This document shows positions 1 through 40,903 of a stretch of 40,903 nt of DNA, in pieces. A program made the position numbers and the translations under genes. This DNA is from a virus (lineage: Duplodnaviria > Caudoviricetes), in the IMG/VR virus record IMGVR_UViG_3300032295_001731, positions 1-40,903 of that record; one strand, given 5' to 3'. The notes beneath the pieces are model-generated. The model saw only the letters and a list, made by a program, of their open reading frames with translations, was not told where the DNA came from and ran no database searches. Positions within the stretch are counted from its first letter, which is position 1. The number at the start of each line of letters is the position of its first letter.

Positions 1-626
1 TTTGAGTAGTCAAGTCTTGGGATGTTAAGTCTTGTTTCCGTTTTTTGGTAGTCTTTAGCGGTTGAACCTTCGACAAGTTGAGCTCCCCAAATGTAATAAT
101 CAACACCAAGTTGTAAGCCCGAATAGCTTATAAACAAATTACTTCCAATGGTTACATTATGAGTAAAACTAACTCTTTGCCATTCGGTAGTTAAATTGAA
201 AACTTGACCAAATACTCCCGCACCAATATCATTAAAATCAATACTAATTGTGGTAGCGGCACTTGCTTTTACATAAAAACTTAACGTGTATGTTCCAACT
301 GCAACGGGTAAACTTTTATAAGCATAGCCATTAGCAAAGTTCGCAACTACTTTTGCGGCAGTCATTGTGCCATTAGGAGCAGTTGTAAAGTTGTTGGTAG
401 TTGTACTTGTTCCGTCATTACCCCAAGAAGTTATAAAATTCTCGCTATTTGTGTTTAGGTTATAAGGCACTAACTCCACCAAGCCAGCAGAGTTTACTCG
501 TGTTGCGGTGGTCGCTCGTGTTACTGACAAGTCGCCAGAACCATCCGACGGAATAACGGAATAAAGTTTGCCCTCCTTATATCCGTTTGGCGTTACACAA
601 ATACTAGCCTGCGTTAATAAACTCAT
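1..626 (-). CDS. Tail fibre / receptor-binding protein with carbohydrate-binding-like beta domain; runs off the left edge, not in ORF track
   Basis: Manual translation from ATG at 626: MSLLTQASICVTPNGYKEGKLYSVIPSDGSGDLSVTRATTATRVNSAGLVE...TYTLSFYVKA...LTTEWQRVSFT...YIWGAQLVEGSTAKDYQKTETRLNIPRLDYS, open to the window end; motifs typical of Bacteroidota phage fibre proteins. Confidence 0.75.
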   Translation of the reverse strand, partial: MSLLTQASICVTPNGYKEGKLYSVIPSDGSGDLSVTRATTATRVNSAGLVELVPYNLNTNSENFITSWGNDGTSTTTNNFTTAPNGTMTAAKVVANFANGYAYKSLPVAVGTYTLSFYVKASAATTISIDFNDIGAGVFGQVFNLTTEWQRVSFTHNVTIGSNLFISYSGLQLGVDYYIWGAQLVEGSTAKDYQKTETRLNIPRLDYS

Positions 627-1326
627 ATCTTTCTAATTTTATAAAGTTAGTTTTATTCTTGCAGTATCCATTAAGCATAGCAGATAAAGTAGTATATTTC
701 ATACCGATACTATTAGCGGCTTCTTTCATTGTATTATAAATTACGTTATTTTCCAAATCAAGTATTTTTTTAGCTGCTGGGTTATTTGCTCCGCTGATAG
801 CCTTAGCTTGCTTCAAACGTGATTCTTTAGTAATAATCTGCAAAGCTCTTTTTTCTCTTATTAATGTTTTGGCTTCTTCCGTGTGAGTCTTACCTTTAAA
901 AGTGCTTACTTTTCCTTTTTTAGATTCAGATAATTTTCTGCACCATTCAGCATTTCTTATCATTCCAACTGGAATAGTTCTTACTCCTCTTCTTCTTTCT
1001 GAAAGTTTCTTTCTGACCTCAGGAGTGACATTTATAGTTCCTTCACCACCATCTGTTAAATTACACAAAATGCCTGTTCCTATATCTTTCCTGCCATATT
1101 CTTTTATTAAAAGCATCTCTAAATCTATAGCATCTTCTAATGATAAATTTTCAGCTAATATTTCAATAGAATATCCATGCTTAGAAACAATATTTTTCCA
1201 GTATGCACTTCGTTTACTTTTTGTATAAGGCCTGCTTTTTGTACCAATACCTACATAAAATACAGACCCATCATCACCTCTACTATGTCTATACACCAAT
1301 TTATCAGATGCTCCTTGAAGGCTCAT
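604..1326 (-). CDS. GIY-YIG homing endonuclease with NUMOD3/NUMOD1-like DNA-binding tail
   Basis: VYRH...FYVGIG, R, E and NLTDGGEG catalytic pattern; KLSE/HTEEAK NUMOD3-like repeats; C-terminal YNTMKEAANSIG HTH. Confidence 0.88.
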   Translation of the reverse strand: MSLQGASDKLVYRHSRGDDGSVFYVGIGTKSRPYTKSKRSAYWKNIVSKHGYSIEILAENLSLEDAIDLEMLLIKEYGRKDIGTGILCNLTDGGEGTINVTPEVRKKLSERRRGVRTIPVGMIRNAEWCRKLSESKKGKVSTFKGKTHTEEAKTLIREKRALQIITKESRLKQAKAISGANNPAAKKILDLENNVIYNTMKEAANSIGMKYTTLSAMLNGYCKNKTNFIKLERYEFINAG

Positions 1327-1487
1327 AATAAATTCCTTAATATGTTATACATACAGTTATCAGATTCAAATACTCCCCCATCAGAAGATACCCTGTATCC
1401 AAATGAATAAACTTGGAACCTAGGAAGATCCAGCTCTATACCAGGATTAGATCCTAGATTAGGCAAAAGATTGATAGACCTTTTCAT
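1323..1487 (-). CDS. Small virion/tail-associated hypothetical protein (54 aa)
   Basis: ATG at 1487 lies just after the upstream stop at 1489; RVSSDGGVFE..C motif; ATGA overlap with the next gene. Confidence 0.55.
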   Translation of the reverse strand: MKRSINLLPNLGSNPGIELDLPRFQVYSFGYRVSSDGGVFESDNCMYNILRNLL

Positions 1488-1488
1488 A

Positions 1489-2016
1489 TTAATCAATCCA
1501 AAGTACAATTAATTCAGCACCAGGAGTGGTTGTATCGTAAGAAAAATTACTTGCAGGGAAATAGTTAGTTGGATCCCCAGCATCAAAATTAATAGTTTCT
1601 CCTGGTTTCAATACAACTCCATTAACTAAAGCATTAGCAGTACCAACACTAGAAAATGATATTCTGTTAACAGAAGGGCCTATCACTGATGTTGTTCCAG
1701 ATAATCTATTAAAATTAGGGCTTCTTTGCTCTCCCACAGGATTAACTGTTCCTGTAGATGCAATCCATCCAGAAATATCATTTACAGCTTGAGAAACACC
1801 TGTAACAGTATCTGTCCAAGATACTTGATTGTCAATGTCAGACATATACAAACGAAGAGAGTTGTTCTTATCGTTAGCAATAAAGTTGATTGCAACATAG
1901 TATCCTTTAGAATCAAGTGCCCAAGAAATACCCTTGAATGTATCATATTGATAGTACTCAATAAGAGTAGATGTGGTAATCTTAAGTTGTGAGTTTGTGT
2001 TAGTAACTTGTATCAT
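1489..2016 (-). CDS. Tail-associated beta-rich structural protein
   Basis: 175-aa Ser/Thr/Asn-rich ORF inside the tail cluster, tightly packed. Confidence 0.55.
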   Translation of the reverse strand: MIQVTNTNSQLKITTSTLIEYYQYDTFKGISWALDSKGYYVAINFIANDKNNSLRLYMSDIDNQVSWTDTVTGVSQAVNDISGWIASTGTVNPVGEQRSPNFNRLSGTTSVIGPSVNRISFSSVGTANALVNGVVLKPGETINFDAGDPTNYFPASNFSYDTTTPGAELIVLWID

Positions 2017-2026
2017 TTCTTATGTA

Positions 2027-2581
2027 TTAAGTAGTAATTCGTAAATAATAGCAGTCGTTTGCTTTTCTTCCATTGGCATCCGTAATTCTAACCTTAACCA
2101 AGGCATCGCTAGTAGCTACTGTAGGAGTTAAAGTAACCGAAGATGATGTTGATGATCCAGAGATATTAATTTGAGCTCTAGAATCTTGAATAAACCACTG
2201 ATAAGTATATGGAGCAACACCACCTGTTGGGGTAGCTAATAATGTATTTGAACCAGTTTTAGTTACATCAACGTATACCTGAGAACTATTGAGTGTAGTT
2301 AATGTAGTAAGAATAGCATTGATTACCTGCTGAATAGAATACGTACCAGCAGAAAGACCAATTGGATTAGGCGTAGTGATTACAACACTAATCATAGAAT
2401 CCAACTCGTTTACCATATTGGTAGTATAAGCCTCAAGCAAGGCTAGAATATCATTTAAGGAAGCTCCACAAGGAACCTCCAATACGTTTAGTTGTCCATC
2501 AAATACCGTGATGTCTGATGTCTTATTAGGACAGTTATCAGAACAAGAACAGCTTTTGCTTCCGCAGTTAGTACAGCTCAT
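2027..2581 (-). CDS. Tail-associated protein, Cys-rich N-terminus and C-terminal Ig/SprB-like domain
   Basis: MSCTNCGSKSCSCSDNC start; ATPTGGVAPYTYQW...VKVRITDANG is an SprB/PKD-like Ig repeat signature. Confidence 0.65.
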   Translation of the reverse strand: MSCTNCGSKSCSCSDNCPNKTSDITVFDGQLNVLEVPCGASLNDILALLEAYTTNMVNELDSMISVVITTPNPIGLSAGTYSIQQVINAILTTLTTLNSSQVYVDVTKTGSNTLLATPTGGVAPYTYQWFIQDSRAQINISGSSTSSSVTLTPTVATSDALVKVRITDANGRKANDCYYLRITT

Positions 2582-2584
2582 ATC

Positions 2585-3520
2585 TTAACAGTTACAGTTT
2601 TCATTCAAATTATTCATCAAGCATTGTTCTGTCTCTTCACAGATTACTCCATATGGTAAACAATGCAATACATCCATTATTAAATGTTGTTTCATTAAGT
2701 CAGTCCATTCAGGCCCACATTTAAATCCAAACAACTCTTTGCTACGAATAGCAGAAATACCATCAACAAGTTGGTACTTCTTTTTCTTGATAAAGTTACT
2801 AAATCTTGGTGTATAATAATTACAACAGTCAAAACACTCAGCTCCTGTTACAGAGAATCTTGTGAAATCACCTGACGTATCATATGGTCCAAATGGACAT
2901 TCGGTAGTAACATCTACCTTAGTCATAAATACACCTGTATCACCAAGTTCTTCTGATACATACCACTCATCTAAGTTGAACCAAATGTAGTAAGTAAATG
3001 GCTCGTCACCTGCGTAAATAGTGAACGAGTAGTAAGGATAACCGTTGTAAGCCAATGTGTTGCCATACTCATCCTTTGCGATGTTAGCAGTGGCAGTATA
3101 GTCATCACCTAAATAAGTTAATGCTACATTCAAACTCTCATCACAGCATCCGCAATCTACAGAACGAACCTTAATAGAGTAAGTAGATGAAACATCTGAA
3201 GTAAGTATCCAATCACAATCACTAATAGGACAAATAGATGTACCATCAAAACGACCAAATACAACCGCAGCATCACCATCATTATACGACAACTGCCACT
3301 CTGTAGATCCACTACTATAAGAAATAGTAAGAGGAGATGTGGCTGGAGGATTAAATGCTGTATCCTCAGTTGTCTCAAAGAAAACATTTGTTCCGTCAGT
3401 ATATGTATTGAATACTATAGACTCAATAAGTATACCGTCATCATAGATATCCATGATAACACCACATAGGCAATTAGATACCTCAGTGCAGTTGGGAGTG
3501 TGATTACAGTTACAAGCCAT
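2585..3520 (-). CDS. Cys-rich tail hub / fibre-attachment protein (putative)
   Basis: 311 aa, Cys clusters at both termini and internally; position between cargo genes and fibres. Confidence 0.5.
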   Translation of the reverse strand: MACNCNHTPNCTEVSNCLCGVIMDIYDDGILIESIVFNTYTDGTNVFFETTEDTAFNPPATSPLTISYSSGSTEWQLSYNDGDAAVVFGRFDGTSICPISDCDWILTSDVSSTYSIKVRSVDCGCCDESLNVALTYLGDDYTATANIAKDEYGNTLAYNGYPYYSFTIYAGDEPFTYYIWFNLDEWYVSEELGDTGVFMTKVDVTTECPFGPYDTSGDFTRFSVTGAECFDCCNYYTPRFSNFIKKKKYQLVDGISAIRSKELFGFKCGPEWTDLMKQHLIMDVLHCLPYGVICEETEQCLMNNLNENCNC

Positions 3521-4269
3521 TAGTTACAGCAACAAAGTGATTTAAGTATATCCATATGCTTCTGAGCGTTAGTCCAATCAAAAGCACAAGCAGCGAATTC
3601 AAGTCCATCCATTACCACTCGCATCTTCATAGCCTTCATAAAAGATTTGTTGTCACACATATCTTTACAAGGAGCAGATTCCATTCCACAGAACGCATCA
3701 GCTACAGCTTGACGATAACAGTTCTCAATAGAAATGCAGGTAATTACAATAGTCTGTGAAGTACAGTAACGGGTATCACTGCAATCACTAGTATCAGTAT
3801 AAACAGACCAATAAGTGTGGTTCGTATCAAGAGCAGGATCAATATCAGTAGAAGAACTAACAGCTTGGTACAATACGCCATTGCGGAGTACGATAGGCTT
3901 AAGAAACGCTTGATAGAATACATCATCTCGCCAATTAGGATAAGTACATAATTCTACTTTCCATAGTCCATCCTCATCAGTATTCGTAAATGAATATGAA
4001 AAAGTATTGTTTGAAATATTGTGAGGTGGAATGGTGAAATCCCTATTAGCAATATCCGATGTAGCCATAATGTAAGTACTACCGTCACCACGAGTAATAG
4101 TAATAGTACGGCTAGTAAAGTCAGTAGACTCATGTCCCGGAAGATCATTAGTCGAGTAGTTAGAAGTATCTTTAAAAGTGATCTTCTTGCAGTCACATGA
4201 TACCTCAAGTGAACTACATGAGTTTACTAGTAATGAGGCTTTAAATGGGTTGTTAATAGGTGTTGCCAT
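3520..4269 (-). CDS. Putative tail hub protein with inserted CBM5/12-like (chitin-binding type) module
   Basis: WRDDVFY...IVLRNGVLYQAVSSST..DP....W resembles the CBM5/12 pattern; ends SLCCCN; TAATG coupling with next gene. Confidence 0.55.
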   Translation of the reverse strand: MATPINNPFKASLLVNSCSSLEVSCDCKKITFKDTSNYSTNDLPGHESTDFTSRTITITRGDGSTYIMATSDIANRDFTIPPHNISNNTFSYSFTNTDEDGLWKVELCTYPNWRDDVFYQAFLKPIVLRNGVLYQAVSSSTDIDPALDTNHTYWSVYTDTSDCSDTRYCTSQTIVITCISIENCYRQAVADAFCGMESAPCKDMCDNKSFMKAMKMRVVMDGLEFAACAFDWTNAQKHMDILKSLCCCN

Positions 4270-4284
4270 TTTTAGTTATTGTTA

Positions 4285-4292
4285 CAAATTTA
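4285..4292 (-). promoter_or_regulatory. Bacteroidota sigmaA -7 box (TAAATTTG)
   Basis: Matches TAnnTTTG, 15 nt upstream of ATG at 4269. Confidence 0.65.
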
Positions 4293-4320
4293 AGTTTTAT
4301 TTAATTGTCAACTTTTTAGG

Positions 4321-7300
4321 TTACCAGTTCTCTTCTGTTTCAGTACTTTTAAGGTCTTCCTTCATCTCTGGCTCGTATGTAGGTTTTTTATTTCCTGGTG
4401 TTTCTTTTGGAATATAATCCTCTCCAAATATATTTTTAAATATGTAGTCTTTTTTATTTCTTGCTTTAGCATATTCAAAGTAATCCTTCTCGTAACCCAT
4501 AAATGCATCAATAAACGACTTGTTACCTTTATAGTATTCTGCGAAATCTTCAGCTTGCTTAACCAAGTTCTTAACGCCTAAAACTTTAAGAGCATCTTTT
4601 CTTTGCTTAGGAGTCATCTTTCTCCATATTGATGCATTTTCATATAGCTCCATTAATTTAAGGTATTCCTCTTGACTATATGTGAGGTTCTTCTCATCTC
4701 CAATTTCCTCAAGGAATCTTTCTCTTTCTTTAGTATCGATGTCTTTGTTCCAATCATCTTTAGATAAAGCCTCAATAACTGCACCGCCTGTACTCATTAT
4801 TGTATTGAAGAATTGAGTTAATGGAACATTGTTTTTCCATTCATCCCCCCTAGCAGCATTTATGATTCCATCTACAATAAATCCAGGCACTCCAAATCCT
4901 TGTAGTGTAGACTGTACTTGGTCAACAAACAAGTCGTATCCTACTCTTGTTTCTTCATCAAACTCTTGTTCATCATCGTCTTTCTTAAATACAGCATAAC
5001 CTGCATTAGAAATTAAGTTAAATAGAATACTACTAAGAACAGAGTAATAAACTATATCGTAGTAAGCTTGTATTTTCTGTTTATCTGTTGAAGATTCATT
5101 ATTCAATGTTCTGAATCCTTTAACTATTTTTCTAGCACCACCAATTTGTGATGATTTGTAAGAACTAAACATCCTACCTACAGTACTTCTTTGGAAGCTA
5201 GAAACGTAATCTTCTCTAGATGTTTGCTGTGTTTCTTCTACGCCCTCAACGAATTTCTTAAATGCATAGTCTTTAGCTTCAGCTTCACCCATTCCTTGAG
5301 CCAATGCATCTCTATATCTTGCAATGGCATACGATCCACCTCCACCAAGTGGAGACACGTTAGCTAAGAAGTCAGCGTTACCAGCTACAGCCATAGCTAC
5401 TCTAGAAACTTTAGACCACCATTTAGCAGAATTTCCTTTTTTAGATTCATCAAATAATCGCTTTAATTCTAGGTCAAGGTTCTTACCTGTTCTACGTTCT
5501 TTTAAGTACTCACTAAAGAAAACGTCCTTATAGAATTCCCACTCTGCTTTAGTCTTAGGGAATGCGGTTATAATTTGTTTAGGACTAATTCCATCTTCAA
5601 TCCCTTGACCCCAGAAGTTGGTAAATGAAACCAACTGAGTAGGTAATGATTTTAATTTGAATCCAAGAGTTATCAATGAGTTATAATTCATAAACTCATC
5701 CATAACTGCTTCGCCTCTTTTCTTAATAGGTCTTTTACCTGTAAGAATAATTCCTAATTGAGTTTGAAGATCAGACAAATCTTGAGCTGTCATTTTGTCA
5801 AGAATGTATGGTCTGTTTTGTTGGGCAAATAATTGATTTGCAGCCTTAGCTACAGGAATCAAATACTTGGCTCTTTCCATATTTTTGATATAGTCAAAGA
5901 ATATTTCCTCAGCACCCATTGAAGTGTTAAACGCACCTTGATAACCAGTCTTTTGCTTCAAGTTATTTGTCATCGCATTTAACGCCAAGAAGTTATTGTC
6001 AGCATCAAATATATCGCCTTCACTAAATGTGTCATCATCAAAATTAGCATCAGCATAAGCAGGGTAGTAGTAGCCTTCTGGGAATGGCATATTATTTACT
6101 GCTATAAAAGTAGGCTCGTAATCAGATTTGAAGCTTTCGTATTGCTCAACTAAGAAGTTAGCATAGTCTTTTAAATCTTGATTTGACTCAATGTAATCAA
6201 CTAGATCCTGAGCATCTACACCTGATTTCTCAAGTCTACTCATTCCATTCTCTAGTCTTGACATATTGTACAATGATACAAGAACTGAATTAGACACAGG
6301 AACTCCTTGCTTTCTACTTTCTCTTAGTGGATTAATATCAGCATCAGCTGTTAATCTTTTTTGAGCAGCATCTTTACTTCCAAAGATTTCATTTAGACCT
6401 TCAAAATATCTATCTGCTTTTTCCTTGAATGAATTCTCAACATCAACAAAGTAATCTTTAATAGGTTGAGATATATTCTCTTTAATGAACTTAGCTGTCT
6501 TAGGTGCTCCTTTGCCAATTACTTGGAAGTATCCATATATGTTATCAAGTATTCCTGATCTTTTTATGGATTCTTTTAATCTTGTAGCTCTACCTTTCTT
6601 CTCTGAGATTATTCTTTTTTTCTCACTCATGTTTACCTTAGTGTATCCTTTTGCAGGACCAGGTATAGGTTCAGGATCTACATTCTTATTGTATGGGCTA
6701 GAGTTGTAAGAACTCTTATTGTACATCTTACCATCAATAATCACGTATCCACCCTGACCTTCAAAGAAAGTTGAAACAGCTTCGTTATCGCTTAATATAG
6801 CATCAGGCTTTCCAGCTAATTCTTCTAGCATATCGGCAGCATTTCTCATTTTGATATCATCTTGAATTTTCTTCAAATTCTTAAGATCAGCCTTACCTGT
6901 TTCTACGATGCCATCTATAATGTCGCTAACCTCATTAAGTTCTTCCATTGACATTGACTCTATGTCAGATAAAGTGCCTACGAAGTCATAGAATTCTTTC
7001 TGAGCTTCTACTGTAACCTTACCTTTTTTCTTGCCGTCAACTTTAGAATATAAAGTCTTGCTGTTTTTAATTTTGCCAATGACTTCTTTTACTTTTTTCT
7101 TTCTGATTTGCTCATTTTTTCTTTGAACTAATTCAGAAACTTTATCTATTGCCCTATCTAATGTAGCTTCATTTTTAGCTCTATTAACGGCATTAATCAA
7201 ATAGTTCACTTCTGTTCTAGAATACTGCTCCTTAGGAAGCGTATCCTTGATGAATTTTTTGATTTCTTCTTTTATTCCTTGAACGTACTTCACTGCATCT

Positions 7301-8670
7301 TTAGAAGATTTAGCTTCAGTTCTCAGCTTTTGTTTAAGAGCATCCATCTCTTTCATTGAGATGATTTTGTTGTCACGAGTTACACCAGTAGCCTCATCAA
7401 CTTTACCTTTGAATTCCTTACCTGCTTTCTTTTGTTTTCCGGTAAGTTTTTCTTCATTCAGGGATGTCTCGATACCACGAGTTAAATCATCAATATATCG
7501 CTTCTTCTCAGCTCTATCTTTAAGAGATTTGTAGAAATCAGTCTTTTTGAATGCGGCCTGTGCGGCAGCAATACCTTTTTGTACAGCATCAACTGTAACA
7601 CCTGCGGCTTCAACAGCTTTAGCGGCAGCCTCTACTGATGCATTCCAAGCTTCTGTAAAACCAGGAAGGGATGACATTGCCATACCCTTAGTGTCAATTT
7701 TACCATTTCTAATCTTTTCAGCTAATGCTTCGTATGATTTTGGTTTTTTAGATTTATCTGCATCGTCTAATTCATCTAAATCTGATATTCTATCTTCTAA
7801 TTTATCAGCTTCATTTTGAAGAGATTCCATCTCACCAATAATGGATTTTTGCTCATCAGAAAGATAATCGTTTAATTCAATACCTTCTGATTTAAGAAGT
7901 TCTCTTTGTTTATCTATAGACTCTAAGCTATGTCCATTAGCGAACATACCATATTCATCTTTTGTCTTCTTAAGCCTTTCTTCCAGGTCAGGCATCTTAT
8001 TGTCATAAATATCATCAAGTTGATTTTGAACTGAAGACATTTCTTTTTCCGTAGAGGAAACACTTTCTGCTTCTAATTTAGAACCATTCTTAATAGAGTC
8101 TAATAACTCAGGAGCTTCTTCAAATTGTTTTGTATCAGAATTGTATTTCCAAACCTTTGTTACGTTGTTTCTATCAGCACTAGATCCGGCAGACATATTT
8201 TCTCCACCTTTAATATCAATGCCTCCAAATTCAACCATGACCTTGCCTTCTCCACCGAATTTAGAAGAAGACTCAGGAATGCCTGAAATCCAATTACCAC
8301 CTTTTGGTGCGCCACCTTCATATTTCTTTTCTCCAGATGCTAATGAGTTAAATTCATCAGTTCCCATTGTTCTCCATCCAAAGCTTGTATTTTGAGCTAA
8401 TTCAGGTTTAGAGAATAGATTATCGTTAGGATTGAATCCACTTGACTTTAATTCAGGACTCTGTCCCATCTTGCCAAACTTACTTCCCTTAAGATTGTAT
8501 GATTCAGCTCTAGCAGATTCTGGTTTGAATCCTCTTAAAGCAGGAATAGATATTCCAGACTCAATAAAGAATTTATCTAAAAGTCCATCATTAAGTGCTT
8601 TCTTAAATTCAGCCTCTGACATCCAAGTGTCTTGACCTGGCAATTGGTATTTACAGGGTTTTTTAGCCAT
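4321..8670 (-). CDS. Large virion cargo / DNA ejection protein (1449 aa)
   Basis: Very large, helical, Lys/Glu-rich, single Cys; position after the nozzle gene as in podovirus internal virion proteins; no RNAP DFDxD motif seen. Confidence 0.65.
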   Translation of the reverse strand: MAKKPCKYQLPGQDTWMSEAEFKKALNDGLLDKFFIESGISIPALRGFKPESARAESYNLKGSKFGKMGQSPELKSSGFNPNDNLFSKPELAQNTSFGWRTMGTDEFNSLASGEKKYEGGAPKGGNWISGIPESSSKFGGEGKVMVEFGGIDIKGGENMSAGSSADRNNVTKVWKYNSDTKQFEEAPELLDSIKNGSKLEAESVSSTEKEMSSVQNQLDDIYDNKMPDLEERLKKTKDEYGMFANGHSLESIDKQRELLKSEGIELNDYLSDEQKSIIGEMESLQNEADKLEDRISDLDELDDADKSKKPKSYEALAEKIRNGKIDTKGMAMSSLPGFTEAWNASVEAAAKAVEAAGVTVDAVQKGIAAAQAAFKKTDFYKSLKDRAEKKRYIDDLTRGIETSLNEEKLTGKQKKAGKEFKGKVDEATGVTRDNKIISMKEMDALKQKLRTEAKSSKDAVKYVQGIKEEIKKFIKDTLPKEQYSRTEVNYLINAVNRAKNEATLDRAIDKVSELVQRKNEQIRKKKVKEVIGKIKNSKTLYSKVDGKKKGKVTVEAQKEFYDFVGTLSDIESMSMEELNEVSDIIDGIVETGKADLKNLKKIQDDIKMRNAADMLEELAGKPDAILSDNEAVSTFFEGQGGYVIIDGKMYNKSSYNSSPYNKNVDPEPIPGPAKGYTKVNMSEKKRIISEKKGRATRLKESIKRSGILDNIYGYFQVIGKGAPKTAKFIKENISQPIKDYFVDVENSFKEKADRYFEGLNEIFGSKDAAQKRLTADADINPLRESRKQGVPVSNSVLVSLYNMSRLENGMSRLEKSGVDAQDLVDYIESNQDLKDYANFLVEQYESFKSDYEPTFIAVNNMPFPEGYYYPAYADANFDDDTFSEGDIFDADNNFLALNAMTNNLKQKTGYQGAFNTSMGAEEIFFDYIKNMERAKYLIPVAKAANQLFAQQNRPYILDKMTAQDLSDLQTQLGIILTGKRPIKKRGEAVMDEFMNYNSLITLGFKLKSLPTQLVSFTNFWGQGIEDGISPKQIITAFPKTKAEWEFYKDVFFSEYLKERRTGKNLDLELKRLFDESKKGNSAKWWSKVSRVAMAVAGNADFLANVSPLGGGGSYAIARYRDALAQGMGEAEAKDYAFKKFVEGVEETQQTSREDYVSSFQRSTVGRMFSSYKSSQIGGARKIVKGFRTLNNESSTDKQKIQAYYDIVYYSVLSSILFNLISNAGYAVFKKDDDEQEFDEETRVGYDLFVDQVQSTLQGFGVPGFIVDGIINAARGDEWKNNVPLTQFFNTIMSTGGAVIEALSKDDWNKDIDTKERERFLEEIGDEKNLTYSQEEYLKLMELYENASIWRKMTPKQRKDALKVLGVKNLVKQAEDFAEYYKGNKSFIDAFMGYEKDYFEYAKARNKKDYIFKNIFGEDYIPKETPGNKKPTYEPEMKEDLKSTETEENW

Positions 8671-8671
8671 G

Positions 8672-9139
8672 TTATTTTGCTAGTTCTTGATCGATGAAAA
8701 TAGGTTCGTTGGTTCTGCTTAAGCGTGCAATTAAATCACCGTACTCGCCAACGCTTTCAGTTTGTATTTCTAAAAAATGGTGAATCAAAGCTTGCATCTT
8801 AGGACTAGCCTTTTTGTATGCGTCTTCGTATTTACCAAGTAAATCCATTTCCATTTCAATTGCTAACTCAAATGCCTCCATTAAATCTTCGACATCTACA
8901 GAAACAGCGTCTAGAGCACGAACTTCAATCTGCTCATTCATATCGTTCATAAAAGTCTCAAGCTTACCAAAATGCTCACGCTCACTGTTAGACTCTTCTA
9001 AAAAGAATTTCTCAGCACCAAAGAATCCAATTGTCTTCATGCTGTTAGATAAGTGCAAATAAGTGTGACTAGCCTTTAGCTCTTCATGACCAAGTGCATT
9101 GATCATTTCAACTTCCTGATCTGTAAGTAGTTTTTTCAT
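8672..9139 (-). CDS. ftn: Ferritin (non-heme, FtnA-like)
   Basis: Ferroxidase ligands spaced as in FtnA: E20, Y27, E53, H56, E97, Q126; GF.GAEKFF and FIDQEL segments; 155 aa. Confidence 0.9.
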   Translation of the reverse strand: MKKLLTDQEVEMINALGHEELKASHTYLHLSNSMKTIGFFGAEKFFLEESNSEREHFGKLETFMNDMNEQIEVRALDAVSVDVEDLMEAFELAIEMEMDLLGKYEDAYKKASPKMQALIHHFLEIQTESVGEYGDLIARLSRTNEPIFIDQELAK

Positions 9140-9140
9140 A

Positions 9141-12100
9141 TTAACAATCTATATTTATTAAGTTGCTCTTCTTCAGAGCTCTAGTTATATTATCAAAGTT
9201 ACGCTCTATTTTTGAAACTCTCTTAAAAGACTGGCCTGTTCTTTGCTCAAATTCTTTAATTGCATCATTTTTCTTTGACAAGTTTCTAATCGATGATATG
9301 GTTGAAATCTCATCAAACATATTCAATGATTGCATTTCCATTGCCCTTTCTACATCAGCAGTAGTTTCTGTGTTAGGCATTATTATCTTCTCGACCTCAG
9401 CAACTAATTGAGGATTAGATCCATCTTGCTTTGCTTGATTGTACATAGACACAACCTCTTCAACATCAAAGCCTGCATTCTTCATGCCCTTGGAAATCTT
9501 TTGAGTCTTAGGTCCTTTTAGTTTGGTTCCATCACCTATTTTAGATCCAAGTGTTGACTTTAATTTATCAGCAAGTCCTTGGTTGCTTTCTACAGCTTCA
9601 GATATCTTACTAGATATTTCCTGGTCTGTCATTTGAGGTTTTTCGATTACCTCTTCAGTTACTTTAGTTTCTGTAGGAGTTACTTCTTCTGTAACTTGCT
9701 CTTGTTCTCCTTGAACCATTCCACTAGGGCTAGGCGTTTCTTCGCTTGGTTTAGAGACAGGTTGTTCTTCGATAGGTTTTTCCCCTTCTCCGAATTCACT
9801 TGATACCCTTTGCTGGTCTTCTTGATCATCTTTATTGATTTTATTTTGAGCTTCCTCTTTATTTAACATTGATTGAGCATAATCAGAAGCAGCACCTTTT
9901 CCTTTATTAATGTCTTGTCTTAATTGGTTCAAGACTGCGTTCACCTGATTTCTCTTTTCTTCAGGCATAGCATCCATAGCTTCTTTGGCAGTATTGCCTT
10001 GAGCTACACCGAATGCAGTACCTAATATAATAGAAGATATTACAAATTGCTGTATCTTATCTATAGTTCCAAATGATTCTTGAGCAGCAGCAATCATCTC
10101 TTGGAAGTTATCCGAGTTAACGTATATTCCTGCTAACTCTTCGCCTAACTCACTAGGAACCTCACCAAATCCACGAGAAGCCATTTTACCTGCTTTAGCT
10201 AAGGTGTTAAGAGCTACATTAGCATTGCTTCCAAATATATTGTAAACATAGTTGAATACTTTTGTTGCCCCCATCTTATTAGCAGCAACAGAAAATGCCT
10301 CTCCAAAAACACCACCTGTAGCACCTGAGATTAGATTTAATTGATTATCTGGATCATTAAAAATATCTCCGGCAATTTCAAAGTTAACAGCTTCTTGAGC
10401 TATTGGCTTAAGGAATCTACCAAGCTTAGTTGTGCTCATAGCTGCATTGTACGCATCATTTAATCCTTTTGCATACTTCTCAGCTTTGGTAATTGTATTT
10501 GCTCCTGTAATTAACTTCTCTGCATTTACCAATCCTTTAAGCATTGTTCCTGGAGCCTCAGAAGCTAACATAACCATTGACATATAAGCCAATGATGTAC
10601 CAGTCATTTCTGCAAATGATTGCGGACTCCAGAAGTCAACATTCGTTTTTTCTTGAATCTTATCAAGAGCATCAGGAGTAACAAAGCTATCAGGATTGAA
10701 ACCCTGATCTTTCATTGTTTGACTTATGATCTGAGCTTTTTCATTCTCTGATTGATAGCCATCGGCAGCAGACATAGTAGGGGTCAATGCCTTAGCATAT
10801 CCATTTACTAATGAATCCCAGAATCCAGTTCCTTGAGCTGTAAATCCTGTATCATTATTATAGTAAAGTGGCTTTAAAGCATTCAGAGTGGCTTTATTTT
10901 TTAAGTACTCTTGCTCTGCTTTAGATAATGAGTATAAATCTTTCCAATCTAATAAATCCTTTGTTCTCATGATTATGCGATCCATAGATGCGTAATCAAT
11001 CTTATTCCTAGTAGCTAACTCTTGATTCTTCTTCTGTAAGTTTTGATAATATAAATCAAACTTTTGTTTTGAATTCAATCCTTTAGGCAAAGCATCAAAA
11101 GCTAATCTAGCCGTTTCAGTCTCTAGACCTGCAACATTGTTTAATATCTTTTTAGGATTGGTAAGGAAAAGAGTATTTGTTAAATTCTCATTATCGTATA
11201 TCCTTTTTTCAATTGTATCAAGTTCTTGCTTTTTACTTTTAATTTCAGCAGATAATGCAGAAGCAAGGTTGGTATCATTTTTTCTTCTTGCTGCGCCTAA
11301 CTGATACTGCAAGCTTTCAATTTCATTCTTAATATCAGAGGCAGAACTTTTATCATTGGAAATCATTTCCTTTGATTCAGCAAATCTCTCTGACATTATT
11401 TGATTGTATCGCTGTAGATTTTCAGCAAGCTTCTTTTCAATATATTCAATCTCTAAAGGAGAAGCATTTTTTGTGTATGAAAATTCTCCAGTCTTTGGAT
11501 CTATAGATATATTGCCTTCATCAACATTTTCCAAAATAAAGTCAGACATAAATCTAACCTCATTAAATGTCCTAGCGGCAAACTGATCAGCAGGAGACAT
11601 TGACTTTTGATCAAAGTCCGTTTGAAAAGATTTCTTTTTATTCTCGTAATTTAATCTGTCAACGCTAATTCCAGCTGAGTAAGCCTTATTAATTAAATCA
11701 TTGGCATTTACAGCATCATTAAAGTACTGCTCACCACTAGATAATAAATCTGCTATCTTTTGAGCCTTTAATTCGCTATAAGATCCATCTCCTAATATTT
11801 GCTTGATGTCATTCTGAATACCAACTAAGTATTCTTTTTGATCCATCGTAAGCTTATCTTGAGCATAGTTTAATATCTCTGTCTCGGTAAAGTTTTTACC
11901 TTCTTCAAATGCGTCCTTTAATTGATTATTTGTCTCTTCAATCTTAGGAGTCATTGCCTTTATATCATCCACAAAAGACAATGCATCAGAAACATTTGTA
12001 TTAGGAGTAATTGGTTTTTCAATTGATCTAGATAGAACAACAGCTCCTGCCGTAGTAGGAATAGCTCTAGCTTCTAAGTTCTTAAGCCTAGCATCAAGAT

Positions 12101-13250
12101 TCTCACCTGTTACCTTTGTAAATTTCTTACCAGATCCTGAATCGTCAACATACCATTGACCATTTTCTTTTTTGAATAAAGCTTCTTCTCTACCCGGAAA
12201 CTTGTATAACCCATTGTCTAATTTCTTTTTAGACGCATCGTATACAGCCTTTGTCTCGGGAGACATTCTAGCTACGTTTGGATTGTAATTAAAGTTTACA
12301 GTTCCATCCTTATTATATTTATCAGTCTCAGAACCAATCTTTGGTTTTGTAAGATCTGTAAAAGCAATGTTTTTAGAAACAACAGGATTACCACCCATTG
12401 TTACAGCTTGATTAGATAAATTAAATTTACCTAAGTTACCTTGTCTTGGATTTACAACTTGAGAAGTACCCTTAAGATTCTTATCATTGAACTTTACAGC
12501 AGAACTTTCAATGTATGCAACTCTCTTTTCTACGTCTCCATTGGTTAGTCTAAAATAACTATCTCCACCATTTGTAGACTTATACCAAGTACCACCTTCT
12601 TTTTTGAATACAGCATCAGATCCAGGAATCTTATAGTATCCATCTTTCTTTGGTGGATTCTTTTTAGGATCAGGATCTCCTTTGGCTTTATCAATAAGTA
12701 CTCTACTTCCTTTTAGCTTAACGCTTACAGCAGGACTGTAACCTTCGGTTAGATTCTCATCATTTTCTTGATTAGTTCCTAAGATTACTTCACCATCAGT
12801 AGTCGTATCTGAAGTAGGCTCATCGTATTCTATTTCAGTATCAGGATCAACCTCTACATCTTTTACCTCTGCTTTCTGTTCAGCCGCTGGATCAATAATG
12901 ACATCACCATCCGTAGTCATATCTGACAACGTGACGTTTTCACTATCATTAGCAACATCTAGTGGATCTGATACCTGAGTAGTAACCTGTTCAGTTACTT
13001 GCTCCGTAGGCTGTTCTGCAACTTGTTGTGGAGCCTCAGCTTGTTGAACTTGTACTTCTTGAGCACTTTCAACTGGGGCTTCCTGTTGAGCTTGTGGCTG
13101 TTGAACTTGCTGTTCTTGAGGTTGAGGAGCTGACTCAGCCTGAACCGGTAATTTAGCAGAAAACTGCTCCGGACTAACGTCTACATTAGATTTTGCTTGG
13201 ATAGTTTCACCAACACCACCTGTTTGTGTAGACATAAAATCTTGAGCCAT
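9141..13250 (-). CDS. Large virion cargo / DNA ejection protein (1369 aa)
   Basis: Disordered Gln/Glu/Pro-rich N-terminus, coiled coils, Gly/Ala-rich hydrophobic segments (possible membrane-channel region), only Cys is the last residue. Confidence 0.65.
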   Translation of the reverse strand: MAQDFMSTQTGGVGETIQAKSNVDVSPEQFSAKLPVQAESAPQPQEQQVQQPQAQQEAPVESAQEVQVQQAEAPQQVAEQPTEQVTEQVTTQVSDPLDVANDSENVTLSDMTTDGDVIIDPAAEQKAEVKDVEVDPDTEIEYDEPTSDTTTDGEVILGTNQENDENLTEGYSPAVSVKLKGSRVLIDKAKGDPDPKKNPPKKDGYYKIPGSDAVFKKEGGTWYKSTNGGDSYFRLTNGDVEKRVAYIESSAVKFNDKNLKGTSQVVNPRQGNLGKFNLSNQAVTMGGNPVVSKNIAFTDLTKPKIGSETDKYNKDGTVNFNYNPNVARMSPETKAVYDASKKKLDNGLYKFPGREEALFKKENGQWYVDDSGSGKKFTKVTGENLDARLKNLEARAIPTTAGAVVLSRSIEKPITPNTNVSDALSFVDDIKAMTPKIEETNNQLKDAFEEGKNFTETEILNYAQDKLTMDQKEYLVGIQNDIKQILGDGSYSELKAQKIADLLSSGEQYFNDAVNANDLINKAYSAGISVDRLNYENKKKSFQTDFDQKSMSPADQFAARTFNEVRFMSDFILENVDEGNISIDPKTGEFSYTKNASPLEIEYIEKKLAENLQRYNQIMSERFAESKEMISNDKSSASDIKNEIESLQYQLGAARRKNDTNLASALSAEIKSKKQELDTIEKRIYDNENLTNTLFLTNPKKILNNVAGLETETARLAFDALPKGLNSKQKFDLYYQNLQKKNQELATRNKIDYASMDRIIMRTKDLLDWKDLYSLSKAEQEYLKNKATLNALKPLYYNNDTGFTAQGTGFWDSLVNGYAKALTPTMSAADGYQSENEKAQIISQTMKDQGFNPDSFVTPDALDKIQEKTNVDFWSPQSFAEMTGTSLAYMSMVMLASEAPGTMLKGLVNAEKLITGANTITKAEKYAKGLNDAYNAAMSTTKLGRFLKPIAQEAVNFEIAGDIFNDPDNQLNLISGATGGVFGEAFSVAANKMGATKVFNYVYNIFGSNANVALNTLAKAGKMASRGFGEVPSELGEELAGIYVNSDNFQEMIAAAQESFGTIDKIQQFVISSIILGTAFGVAQGNTAKEAMDAMPEEKRNQVNAVLNQLRQDINKGKGAASDYAQSMLNKEEAQNKINKDDQEDQQRVSSEFGEGEKPIEEQPVSKPSEETPSPSGMVQGEQEQVTEEVTPTETKVTEEVIEKPQMTDQEISSKISEAVESNQGLADKLKSTLGSKIGDGTKLKGPKTQKISKGMKNAGFDVEEVVSMYNQAKQDGSNPQLVAEVEKIIMPNTETTADVERAMEMQSLNMFDEISTISSIRNLSKKNDAIKEFEQRTGQSFKRVSKIERNFDNITRALKKSNLINIDC

Positions 13251-13266
13251 AATAAGTATTTAATTA

Positions 13267-13274
13267 CAAATATA
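13267..13274 (-). promoter_or_regulatory. Bacteroidota -7 box (TATATTTG)
   Basis: TAnnTTTG 16 nt upstream of ATG at 13250. Confidence 0.65.
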
Positions 13275-13295
13275 GTTAATATAAGGGCAAAATCA

Positions 13296-15791
13296 TTATT
13301 GAGCAATAACAACTCCTCCTGATTCACCAGATCCTGAAGATGAGTCAGGCGCACCTTGTGCTTCGGCAGATTGCTTAGTAGTGTATCCAGCTTGCTCATC
13401 CAATAACTGTTGACCAGCAGGATCATCAATTCTAGACCAAGCACCAACAACCTGACCAGGAAGTATGGTTTCTACGTAATTAACTTTTGCTCCAGTCTTA
13501 TCGTACTGCTCCCCTCTAGAGTATGGTTGCTCAACAGTTCTCTGAAGAGTTGCCTTTCTATTACTTCTATTGTATCTAGCTAAGTTATTAGCAGTTAACG
13601 GTTCAAATTGACCTTGATCATTGTAGAATCCTTTTTGAATCTGATGACCAACAACTTTTGTGTATATTGAAGAACCTGATTTACCCAATGCTGCTTTTTG
13701 CTCATCAGTAAACATTTGTTTACTTTCAGCCACCCTAATATTCTTTTTGCTATTAGCAATTTGTTGAGGTGTCAAGTTAGCGTCAATCCATTGTTTTTTA
13801 TCCTTATCGTAGTATTGAACTGCCATAACCCTAACAGGCTTGCCATTAACATAGATATCCTTAGATGTAATGCTCTTAGATTGAGTTTCCGTAGAAGGCA
13901 TTTGGACAACATATGATCCATTCTTATTCTTAACCAATTTAGTTCCTGCTGCAAAAGAGTAGTTATTCCAAACATTCTTAATTGCATTATCAAGGGCTTC
14001 TCCTTTAAGACCGCTCGCTTGAAGCGCAGCAAGTTCTTGGTTGAATGTTTTACCTGTTCTAGTGTTGACCGCATCATTTAGGTTGGCGTTAATTGTGCCC
14101 CAGAATGATTCTTTGTCAGATTCTTTTTGGTAATTAAACTTATCTCCATCTAATTGAAGTCTAGCTCTTGCAACATTTTGATTTGCAACAGTCTTAATTG
14201 AAGATGTGAATGATGCCGCAGGAATAGACTTCTCAAAGTAATCTCTCATCGTTTGACGTATTGGATCATCTTTAGAGTAACCTTGTCCATCCATCCAATC
14301 ATCGACTATTGAAGGATCAACATCAATGTATTTTTTAATTACAGTCATGTATGACTCAGTATCTCTAGAGCCATCCTCTACTGCTTTAAGATATCCATCA
14401 GCAGCTGCGTTTAATTCAGCTACATTTTCCTCTGTTAATTCCTTGCCTGTTTTAATATTTACAGGTACTTCAGTAGGATGCGCTACCCAATTAGGTCTCA
14501 TTCCATCAATCCAAACAGACGCATCAGAATATGATTTAACTCTATTTGTAATGTCAGATAGATTTTTCTTTCCACTGAAGTATTCTTCAGGATTCTCAAT
14601 AGATCCTGTTAAGAAGTCAGTTAATTCTTGTTTCATATCTTCAGGCATATAAGCACCTGGCTTACCATCTTTACCTATTGTAGCGGCTAAAAGATCCTTA
14701 GATCTAGTAGTTAGATATGTCATGTTCTTGGCCACAGCCTGAAGTCTATATTTGTTTCTTTGAGATTGTAAATCTTTATTATATGCACTTGGATTAAATC
14801 CTGTTCTTGCTAAATCTTCATACAATGTATTTACAGCATATTCATTAAACGCTTCCATAAGCTGAGGTGTTGTCTCAGGGACAGATAGTATTTTATCTAA
14901 CTCAGCTTGTTTTGATTTTGCCGCTTCTGAAATAGCACGTTTACGAGCATCGTATAGGCCCATAGGTAATAATCCTCCAGTGCCAGAATAAATAGTCTGA
15001 CTACCAATTCTACTACCACTGAATGTGCCTACAGCAATATCTCTAGCTGCACTTGGATAATAGTCTTGAATACCAAGTTTCTCCACAACAGCACCAGGTA
15101 TATCCTGAGACATTGCAGAATACATTTGCGCTAATTGATTAGTAACATCATTTTTAGTTGCTAATTGTGTGTAAGCAGGTCTTTGACCTTGAAGACTTTC
15201 ATCAGAAACTACCCTTGATATAACCTGACCGCTTCCTGGAACAATTTCTTCAGTTGCTTGAATTTGATCCTTAGGTTGACCGTATGCCGAATCATCAACT
15301 TCACCTTCAGGGAATGTATACGCATTAACTTGCTCCATAGGATTTACTTGTCCCACGGCATCCTTAGGTTGACCCCAAGCAGCATCATCTGTTGGATCTT
15401 CAGAAAGACTATAAGCAGATAATGTATTTAAAGTTTGATCATCTAATTGATCCTTTACACTTTGAGTCTCTTTATTGATTTGATTTACAAGTGTAGGAAC
15501 TTTAGTTAAATCAGATATTGATTCAGCATTGTCAACAGCTTCTTTAGTTACTGAATTAGAAACTGATGCAGCTGGATTTGAATTTTCTATTTGACCTAAA
15601 ACCTTTGAAACTGGATTAGTAATAGCAGAAATAGCTGCACCTTCTTTACCTGTAAATAAACCATTAGGCTCTACATTTGTTTTTGGAGATCCAAAACCTG
15701 ATTCATCAACATCACCTTCTGGCATCTGATATGCAGACTCTACTTTACCTTTTCTTAAAGCTTTTGATATACCTTTTCTCTGTTTAGCCAT
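13296..15791 (-). CDS. Virion cargo / ejection protein (831 aa)
   Basis: No Cys seen, N-terminal acidic repeats, location in ejection cluster. Confidence 0.6.
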   Translation of the reverse strand: MAKQRKGISKALRKGKVESAYQMPEGDVDESGFGSPKTNVEPNGLFTGKEGAAISAITNPVSKVLGQIENSNPAASVSNSVTKEAVDNAESISDLTKVPTLVNQINKETQSVKDQLDDQTLNTLSAYSLSEDPTDDAAWGQPKDAVGQVNPMEQVNAYTFPEGEVDDSAYGQPKDQIQATEEIVPGSGQVISRVVSDESLQGQRPAYTQLATKNDVTNQLAQMYSAMSQDIPGAVVEKLGIQDYYPSAARDIAVGTFSGSRIGSQTIYSGTGGLLPMGLYDARKRAISEAAKSKQAELDKILSVPETTPQLMEAFNEYAVNTLYEDLARTGFNPSAYNKDLQSQRNKYRLQAVAKNMTYLTTRSKDLLAATIGKDGKPGAYMPEDMKQELTDFLTGSIENPEEYFSGKKNLSDITNRVKSYSDASVWIDGMRPNWVAHPTEVPVNIKTGKELTEENVAELNAAADGYLKAVEDGSRDTESYMTVIKKYIDVDPSIVDDWMDGQGYSKDDPIRQTMRDYFEKSIPAASFTSSIKTVANQNVARARLQLDGDKFNYQKESDKESFWGTINANLNDAVNTRTGKTFNQELAALQASGLKGEALDNAIKNVWNNYSFAAGTKLVKNKNGSYVVQMPSTETQSKSITSKDIYVNGKPVRVMAVQYYDKDKKQWIDANLTPQQIANSKKNIRVAESKQMFTDEQKAALGKSGSSIYTKVVGHQIQKGFYNDQGQFEPLTANNLARYNRSNRKATLQRTVEQPYSRGEQYDKTGAKVNYVETILPGQVVGAWSRIDDPAGQQLLDEQAGYTTKQSAEAQGAPDSSSGSGESGGVVIAQ

Positions 15792-15795
15792 TTTA

Positions 15796-16584
15796 TTATG
15801 GAGTTTGAGTATTTAAACCTGATAATTGAGCCTGAAGAGCTTTAATTATTTGATTCTGTGACGCTAACTGAGTCTGAAGTGCTGAGTTAGATGAATTTAA
15901 TTGATCATTCTGACTTTTCATCTTTCCAGACCCTAAGGCAGCAAGTAAGTTGCTAGTTCCGTCCTTTTGCAAATTAGCAGCATCAGCCATAAGCTGTGAT
16001 CTCTGAAGCAATTGAATATCAGTAGCTCTGTTAGCCATACTTGTAGTTTGCTGTTGTTCAGCACCAAGTAATTGATTTAATTGACCACCGTATTGAGCTG
16101 CGATTTCTTTTGCAGCATTTCCAATCAACTGATTGTATTGACCAAAATTAGGAGTTCCTCCTGCTCTCATTGAGTTAGTCATAAGTGTCTTACCTAACTG
16201 TTTATTAGCAGCTAACTGAGAATTGTAAGCAGTTCCTGATTGAAGAGCTTTTCTTCTTCTTTGAATAGTAGATAGCATTTGACGCTCCATTGGACTTTCT
16301 GCCATTGGTGTCATTTCTTCACCTTTTTTCTTTTTTAAGAATCCAGCTAATGCTTGACCAGCACCAAAAGCAATACTTCCTAAGGCGCCAGTTCCTTTGC
16401 TGCCAGCAATCATATTTTTTATGCCTGATTTTAAATCACCAGAAGGCTGACCACCACGCAAAGAACCATCTCCCTGATTTAATGTATTATTAGGAACACC
16501 ACTTGGATTTGAATAACCAGAAGTATTTTTACCGGCAACGTCTTTAGCCATATTAACGGCCTGCATTATTAAGAACGGATCCAT
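15796..16584 (-). CDS. Small ejection protein (P22 gp7 / T7 gp14-like role)
   Basis: Gly/Ala/Gln-rich, GALGSIAFGAGQALAGF hydrophobic stretch, directly after the nozzle gene. Confidence 0.6.
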   Translation of the reverse strand: MDPFLIMQAVNMAKDVAGKNTSGYSNPSGVPNNTLNQGDGSLRGGQPSGDLKSGIKNMIAGSKGTGALGSIAFGAGQALAGFLKKKKGEEMTPMAESPMERQMLSTIQRRRKALQSGTAYNSQLAANKQLGKTLMTNSMRAGGTPNFGQYNQLIGNAAKEIAAQYGGQLNQLLGAEQQQTTSMANRATDIQLLQRSQLMADAANLQKDGTSNLLAALGSGKMKSQNDQLNSSNSALQTQLASQNQIIKALQAQLSGLNTQTP

Positions 16585-16597
16585 AATTTTCTTTTTT

Positions 16598-16605
16598 CAA
16601 ATTTA
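16598..16605 (-). promoter_or_regulatory. Bacteroidota -7 box (TAAATTTG)
   Basis: TAnnTTTG 13 nt upstream of ATG at 16584. Confidence 0.6.
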
Positions 16606-16609
16606 ATAA

Positions 16610-19600
16610 TTATTTTAAAGCCTTGTACTGCACTGCCGTACTTGTTACTAAGAAGTCTTCATCAGCAGAACTTACAATCTTAAATATTACCACCCTACCT
16701 TGATTTCTTTCATAAGGAGCGTAAATTGATCTTGGAATGTAACACTCGTATCCAAAGTAGTTCTTAATGCTTAATGGAACAGCATTAGCATCAACTACAG
16801 AATCATAAATGTCATTATTGTAATCAGAAAGAGATTTGTAAAAGTAAATCTGCTCAGGCTTGCTATTTGAGTTTACACGAATACGAATAAATTCTTTATC
16901 TGAAATAATTTCAGCATCAGAAATACCTGTTAAATAAGCCGGTATATCGTCTCCATTAATTTCATTACCAATACCTAATTCATAAGTACCTAAGCCTTTC
17001 ATTCCGAATAAATGGTTTTTATAATAAAGGTATTTATCGTAATTGTATGAACTTTGACACTGAAGTGCGTTTTGATTGATTCCATAGATTAACGTGCTGA
17101 ACTCATCTTCATTTTGTACATTCATAATATACTCTTTGTTGAGTACATTGAATCCACCTGACATCTTAGCTTCATAACCTTCTCCGATCAATTGATTGTA
17201 TTTACGGTTTAGCAATTCAAAGAATCCTGTTCTAGCAATCTCAGTTAATTGATTGTCAGAAAAAGCATAAGCAGATATGCCATTAGCAAAGAATATAGCA
17301 TTAGAATATTCAGCCCAAGATCTCCAAGTCTCATCATGCATTCCAATAGTTCTATCAATCCAAAGCTGATTAAGAATACCACCAACATCAGAACCAATAG
17401 TAGCAAGCTCATTAGCGTTAATTTCGTGAATAATTCTTTTATCAACAAGTAATAAACAAATACCGCTATCTGTAAATGCGTAAAGGTTATTTCCTTTATC
17501 ACCAGATATAGCAGACCAAGCAAACTTGATTTCACCTGTATCATCAGAAATATCAAAGTAATTTGCAGCAGGATATGTTTTTACAGAAGGAGTATTCTGA
17601 GAATTAGGAGGTCTTCTTAATGACCATAATATTCTAGTACAAAAATCAATTTGTTCTTCAAATCCTACAGATGGTTTTGTAAAAAAGCTTTTATTTGTTT
17701 GACCTTTAGAGTAATCAATGTTAGTCTGCAAGTCATTCATCAAGAATCTGAATCCACCATTATTCCATAGATTCCATTCGTAACCATAGTCATTAAAATA
17801 ACCAGGTATCATATTGTTATCGTCAGCAAATTGAACAGCATCCACAGGATCACTTTCCTCCCACTTGTAAGGTCTTGGAATGTAATTAATTAGAGGATAA
17901 TACTGATCACTAACTGCTTTATCAGGTTGTTCTACGTTGAATGCAAAAGATAGGTTAATCCTAGTTTCTGCTGTCCAAACAAGAATCATTTGCCTCATTA
18001 ATGCAGCGTTAGCTTTAAGTGCACCACAGAATTGGAAGTCATATCCAAAGTCATAGTTCCATGGAGCAGAGTTTTCCCAAATAGGATATGTATCAACAAA
18101 TGTATATCTCTTAAGTGGGAATGGTAAGTCTAACTTAAACTCATTATTAGGGAACAACCAACCACCTTCTAATTGAGATGGGTTGGCATCATTGTCATAG
18201 TTATTGTCTAGAGCTGCCCAAATAGATTCATTTATATAAGTATCACCACCATAAACCTGAACAGGTATTCTAGGGTCGTAATTTACATAAACCTTTCTAT
18301 CTTTAGGTACAACAGAGAATAAACTATATCCTGATATCTCGTTAAAGTTTAACGTAAATACACGACATACACCATCTCCATCGCCTGCTGATTCGGTACT
18401 AGTATATACTCCATATATTCCAATTCCATTTGTTAAGGTTGAATTAGTATATGGACCAGGAGCAGCAGCAGCTAATCCGTTTAATATTGTAGTTTTATTA
18501 GAAGGGGATTCGAATTGAATGTTCATCCAAGGTTTTACATTTCCATTCGGCTCTTCAATAAATACAAATCTCTTTGTTGAGTCGTAAGCTGTAGTAACCT
18601 GACCATCAATTCTAGGAATACAATCTTCCCATCTTTCAGATACTAAAACAGCACTTTGATTTGCATCTCCATTTGATTCAAGAACTAATGACTTGAATTT
18701 AACATATGAAGATCCGTATTTGTACTCAGTAATAACGCCTTGATTTACATCTACATCCTTAACTAAGTTTATGACATATAAAGGCTCTCTCCACTCCATA
18801 ACACCAGGTTCGTTAGCATTATTATTTGTATTTAATGCTGTCAATCCATTTACTGCGTTGTACACATCAGGATTTGAAGAATCTAATGTTACTTTAAAGT
18901 AAGACTGTCTAGTAGAGTTGGTTGTCGTTTCTTGAACATCTGAAATAGTAAATTCTAAGTTACCATTTCCATTCGAAGGAAACGCTGGAGAATCACCTGT
19001 TACAAGGTTGGTATATCTCCCGTATGCAACATACTTAAAAAAGTTGAATGGATCATTAGGATCTGGGATACCAGACTCATTACCGATACCAGGATTGAAT
19101 TGATCCGCTATATCAGAAGAGTTTCTGTCTCTAAGGATACGTGCATATGTAATCATATCAGTACCCTTTCTTCTGCTGTCAAGCTCTTCTTTATAAGTAT
19201 TGTAAATTTCTGAAAAGTATCCAAGAGGGGAAACCAATTGAATCTTGTATGAATTTGGATTATTAATTAAATCCTCTGCAATCTCAGGGTTTAATATATC
19301 TAAATCAGGGAAATAAGACCAAAAAGAATTTAATTCTTTCTCTACAGTGGCTATAATTCCATCTTGAGGAATAAGAGAGTAAAATCCTAGACCTTGAGCA
19401 ACAACTCTTTTTGCAGGTTCAGTTTGTACTACAGAGAATCCATCAGCCCATTTAGGCCAAAGGTCAATACCTTTAAAACCAAATCCTTGAGCGTAGTAGT
19501 TTAATCCAAATCCTTCAGGTGCATAAGTTACACTAGGGCCATTGTCAACAGAAGCAATTCCGTTAACTGCCTTATTCAACTTGCTATTTGTATCAAATTG

Positions 19601-21187
19601 AGATACAGGATTCATTTGCGTGTTAGCGTGTTCCCACCAGTTTGTGAATGTTTGATTGTCGTGATAATTGTACATTAATCCAACATCATCTTTGTCATCA
19701 TTCTGACCTTCTTTTGCTACAGCTTCATAATGATCAAATACCTCGTGAGTATAAGACACATCTCCGTTAGTATCAGCGGCATAAACACAACCTTGATAAG
19801 ATGTATTCAATGTATTTGTGCTTACTTCATCTCTCCTGTTTGGAAACTCAAAGTTTTCAGCGTTAGGGATAGGAAGTGCATATGTGGGATTGTTACTCTT
19901 ATCGAATAACACAATACCAAAACCTGTTCTTTCACCACGCATATTGCTTTTGTACATAGCTGAGTTGTACACGTGCTTATGACCTGGCTTTCCTATATTT
20001 TTAATTACAGGGAATCTACCTGTAGCAGTATCATCAACAAATTGAATTTGATCCTCAATATCTTTAGATTCGTAACCTACGTTCATTAGGTATAATCTAC
20101 TATTGAAGTATCTAATTGATTTAGCTCTTTTTACGTTTGATGATGTATTGCTCTGCTCTCCAGAATCTAGTTCAACTGCACCATCAAAATCAGCAGGAGC
20201 TTTATCCATGACATTTATTACATTCATACCTGTAGCTACAGGGATACTTGCAATAATTTGAGAAACAGGAGGCGTGCCAATTGGATCACCTGCGTACCAT
20301 GAATCTCTTCTCACATCTATGAATGCAAATAGATTGTCATTTTGATATCTTATTCTTAAGTGGTTACCGTAGTTTGTTGGAGATGCTACATTTGGTTCAC
20401 TAGAGAATGTTCTTGAATGCGGAAACTGAGGTCCATTTGCGGGACTATTATTTCTAACAACAGGAATCAATTCAGTAATCGGAGACCATTCTGTATATTC
20501 ACCTTCATTATCAACAAATCGATAGGCGTAAGAATAACTGCCAACAGGAAGCCCAGTTCCACCAATAACGTAATCATAGCCTGATGAGCTTGGATCTTGC
20601 TTAATGAAGGCAGGTTTATAAAGTATGGCTGATGCTTGAATCTCATAAATCTCTACATTAAATTCAGAGAAATACTTTTCATTGCAATCAGAACCAGTAG
20701 AATTATTTAGTAAGTCTTTTACATTGAACACCAATGGTGGTGTGTTATTATTTGTAACGTAAAATTCTCCACCGACACAACTTTCATTCTTATCGTATTG
20801 AAGTGGGTGTTGTAAATCAAATGGTAAATCAGAGCTGTAAGCAACAATAACACCATCTACACGAATGATAGGATACTCATCTACATCAGAAGATGCCCAT
20901 ATCTCTACGATATGACCATTGATTTCTTGAGCCATCATACATTGGTAAGCGGTAAATGTAAGGGCAGGTGGTGTAGGATTGCACCTGTTATCGATTAAAC
21001 GAAAAAGCATATCTTCTCCCTTAATCTTTTTCTTTGCCATGTTGTTACCATCCATTGGCATACTGCGCATATTCAACGCATCAAGGTGTTCTCCTTCTGT
21101 TGCTGAACCTAATATCTCATTATTGGTATCAGAATTAATACCCTTTTGATATGTTTTATTATCTAATGGATGATGTTGTTGCTTCAT
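16610..21187 (-). CDS. Tail nozzle / stabilisation (muzzle, P22 gp10-like) protein
   Basis: N-terminal KGINSD...LDALNMR, YSYAYRFVD..GEYTEWSP and RLYLMN segments, C-terminal beta-propeller-like GEI..LYAFTD region as in crAss-like stabilisation proteins. Confidence 0.75.
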   Translation of the reverse strand: MKQQHHPLDNKTYQKGINSDTNNEILGSATEGEHLDALNMRSMPMDGNNMAKKKIKGEDMLFRLIDNRCNPTPPALTFTAYQCMMAQEINGHIVEIWASSDVDEYPIIRVDGVIVAYSSDLPFDLQHPLQYDKNESCVGGEFYVTNNNTPPLVFNVKDLLNNSTGSDCNEKYFSEFNVEIYEIQASAILYKPAFIKQDPSSSGYDYVIGGTGLPVGSYSYAYRFVDNEGEYTEWSPITELIPVVRNNSPANGPQFPHSRTFSSEPNVASPTNYGNHLRIRYQNDNLFAFIDVRRDSWYAGDPIGTPPVSQIIASIPVATGMNVINVMDKAPADFDGAVELDSGEQSNTSSNVKRAKSIRYFNSRLYLMNVGYESKDIEDQIQFVDDTATGRFPVIKNIGKPGHKHVYNSAMYKSNMRGERTGFGIVLFDKSNNPTYALPIPNAENFEFPNRRDEVSTNTLNTSYQGCVYAADTNGDVSYTHEVFDHYEAVAKEGQNDDKDDVGLMYNYHDNQTFTNWWEHANTQMNPVSQFDTNSKLNKAVNGIASVDNGPSVTYAPEGFGLNYYAQGFGFKGIDLWPKWADGFSVVQTEPAKRVVAQGLGFYSLIPQDGIIATVEKELNSFWSYFPDLDILNPEIAEDLINNPNSYKIQLVSPLGYFSEIYNTYKEELDSRRKGTDMITYARILRDRNSSDIADQFNPGIGNESGIPDPNDPFNFFKYVAYGRYTNLVTGDSPAFPSNGNGNLEFTISDVQETTTNSTRQSYFKVTLDSSNPDVYNAVNGLTALNTNNNANEPGVMEWREPLYVINLVKDVDVNQGVITEYKYGSSYVKFKSLVLESNGDANQSAVLVSERWEDCIPRIDGQVTTAYDSTKRFVFIEEPNGNVKPWMNIQFESPSNKTTILNGLAAAAPGPYTNSTLTNGIGIYGVYTSTESAGDGDGVCRVFTLNFNEISGYSLFSVVPKDRKVYVNYDPRIPVQVYGGDTYINESIWAALDNNYDNDANPSQLEGGWLFPNNEFKLDLPFPLKRYTFVDTYPIWENSAPWNYDFGYDFQFCGALKANAALMRQMILVWTAETRINLSFAFNVEQPDKAVSDQYYPLINYIPRPYKWEESDPVDAVQFADDNNMIPGYFNDYGYEWNLWNNGGFRFLMNDLQTNIDYSKGQTNKSFFTKPSVGFEEQIDFCTRILWSLRRPPNSQNTPSVKTYPAANYFDISDDTGEIKFAWSAISGDKGNNLYAFTDSGICLLLVDKRIIHEINANELATIGSDVGGILNQLWIDRTIGMHDETWRSWAEYSNAIFFANGISAYAFSDNQLTEIARTGFFELLNRKYNQLIGEGYEAKMSGGFNVLNKEYIMNVQNEDEFSTLIYGINQNALQCQSSYNYDKYLYYKNHLFGMKGLGTYELGIGNEINGDDIPAYLTGISDAEIISDKEFIRIRVNSNSKPEQIYFYKSLSDYNNDIYDSVVDANAVPLSIKNYFGYECYIPRSIYAPYERNQGRVVIFKIVSSADEDFLVTSTAVQYKALK

Positions 21188-21188
21188 A

Positions 21189-21380
21189 CTATTTCTTAAA
21201 TGGGAAACGCTTATTTAAAGTATCCTTTCTTTGTTGGCAGCTACTACAGCCGCCTGACGTATCACCAGATGCTTTAGCAACAAATTTAGCAACTTTATCC
21301 ATTTTGGTGATTTGAGCAACCTTCTCAACTACATCACCAAGACCTTTCATTTCAGCCATTTCAAATATGTTTCTTACCAT
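21189..21380 (-). CDS. Small conserved phage protein with GLGD and CxxC motifs
   Basis: KGLGDVVEKVAQIT...GCSSCQQRKDTLNKRFP; start may be the internal Met (MAEMKG). Confidence 0.65.
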   Translation of the reverse strand: MVRNIFEMAEMKGLGDVVEKVAQITKMDKVAKFVAKASGDTSGGCSSCQQRKDTLNKRFPFKK

Positions 21381-21646
21381 TTTACTTTGTCAGCCCAGTA
21401 TGCAGCGCTCATTTTACCTTTGGAAATATTCTTTGCGTGACGAGCTTTAAAACTCTTTCTGCGTTTGGCATATGACTCAGACTCTCCGGCTTTCTTAGGT
21501 GATCCCTTTACACCCTGCTGACCAAAGCGAATAATCTTTTCTACACCATTAGCACACGCTTTAACAACGTGAGACTTTTTTGGGTGACTAGGTGTTGACT
21601 TAGGCGAATTGCACTTCATCAACTCTTTCTTGAGTGTCTGTGGCAT
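21374..21646 (-). CDS. Small basic phage protein
   Basis: KIIRFGQ...RRKSFKARH...SAAYWA..VKW pattern familiar from aquatic viruses; highly Lys/Arg-rich. Confidence 0.7.
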   Translation of the reverse strand: MPQTLKKELMKCNSPKSTPSHPKKSHVVKACANGVEKIIRFGQQGVKGSPKKAGESESYAKRRKSFKARHAKNISKGKMSAAYWADKVKW

Positions 21647-22038
21647 TACTTTCTGTATTTAGCGGTTTTCTCTTTTATCTTTTTAGGTTGAGCTACGAAT
21701 TGTTTACCCATAGCTTTTCCTATTCTTTTAGCTCTAGTAGTTGAAGCGTACTCAGATGAGCTTAATGACTTAATAGCTTTTTCAGGTAGATATCTCTCTC
21801 CTGTCTCTGAACTTGGCTTACCACTCTTTGTTCTCCATTTTTGCTTAGTCCACTTGGATAAACTATTTGAAGAAGACTTTGCACCTGAATAACCACCACC
21901 AGCAGATTTATATTTCTGAACTGCTAATTGAGCTTTTCTAGCTGACCATTGACCAGGATTACCTCCCTTTGATCCAGCCTTAACAGAAGCAACAATACGC
22001 TTCCATAACCCAGGGTTACTTTTCTTTGAAGTGCTCAT
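21646..22038 (-). CDS. DUF5872-like basic protein
   Basis: GSKGG.PGQWSARKAQL...YK..GGGY, KW.KQKWRTKSGK, ERYLP motifs. Confidence 0.75.
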   Translation of the reverse strand: MSTSKKSNPGLWKRIVASVKAGSKGGNPGQWSARKAQLAVQKYKSAGGGYSGAKSSSNSLSKWTKQKWRTKSGKPSSETGERYLPEKAIKSLSSSEYASTTRAKRIGKAMGKQFVAQPKKIKEKTAKYRK

Positions 22039-22808
22039 TACTTATGGTACATTGATGAGATATACTCTTCCATAGATGCTTTTTCTTTTGAATCCATGGC
22101 TTTAATACGTTTTTTAGCTTTGTTCCAACTTCCGTTAACTAGATCATTTAACTTACTAAATGCATCTTGCCATAACGGACGATACATACGAACATCTCTA
22201 GCTTTCATTGCATTGTAGAACTTCTCTTCAACGTAGTCAACGACTGCACGCTCAAAAAATCTAGGAATAACAGGTAGATCACCATTCTCTACACCCATAC
22301 CATTATAAACAATACGAACAAATGGAAAGCCTTTACATTCTTTACTGAACATAACCAATCCATTTAATACATTATAATAGTATTTAGGACCATAAAAACC
22401 TTGCATATTATGAGTGTAAATACGTTGGTTTGGCTGATAGATATCAGATCCATTACTACCATCGTCTTTTACTTGAGCTGTGTATCCAGTTCCATCAGCG
22501 GTGTTATTGAACAAACGCTTCCAATAAACAACCTGAGTCTTATTAGGATTACAAAGGCTGCCGTTATAAAGATATATTTCGCGGATATTAAATGTGTTTT
22601 TAGGCATTTCAATCTGACAGTTCTCAGGCATTTCAACATCCTGCTGAACCTTCAACCAGAAAGTATCAAAAGATAATTCCTGCATGGCATCTTGGATACG
22701 AGAAATGTACCAACCCTTAGGGAATCCTTTTTTATAATCAGTGTCATTAACAGTGGCAGTAACCTCTGCTAATAAGTGTTCTATGGATACGAAATCGTTA
22801 GATGTCAT
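22038..22808 (-). CDS. Tail ring / head-tail adaptor protein
   Basis: ~250-aa gene in a triplet after capsid; LPVIPRFFERAVVDY motif resembles tail tubular/ring proteins. Confidence 0.65.
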   Translation of the reverse strand: MTSNDFVSIEHLLAEVTATVNDTDYKKGFPKGWYISRIQDAMQELSFDTFWLKVQQDVEMPENCQIEMPKNTFNIREIYLYNGSLCNPNKTQVVYWKRLFNNTADGTGYTAQVKDDGSNGSDIYQPNQRIYTHNMQGFYGPKYYYNVLNGLVMFSKECKGFPFVRIVYNGMGVENGDLPVIPRFFERAVVDYVEEKFYNAMKARDVRMYRPLWQDAFSKLNDLVNGSWNKAKKRIKAMDSKEKASMEEYISSMYHK

Positions 22809-23536
22809 TATTGAGCGGTTTGTTGAGTTGTTGTATCAGGAGTAGGAACAGATCTATTGGCATAAAGTCTAGGATCAAGTTCACTATCATCTTCTCCATC
22901 GTTAATATTTTCCTTAGGCATTAACATTACAAATCTACCAAGCTGTAGTACCTGCATCATTAACTCTTGAATCATTTCATCCGGCAATGGAATCTCTTCA
23001 TCAAGACTACATAATGTTCGTGGATCTAGAGTTGCTTTAATTGCAATCTCAACATCCTTAACAGGAACACACTCTAAACCAAGTAGATAGATACGGTTAA
23101 CTTTAACCCCATCAATGTGATCACCTATTCTATAAAAATAAGGATTTTTAGCACTAGGTTTTGTATACTCATCCAAGTACAAATGCTGAACGCTTCCAAC
23201 ATTAACACCTTGAAACCACACCTGAGCGAATGCTGGTCCATCACACTTACAAGTATCCTCGTTATATGTGATGTAGACTACACCTGAGTTATTAGGTAAG
23301 TCCATAATTTGCGCAGGAAGATCGATGTACTTTCTTCCTTTTGAATCTGTTTTAACTTCTACACTATTGAATGTAGATGTGAATAAGTCAGTATTGGTAG
23401 CAATCGTCTGCTGTAAACGCATACGGTTAGCTACAACCATTGTCCAATAAAGAAGCTGATTTAACGTGAAGTCAGCATCATCAAAAGCAGAGTTAAAGCT
23501 TTTGTCTAAGTCATATATTACGTATCTATATGTCAT
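22808..23536 (-). CDS. Tail ring / head-tail adaptor protein
   Basis: CSLDEEIPLPDEMIQEL C-terminal pattern; triplet position. Confidence 0.65.
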   Translation of the reverse strand: MTYRYVIYDLDKSFNSAFDDADFTLNQLLYWTMVVANRMRLQQTIATNTDLFTSTFNSVEVKTDSKGRKYIDLPAQIMDLPNNSGVVYITYNEDTCKCDGPAFAQVWFQGVNVGSVQHLYLDEYTKPSAKNPYFYRIGDHIDGVKVNRIYLLGLECVPVKDVEIAIKATLDPRTLCSLDEEIPLPDEMIQELMMQVLQLGRFVMLMPKENINDGEDDSELDPRLYANRSVPTPDTTTQQTAQ

Positions 23537-23537
23537 C

Positions 23538-24296
23538 TTACATTGAACTTAATAGTTGTTGAATATCTTGAGCAGTTACCGAGTAAATGCTTGTTTGGTC
23601 ACCTTGCTTGTATGCAATGTAACTCAATGCTTTGTCAAATAGTAATTGGAACACACTATTTGGAAATTCTATGTTTTGAGATAATGTAGTAATAACCGAT
23701 GGTTTCTTTGCCCAGAATACAGTAACCTTTCCATTAACAGATGATGGTCTGATTTCAATTTCTGCGGCTTTATTACCTATATTTACACCTTGGTAATTAG
23801 CAGGTGCTAGATAAGCATACAACTTAAGTGCATCACATATCTGATTACCGTCATATCCTGCTTCTAATGGATTTGAAGCGTTAGTTGACCATTCCTCTAC
23901 ACTAAGTCTCTTACAAGAGTCTGTAGACGATCTATGAAGTTCATCGCTTAAGAAATAGCTTTGTGTATTATCAGGTGTTGGTACAGGTGGATAACCTGAA
24001 ATCTTTTCTGTTTTAGGATTAGCATATACTCCAAGAATAGTCCATACTTCACTTGGAAATACATTTAGGGATACCCTGGAGGTGTTAGTAGTTTTAAACA
24101 CCCCCGAGTATGCTAGATCCCTAAAGAACTCTTCGCCTAATTTATCTTGACCGTAAGCTGCATTCACTACGTTTGTCAACCATTTAATCGCTGCGTTAAT
24201 TGCAGGGATATAGTCTAACTGATCTAAATAGTGATCAGAGTTCTCCGCATCTAGTGCAAAGGCCATTTGATTCCGTAGTTCCTGAGCTAAGATCAT
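23538..24296 (-). CDS. Tail ring / head-tail adaptor protein
   Basis: AINAA N-terminal helix and KKPS...IEFPNSVFQLLFDKA C-terminal pattern (P22 gp4/tubular A-like). Confidence 0.7.
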   Translation of the reverse strand: MILAQELRNQMAFALDAENSDHYLDQLDYIPAINAAIKWLTNVVNAAYGQDKLGEEFFRDLAYSGVFKTTNTSRVSLNVFPSEVWTILGVYANPKTEKISGYPPVPTPDNTQSYFLSDELHRSSTDSCKRLSVEEWSTNASNPLEAGYDGNQICDALKLYAYLAPANYQGVNIGNKAAEIEIRPSSVNGKVTVFWAKKPSVITTLSQNIEFPNSVFQLLFDKALSYIAYKQGDQTSIYSVTAQDIQQLLSSM

Positions 24297-24298
24297 AA

Positions 24299-25084
24299 TT
24301 ATCCGATAGTTTTTTCTGTTATAACACGACCAGTGTTTTTATCCATTACACTGCCTTTAAGCGAGCCATACAATAAACGATCCTGTTGTGCCTTAGCTCT
24401 TTCAGCTGTTAGCTCAACTAGTTGTCTACGCATAGCTTCTGGGCTTTGAGTCACAGACAATCCTTCTTGCTGAATGCGAGCAATAACTTGCATATCAGAC
24501 AATCTTGAAATAGACTGTTGTGCTTCCATCATTTTTTGTGCCCAAGTAGAATCTACAGCCATAGCTGATGTCATATTCTCAAAGAATGCAATTCCGTACT
24601 GACTGTGATTACGCATATAATCTAATTCAGACTGAGATTGAATCTTAACAGAAGATACAGATACTACTTGAACATCACGACCACGCTTACGCTTTGTGCG
24701 AACAAGTGGCTTAAATTTGATAGCTCCATTTGGTGGAGTTGACTCGATACCACGTTTTTTATCTCCGTGAATAGAGAAGTTAAGTGAGAACGCAAAGAAT
24801 ACTACAGGTTGCTCCAACCAATCGTCTTGAAGATCTTGAATGTAATCTAGATCAGCATCAATATCTTTCTGAGCTACTGTGGTTTTGATTTTGTTGATTT
24901 GATTATTGAATCGGTCTTCCAATTCCTTCATCATTTTCTGAACAAGAGAAACAGGTAGAACTTCTTCTTTCTTTTCTTCAACTACCGGTGTTTCTTCTTT
25001 TTTCACTTCTTCTGCGTTAACCTCCTGAAATACTGTTTCTTCAGCTTTAGGAGTAACGTCTTTTTCTACTTTTTTTACTGCCAT
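24299..25084 (-). CDS. Conserved hypothetical protein downstream of capsid
   Basis: 261-aa ORF, acidic N-terminus, helical; virion module. Confidence 0.55.
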   Translation of the reverse strand: MAVKKVEKDVTPKAEETVFQEVNAEEVKKEETPVVEEKKEEVLPVSLVQKMMKELEDRFNNQINKIKTTVAQKDIDADLDYIQDLQDDWLEQPVVFFAFSLNFSIHGDKKRGIESTPPNGAIKFKPLVRTKRKRGRDVQVVSVSSVKIQSQSELDYMRNHSQYGIAFFENMTSAMAVDSTWAQKMMEAQQSISRLSDMQVIARIQQEGLSVTQSPEAMRRQLVELTAERAKAQQDRLLYGSLKGSVMDKNTGRVITEKTIG

Positions 25085-25101
25085 GATTATGTTTTTAATT
25101 T

Positions 25102-25130
25102 AAAAAGAGGGGAGATTTTACTCCCCCCTC
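25102..25130 (-). terminator. Rho-independent terminator after major capsid gene
   Basis: G-run/C-run stem (GAGGGG..CCCCTC) followed by T-run on minus strand. Confidence 0.75.
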
Positions 25131-25149
25131 GATTAAGAATCTATTCAGA

Positions 25150-26388
25150 TTATGGGTTTACGTTAAGGTAAGCACAAGCAAGTGGGTTGTGGAATTTCAC
25201 ACCCATGTTGCAGTCTACCCAAACATCTCCATAACGCTTAGGAACACCATCCTCTAATTTGAGGGTGTCACCTGAACGCTCACCCCAAAGTTGTGTACGC
25301 TTGATGTTTTTCATATCAAGGATAACAATACGATTCTCGAAAGAACCTGGGAATGATGCTTTATCTTCGAAACGCTTGAATGGAACAAGAACGATACGAG
25401 AAGAACCAAGGTTGATCTCTTTCAAGTTCAATAAAGCGATATCATCGTTAGGAGCGTAACGAGTAAGCTCTTCTTTGTAAGCTAAAGAAAGCATACGGTG
25501 CATACGTGGAGTCATGAACGCCATACGAGCTTGACCATAGTCACCATATTCAGAAGACAATACCATATCTTCGAATGCGTCAACTAACGTGTTAGAGTTA
25601 GCAACAGCATTTGGAGAACCAGCTTCCAACATAGAAGTGTAAACACCACCAGTTGTTTTAGCAGGAGTACCATCAGCAGTGATGATTTCACCTTTTTGAC
25701 CTGTCCAGAATGCGTTAGAAAGGTCGATACGGTGTTGGTTGAACATTGCGTTACGTTCCATTTCAAGGAAGTTAGAGGTAGTACCCATAGTCTTCAACTT
25801 GTGAAGCTCAACTTCAGAGTAACGGATTGCTTTGTTGAACAACTGAATGTAGTTAGCACGCTCAATTGTAGAAGCACGGAAGTACTGAGCGAAACCGTCA
25901 GAACCATCGTGGTCAACAGAAGATACGTTAGCGAGGATATCGTCAGCTGCAACAGCAGGAAGAGTATCGCCATTGTAAGGAGAAACAGTTACAGTCAACA
26001 AAGATGTGTCAACACCAACAACGCTACCTTTCTGACCGTTAGGGTAAGAAATGATTGTGTTAGTAGAGATGTTATCAGTTGAAGTAACAGAAATTGTTTG
26101 AGTAGTTGGGTAAGAAACAGCAGCAGATGCAGCAGTAGCTACAAGCGGCTCACGTTGGTAACCCATCTCTTGGTAGAAGAATTCGTCAGAGTTAACTTGC
26201 TCTGCCGGTACCATGTTTAACAATTTCAAATCCATGAACTGCTGAGGAGCAGCATCAAAGATCGCACGGTTAGTCAACTTTTGTACGAGCAACGAAATGT
26301 CGTGTCCGTATAAAGCAGCATACTCAGATCCTACGGAGTTGTAGTTCTGGTTAGTGAACTTTACGTTCGGTTCATTATATAAAGCCAT
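25150..26388 (-). CDS. Major capsid protein (HK97 fold, SU10/DUF5309-like)
   Basis: NYIQLFNKAIRYS...HRIDLSNAFWTG...TTGGV pattern; strong high-expression codon bias; follows portal and scaffold. Confidence 0.85.
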   Translation of the reverse strand: MALYNEPNVKFTNQNYNSVGSEYAALYGHDISLLVQKLTNRAIFDAAPQQFMDLKLLNMVPAEQVNSDEFFYQEMGYQREPLVATAASAAVSYPTTQTISVTSTDNISTNTIISYPNGQKGSVVGVDTSLLTVTVSPYNGDTLPAVAADDILANVSSVDHDGSDGFAQYFRASTIERANYIQLFNKAIRYSEVELHKLKTMGTTSNFLEMERNAMFNQHRIDLSNAFWTGQKGEIITADGTPAKTTGGVYTSMLEAGSPNAVANSNTLVDAFEDMVLSSEYGDYGQARMAFMTPRMHRMLSLAYKEELTRYAPNDDIALLNLKEINLGSSRIVLVPFKRFEDKASFPGSFENRIVILDMKNIKRTQLWGERSGDTLKLEDGVPKRYGDVWVDCNMGVKFHNPLACAYLNVNP

Positions 26389-26423
26389 TTTGCTTCGGGT
26401 TTAAAAAAATTACTAATTAATTA

Positions 26424-27599
26424 CTATGCGTAAGGATCACCTTTAAATAGACCGCTCAAGTGTTGAGCTCCTTGAGGGATACCTGCCTGATTAGGCGCGG
26501 CAGCCTTGCTCTTACGGAGTTCTTTAGGACTTGTGCTTACTATTTTCTCGTTAGCCCTACTCTCACCTTGACGTTCAGCGATTTTCTTAACAGATTCCAA
26601 CATTTTCTTGCCGTACATAGCGTATGCAACTAATTCAGCTGCATCTTCCTTATATGTACCATCAGCATTCATAAACAAGTTCTCCGCTTTCCCCTCAACC
26701 AAGATACTCCTAATCTTAGAGACTTCGGATTTACTGAAGTTAGGGTAAGTCTTACCTAGGTTTTCCACGGAAAGGAGAGCTGTCTTCTTCATGTTTTCGT
26801 ATTCATGTTTCTGACGATTCACAAACTCCTCACGATCTTTCTCTAGAGCTTTTTTGTCTTCAGCGAACAACCGTTTAGTTGTATTTGCTAAGAGCTTCAT
26901 CCTATTATCGTACTCAGATTCAGTAATGTTGCCGTCTTCTAATTCTTCGGCTAATTCCTCAAACTGCTCACTAAAATAGTGCTGGACAAGGCTCTCATAT
27001 TCCTGATTTTTCCAATCAGCTGAGAAGTCCAGTCTTTGTGAAGATGCAAATGCGGCAACGTGATCTTCACCATTAGCCCACAATTCGATTTGCATACGAA
27101 TGTCGCTAGGTAAAGCTTGAAGGTCAGCAGTAAGAGCTTCATACTCTTTCTTTACTTCAGATCCTTCTTGCGCTTGCGATCTCCATGTTTCGACAGATGA
27201 AAAGAACTTAGAAGCGTCATTGACTCCAAATTTATTTGAAATCAAATCAATCATCTCCTTAGGTGGTTCAAAGTTAAGTTTAATTTCCTTTGCCTTCTTT
27301 GGAGTTGACATGATTCCGAAAATGTCATCTGGAGTTTGAGCTACTTCCTCATCATCCTCTTCTTCATCTTCTTCCTCATCTTCCTCTTCGTCTTCAATAC
27401 CTGCTTGACTGCTTGCTTGAGTAATGCTAGAAATCAAGTCTTTATACTCCGCGGAGTTTGCAAAGCTAGGGTCCATTCCGGCCAGAGCTTCAATTTGTCG
27501 GAGTTGCTCTTGCATTTCGGGCTCAAGATTCTCTACAACTGGTGCAGAGAATATGTCCTGGTTTGCTTGAGCAACTTCTTTTTCAAGATTTGCATCCAT
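26424..27599 (-). CDS. Capsid scaffolding / assembly protein
   Basis: Acidic poly-D/E tract, coiled coil, between portal and capsid. Confidence 0.7.
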   Translation of the reverse strand: MDANLEKEVAQANQDIFSAPVVENLEPEMQEQLRQIEALAGMDPSFANSAEYKDLISSITQASSQAGIEDEEEDEEEDEEEDDEEVAQTPDDIFGIMSTPKKAKEIKLNFEPPKEMIDLISNKFGVNDASKFFSSVETWRSQAQEGSEVKKEYEALTADLQALPSDIRMQIELWANGEDHVAAFASSQRLDFSADWKNQEYESLVQHYFSEQFEELAEELEDGNITESEYDNRMKLLANTTKRLFAEDKKALEKDREEFVNRQKHEYENMKKTALLSVENLGKTYPNFSKSEVSKIRSILVEGKAENLFMNADGTYKEDAAELVAYAMYGKKMLESVKKIAERQGESRANEKIVSTSPKELRKSKAAAPNQAGIPQGAQHLSGLFKGDPYA

Positions 27600-27626
27600 G
27601 TTTATATATTATTTGGTTCAAAAATA

Positions 27627-27634
27627 CAAATTTA
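27627..27634 (-). promoter_or_regulatory. Bacteroidota -7 box (TAAATTTG) overlapping the portal stop codon
   Basis: TAnnTTTG upstream of scaffold-capsid pair. Confidence 0.6.
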
Positions 27635-29836
27635 TTGTAATCCCTGCATTTTAATTATATCTCTTTCTGTTTTAGCACCTTCTTTCAATGCAACTTTTTC
27701 TAACTCTTGTTGATGAGCCATCTGTTGCATATCCATAGCTTGCTGTTGTTGAGCAGCTTGCTCTTGTTGAGCTTGAGCTAACATATCAGCTTGAGCAGCT
27801 CTACCCTGAACAGCACCTTCTTGAGCAGCCTTATCAGCTTCTTGTTGAGCCATTTTCTTATCACGTTGATACTGACGTAATGCGTTAGCAACTAACTCAG
27901 GTGTAGCACGGTTGAATAGATTAGCAAAGATTAATTGATCAATCATACCTGCCTGTAGCAAAGTAAACAACAATTGATTTGCAGCATTAACTCCTTGTTC
28001 AGGTGTCTCAGAACGCTTAATAAAGATTCTATAATCTTGAAGTAAGTGATCTTTAGTGATTTCGATTCTAGATAAACCTTCATCACCAATCATCATTGCC
28101 AACTTACGTGGATTATCGTAATAGATAGCCTTACCAACTGTAGCCATATGCTCGTATGCCTGACGCAAGATAGAAGTAAGTGCCCAGTAGAATGGTTCTT
28201 GTACAAGTGATCCACGCTGAATTTGAGCTTCAACTACACCAACTAATACATCAGATCCACCTTGAGTTCCTGTCATAGCTTCATTCACACCTGTAACATC
28301 TTGAATAGATTGCTGTACAGCTTGAATAACTTGGAACATCTGAAGTGTACCAGAACCAATGTTTGTACCATAAGTACCAATAGCATTCTGAACTGATCCA
28401 ACACGGTCAGTATCTACGAAGATTGGCTTAGATGAGTTGATGTTTCTTGTGATATCAGCTTCGCCATCTCTATCGTCAACAGCAGACTTAGAAATAACAG
28501 TACCGCTACCACGCATATTTGCCATCTGAGATTCGATAACAGATATAGTACGGTTAAGGAACCTTTGGGGATCAATAACGTCATCTAGTGGCGTTAAAAC
28601 TTCTCCACGGTCATAAACCCAAGTATAACACTTGTATGGGAATTTTACATTTGCAGGATCGTAAAGATTCTTTTCCTGATAAGGTAAGATACCGTACTCA
28701 AGTACAATGTCACCGTACCCAATCTCCTCTTGAGGAATCATAATGCAATAACGAAGAACATCAACGTAAATAGTCTGTTTCTTCTTACCACCCATTTCTT
28801 CCTTGTGCTTTTCAGTTTGAGGTTCAATGAGATCTTTATCTTTATATTTAGAGTCAGGGTTATTTATCATTGTGTAGTAAGGATATCCATACTCATCCAT
28901 AACCCATCCGTACTCTCTTCTCTCAACGTCTTTCCAATATATTTCGTATGTAGGAACTTTACCACCAGGAATAGTATAAATACCATTCACAATCTTGTGC
29001 ATATTGTTTTGGTTGGTGTGATTAGAGTAGTTCTCAATAGCTTCACGCTCATCTTTTGTGAGGTGTGGGTATCTTTCAAAGATAGAAGGTGTATCCATGT
29101 AATACCACTCACCCATAAACTCAGAATCAGTTAAGTCAGGCTTCTTAGCAGACATATCCCACAAAAAGAATAGTGGGTTAATAGCTTCAGCTGCATAATT
29201 CTCTCCTGCCTCGTATCCTTTGTAAATACCAAGCCCACAGATAGCAAGATTTCGTGTTATTTGAGTTTTTAACTCATCAATGTTAATTTCGTTTGAAATA
29301 AATTCAAGAAGATTATTAATATCCTTCTCGTAGTTCTCAACGAATGTATTGTAGAATAATTCTTCTGTCTCTAATTCCGTATCAAGAATAGGAACTTTTT
29401 CTTTGATTAAATCTTTTAAGAATTTATCTGAATCAGCAACATTCTGCCAAGCCTTCAATTCTTTTAATTCTTGTTCTCTTTTGTTAATAACGAAATCAGA
29501 TACGCAATTAGCACGAGCATCATAAGCTAAACGAATTGCATTACCAACGTACTGCTGTACCATTGGCTTGATTACGTTCTTTGTCCATTTAAGTCGGTTA
29601 CGAACGTCACCTGACTCATCAAGGAAGAATGCCTCGATATCCTCTTCGAAGATCCATTGTCCATCCTGTCCCTTAAAGAAGGACCAGTTGATTAAGCACT
29701 TGTTAATGTATCTGCGATAGATGTAATTGCTCATAATAGCAAGACAGAACTTCGCATATTCTTTGTGGTAGTCTTTGTCTTTCTTACCTTGTAACTTGTT
29801 AGGTCGTAACCTACCAGTGCTAAACATATAACTCAT
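27632..29836 (-). CDS. Portal protein (P22-like)
   Basis: 734 aa; IDPQRFLN, IQDVTGVNEAMTG motifs; Gln/Ala-rich C-terminal barrel coiled coil. Confidence 0.88.
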   Translation of the reverse strand: MSYMFSTGRLRPNKLQGKKDKDYHKEYAKFCLAIMSNYIYRRYINKCLINWSFFKGQDGQWIFEEDIEAFFLDESGDVRNRLKWTKNVIKPMVQQYVGNAIRLAYDARANCVSDFVINKREQELKELKAWQNVADSDKFLKDLIKEKVPILDTELETEELFYNTFVENYEKDINNLLEFISNEINIDELKTQITRNLAICGLGIYKGYEAGENYAAEAINPLFFLWDMSAKKPDLTDSEFMGEWYYMDTPSIFERYPHLTKDEREAIENYSNHTNQNNMHKIVNGIYTIPGGKVPTYEIYWKDVERREYGWVMDEYGYPYYTMINNPDSKYKDKDLIEPQTEKHKEEMGGKKKQTIYVDVLRYCIMIPQEEIGYGDIVLEYGILPYQEKNLYDPANVKFPYKCYTWVYDRGEVLTPLDDVIDPQRFLNRTISVIESQMANMRGSGTVISKSAVDDRDGEADITRNINSSKPIFVDTDRVGSVQNAIGTYGTNIGSGTLQMFQVIQAVQQSIQDVTGVNEAMTGTQGGSDVLVGVVEAQIQRGSLVQEPFYWALTSILRQAYEHMATVGKAIYYDNPRKLAMMIGDEGLSRIEITKDHLLQDYRIFIKRSETPEQGVNAANQLLFTLLQAGMIDQLIFANLFNRATPELVANALRQYQRDKKMAQQEADKAAQEGAVQGRAAQADMLAQAQQEQAAQQQQAMDMQQMAHQQELEKVALKEGAKTERDIIKMQGLQ

Positions 29837-29837
29837 A

Positions 29838-30401
29838 TCACTTCAATACGTCATTAATTTTAACAAGAACCTGTTTCTTAGCTTTTCTTTCAACGACCTT
29901 AGCACCGTATGCTGATTCTAAATTTTTAATCATACTTGGTAACTCATCATTGACTTTAACAACTAAGTCAGTATACTTTTTCTTTTCATCAATGTCCATG
30001 CTCGCAAGTGTTTGAGAGTCAAGAACAATCATTTCGTTGAGTACTTCAAACATATACTGCGTCATCAGCTTTGCCCTTAACCTGTACTCAGGATTAAAGG
30101 TTTCCATTTTGCGAATCGCAGCAATCAAGTAGTCAGGAAGTTGACCTCTTACTATATCTCCAAGGTCCTTCCTTACGTGATAATCTTTGCCGTATGTTAG
30201 TTCTAACGACTTGACTAGCTTTTCTTTTTTGCTCAACTTGTAGATTGGACTTGTTCTGTTTCCAATATACCAAGCGAGTCTTACTTCTTTTGCTTTGAGA
30301 GATTTGAACTCATCGATCTCAGCTAATTCAGGGTACTCAAGCCTTAAATCGCTATCTCCTTCGATGCCAAATATCTGCAAATCTGCTTCATTTCCTGCCA
30401 T
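29838..30401 (-). CDS. Hypothetical protein preceding portal (possible small terminase-like helical protein)
   Basis: 187 aa helical ORF coupled to portal; function is a guess from position. Confidence 0.45.
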   Translation of the reverse strand: MAGNEADLQIFGIEGDSDLRLEYPELAEIDEFKSLKAKEVRLAWYIGNRTSPIYKLSKKEKLVKSLELTYGKDYHVRKDLGDIVRGQLPDYLIAAIRKMETFNPEYRLRAKLMTQYMFEVLNEMIVLDSQTLASMDIDEKKKYTDLVVKVNDELPSMIKNLESAYGAKVVERKAKKQVLVKINDVLK

Positions 30402-30410
30402 AAAAGTAAT

Positions 30411-30445
30411 AAAAAAATAGGGTAGACAATTTAATGCCTACCCTA
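30411..30445 (-). terminator. Rho-independent terminator after the 270-aa structural gene
   Basis: TAGGGTAG (30418-30425) / CTACCCTA (30438-30445) stem plus T7 on minus strand. Confidence 0.75.
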
Positions 30446-30453
30446 CAAAGATA
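30446..30453 (-). promoter_or_regulatory. Bacteroidota -7 box (TATCTTTG)
   Basis: TAnnTTTG abutting the terminator stem, upstream of 30401. Confidence 0.55.
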
Positions 30454-30465
30454 ATTAAAATTTAA

Positions 30466-31278
30466 TTATACAGCTGGACAACCTAAGAAGTCAGCAACTG
30501 GAGTGTAAGAACCGTTCAAGATTGAAGTCAATTTTGTAACAGTTGCAGCAGTACCACCATTTGCAGCATCAAGATATACCAAAGCAGTAACTGGCTTAGA
30601 AACCTCAAGGCCGTTAACGATGTTGCTACGGATAGCTTTACTATAAATAATTTGGTAAGTTTGGTAGCTTGCACCTGTAACGTAAGTAGCTACGTTTACT
30701 TGATTCAATACTTGAGCTGGAGTACCAGCAGGAGCAACCCATGCAGTTTGATCTGTAACAGTAGCACCGATAGGAGCAACTACGTTAAGAGCACCAAATC
30801 CTGCGTTATCACAAGTGATGCGTACAGTTGTAGAAGAAACTACAGTTGCAGAAAAATAAGCATTAATATCAGCATTGATAGCAGCAGCAAAAGCAGTAGC
30901 TAATTCAGCAGCAGTTGGAGTAGCATCAGTACCAACAGTGTAAGTACGAGCTTGGAAAACCGCATTAGTTTCAACACCACCACTGAAGAAAGCTTGAGCG
31001 TAAGGAGCAGAAATAGTAAGTGCAAAGTTAGCACCACCAACAGCGGGGAATGTTACAGCAGCAAGAGCAACATCAACGATGTTAGCAGTTCCAGCAGTTC
31101 CAGCAGTGTAGCGGAATCCTAAAAGATCAGAAGCTTTGATTTTCAAAGCAACAGCACCTGACTCATCTTTAATGCTAAGTAAGCCAGAAGCAAGAACAAC
31201 ATCAGTAGCCGCTACTGGAGTGTTCAAAATCAACGCTGAATCAGCATTGATTACCGGTAATTTGTAAGTAATTGCCAT
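30466..31278 (-). CDS. Abundant structural protein (auxiliary capsid / decoration-like)
   Basis: Ala/Thr/Val-rich beta protein, capsid-like codon bias (GCT/ACT/GTT), own promoter and terminator. Confidence 0.6.
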   Translation of the reverse strand: MAITYKLPVINADSALILNTPVAATDVVLASGLLSIKDESGAVALKIKASDLLGFRYTAGTAGTANIVDVALAAVTFPAVGGANFALTISAPYAQAFFSGGVETNAVFQARTYTVGTDATPTAAELATAFAAAINADINAYFSATVVSSTTVRITCDNAGFGALNVVAPIGATVTDQTAWVAPAGTPAQVLNQVNVATYVTGASYQTYQIIYSKAIRSNIVNGLEVSKPVTALVYLDAANGGTAATVTKLTSILNGSYTPVADFLGCPAV

Positions 31279-31351
31279 TTTTAAATAAAATTATACACCG
31301 ACCTAAGTCTGTGTGGTTAAAAAATAACCATGCACCGTGCATAGTACTCGG

Positions 31352-31359
31352 CAAATATA
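31352..31359 (-). promoter_or_regulatory. Bacteroidota -7 box (TATATTTG)
   Basis: TAnnTTTG upstream of a structured 5' UTR and gene 31278. Confidence 0.65.
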
Positions 31360-31392
31360 AACAAAAAATTCATAAAAAATTTTGGGTTTGGG

Positions 31393-31545
31393 TTTCTTTC
31401 TTTTTCTTTTTGATTAAGTATATGTGAGTATATACGTAGTATATACGAATATATAGTTAATCTTTTCTTTTCTCTTTTTCTTTTTTTGCTTCTTTTTTTC
31501 TTTTTCTCTTTTCTTATTTTTCTTTTTCTTTCTTTAAATTTTTTC
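31393..31545. repeat. Low-complexity polypyrimidine (TTTTC)n-like tract with central TATATACG repeat
   Basis: Seen directly between two divergent promoters. Confidence 0.8.
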
Positions 31546-31553
31546 ACCGAATA

Positions 31554-31585
31554 TTTGGCGGATAGAAAAAAGGTTCGTAGGTTTG
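31554..31585 (+). promoter_or_regulatory. Complete Bacteroidota sigmaA promoter (TTTG-N20-TAGGTTTG)
   Basis: TTTG 31554-31557, TAGGTTTG 31578-31585. Confidence 0.75.
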
Positions 31586-31631
31586 TATTGAGATTAGCAA
31601 CTCAGCATAGTTTTAGAGATAAAAGGTTTTC

Positions 31632-31672
31632 AACCCCCTGTTCCCTGCTAATCTTACGGGGGGTTTCTTTTT
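31632..31672 (+). terminator. Terminator/attenuator hairpin in leader of plus-strand island
   Basis: AACCCCCTG / CGGGGGGTT stem with T-rich tail ending just before ATG 31676. Confidence 0.65.
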
Positions 31673-31675
31673 GTT

Positions 31676-31960
31676 ATGGAAAATTTCAGAGTAGTTTGTA
31701 TTAATGATTCGGGTATGCCAAGTACATTTCCTAAATCATCTTGGATTAAGAAGGGTTCAGTTTACACGGTTGTGGATGCAGCAAAGTTGGCAAGACAGCA
31801 TATGGTTCTTGGATATAAACTTGCAGAGGTAGAGATTCCTACAAACTCTCCATACGAATACTTTTTAGCAAACCGATTCAGACCATATTCCGATGACGAT
31901 GCTATCGCTGAGAAATTGGTTGAGGAATTAATTGAAGAATTGGAGCTACAGAATGTTTGA
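31676..31960 (+). CDS. Small hypothetical phage protein (SH3-like)
   Basis: VVCIND...IKKGSVYTV...F.A.RF pattern common in phage small proteins. Confidence 0.7.
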   Translation: MENFRVVCINDSGMPSTFPKSSWIKKGSVYTVVDAAKLARQHMVLGYKLAEVEIPTNSPYEYFLANRFRPYSDDDAIAEKLVEELIEELELQNV

Positions 31961-32693
31961 TGTATTTGAAAAACTAGATAAGTTCAATGGGATTGTATTC
32001 CATGAAGAAGAACATAAATACTTGTACGATGGTCACGAGTGTGTTTCTGTAACTACCATGATTAAAAACTTTGAGCCAATCTTTGATCAAGAACTAATGG
32101 CGAGCTTATACGCAAAGAAACACGGCTTAGAAATGTTTGATGTACTTAAAGACTGGGAGAACATTAGAGATCAATCAGCAACTGTAGGTACTGAAATACA
32201 TAAGTACGCAGAAATGCGCTTTGGTCAGAAGTACTATACGCCTGATTCTACTCTTGAGATTCCTGTCAACCTAATGGGAATGATTGAAGACTTCTACTCT
32301 ATGGCTAAAGGAAGACTTATTCCTGTAAAGATGGAATGGGTTGTAGGAGATAAAGACAAAGGAATATGTGGAATGGTAGACAAACTATTCTACAATCTCA
32401 AAGCTAAAGAGCTTCAGATATGGGATTACAAGACTAGCAAGAAGATTGATTCAAAATCAATGTACAACAAGAAAATGGTAGGTCCATTAAAGCATCTTGA
32501 TTCTTGTGAACTAGTCAAGTATAGCCTACAATTAGGTGTCTATAAAAAAATAATTGAGAAAAATTGTCAAATTAAATTAGGTAATTCCTATATTTGTTGG
32601 GTAAATGAAGTGAATGATAGCTTTAAAGTAATCGAAACGCTTGATTTAAGTAACGAAGTCGACCTAATTTGGAATGCATATGAGCACATCTAG
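31953..32693 (+). CDS. PD-(D/E)XK nuclease (Cas4/RecB-like exonuclease without Fe-S cysteines)
   Basis: SVTT, GTEIH, E, GMVD, DYKT, YSLQL.VY motifs; ATG at 31953 preferred over track start 31932. Confidence 0.85.
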   Translation: MFDVFEKLDKFNGIVFHEEEHKYLYDGHECVSVTTMIKNFEPIFDQELMASLYAKKHGLEMFDVLKDWENIRDQSATVGTEIHKYAEMRFGQKYYTPDSTLEIPVNLMGMIEDFYSMAKGRLIPVKMEWVVGDKDKGICGMVDKLFYNLKAKELQIWDYKTSKKIDSKSMYNKKMVGPLKHLDSCELVKYSLQLGVYKKIIEKNCQIKLGNSYICWVNEVNDSFKVIETLDLSNEVDLIWNAYEHI

Positions 32694-33015
32694 TGCCTAC
32701 TCAAGTAACAAGCTTAAACAAGTTTTAGAAAATAAGACTCAGCACTTTATCCTTAAATCTTTCGTGTACCCAGCTTTCGAGCATCACAGAAGAAAATCAG
32801 AATATCATCTTTACTGGATCAATCTAAACAAAGGAGTATTCGAGGAGTACCCTAAGTACAAGAATATGTCCTGCAAAATGCTAAACAAAAAAGAGATGAA
32901 ATTGTTTCTTTCCCTTCTGTATGATTACCATCAAGCTGTAAACAATAAATACGGCATAGTTTGGGAAAATAAAAAACTAGGCCTGGATAAAGACCTAGTT
33001 CTTAATGAGTTTTAA
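32674..33015 (+). CDS. Hypothetical protein
   Basis: 113-aa ORF overlapping nuclease stop, convergent with 33029. Confidence 0.6.
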   Translation: MHMSTSSAYSSNKLKQVLENKTQHFILKSFVYPAFEHHRRKSEYHLYWINLNKGVFEEYPKYKNMSCKMLNKKEMKLFLSLLYDYHQAVNNKYGIVWENKKLGLDKDLVLNEF

Positions 33016-33028
33016 TAATAAAATATTT

Positions 33029-33601
33029 TTATCCTACGTTAAATATACTGAAGTTCACAGATGGTGATAAAGGTCTCGTTGGATTAGTACCTGATGGTGT
33101 TGCTAAAAGCTTCATTCCTGTAACTGCTGACCACCAATAAAATTTAATATATTGACCTGCATTTAAGGAAATTGTGTCTGATAACCTACCTAAAGTTTGA
33201 TCATTTTGTGCGCCGGTAGTTGTAAATGTAAATGCTGAATTTGGAACAATTACATCATCTACAGTATACCAAATAGTTACATTATAAGGTGATGAAGCTC
33301 CTCCTGTAAAACTAAGTTGAACAGCAAAATCTATATAGTAATTTCCTGAAACGCTAACATTCACTCTATTGTCAGGTCCTAATGTAAATCCATTAGCATT
33401 TTGTGTAGAGTTAATTAAAACTTGATTAGCAACAGTTGCTCCTGCATTATTTTGCGTTGTAGTATCAAAGAATGTTGCTGATCTTAAGAGTGTGTCGTTG
33501 TAATTTAATTTAGATACAATTTCTTGAATATCTTCTACGATATATTTTTCATTGGTGCTCTGACCAAATCCTTTTAAATATGATCTTTGTTGAATAGACA
33601 T
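33029..33601 (-). CDS. C1q/BclA-C-like jelly-roll protein (possible head fibre/decoration)
   Basis: FFDTTTQ...NGFTL...VSVSGNYYIDFAVQL...ISLNAGQYIKF pattern of C1q/TNF-like fold. Confidence 0.65.
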   Translation of the reverse strand: MSIQQRSYLKGFGQSTNEKYIVEDIQEIVSKLNYNDTLLRSATFFDTTTQNNAGATVANQVLINSTQNANGFTLGPDNRVNVSVSGNYYIDFAVQLSFTGGASSPYNVTIWYTVDDVIVPNSAFTFTTTGAQNDQTLGRLSDTISLNAGQYIKFYWWSAVTGMKLLATPSGTNPTRPLSPSVNFSIFNVG

Positions 33602-33618
33602 AACTAATTAATTTATAG

Positions 33619-33626
33619 CAAAGATA
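33619..33626 (-). promoter_or_regulatory. Bacteroidota -7 box (TATCTTTG)
   Basis: TAnnTTTG 17 nt upstream of ATG at 33601. Confidence 0.6.
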
Positions 33627-33633
33627 ATTGTTT

Positions 33634-35694
33634 TTAGTTCAGTATTTTTAAAACCTTACCTGTCCTCTTATCTACTTTAGCTAACTTCATTCTGTAGTTA
33701 GTCTCTTTACATTGAACATATTTCGTAATTACGTGCGTTTCCTTGTCTTGTGACCTGATATTCTCTGGCTCATACCTAGCGTGTGACTGTGCATTAATAT
33801 ATGCAAAGCCAATAGCAAAGATGGCGTCATCATAATCGTATCTCGTATCGGCAGCTTGGTATCTAGTTTGGCGATGACTTGTTGAACTCTTCAAATCCTT
33901 CTCGACAAATGTCTTCAGCTGCTCCCAGATCCATGGAACGTCTATATTGATGCCGTAGGCATCAATCATTTCCTCAATTTTTGCAATAATTCTTGGAGCT
34001 GTGTTTGCTTTGTTGGAAATGCCGAACCATTTCCCACCATAAGTTTGGAAATATTCAGGCAACTGCGTGTTTGCGGTGAATTTATGCTTAAATCCGTGTA
34101 TCTCTTGGAAGTCAACGTGCATATCACCGATGTTATTCTCAACAAGTTCCTTTACACCACCTCTTCTTTGCTGATCGTAGTACAAACTTTGCAATAATAC
34201 CTGTAGATATGTAAATTTGAATTTGCGATCACGGTGAAATACCACAGAAGACACTGTATTTGTCAGCGCATCCCATATGGCACTACACATCATGGAGTGA
34301 CCTGTCTCAGAGTTGATGGGGTCAGTCCCTTGATACCAGCGATTCTTCCATATTTCGTTCTCAGGTGGATGGTGAACTACCATTGCTGTGGTGGATATGT
34401 CTTCTCTTCCTGACGTTGGGATCCATCTCGCACCTGTAATCCTATATTCAGTGATTAGATCAGGTGTTGGTTGGGTCATATCCATGATAGGTTCGAAGTA
34501 TCCGTACTCTATCGGTGTATCCTTTCCGTATATACTACTTAATCTTTCGTTACAATAATGAATCGGAACGAGCGTTCTTGCTTTTCGCAGGAACATATCG
34601 TCAATTGTGATAGGATAATGTTGGTGGAACTGAACTTTAGCGACCTCTCCTTTCTTGGTTCCTTCCAATGCAAGGTATGCTTTACGTTCGTTATTGATGT
34701 GCTCGTCTGTGACCCCTCTTCGTGCATAGGCATTGAAGAATAAAGGTATGATTCCATACTCGTAGTTTTTTTCCTTCCACTGACTAAGAGCCATTTTGAA
34801 CTCTGCTTCGAATACAGAACCCCCTTTATCCATTTCTCCCCCTGTTCCCCATGCTAAGAACTGTTGCTGCATGGTCATTTTGCCAGTCTCAGGGTTGTAC
34901 TTAAATAAGGCAGGTCGACCTTCACGCATCATCTCACCGAATATATCAAATAGACCGATCTCATCGATGAATACCGCTGATGGAGATCCACCATTGATAG
35001 CATCTACTTGAGGGCTGTCTACTTGGAAGCGAGATGCACCACCTTCGTCACGACCTTTCTTTTCTCCTTTCTTGTCAAATGACATCACCTGATCAGTCCA
35101 GTTCTTAACGTCTTGCGCTAGGTAGTCCGGAATCTTGGTGTATGTCCATTTAACTTTATCCCTAAAGATCTCGACACCTTTGTCTTTAGAGTGAGTAACA
35201 AATTTAATGAAATATGATTTGTTTAAGTTTACACGTTTCATCCCTGCGAGACACATCGTAGTTGTAAAACCAATCTGACGTGCCTTACCAATCATCAATG
35301 AGTAACCGCAGTCGAATAAAAACAGTAGGACTTTCTGTGCATCCCACGCCTGATAGCGCAGCATACCATTCTCGGCTTTATCTTCTTTGATCCAACCGTA
35401 CTTGTTACAGAAGTATAGTGTGTTGTCGTTGCACTTTTGGATTTCTTTTGCGAGCCAGTTGTATTGATCCTCTTCGTTCTCAAAGTCTGTTAAGAGGGTA
35501 TCATCTTGTAGCCAAATCTTAGCTTGTTCGCAGTATAAATCGAAGGGTTTATGATAAATCTTGTTTTGCCATCCACTGTTGATGGAATCAATCCAATCTA
35601 CAAATGGCTTAGGATAATCAAACTCAGCGTGAGATGGTTTCCATTCAGATGTCAATATTTCCCTTCGAACTACACCGTCTTTTGATTGACGCAT
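33634..35694 (-). CDS. terL: Terminase large subunit
   Basis: Walker A-like GKARQIGFTT, Walker B VFIDEIG, GTGG coupling motif, nuclease GTDP...ENN...YDDAIFA. Confidence 0.92.
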   Translation of the reverse strand: MRQSKDGVVRREILTSEWKPSHAEFDYPKPFVDWIDSINSGWQNKIYHKPFDLYCEQAKIWLQDDTLLTDFENEEDQYNWLAKEIQKCNDNTLYFCNKYGWIKEDKAENGMLRYQAWDAQKVLLFLFDCGYSLMIGKARQIGFTTTMCLAGMKRVNLNKSYFIKFVTHSKDKGVEIFRDKVKWTYTKIPDYLAQDVKNWTDQVMSFDKKGEKKGRDEGGASRFQVDSPQVDAINGGSPSAVFIDEIGLFDIFGEMMREGRPALFKYNPETGKMTMQQQFLAWGTGGEMDKGGSVFEAEFKMALSQWKEKNYEYGIIPLFFNAYARRGVTDEHINNERKAYLALEGTKKGEVAKVQFHQHYPITIDDMFLRKARTLVPIHYCNERLSSIYGKDTPIEYGYFEPIMDMTQPTPDLITEYRITGARWIPTSGREDISTTAMVVHHPPENEIWKNRWYQGTDPINSETGHSMMCSAIWDALTNTVSSVVFHRDRKFKFTYLQVLLQSLYYDQQRRGGVKELVENNIGDMHVDFQEIHGFKHKFTANTQLPEYFQTYGGKWFGISNKANTAPRIIAKIEEMIDAYGINIDVPWIWEQLKTFVEKDLKSSTSHRQTRYQAADTRYDYDDAIFAIGFAYINAQSHARYEPENIRSQDKETHVITKYVQCKETNYRMKLAKVDKRTGKVLKILN

Positions 35695-35707
35695 ATAGTC
35701 GTTGGAA

Positions 35708-35842
35708 TTAATAGTTCTTCATTCCTTTTTTCATCGCAGGCTTAGTGGATTTACCTTTAGGCATCTTCTCCATTTTAGCTTCTCCTTTGGCCATAGCTCT
35801 TTCGATAGCTTTGCCAATTTTCTTTTTCATCATTGGTTTCAT
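35708..35842 (-). CDS. 44-aa Met/Lys-rich basic peptide (not in ORF track)
   Basis: MKPMMKKKIGKAIERAMAKGEAKMEKMPKGKSTKPAMKKGMKNY; fills the gap before terL. Confidence 0.7.
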   Translation of the reverse strand: MKPMMKKKIGKAIERAMAKGEAKMEKMPKGKSTKPAMKKGMKNY

Positions 35843-35856
35843 GTCAAGTAAATTAA

Positions 35857-36036
35857 TTAATCACAATATTTTTTATCCTTGGTATTCTTATACATTAGTT
35901 TAAATCCAGGTTTACAAGCGCACGACATATCCTCCTTAAGAGTATTAGGTGACGCAGGTCTGCCTTCTACACGGCCCTGACCAAGGTAGCTTCCACTTTT
36001 TTTAGGGTTTGATGCCCAGTACTTATCTCCTTTCAT
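35857..36036 (-). CDS. 59-aa basic hypothetical protein (not in ORF track)
   Basis: MKGDKYWASNPKKSGSYLGQGRVEGRPASPNTLKEDMSCACKPGFKLMYKNTKDKKYCD; preceded by -7 box. Confidence 0.65.
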   Translation of the reverse strand: MKGDKYWASNPKKSGSYLGQGRVEGRPASPNTLKEDMSCACKPGFKLMYKNTKDKKYCD

Positions 36037-36052
36037 ATCAATGTATTTGTCA

Positions 36053-36060
36053 CAAATATA
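36053..36060 (-). promoter_or_regulatory. Bacteroidota -7 box (TATATTTG) for the terminase operon
   Basis: TAnnTTTG 16 nt upstream of ATG 36036. Confidence 0.65.
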
Positions 36061-36074
36061 TGAATAATTGTTAT

Positions 36075-36155
36075 AAAAGAAATAAGGGGGCTATTATACC
36101 CCCTTACATCAAAACAAACAAAACAAAAAACAAGAGTACCTTAAACAACAAAGGT
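36075..36155 (-). ncRNA. Putative ~80-nt small RNA (sRNA-A)
   Basis: Own -7 box at 36160-36167, 5' hairpin ACCTT/AAGGT with TGTTGTTT loop, TTGTTT-rich linker, terminator TAAGGGGG/CCCCCTTA plus T-tail; no ORF. Confidence 0.55.
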
Positions 36156-36159
36156 CTTA

Positions 36160-36167
36160 CAAATATA
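36160..36167 (-). promoter_or_regulatory. Bacteroidota -7 box (TATATTTG) upstream of putative sRNA-A
   Basis: TAnnTTTG immediately after the phosphoesterase stop. Confidence 0.6.
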
Positions 36168-36174
36168 ATAATTT

Positions 36175-37065
36175 TTAGAATGGAAACTTAATACTGTCAA
36201 TTAATTTTTCAGTTCTATCAGTTACACTGTCTCCATTAGTCCCTCTTACCCTTCTAGTATCTATGGTTAGAATCCTTCCACCGATAGGTTTAACAGGTGC
36301 GCCACGCTCAACGTGCCATCCTTTTGATCCATCACCGTACTCTTCTTTGTAAGTACCGGTAATCATCATATGGATTTGCTTATGTCTATTGATCCACCCG
36401 TCCGCAGCATGGTGATCAACAGTATCACGCACTACATTGGTACATTTATTCTCGTGGATATGTCCCATGCTGAATACCTCAAAGTCCTCATACATTTCTA
36501 GGGCACGAGTAAGATTGATCTCACCACGTGTAACCATACCACCGCCTCCACTTCCATGGAAATATTTGATCTTGGTAGAGATTCTTCTATTTGTTCTCAC
36601 ATCCTGGTTAACGATCAACCATCCGCCATACCCTCCGGTCTGAACATTCGAATGATTTTTGTAGTTAAGTAGGTCAACGAATCTCTGTAGCAAATCTGTT
36701 TCCTGACGTTTCAGCACCGCAGTCTCGTGGTTACCGTATCCGATAACTGTGATTAAGTGAGCATAGGGCGAAAAAAAATCCACCGCAGTTTCTACGATGG
36801 AATCTAGGTATCTAATATTGTTGTGCTCAGGTCTGATGTCAGATTTAGTACCCCTCGGGTCCCATTTCCCCTGCATAAGGCAGAAGGTATCTCCGTTGAA
36901 CATCATCGGAATTGATTCTTTTAAGCAGTAATCTAGGTGTCTTCTTAGCAGATCCCAATCGCATTTAGGATTGTCCCAGTGGATATCGCTGAACATAGCA
37001 ATCTGTACTTTGGTTCCTTGAATCTTTAATTCGTGGATGTTCTTCGAGTGTCTAATTAATTGCAT
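36175..37065 (-). CDS. Calcineurin-like metallophosphoesterase
   Basis: SDIH, NGD, GNHE, HG, GHIH motifs in order. Confidence 0.9.
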   Translation of the reverse strand: MQLIRHSKNIHELKIQGTKVQIAMFSDIHWDNPKCDWDLLRRHLDYCLKESIPMMFNGDTFCLMQGKWDPRGTKSDIRPEHNNIRYLDSIVETAVDFFSPYAHLITVIGYGNHETAVLKRQETDLLQRFVDLLNYKNHSNVQTGGYGGWLIVNQDVRTNRRISTKIKYFHGSGGGGMVTRGEINLTRALEMYEDFEVFSMGHIHENKCTNVVRDTVDHHAADGWINRHKQIHMMITGTYKEEYGDGSKGWHVERGAPVKPIGGRILTIDTRRVRGTNGDSVTDRTEKLIDSIKFPF

Positions 37066-37607
37066 TACTCTAGTGTTGGTGAATATTCTATATCTAATTC
37101 TTCATTCCTCTTTGGCATACGGTCAAACTCCTTTACGCAGTAAAACATTTTTTTGATTGTACCCTTGTAGAAATAAATGGGGTTGACCATGTAGGTTCTT
37201 CTATTTTTTTCGGATGTAAATCTAATAATATCTTTGGCACAAAGTTCTTTGATGCTGTTCATAACGAACTTCATATTCATGTCCGACAACTGTTGGATAT
37301 CACGCAAACTGTAATTTTTGATTAAATTACCGTAGTTCATCTGCTGACACATCAGCCTAAGAATCTTATTTGACGATGGCTTAATTTCGTTCATTATGGA
37401 TAACGACTCGGTAAACGTAATCATATACCTCATCTTCTTCCTGCGTAGCAGGTTCGCAATAACTTCATCAGCCTGCGAGTTATACCCCTCCGCAATCTGT
37501 ACGAATTCTCCCTTTTGGTTTTTATAGTAAAGATCGAGTCCCTTTACTTTCTGATTGATTACCCTATCCGCTTCTAGCAGAATTAAGTCGAATACTATGT
37601 TGTTCAT
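37065..37607 (-). CDS. RepL-like winged-HTH DNA-binding protein
   Basis: HTH followed by YMVNPIYFYKG, a Firmicute-plasmid RepL-type signature also seen in crAss-like phages. Confidence 0.7.
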   Translation of the reverse strand: MNNIVFDLILLEADRVINQKVKGLDLYYKNQKGEFVQIAEGYNSQADEVIANLLRRKKMRYMITFTESLSIMNEIKPSSNKILRLMCQQMNYGNLIKNYSLRDIQQLSDMNMKFVMNSIKELCAKDIIRFTSEKNRRTYMVNPIYFYKGTIKKMFYCVKEFDRMPKRNEELDIEYSPTLE

Positions 37608-37924
37608 TTTTTGTCTTTGGATCGGATGTTCCGATCTACGATAATCGTGTCTACGTTAATTTTAATTTTCTTCAAATGCGATATGGTTTGCTTATGGCGT
37701 GTGTGCTCATAGAAGATCAATCCATTTAGAGCCCTCCCGAATTCAGTAATGCTCATATCTCCTTTCATCTTGTTACAATCACCACAGGCAGGTACCTTAT
37801 TTGCATTACTTAACTTACCGCCACGACTTTTAGGTATCAGATGATCCACAGTTCTACTATAGTCATCCAACGTGGTCTTACAATAAGCACAGACACTTAA
37901 GTCTACTCCATCCTTGGTAATCAT
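37604..37924 (-). CDS. HNH endonuclease
   Basis: CAYC...VDHLIPKSRGG...N.VPAC..CNKMKG. Confidence 0.9.
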   Translation of the reverse strand: MITKDGVDLSVCAYCKTTLDDYSRTVDHLIPKSRGGKLSNANKVPACGDCNKMKGDMSITEFGRALNGLIFYEHTRHKQTISHLKKIKINVDTIIVDRNIRSKDKK

Positions 37925-38157
37925 TTACTCAACATTAAAATGTCAATATCCTCTATTGTCTCCTCAATAGTAAAATCACCAACAATAGTTCTTACGGTGG
38001 TATGCATTTCATCATCAGCACTATTCCAGGCAATGATATCACTTACCTTAACTCTAAAGTCATCAAACTCATTAACACTAGGCAAACCTAAATTAGCCAA
38101 TTTATCATTAGTCTTAAAGCTACATCGAGTCAACAAAAATCCATTTACTACTTTCAT
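37921..38157 (-). CDS. Small hypothetical protein, first gene of the minus-strand arm
   Basis: 78 aa, ATGA coupling to HNH gene. Confidence 0.65.
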   Translation of the reverse strand: MKVVNGFLLTRCSFKTNDKLANLGLPSVNEFDDFRVKVSDIIAWNSADDEMHTTVRTIVGDFTIEETIEDIDILMLSK

Positions 38158-38161
38158 TCTA

Positions 38162-38169
38162 CAAATATA
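38162..38169 (-). promoter_or_regulatory. Bacteroidota -7 box (TATATTTG), probably giving a leaderless mRNA
   Basis: Only 4 nt between box and ATG 38157. Confidence 0.6.
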
Positions 38170-38255
38170 TAAATTATATTTAAGAAAACAAGCACTTTGT
38201 ATACACTTTTGTCAGAACAACTTGTTACCACTTTTTACTACATTAACTTATTAGT

Positions 38256-38268
38256 AATCAACTACTTA
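38256..38268 (+). promoter_or_regulatory. IHF consensus site
   Basis: AATCAACTACTTA matches WATCAANNNNTTR. Confidence 0.5.
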
Positions 38269-38505
38269 AAAATATTCTCTATATACTGTTTATCTCTACG
38301 TCATTCTAACAGAATATCATTGATACCTTGAATATATAATCTGATGTGTACGAAGTGAACATCTGATTGTATACCGAAAGGATAGGATCAGCACCATAAT
38401 CATTTATCCCTACATCGAATGTACCCTATGCCTAGTACTACTACCCCTCCCCCTTTTATAAGGCTATACCCTTACTAACTTACTTTAATATCAGGCTATC
38501 CCCTG

Positions 38506-38561
38506 AAAAGTTTCTCTGTTTTTTAGGGTTTGTTGCAAAAAGTATCTCTGTTTTTTAGGGT
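38506..38561. repeat. 24-bp direct repeat x2
   Basis: AAAAGT(T/A)TCTCTGTTTTTTAGGGT at 38506 and 38538. Confidence 0.9.
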
Positions 38562-38622
38562 CTTTCCCACCCGTTGGTATCCCCTCCCCTTCCTCGAGGG
38601 AAAGTCGAAACCCAAATTCCTT

Positions 38623-38641
38623 ATTTAGAATCATTCTAAAC
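38623..38641. promoter_or_regulatory. Fur-box-like palindrome 1
   Basis: ATTTAGAATCATTCTAAAC. Confidence 0.55.
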
Positions 38642-38649
38642 TATCTTTA

Positions 38650-38748
38650 CTTAGTGTCATGTTGACACTTACTCAGACCTTAGTGTCATTTATACACTAA
38701 CCTTAGTGTCATGTTGACCTTTAGTACTTAGTGTCATTATTACACTAA
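38650..38748. repeat. Four copies of CTTAGTGTCAT, each the left arm of an imperfect palindrome
   Basis: Copies at 38650, 38679, 38702, 38727. Confidence 0.9.
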
Positions 38749-38877
38749 CTCATTTTATTTGCTTAGAATCTAGTCATTCCCCTGATTAATTCCTAATCAT
38801 TACCACTTTCATTTGTGCATACAAAAATAAATTGACTTTTGCAAGTTTTTACACAATTATTTTCAATTCAAAGCCTT

Positions 38878-38896
38878 ATTTATAATCATTCTAAAT
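38878..38896. promoter_or_regulatory. Fur-box-like palindrome 2
   Basis: ATTTATAATCATTCTAAAT. Confidence 0.55.
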
Positions 38897-38927
38897 TTCA
38901 AATATTTTTGCATTTTTTTATAATTTT

Positions 38928-38959
38928 CTTTGTCATATTATATAATATAGTTATATTTG
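38928..38959 (+). promoter_or_regulatory. Complete Bacteroidota sigmaA early promoter (TTTG-N20-TATATTTG)
   Basis: TTTG 38928-38931, TATATTTG 38952-38959, AT-rich upstream. Confidence 0.8.
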
Positions 38960-39190
38960 TATAGATAAAAAACACAACGTTATGAATACAAGTTAACACA
39001 TACAATACAGGATAGGCCGAAAGGCCACAACGAAAAAAAAATAATTCATTTTCGTACTGGGAAAAGAATGCTCATTCAGTACAGGTGGAATAACAGACCT
39101 CAAAAACGTTATAAAACTAGCTTAGGGAATTATTATGCCCGTTTCTTAAGTTAGATTATTAAAGGGCTATTTATTTTAATTTACCACACT

Positions 39191-39700
39191 ATGAAAACTT
39201 TATCTTTTAAATTCGAACAATTAAACACAATTAAGAAGCAAGGTATTGAAACCTTAGAAACAATTAGCTTCGAAACAAACGGAAACCTTTGTATAGATGC
39301 AAAGGCCGATAACTTGCAAAGAACAATAAATTTTTGTTCTGAGTTATTCAATTTGCTAGATGTAATGAAGCAAAGCGGAAAAGCCCTAGTTATTAATGGG
39401 TGCAAATTTCACCCTAATAAAGATTTCAATTTGTACGCTATTATTGACGGCAAAGAGCATTTTTTAGAATATTCTAGTATTATTCAATTCGATGCCGTAG
39501 CGTTCAAAGTTAGTGCACCAACATTGAGAACGAACAAAGACGGGCAAAACGTATTAAATACCAATTCAAGAAAGGCCTTTGCTTTGCAAGTATGGCAATT
39601 ATTACAGGGTGCGGAGGGCAAAACTCAATTAATGCATAAAACTAACTTATCGGCTATTGACGCAAAAGTGAACGCATCTAGTCAATTCTTACTAGCTTAA
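39191..39700 (+). CDS. Early hypothetical protein
   Basis: 169-aa ORF, first after the early promoter. Confidence 0.75.
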   Translation: MKTLSFKFEQLNTIKKQGIETLETISFETNGNLCIDAKADNLQRTINFCSELFNLLDVMKQSGKALVINGCKFHPNKDFNLYAIIDGKEHFLEYSSIIQFDAVAFKVSAPTLRTNKDGQNVLNTNSRKAFALQVWQLLQGAEGKTQLMHKTNLSAIDAKVNASSQFLLA

Positions 39701-39726
39701 TTAATTAACGTCTTAAAATTTGCGTC

Positions 39727-39963
39727 ATGAAATTATATTCAAAACAAGGTAACTATACAAGTACTTTAATTAGCGGGCTAGGTATTCAATCAAGTGAAGC
39801 AAAGATAGTACACAAACAAAAGCAAAGTACAAACGGGTCTAAGCGTTCACGAATGGAATCTAAAAAAGACGGTGTATTTAATAGCTTTACAAGTTTTGAG
39901 AAACGAGACGCAAACAATGAAGCAAGAAAAAAGAAATTCGAACTATTAAGACGCAAGAAATAA
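39727..39963 (+). CDS. Early basic hypothetical protein
   Basis: 78-aa ORF followed by terminator. Confidence 0.65.
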   Translation: MKLYSKQGNYTSTLISGLGIQSSEAKIVHKQKQSTNGSKRSRMESKKDGVFNSFTSFEKRDANNEARKKKFELLRRKK

Positions 39964-39981
39964 CCACTACAAACCTAAGCG

Positions 39982-40008
39982 AGGGGAGCAGAAATGTTCC
40001 CCTTTTTT
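39982..40008 (+). terminator. Rho-independent terminator
   Basis: AGGGGAGCA-GAAA-TGTTCCCCT plus T-run. Confidence 0.8.
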
Positions 40009-40081
40009 AGTAAGGCTCACTATCAACGCCAAAGGTTATTACGCCTTTCAATTTTAAAAATCTATTTAATTTACCACAATT

Positions 40082-40255
40082 ATGAAATTCATTTTCGCAC
40101 TTATGCTCACGTCATTAATCATGGCTGTGTCATTATTAATCTATTCAGTTATTCATAACACTAATATTGAAGCAACAATATTCAGTGCAATATTATGCGT
40201 TGCGTCAGCATCAGGTGCTGCGTATTCAGCAAAGATATTAGACGAAAGAAATTAA
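40082..40255 (+). CDS. 57-aa two-helix membrane protein (not in ORF track)
   Basis: MKFIFALMLTSLIMAVSLLIYSVIHNTNIEATIFSAILCVASASGAAYSAKILDERN; TTACCACAA leader motif. Confidence 0.7.
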   Translation: MKFIFALMLTSLIMAVSLLIYSVIHNTNIEATIFSAILCVASASGAAYSAKILDERN

Positions 40256-40279
40256 TTCACAATCAAAACCTACCACAAA

Positions 40280-40501
40280 ATGAGAGTACAAATTAACAAG
40301 GTTTGGAGCGCAGAAGAACTACGCCCGAGCAACAAGACAAATGTTTTCTTATGCAATCCTGGAGAAATCAAAGGACAATGGATAAGCATAAGCAAGTACG
40401 TAAAACTCAAGGAATTAGTACGCAAGTACACAAACATTCGTGAGGTATTATACGAAGATCAACAAGACTATACTATTCACTACTTAATTGAGAAGCCATG
40501 A
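40280..40501 (+). CDS. Early hypothetical protein
   Basis: 73-aa ORF with CTACCACAA leader. Confidence 0.7.
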   Translation: MRVQINKVWSAEELRPSNKTNVFLCNPGEIKGQWISISKYVKLKELVRKYTNIREVLYEDQQDYTIHYLIEKP

Positions 40502-40587
40502 CTTTAGGAGAACTCATATACCTATCATTAACGCTAAATGTAGTGTTATTCATCAAATACATTCAGTACAAACCAAAAAAGAAATAA
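40498..40587 (+). CDS. 29-aa single-helix membrane peptide (not in ORF track)
   Basis: MTLGELIYLSLTLNVVLFIKYIQYKPKKK; ATGA overlap. Confidence 0.55.
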   Translation: MTLGELIYLSLTLNVVLFIKYIQYKPKKK

Positions 40588-40589
40588 CA

Positions 40590-40647
40590 TTCTGTTGTGG
40601 TAGATAGAGAAGAAAGGCGTATCGTAATTGGTACGCCTATTTCTTTT
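40590..40647 (+). ncRNA. Putative 3'-UTR regulatory RNA (sRNA-B) ending in a terminator
   Basis: TCTGT/ATAGA stem with TGTGGTAG loop, then AGGCGTATC/GGTACGCCT terminator and T-tail. Confidence 0.45.
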
Positions 40648-40677
40648 ACCCAATATAACCTTTAAACAACAAGAACA

Positions 40678-40869
40678 ATGAAAACAGTAGTTATAAGTTT
40701 TAAAAAAATTTCAAATATGAGTGAAAAATTAGAACGTGCATTTTTCAATTGGTTAAGAGAAAATAACATCCCATATACAGCAAGTGATTTCATTTCCCAT
40801 AACATCTTTGTTGAAGAACGTGATGTATCCAAGATAAAAAAAATATGGCCTGAAATTATTAAACTTTAA
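40678..40869 (+). CDS. Early hypothetical protein
   Basis: 63-aa ORF with AAACAACAA leader. Confidence 0.65.
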   Translation: MKTVVISFKKISNMSEKLERAFFNWLRENNIPYTASDFISHNIFVEERDVSKIKKIWPEIIKL

Positions 40870-40872
40870 ACA

Positions 40873-40903
40873 ATGAAGAAGCTATTTAATTTTATTAAAA
40901 AAA
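40873..40903 (+). CDS. Start of next early gene, truncated
   Basis: TAAACAATG then MKKLFNFIKK to window end. Confidence 0.45.
   Translation, partial: MKKLFNFIKK

Follow-up and report, generated by a model that had tools for sequence, protein, structure and literature searches.

A probable anti-start small RNA between the phosphoesterase and terminase genes of a phage that likely infects Bacteroidota

Antisense and other small RNAs, such as c4 of phage P1 and CI of phage P4, tune the phage's own gene expression. Lambda OOP and aQ, 24B_1 of Phi24B and VpdS of VP882 are further phage antisense or small RNAs, according to the sections of a review that we drew on (PMC12197685). The RNAs described there act as cis antisense, address one or a few named targets or depend on Hfq, and mostly serve lysis-lysogeny control; those sections mention neither Bacteroidota nor an RNA aimed at a leader common to a block of early genes (PMC12197685). 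The phage-sRNA literature that we covered, which included few subscription papers, describes no anti-leader RNA in a Bacteroidota phage. In lambdoid phages, the short pR'-tR' transcript (StxS) arises from a promoter with a close terminator upstream of late genes and can be regulatory, as stated in the part of PMC7547250 used here. Early-gene shut-off by phages in hosts without Shine-Dalgarno pairing has been little studied.

Among host RNAs, FopS of Bacteroides thetaiotaomicron has a sigma-A-type promoter, a single-stranded 5' part and a Rho-independent terminator, and it represses translation by pairing close to the start codon. FopS forms a 14-copy host family (12-15 copies per host genome) that is bound by RbpB and aimed at host susC mRNAs; one phage carries a copy of the FopS sequence, and FopS has been deposited in Rfam (all from the excerpt of PMC11697453 available to us). 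GibS, in the available excerpt of PMC7366714, is an A/U-rich, largely unstructured RNA of ~145 nt with an extended seed over the translation start region. Here we describe a phage locus, positions 36075-36167, that is probably an anti-start small RNA. Like FopS as excerpted, it has a single-stranded 5' part and a terminator, and pairing at start codons is predicted; its promoter consists of a conserved -7 box with no -33 TTG. Unlike FopS, it is phage-borne, present in one copy in the window and predicted to target the phage's own genes via a shared leader. It has no Rfam match, where the presence of a FopS model in the searched copy is taken from the deposit statement. Like GibS, it is A/U-rich and mostly unstructured with a predicted seed across the start region, but GibS is longer, has host metabolic targets and shows no sequence match to it. 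By analogy with these partial descriptions, the unit appears to resemble FopS and GibS in mode and to be a member of neither. It likewise resembles the reviewed phage RNAs OOP, aQ, 24B_1 and VpdS in that these are phage-made RNAs that tune their own phage's genes (PMC12197685, same sections).

The promoter-terminator unit and its setting

The window, which is the whole stretch of DNA that was analysed, is a 40.9-kb linear phage record; the most complete relatives are ~65 kb. The minus strand carries the majority of the genes, among them those for portal, terminase and tail, and a plus-strand arm of small genes begins at 39191 and is cut off by the window end. Shine-Dalgarno runs are missing from the start regions of the window, and TAnnTTTG boxes precede many of these regions, which likely fits a Bacteroidota host when compared with the accessible parts of PMC6847099 and PMC9723704. 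The phage is likely a freshwater-type, Bacteroidota-infecting one. Ten genome-bin matches were found, four of them labelled Flavobacterium or Flavobacteriaceae (distant matches, in the 57-65% range), and a 97% match falls within a Polynucleobacter bin, where it is probably misbinned. The window terminase reaches 23-34% identity at best with annotated terminases (tblastn), the capsid-sized protein at 25150-26388 matched none of 50,697 phage records, and Pfam returned nothing for 10 window proteins. The features of the locus are as follows.

36175..37065, minus: metallophosphoesterase-like gene (PHROG 7339, E 1e-21; tblastn to annotated metallophosphoesterases)
36160..36167, minus: Bacteroidota primary-sigma -7 box TAnnTTTG, here TATATTTG, without a -33 TTG
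36075..36155, minus: predicted small RNA of 81 nt, its +1 predicted from box spacing at the hairpin's first A
36138..36155, minus: 5' hairpin ACCTT/AAGGT with a 5-bp stem and loop TGTTGTTT / UGUUGUUU (from the fold; clade-specific)
36141..36151, minus: predicted 11-nt seed, by complementarity to the TTAAACAACAA leader
36108..36137, minus: single-stranded U/G-rich linker with conserved core TTGTTTTTTGTTT (from relatives' sequences)
36075..36107, minus: intrinsic terminator, G/C stem then U-tract (fold, -18.5 kcal/mol)
36053..36060, minus: second -7 box, TATATTTG, upstream of a 59-aa ORF and the terminase; kept in relatives with the U/G linker
33634..35694, minus: terminase large subunit (PHROG 5989, E 2e-9; tblastn to annotated terminases)

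The earlier note had read box, hairpin, linker, terminator and second box in this order on the minus strand, and each was located there. The start-site box of Bacteroidota spans -12 to -5 in the available text of PMC9723704, which places +1 on the hairpin's first base, 36155, so that the RNA would be 81 nt long. Among hairpin-clade copies, the differences amount to four bases, at exactly -4 to -1. The predicted fold consists of a single-stranded 5' region and an intrinsic terminator, with an extra 5-bp 5' hairpin in the window's clade. An 89-nt minus-strand segment folds at -23.4 kcal/mol (z -4.5), which none of 200 shuffles equalled; the plus strand folds similarly (z -4.6), so the z score is a property of the stems and does not tell the strands apart.

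A small protein from either strand of the unit was ruled out, because the opposite-strand frames that cross it, a 60-codon TTG-started ORF (36009-36191) and a 43-codon ATG ORF, are not kept in relatives. Rfam gave nothing for the unit at E up to 5 (35600-40903) and nothing at gathering score in the whole window; its lone match, a snoRNA at E 4.9, lies inside the phosphoesterase gene and was rejected as chance. In a related locus, L031, a DUF805b motif at 6074-6106 (minus) did reach the Rfam gathering score.

The order of promoter, ~80 nt, terminator and packaging genes recalls the lambdoid pR'-tR' layout described in the available part of PMC7547250, and the unit could by this likeness be an attenuator that gates the terminase operon until antitermination, with the short RNA as a by-product. 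We consider this very unlikely. The terminase operon can be served by the second promoter box, which lies directly past the terminator; the fold shows no pairing between the terminator and any 5' segment; and no antiterminator family was matched by PHROG among the 39 window proteins of this incomplete genome. Furthermore, in G006-G009 the same tail or unit closes the late block, ahead of presumed early genes.

Other intergenic features were observed in the window. At 38952-38997 (plus), a promoter with -33 and -7 elements leads into an A/C-rich leader that holds a four-codon minigene. Four imperfect 28-nt repeats with core CTTAGTGTCAT (38648-38752) and a 24-nt repeat pair (38506-38561) lie in divergent intergenic DNA and are possible origin or regulator sites. 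At 30410-30453 (minus), a promoter box with a terminator hairpin immediately after it lies upstream of a 187-aa gene, an arrangement conserved in G001-G004, G010, G012 and G013.

Conservation after the phosphoesterase gene

Conservation was assessed in the DNA downstream of the phosphoesterase gene in the best 80 of 530 related loci. A box, as TATATTTG, TATCTTTG or TAACTTTG, and a terminator follow the gene in 31/80 relatives, which bears out the claim of a stand-alone promoter-terminator unit. The two are separated by the U/G linker in 21 relatives (two of them with the hairpin), by a shorter U/G stretch in six and by other sequence in four. Another 30/80 have the tail and terminator without an intact box, and 19/80 have nothing of the unit. 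The unit travels with the 3' end of the phosphoesterase gene, and it is a real, discrete, conserved and non-coding one.

An unlikely alternative is that the locus is merely the 3' end of the phosphoesterase operon, in which the box is a chance or vestigial match, the linker is what is left of an inverted gene start, and the hairpin copied the recombination-prone junction by accident, in inverted form. TAnnTTTG is indeed common, with 69 matches in the window versus 50 expected, and the pattern on its own is weak evidence; the 30 relatives that lack an intact box, the near-identical tract that forms the back of a real gene start in L235/L243, and the recent hairpin of a single lineage also fit this explanation. 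However, the linker core is retained in all 21 of the closest relatives that have box, linker and terminator, despite 41-61% identity at 4-fold synonymous phosphoesterase sites between the window and hairpin-less copies. Among relatives, terminator stem and loop sequences vary and some are replaced, with stem and U-tract retained. The box is also retained, with its variation falling at free positions, and the hairpin's first base coincides exactly with the predicted +1. Such tracts are absent at other terminators: the linker is 88% U+G, versus 25-62% ahead of the window's four other terminators.

The hairpin occurs only in the window and its near-identical phages L001, L002, L184/L211, L231, L237, L239, L240 and L244. 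Its carriers form one clade of the phosphoesterase tree (100/100; three rows tested, with a bootstrap that is not fully settled). Gain of the hairpin within that clade would be the simplest reading, and the tree leaves the direction of change undecided. An exact 18-mer search returned eight viral matches, three in true relatives and five by chance elsewhere; G016 and G017 were left out of the genome set because their matches were chance ones in other contexts. A linker pattern search of metagenomes gave 15 matches, of which 11 were this unit and four unrelated.

Predicted pairing with early leaders

Direct observation covers the parts of the unit (box, hairpin, linker and terminator), how they are conserved and how they complement leaders. 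From these we infer a mechanism that we favour with modest confidence, namely an anti-start RNA that acts in trans on early genes of the same phage and combines a broad U/G linker with a clade-specific loop seed. Host sigma-A polymerase would initiate at 36155 and end near 36075; the same 3' end could come from read-through of the phosphoesterase operon. The U/G-rich linker would pair broadly with A/C-rich leaders, UUG reading CAA or, by wobble, AUG. The clade's added 5' hairpin would display UGUUGUUU in its loop, open and pair over 10-12 nt with the TAAACAA(CAA)GAACAATG leader, which is common to a block of small variable genes. Pairing over about -16 to +10 would block initiation, because Bacteroidota ribosomes need open A-rich leaders and not Shine-Dalgarno pairing, and would likely lower early-gene translation. 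RNA that accumulates later in infection would damp early genes. This timing is the weakest step, being read only from a box without a -33 TTG (absent at 19-nt spacing), as at the boxes upstream of structural genes; the element is present at the 38952 and 38162 promoters. If the mechanism holds, leader motifs of Bacteroidota phages would be regulatory addresses as well as translation enhancers.

Genes were called with a simple purpose-made script and presumed to be early by strand and position: on the other strand from the structural genes or, for relatives of 30 kb, in the block after the phosphoesterase. Three targets are predicted in the window.

40659..40680, plus: gene 40678 leader and start, with an exact 11-nt complement at 40662-40672
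40277..40289, plus: gene 40280 start codon, in a 13-bp helix with two G-U pairs
40864..40875, plus: weaker target by complementarity, the leader of gene 40873, which runs off the window

As the earlier note had stated, the 11-mer at 36141-36151 matches 40662-40672, upstream of ATG 40678, as an exact complement. No second site in the window complements all 11 nt exactly. Of 1000 dinucleotide shuffles, 12 had an exact complement of at least 11 nt to one of the eight plus-strand leaders. By cofold, the 40678 region ranks second of 41 window start regions (-15.0 kcal/mol) and gene 40280, paired with RNA bases 36127-36139, ranks first (-19.5 kcal/mol), so that the two best are both in the early arm. 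In the G001 ortholog of gene 40280, a changed second codon breaks the 13-bp helix. The match that had been placed before ATG 40873, TTAAACAA, is complementary, but it reaches into that ATG by one base, the A, and gene 40678 ends with the TAA that it contains. In G001, a gene with the same first residues as gene 40873 has an 11-nt exact complement.

The claim that pairing favours early leaders beyond shuffles held in the twin phage and not in the window alone. With only eight plus-strand starts to set against 33 on the minus strand, the window gave no significant difference (p=0.45 and 0.52). G001, a 97%-identical twin with more of the early arm, provides 33 early and 27 late start regions. There, exact complements of at least 10 nt occur in 7/33 presumed early versus 0/27 late leaders, a count of seven that 4/1000 shuffles reach. 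Helix energies are lower for early than for late starts (p=4e-4) and than for coding background (p=2e-4), and cofold medians are -13.2 versus -7.6 kcal/mol (p=9e-5). The early-late gap exceeds that of 30/30 shuffles, which reproduce about half of it, and the unit ranks 2 of ~996 peaks when all 35-nt windows of G001 are scanned.

The hairpin segment scores z -4.7 against early and -0.2 against late G001 leaders, and the linker alone is no better than its own shuffles (z -1.1 in G001, -0.9 to -1.7 in six relatives), which shows that the specific G001 signal comes from the hairpin and not from the linker. Across the group it is the U/G linker that is conserved, and its match to leaders is mainly compositional. 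The loop as a leader address found support in G001; it comes, however, from one near-identical clade in which it is invariant, and the hairpin was picked after the leader match had been seen. AAACAA, expected at early starts, is present in 13/33 early versus 1/27 late G001 leaders (p=9e-4) and is enriched in G002, G003 and G010 as well, but G004, G005, G012-G015 and G019 showed either no enrichment or none of significance.

The compositional linker match bears on a further explanation, which we consider improbable: that the RNA is real but binds a protein as a decoy, or acts broadly on leaders in mRNAs of the host or of co-infecting phages, with the phage's own early genes not its targets. What is conserved is a U/G tract of low complexity, whose pairing depends little on base order; the unrelated phages G006-G008 also have the junction leader that the hairpin matches; and Bacteroides sRNAs of similar build bind the protein RbpB in the part of that literature available to us. 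Yet the corresponding segments of other lineages (G010, G009, G006/G007) carry specific anti-start sequence that fits their own genome, which agrees better with an RNA aimed at own early genes.

In G001, the predicted targets of the hairpin form a block of seven small genes with the common TAAACAA(CAA)GAACAATG leader, and most of the seven early leaders with an exact complement of at least 10 nt belong to this block. Junction-type leaders number seven in G001 versus three in G002, one in G003, one in G018 and four in G004, the latter four being hairpin-less. The joint presence of hairpin and junction-leader block in one lineage is a coincidence consistent with rewiring and not tested covariation; on this basis the unit may be a case of recent rewiring within anti-start RNAs. 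Blocks of small variable genes with a shared TAAACAACAAGAACAATG junction were observed at G001 4272-5662 and G004 23454-25065 and in the unrelated phages G006, G007 and G008. A block of this type appears to begin with genes 40678 and 40873 of the window.

Anti-start elements in other lineages

Scored against own early starts, the RNAs gave z values of -2.4 in G001, -1.0 in G002, -0.7 in G003, -1.7 in G019, -1.2 in G004, -5.4 in G010 (unit at another site), -3.1 in G009, -2.9 in G006 and -3.3 in G007. All nine are negative and five lie beyond -2, with near-nil pairing in three of the nine lineages (G003, G002 and G004). Genome-wide, the units rank 4/1483 in G010, 4/704 in G009, 12/696 in G007, 19/683 in G006, 36/1323 in G002 and 79/657 in G008; those of G003 and G004 are not among the top 400 peaks. 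Leader specificity is imperfect: the hairpin scores equally on two unrelated phages with the same junction, G006 and G007 (z -4.9, -4.4), and G010 is a better fit for the G009 RNA than G009 itself. G021-G024 were used for motif counts only.

Box-less tails of distant phages carry CAT followed by U/G-rich bases in 11/11 distinct sequences (32 loci), an anti-start geometry in which the segment literally mirrors these phages' own start codons. In L052/L054, one concerted change from ACACGC to ACACAC affects both the tail and the leaders of two orthologous genes. The G010 unit mirrors its own AAAGTAA leader (7/46 versus 0/47).

Two additional conserved elements of the anti-start type, directed at TACCA leaders, are present in the phage group. 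They make it unlikely that the class arose by chance, without proving this member of it. As a tentative extension, the group may hold a network of anti-start RNAs, each addressed to an early-class leader tag, in which the unit at 36075-36167 would serve CAA/AUG leaders and the two others TACCA leaders, and in which the window's clade would recently have added a loop against the cassette-block junction. If so, the rewired loop would control any gene that enters the mobile cassette block, matching genes of co-infecting phages included.

The second element was observed in the window at 40579-40647 (plus), as a tract with TGTTGTGGTAGATAG directly ahead of an early-arm terminator. It complements TACCACA just upstream of ATGs 39191, 40082 and 40280, in duplexes of -15 to -18 kcal/mol versus -8.6 for 40678. 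It is nearly invariant in 7/7 close genomes, in which TACCA leaders number 25 early and three late, and absent from six more distant ones. The third element, in a part of the genome absent from the window, consists of a box, leader and terminator ahead of a presumed replication block and carries ATCATGGTAGATAT, mirroring TATCTACCATG starts. It occurs in the early arm of G002, G003, G018, G019 and G004 (e.g. L011 ~743, minus), with variants in G014 and G015, and scores z -4.1 to -6.7 against early starts in five genomes.

G012 and G013 gave no anti-start signal ahead of any terminator tested. Strong scores in G003, G018 and G004 and one in G014 were not counted in this terminator scan, because they resemble the backs of real gene starts. 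An ~80-nt box-to-terminator unit immediately upstream of the exonuclease operon at window 31578-31675 (plus) is conserved in relatives and shows no anti-start signal (z -0.4 in G001). A box-to-terminator unit also adjoins the exonuclease operon at ~57555-57612 of G010 (minus; L172-L175), where tandem TTTTCAT modules mirror the AAAACAAAGTAA-ATG starts of G010; no case in the set is clearer. Hammerhead-like sequences were found neither in the window nor, by Rfam gathering score, in L001, L011 and L015. Sequences that fit the layout of a complete hammerhead ribozyme lie on the minus strand ~25 nt upstream of early start codons, with sites in the early arm at ~7579 in G001, at ~12509 and ~12982 in G002, and in G003, G018, G019 and G020.

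Follow-up and report, generated by a model that had tools for sequence, protein, structure and literature searches.

An invariant element ahead of a terminator is a candidate antisense RNA for the tagged leaders of its own early phage gene block

What reads the short tag that stands immediately upstream of several early genes in this phage? The DNA analysed here (the window) is a whole virus record of 40,903 nt and covers part of a phage genome, with relatives of up to about 65 kb; among the relatives used for comparison, G004 and G005 are 96% complete and G006 is a complete genome. A preliminary description had proposed an address code, in which each early gene group carries its own leader tag and is controlled by a cognate antisense RNA loop. 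As detailed below, this interpretation is partly supported.

The window encodes a terminase and a P22-like portal and shows a weak crAss ring match; the putative capsid and portal protein had no match among annotated phages. Structural genes occupy the minus strand, and the plus strand from 39191 carries small genes of no known family, which we call early on the basis of the genome layout; in a PHROG comparison, none of six early proteins found a match. SD-like words precede only 2 of the 41 called starts, and TAnnTTTG boxes, the -7 element of Bacteroidota (PMC6847099, available part), lie upstream of transcription units. From these two features, the host is probably a member of Bacteroidota and transcription would be performed by the host RNA polymerase. 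A tRNA search of the window found none, and the RNA-polymerase-like DxDxD motif was absent from the four large proteins examined. The search of bacterial genomes returned one match, a 10-kb contig (L229) of a Polynucleobacter MAG with the same phage block; because SD-like words occur at only 2-6% of starts and TAnnTTTG boxes stand before units, this contig is likely mis-binned. The window also contains a ferritin-like gene (PF00210; 8672-9139, minus strand) among the large virion-region genes and, between the divergent arms, four 28-nt repeats with internal GTGTCA..TGACAC palindromes (38648-38752), which are candidates for an origin or protein sites.

The first early block (Table 1) is probably transcribed from the box at its left end. 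Three of its five genes carry a tag, located 1-2 nt upstream of the ATGs at 39191, 40082 and 40280. The tags, as well as the 9-nt complement TTGTGGTAG (40595-40603) before the terminator-like hairpin, were found exactly where the preliminary description had placed them, and the match exceeds chance. Also in agreement with it, TACCAC occurs at 3 of the 7 early-strand starts (binomial P ~1e-6, a post-hoc figure), and TACCACA is present in the window in 8 copies versus 4.3 expected (3 of 100 shuffles reached 8). The idea that an early gene group has its own tag holds for these three starts but not for the genes at 39727 and 40498, and in relatives TACC leaders are also found outside the upstream block. 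Past the terminator the leader motif does switch to AAACAA, as seen in two genes before the contig ends at 40903.

Table 1. Positions of the features discussed (window coordinates, except for RNA D)
Feature	Position	Strand	Remarks
-7 promoter box TAnnTTTG, Bacteroidota type	38952..38959	+	no later box of this kind on the + strand; consensus as in PMC6847099 (available part)
Leader tag 1, TTACCACAC	39181..39189	+	before 169-aa gene 39191-39700; 7 Watson-Crick pairs, 10 with G-U
Untagged 78-aa block gene	39727..39963	+	hybrid with element B -4.9 kcal/mol
Internal terminator-like hairpin with U-run	39981..40004	+	splits the block
Leader tag 2, TTACCACAA	40071..40079	+	before 57-aa hydrophobic gene 40082-40255; 8 Watson-Crick pairs, 12 with G-U
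Leader tag 3, CTACCACAA	40270..40278	+	before 73-aa gene 40280-40501; 9 Watson-Crick pairs
Untagged 29-aa last ORF of the block	40498..40587	+	stop codon 40585-40587 falls within the conserved stretch
Element B, invariant stretch	40580..40609	+	29/30 columns identical in 16 distinct sequences
Predicted seed, UUGUGGUAGAUAG	40595..40607	+	GUGGUA loop 40597-40602; weak, non-covarying hairpin 40591-40608
Intrinsic terminator-like hairpin (40615-40638) and U-tract	40615..40647	+	sequence differs among relatives, pairing kept
AAACAACAAGAACA-type leader, different tag class	40661..40677	+	first downstream gene 40678-40869
RNA A (sRNA-A of the preliminary description)	36073..36158	-	own -7 box 36167-36160, U/G-rich body, terminator
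RNA D loci in relatives	L016:733-828, L012:637-735; L019, L022, L156, L161, L213, L215, L216, L222	- (L016, L012)	

The 9-mer had been assigned to the loop of a small stem. Six of its nine nucleotides (GUGGUA) do form the loop, with an unpaired probability of at least 0.98 in the folding model of the terminated RNA, whereas the UU and the last G lie in the stem, which is weak and includes G-U pairs. No TAnnTTTG box was found within 130 nt upstream of the element in any of 18 loci, and none follows 38952 on the plus strand of the window; the element is thus without a host-type promoter and depends on read-through. From the promoter of the block it would be reached only by transcripts that pass the hairpin at 39981-40004, although a phage-specific promoter could still serve it. 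A 151-nt sequencing contig covers 40540-40675 across the terminator (depth 3; one run, 8 short contigs); that it represents RNA is a guess. Upstream, two hairpins precede gene 39191 (39055-39170, plus strand), of which the second has a GCCC loop that could pair with GGGC right before the tag as a pseudoknot, a feature kept in L001 and L169. In L002, L136 and L138, the long leader before the first early gene contains a tRNA T-arm-like sequence (GTTCGA..C).

Compared with the invariant stretch of element B, only 4 of 58 upstream coding columns and 1 of 42 downstream columns were invariant in the same ungapped alignment. When the nine middle bases were left free, a viral search returned the loop of the window in 11 of 11 matches. 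A metagenome search returned 29 matches: the 11 homologous ones all had the same loop, and the remaining 18, unrelated and with a different middle or without promoter or terminator, were dropped by context, judged by eye. The loop is identical in 22 of 22 homologous matches. Another 53 loci (L082-L134), obtained with 10 free bases, showed no match to the element and were excluded as homologues. To avoid anchoring on the element itself, we also searched with an alignment of the 73-aa protein, which yielded 11 loci (34-92% identity) from 215 candidate stretches, all located on the 11 contigs that the DNA search had returned.

The seven pairs of the small seed stem never vary among 12 aligned sequences and therefore say nothing in favour of structure, while the pairing of the terminator is kept through sequence change (3 of 23 pairs changed on two sides). 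Because the seed never varies, there is no two-sided covariation for B itself. The expectation that the loop would be conserved or co-vary with the leaders is thus borne out for conservation and not for covariation; with an invariant loop, support comes from one-sided covariation and from the contrasts between B and a second RNA and between clades. A conserved seed before a terminator is the profile described for 3'-UTR sRNAs (PMC9438474, available part), and as judged from the alignment, the conservation of element B is that of a sequence-read seed ahead of a terminator. The element is real and conserved, and it is very likely functional. In Rfam, the window, B and RNA D (see below) had no family match; the window gave one chance match (E 0.78), which was not C4.

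Does the element match the leaders of its own block in relatives as well? Of the 23 homologous loci, among them the window and duplicates, 22 have an upstream start preceded by a perfect complement of at least 8 nt that ends 0-5 nt before the AUG; the exception holds merely 24 nt of upstream DNA. The gene content of the block differs among relatives, and orthologous leaders slide between the registers TACCACAA, TATCTACCA and ATCTACCACA yet keep pairing. For instance, the leader of gene 1 reads TTTACCACACT in the window, ATCTACCACATT in L169, TATCTACCAAC in L176 and TATCTACCAAAATT in L139. At least 8 Watson-Crick pairs with B are formed by 17 of the 20 distinct block-1 leaders and, with G-U pairs, by all 20, counts that overstate independence because the leaders belong to about six gene families by our own grouping (five families reach 8 pairs). 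The corresponding chance rates, determined by inserting TACCA into untagged early leaders, are 7% and 32%.

In six genomes, matches of at least 8 nt were found at 9 of 119 early start clusters versus 1 of 85 late ones (p = 0.007 in composition-matched shuffles), and 9-nt matches at 7 versus 0 (p = 0.0008); 7-nt matches were weakly enriched (12 of 119 early clusters, p = 0.06). Of 34 TACCA contexts at starts, 21 extend to 8 nt or more, compared with 19 of 109 on the remainder of the early strand and 11 of the 139 late-strand occurrences. In G000-G005, TACCA leaders precede 22 of 216 early and 4 of 245 late starts. Per genome, B matches just 1-3 called early starts, and at 8 nt it reached no significance alone in G001, G004 and G005; starts that follow hammerhead-like RNAs are overlooked by the caller. 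When non-coding 20-mers were compared blindly with the 41 called starts of the window, the element ranked first, with matches to three starts, one of them outside the block. Blind scans of G003-G007 suffered from noise, as genes truncated at the borders of stretches resemble non-coding DNA.

The predicted hybrids have energies of -12.8, -14.5 and -13.9 kcal/mol at tags 1, 2 and 3, with target opening costs of 0.7, 0.9 and 1.5 kcal/mol, respectively; the four untagged leaders of the window pair at -3.6 to -10.1 kcal/mol. The duplex energy of the whole element did not separate early from late starts, and 2.6% of all window 23-mers score as high as the element, under a null that lacks composition matching and is dominated by U-rich words. 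Overall, the element resembles a functional antisense seed directed at the leaders of its own block.

Directly before early genes of L002, L005, L009 (two), L012 (two), L013, L016, L019, L022 and L229, we observed cores with closing stems that are presumably hammerhead-like, judging from the core motif; Rfam gave no match for these cores of relatives. They are absent from the window. The cores end about 15-20 nt upstream of start codons, and self-cleavage at this position would give the tagged leader a new 5' end.

A second unit, RNA D, surfaced in the blind scan of relatives. Besides a -7 box, this unit of about 97 nt has a 5' hairpin, a terminator and, between them, the invariant middle UAUAUCAUGGUAGAUAUA. 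D was found in 11 of 20 pattern matches, the other nine (with a different middle or without promoter or terminator) being dropped by eye; since the middle was fixed by the search pattern, its invariance is partly built in. In the seven loci holding both units, D lies 5.8-7.6 kb downstream of B; it is known from relatives and would lie past the end of the window at 40903. L216, which holds D, starts downstream of the expected position of B and so says nothing on B. The 5' loop of D is complementary to its terminator loop over 7-8 nt in 9 of 10 sequences, in five sequence versions.

D shares the UGGUAGAUA core with B, but its flank (CAU) matches TACC-AUG, and its middle is complementary to TATCTACC-AUG leaders. 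Block-1 leaders fit B better in 11 cases and D better in 4, with 5 ties. Downstream TACC-AUG leaders fit B better in none and D better in 17, with 8 ties, a preference that is partly automatic because the AUG is part of the match to D. The TACC-to-AUG spacing itself is what differs between the blocks. The contrast between B and D supports, at the level of complementarity, the matching of a second leader class by a second RNA in relatives.

A sister clade provides another contrast. L044, L045 and L077 show the same layout with AAACAAAGTAA and AAACAGT leaders. None of the 105 early starts of G006 and G007 matches B or D at 8 nt, TACCA occurs in only 2 of these 105 leaders, and neither B nor D was found in the complete G006 genome. 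G006 has a unit of its own, with -7 box and terminator, that carries ATTACTTTGTTTT. Its 9-nt matches fall at 9 of 50 early starts of G006 (p = 0.012) and 8 of 55 of G007 (p = 0.030), without significant enrichment in G000-G005 (lowest p = 0.052). These comparisons support a swap of both tag and anti-tag in the sister clade. The proposal that each group has its cognate loop thus gains from D and from the swap in G006; it does not extend to the second leader tag of G006, for which no complement was found outside leaders, or to the G007 unit at the same place, which matches only 1 of 55 early starts. On the reverse strand of L077 (G006), a stand-alone RNA unit at about 2830-2915 is complementary to the leader tag of the clade and also to the start of MKTV-type genes.

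Two RNA units were noted in the late region of the window. Among 80 loci, the hairpin of RNA A with loop UUGUUGUUU is confined to the window, L002 and L003, and the U/G-rich body of this RNA is more widespread. RNA A scored 11 matches of 30 in its own clade, G001 (p = 0.005), and its matches were not significant in G002, G003 and G005. RNA C (31590-31672, plus strand) is a promoter-terminator unit with a -7 box at 31578. Its 5' arm is complementary to its own terminator loop, and matching changes are seen in L012 and L022. The unit also contains AAGGTT, complementary to the AACCTT at the start of the AAACAACAAG leader class.

How would element B act? In our view, it is probably the seed of a small RNA that derives from the 3' UTR, has no promoter of its own and represses the translation of the block it comes from, in the manner of OppZ and CarZ, in a phage of Bacteroidota type. 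Direct observations behind this proposal are its position, invariance and complementarity, accessibility in folding models and the matching of tag class to RNA across relatives. Host RNA polymerase would start at the -7 box near 38955; some transcripts would read through the hairpin at 39981-40004 and end at 40647. A host nuclease would then cut close to the 29-aa ORF's stop codon, where the sequence presumably fits the preference of RNase E, and release a small RNA of about 60 nt made up of the seed hairpin and the predicted terminator. The GUGGUA loop would nucleate on ACCAC/UACCA, and the weak stem would open to give 8-12 pairs over approximately -12 to -1. Such pairing would cover the A-rich region used by SD-blind ribosomes of Bacteroidota; in Flavobacterium, an A-rich leader region tunes initiation, with positions -3, -6, -12 and -13 involved (PMC6847099, available part). 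Translation of the tagged block genes would be blocked, likely as negative feedback, and in relatives the independently promoted D would act likewise on later genes in which the tag directly adjoins the AUG.

With the 29-aa ORF attached, the seed is folded away in the model (opening 7.5 kcal/mol), which counts against the proposal in that processing would be needed. In 18 of 18 loci, the predicted cost of opening the seed is about 3-5.5 kcal/mol when the RNA is terminated, versus 7.7-11.1 kcal/mol in read-through RNA; TACC stands right behind the U-tract in 12 of the 18 loci and could keep the seed silent within long transcripts. The lack of a nearby promoter box, the TACC behind the U-tract and the sequestering folds would also fit pairing in cis, in which no small RNA is set free: the 3' end of the finished transcript would fold back onto leaders lying 300-1400 nt upstream, or the seed within read-through RNA would pair with the TACC just behind the terminator. 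We consider this rather unlikely. A single seed per transcript would not cover three leaders at once, translating ribosomes would stand between seed and leaders, and the sister RNA D, with its own -7 box and terminator in 11 loci, must act in trans.

A site on double-stranded DNA is quite improbable. In that case TATCTACCACAA, present once in inverted orientation before the terminator, would be bound by a phage or host protein or serve as a recombination signal, with RNA pairing incidental. Invariance without covariation fits such a site, and the start-associated repeats of mycobacteriophages include single inverted copies, with the mechanism left open in the available part of PMC3203893. However, sense copies lie 0-5 nt before the AUG and on the early strand only, both inverted copies sit in RNA-like units (in D, with the covarying loop-loop pairing described above), and the flank of each inverted copy fits its own leader class, AUG included.

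Nor is it at all probable that the RNA is real but mainly targets host mRNAs, or activates instead of represses, with the phage leaders secondary. For the majority of the trans-acting sRNAs described in phages, the targets are host genes (PMC12197685, available part), but here the complement is kept by phage leaders in all but one of the 23 loci, and the target leaders are open (0.7-1.5 kcal/mol), which leaves no inhibitory fold to relieve.

Very improbable, finally, is a Kozak-like start context spread by leader copying, with the element as a relic inverted copy or a chance match of a G/U-rich spacer to A/C-rich leaders: the reverse strand of the element does read like a leader followed by ATG and U-rich 23-mers match leaders easily, but a relic would drift, whereas this stretch is more conserved than the adjoining coding DNA, its antisense ATG gives a reading frame of only 14 codons in the window and has disappeared from L137 and L139 (so that an antisense ORF was rejected as well), the tag is rare at late starts, and composition-matched shuffles argue against chance.

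If a repressing small RNA is accepted, the wider arrangement could be a relay in which small RNAs, in place of a repressor protein, time the early programme. This extension is tentative and we hold it to be doubtful. B, cut from the 3' end of block 1, would shut that block, D would shut later TACC-AUG genes, and RNAs of the late region (A, perhaps C) would shut AAACAAC-tagged genes; the tags would be portable addresses that bring newly acquired genes under control, and tag and anti-tag would be rewritten together between clades.

Among titles and abstract starts of the open literature, we found no paper describing this RNA or arrangement, and the available part of preprint 10.64898/2026.09.22.753630 contains nothing on this RNA; the table of 38 undescribed phage sRNAs in PMC12197685 (available part) or large catalogues of predicted phage RNAs could hold the motif. 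Phage small RNAs in the literature are mostly either antisense to a single target that they overlap or directed at host genes (PMC12197685, available part). The proposed RNA, if true, would be a protein-free shut-off of early phage genes via a shared tag in a host group without SD pairing or Hfq. It would also offer a testable candidate for the reader of start-associated tags, which has been left open for the SAS of mycobacteriophages (PMC3203893, available part), and provide a 60-nt orthogonal translation switch for Bacteroidota.

Regulation by an RNA from the targets' own operon has phage precedents. The c4 and CI RNAs come from the operon of their targets and pair via short loop sequences with non-overlapping sites; c4 is a cloverleaf at the 5' end that RNase P processes, and its control of immunity runs via a single small gene (icd-ant operon). 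Element B resembles them as a same-operon phage RNA predicted to pair through short loop sequences. Unlike c4, it comprises two hairpins at the 3' end, and the C4 covariance model of Rfam found no match in the window or relatives. The c4 RNA of P1/P7 and the CI RNA of P4 are named as phage antisense RNAs in the available part of PMC8201110. A cis-encoded antisense RNA (sar, OOP, aQ) is ruled out, for element and targets are on the same strand and the perfect matches of 7-9 nt lie 317-1406 nt away.

The tags resemble the SAS of Cluster K mycobacteriophages in position only. SAS is a short asymmetric tag before the AUG of non-structural genes, whose reader, RNA or protein, is left open in the available part of PMC3203893; as here, the tag stands a few nucleotides before the AUG, in one orientation and at early genes (22/216 early versus 4/245 late starts). 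SAS has 13 bp with an SD core, whereas the tags here are A/C-rich and without SD, and for them a conserved antisense unit has been identified. In Bacteroides thetaiotaomicron, GibS represses an SD-less mRNA by pairing around the start codon, without known Hfq, and Bacteroides has no obvious Hfq (PMC7366714, available part). GibS shows by analogy that start-codon pairing would be chemically possible in Bacteroidota, but it is host-encoded and intergenic, with its own promoter, a 30-50-nt seed, metabolic targets and no shared tag.

The closest likeness is to OppZ and CarZ, autoregulatory 3'-UTR-derived sRNAs of Vibrio cholerae (PMC7398697, available part). As in those RNAs, the conserved stretch lies between the last stop codon (40585-40587) and an intrinsic terminator (40615-40638), is more conserved than the adjoining coding sequence (29/30 versus 4/58 invariant columns), is without its own promoter (no TAnnTTTG within 130 nt in 18/18 loci) and is complementary to initiation regions of its own operon (3/5 block genes; 22/23 loci). 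OppZ and CarZ exert negative feedback, and the same is proposed here. They are bacterial, depend on Hfq and RNase E and have one validated site each (PMC7398697, available part), whereas element B belongs to a phage, faces three tagged leaders of one block and would act in a host type without SD use or Hfq. With all four features that a sequence can reveal found at this locus, we provisionally assign element B to the autoregulatory 3'-UTR sRNAs of the OppZ/CarZ type.
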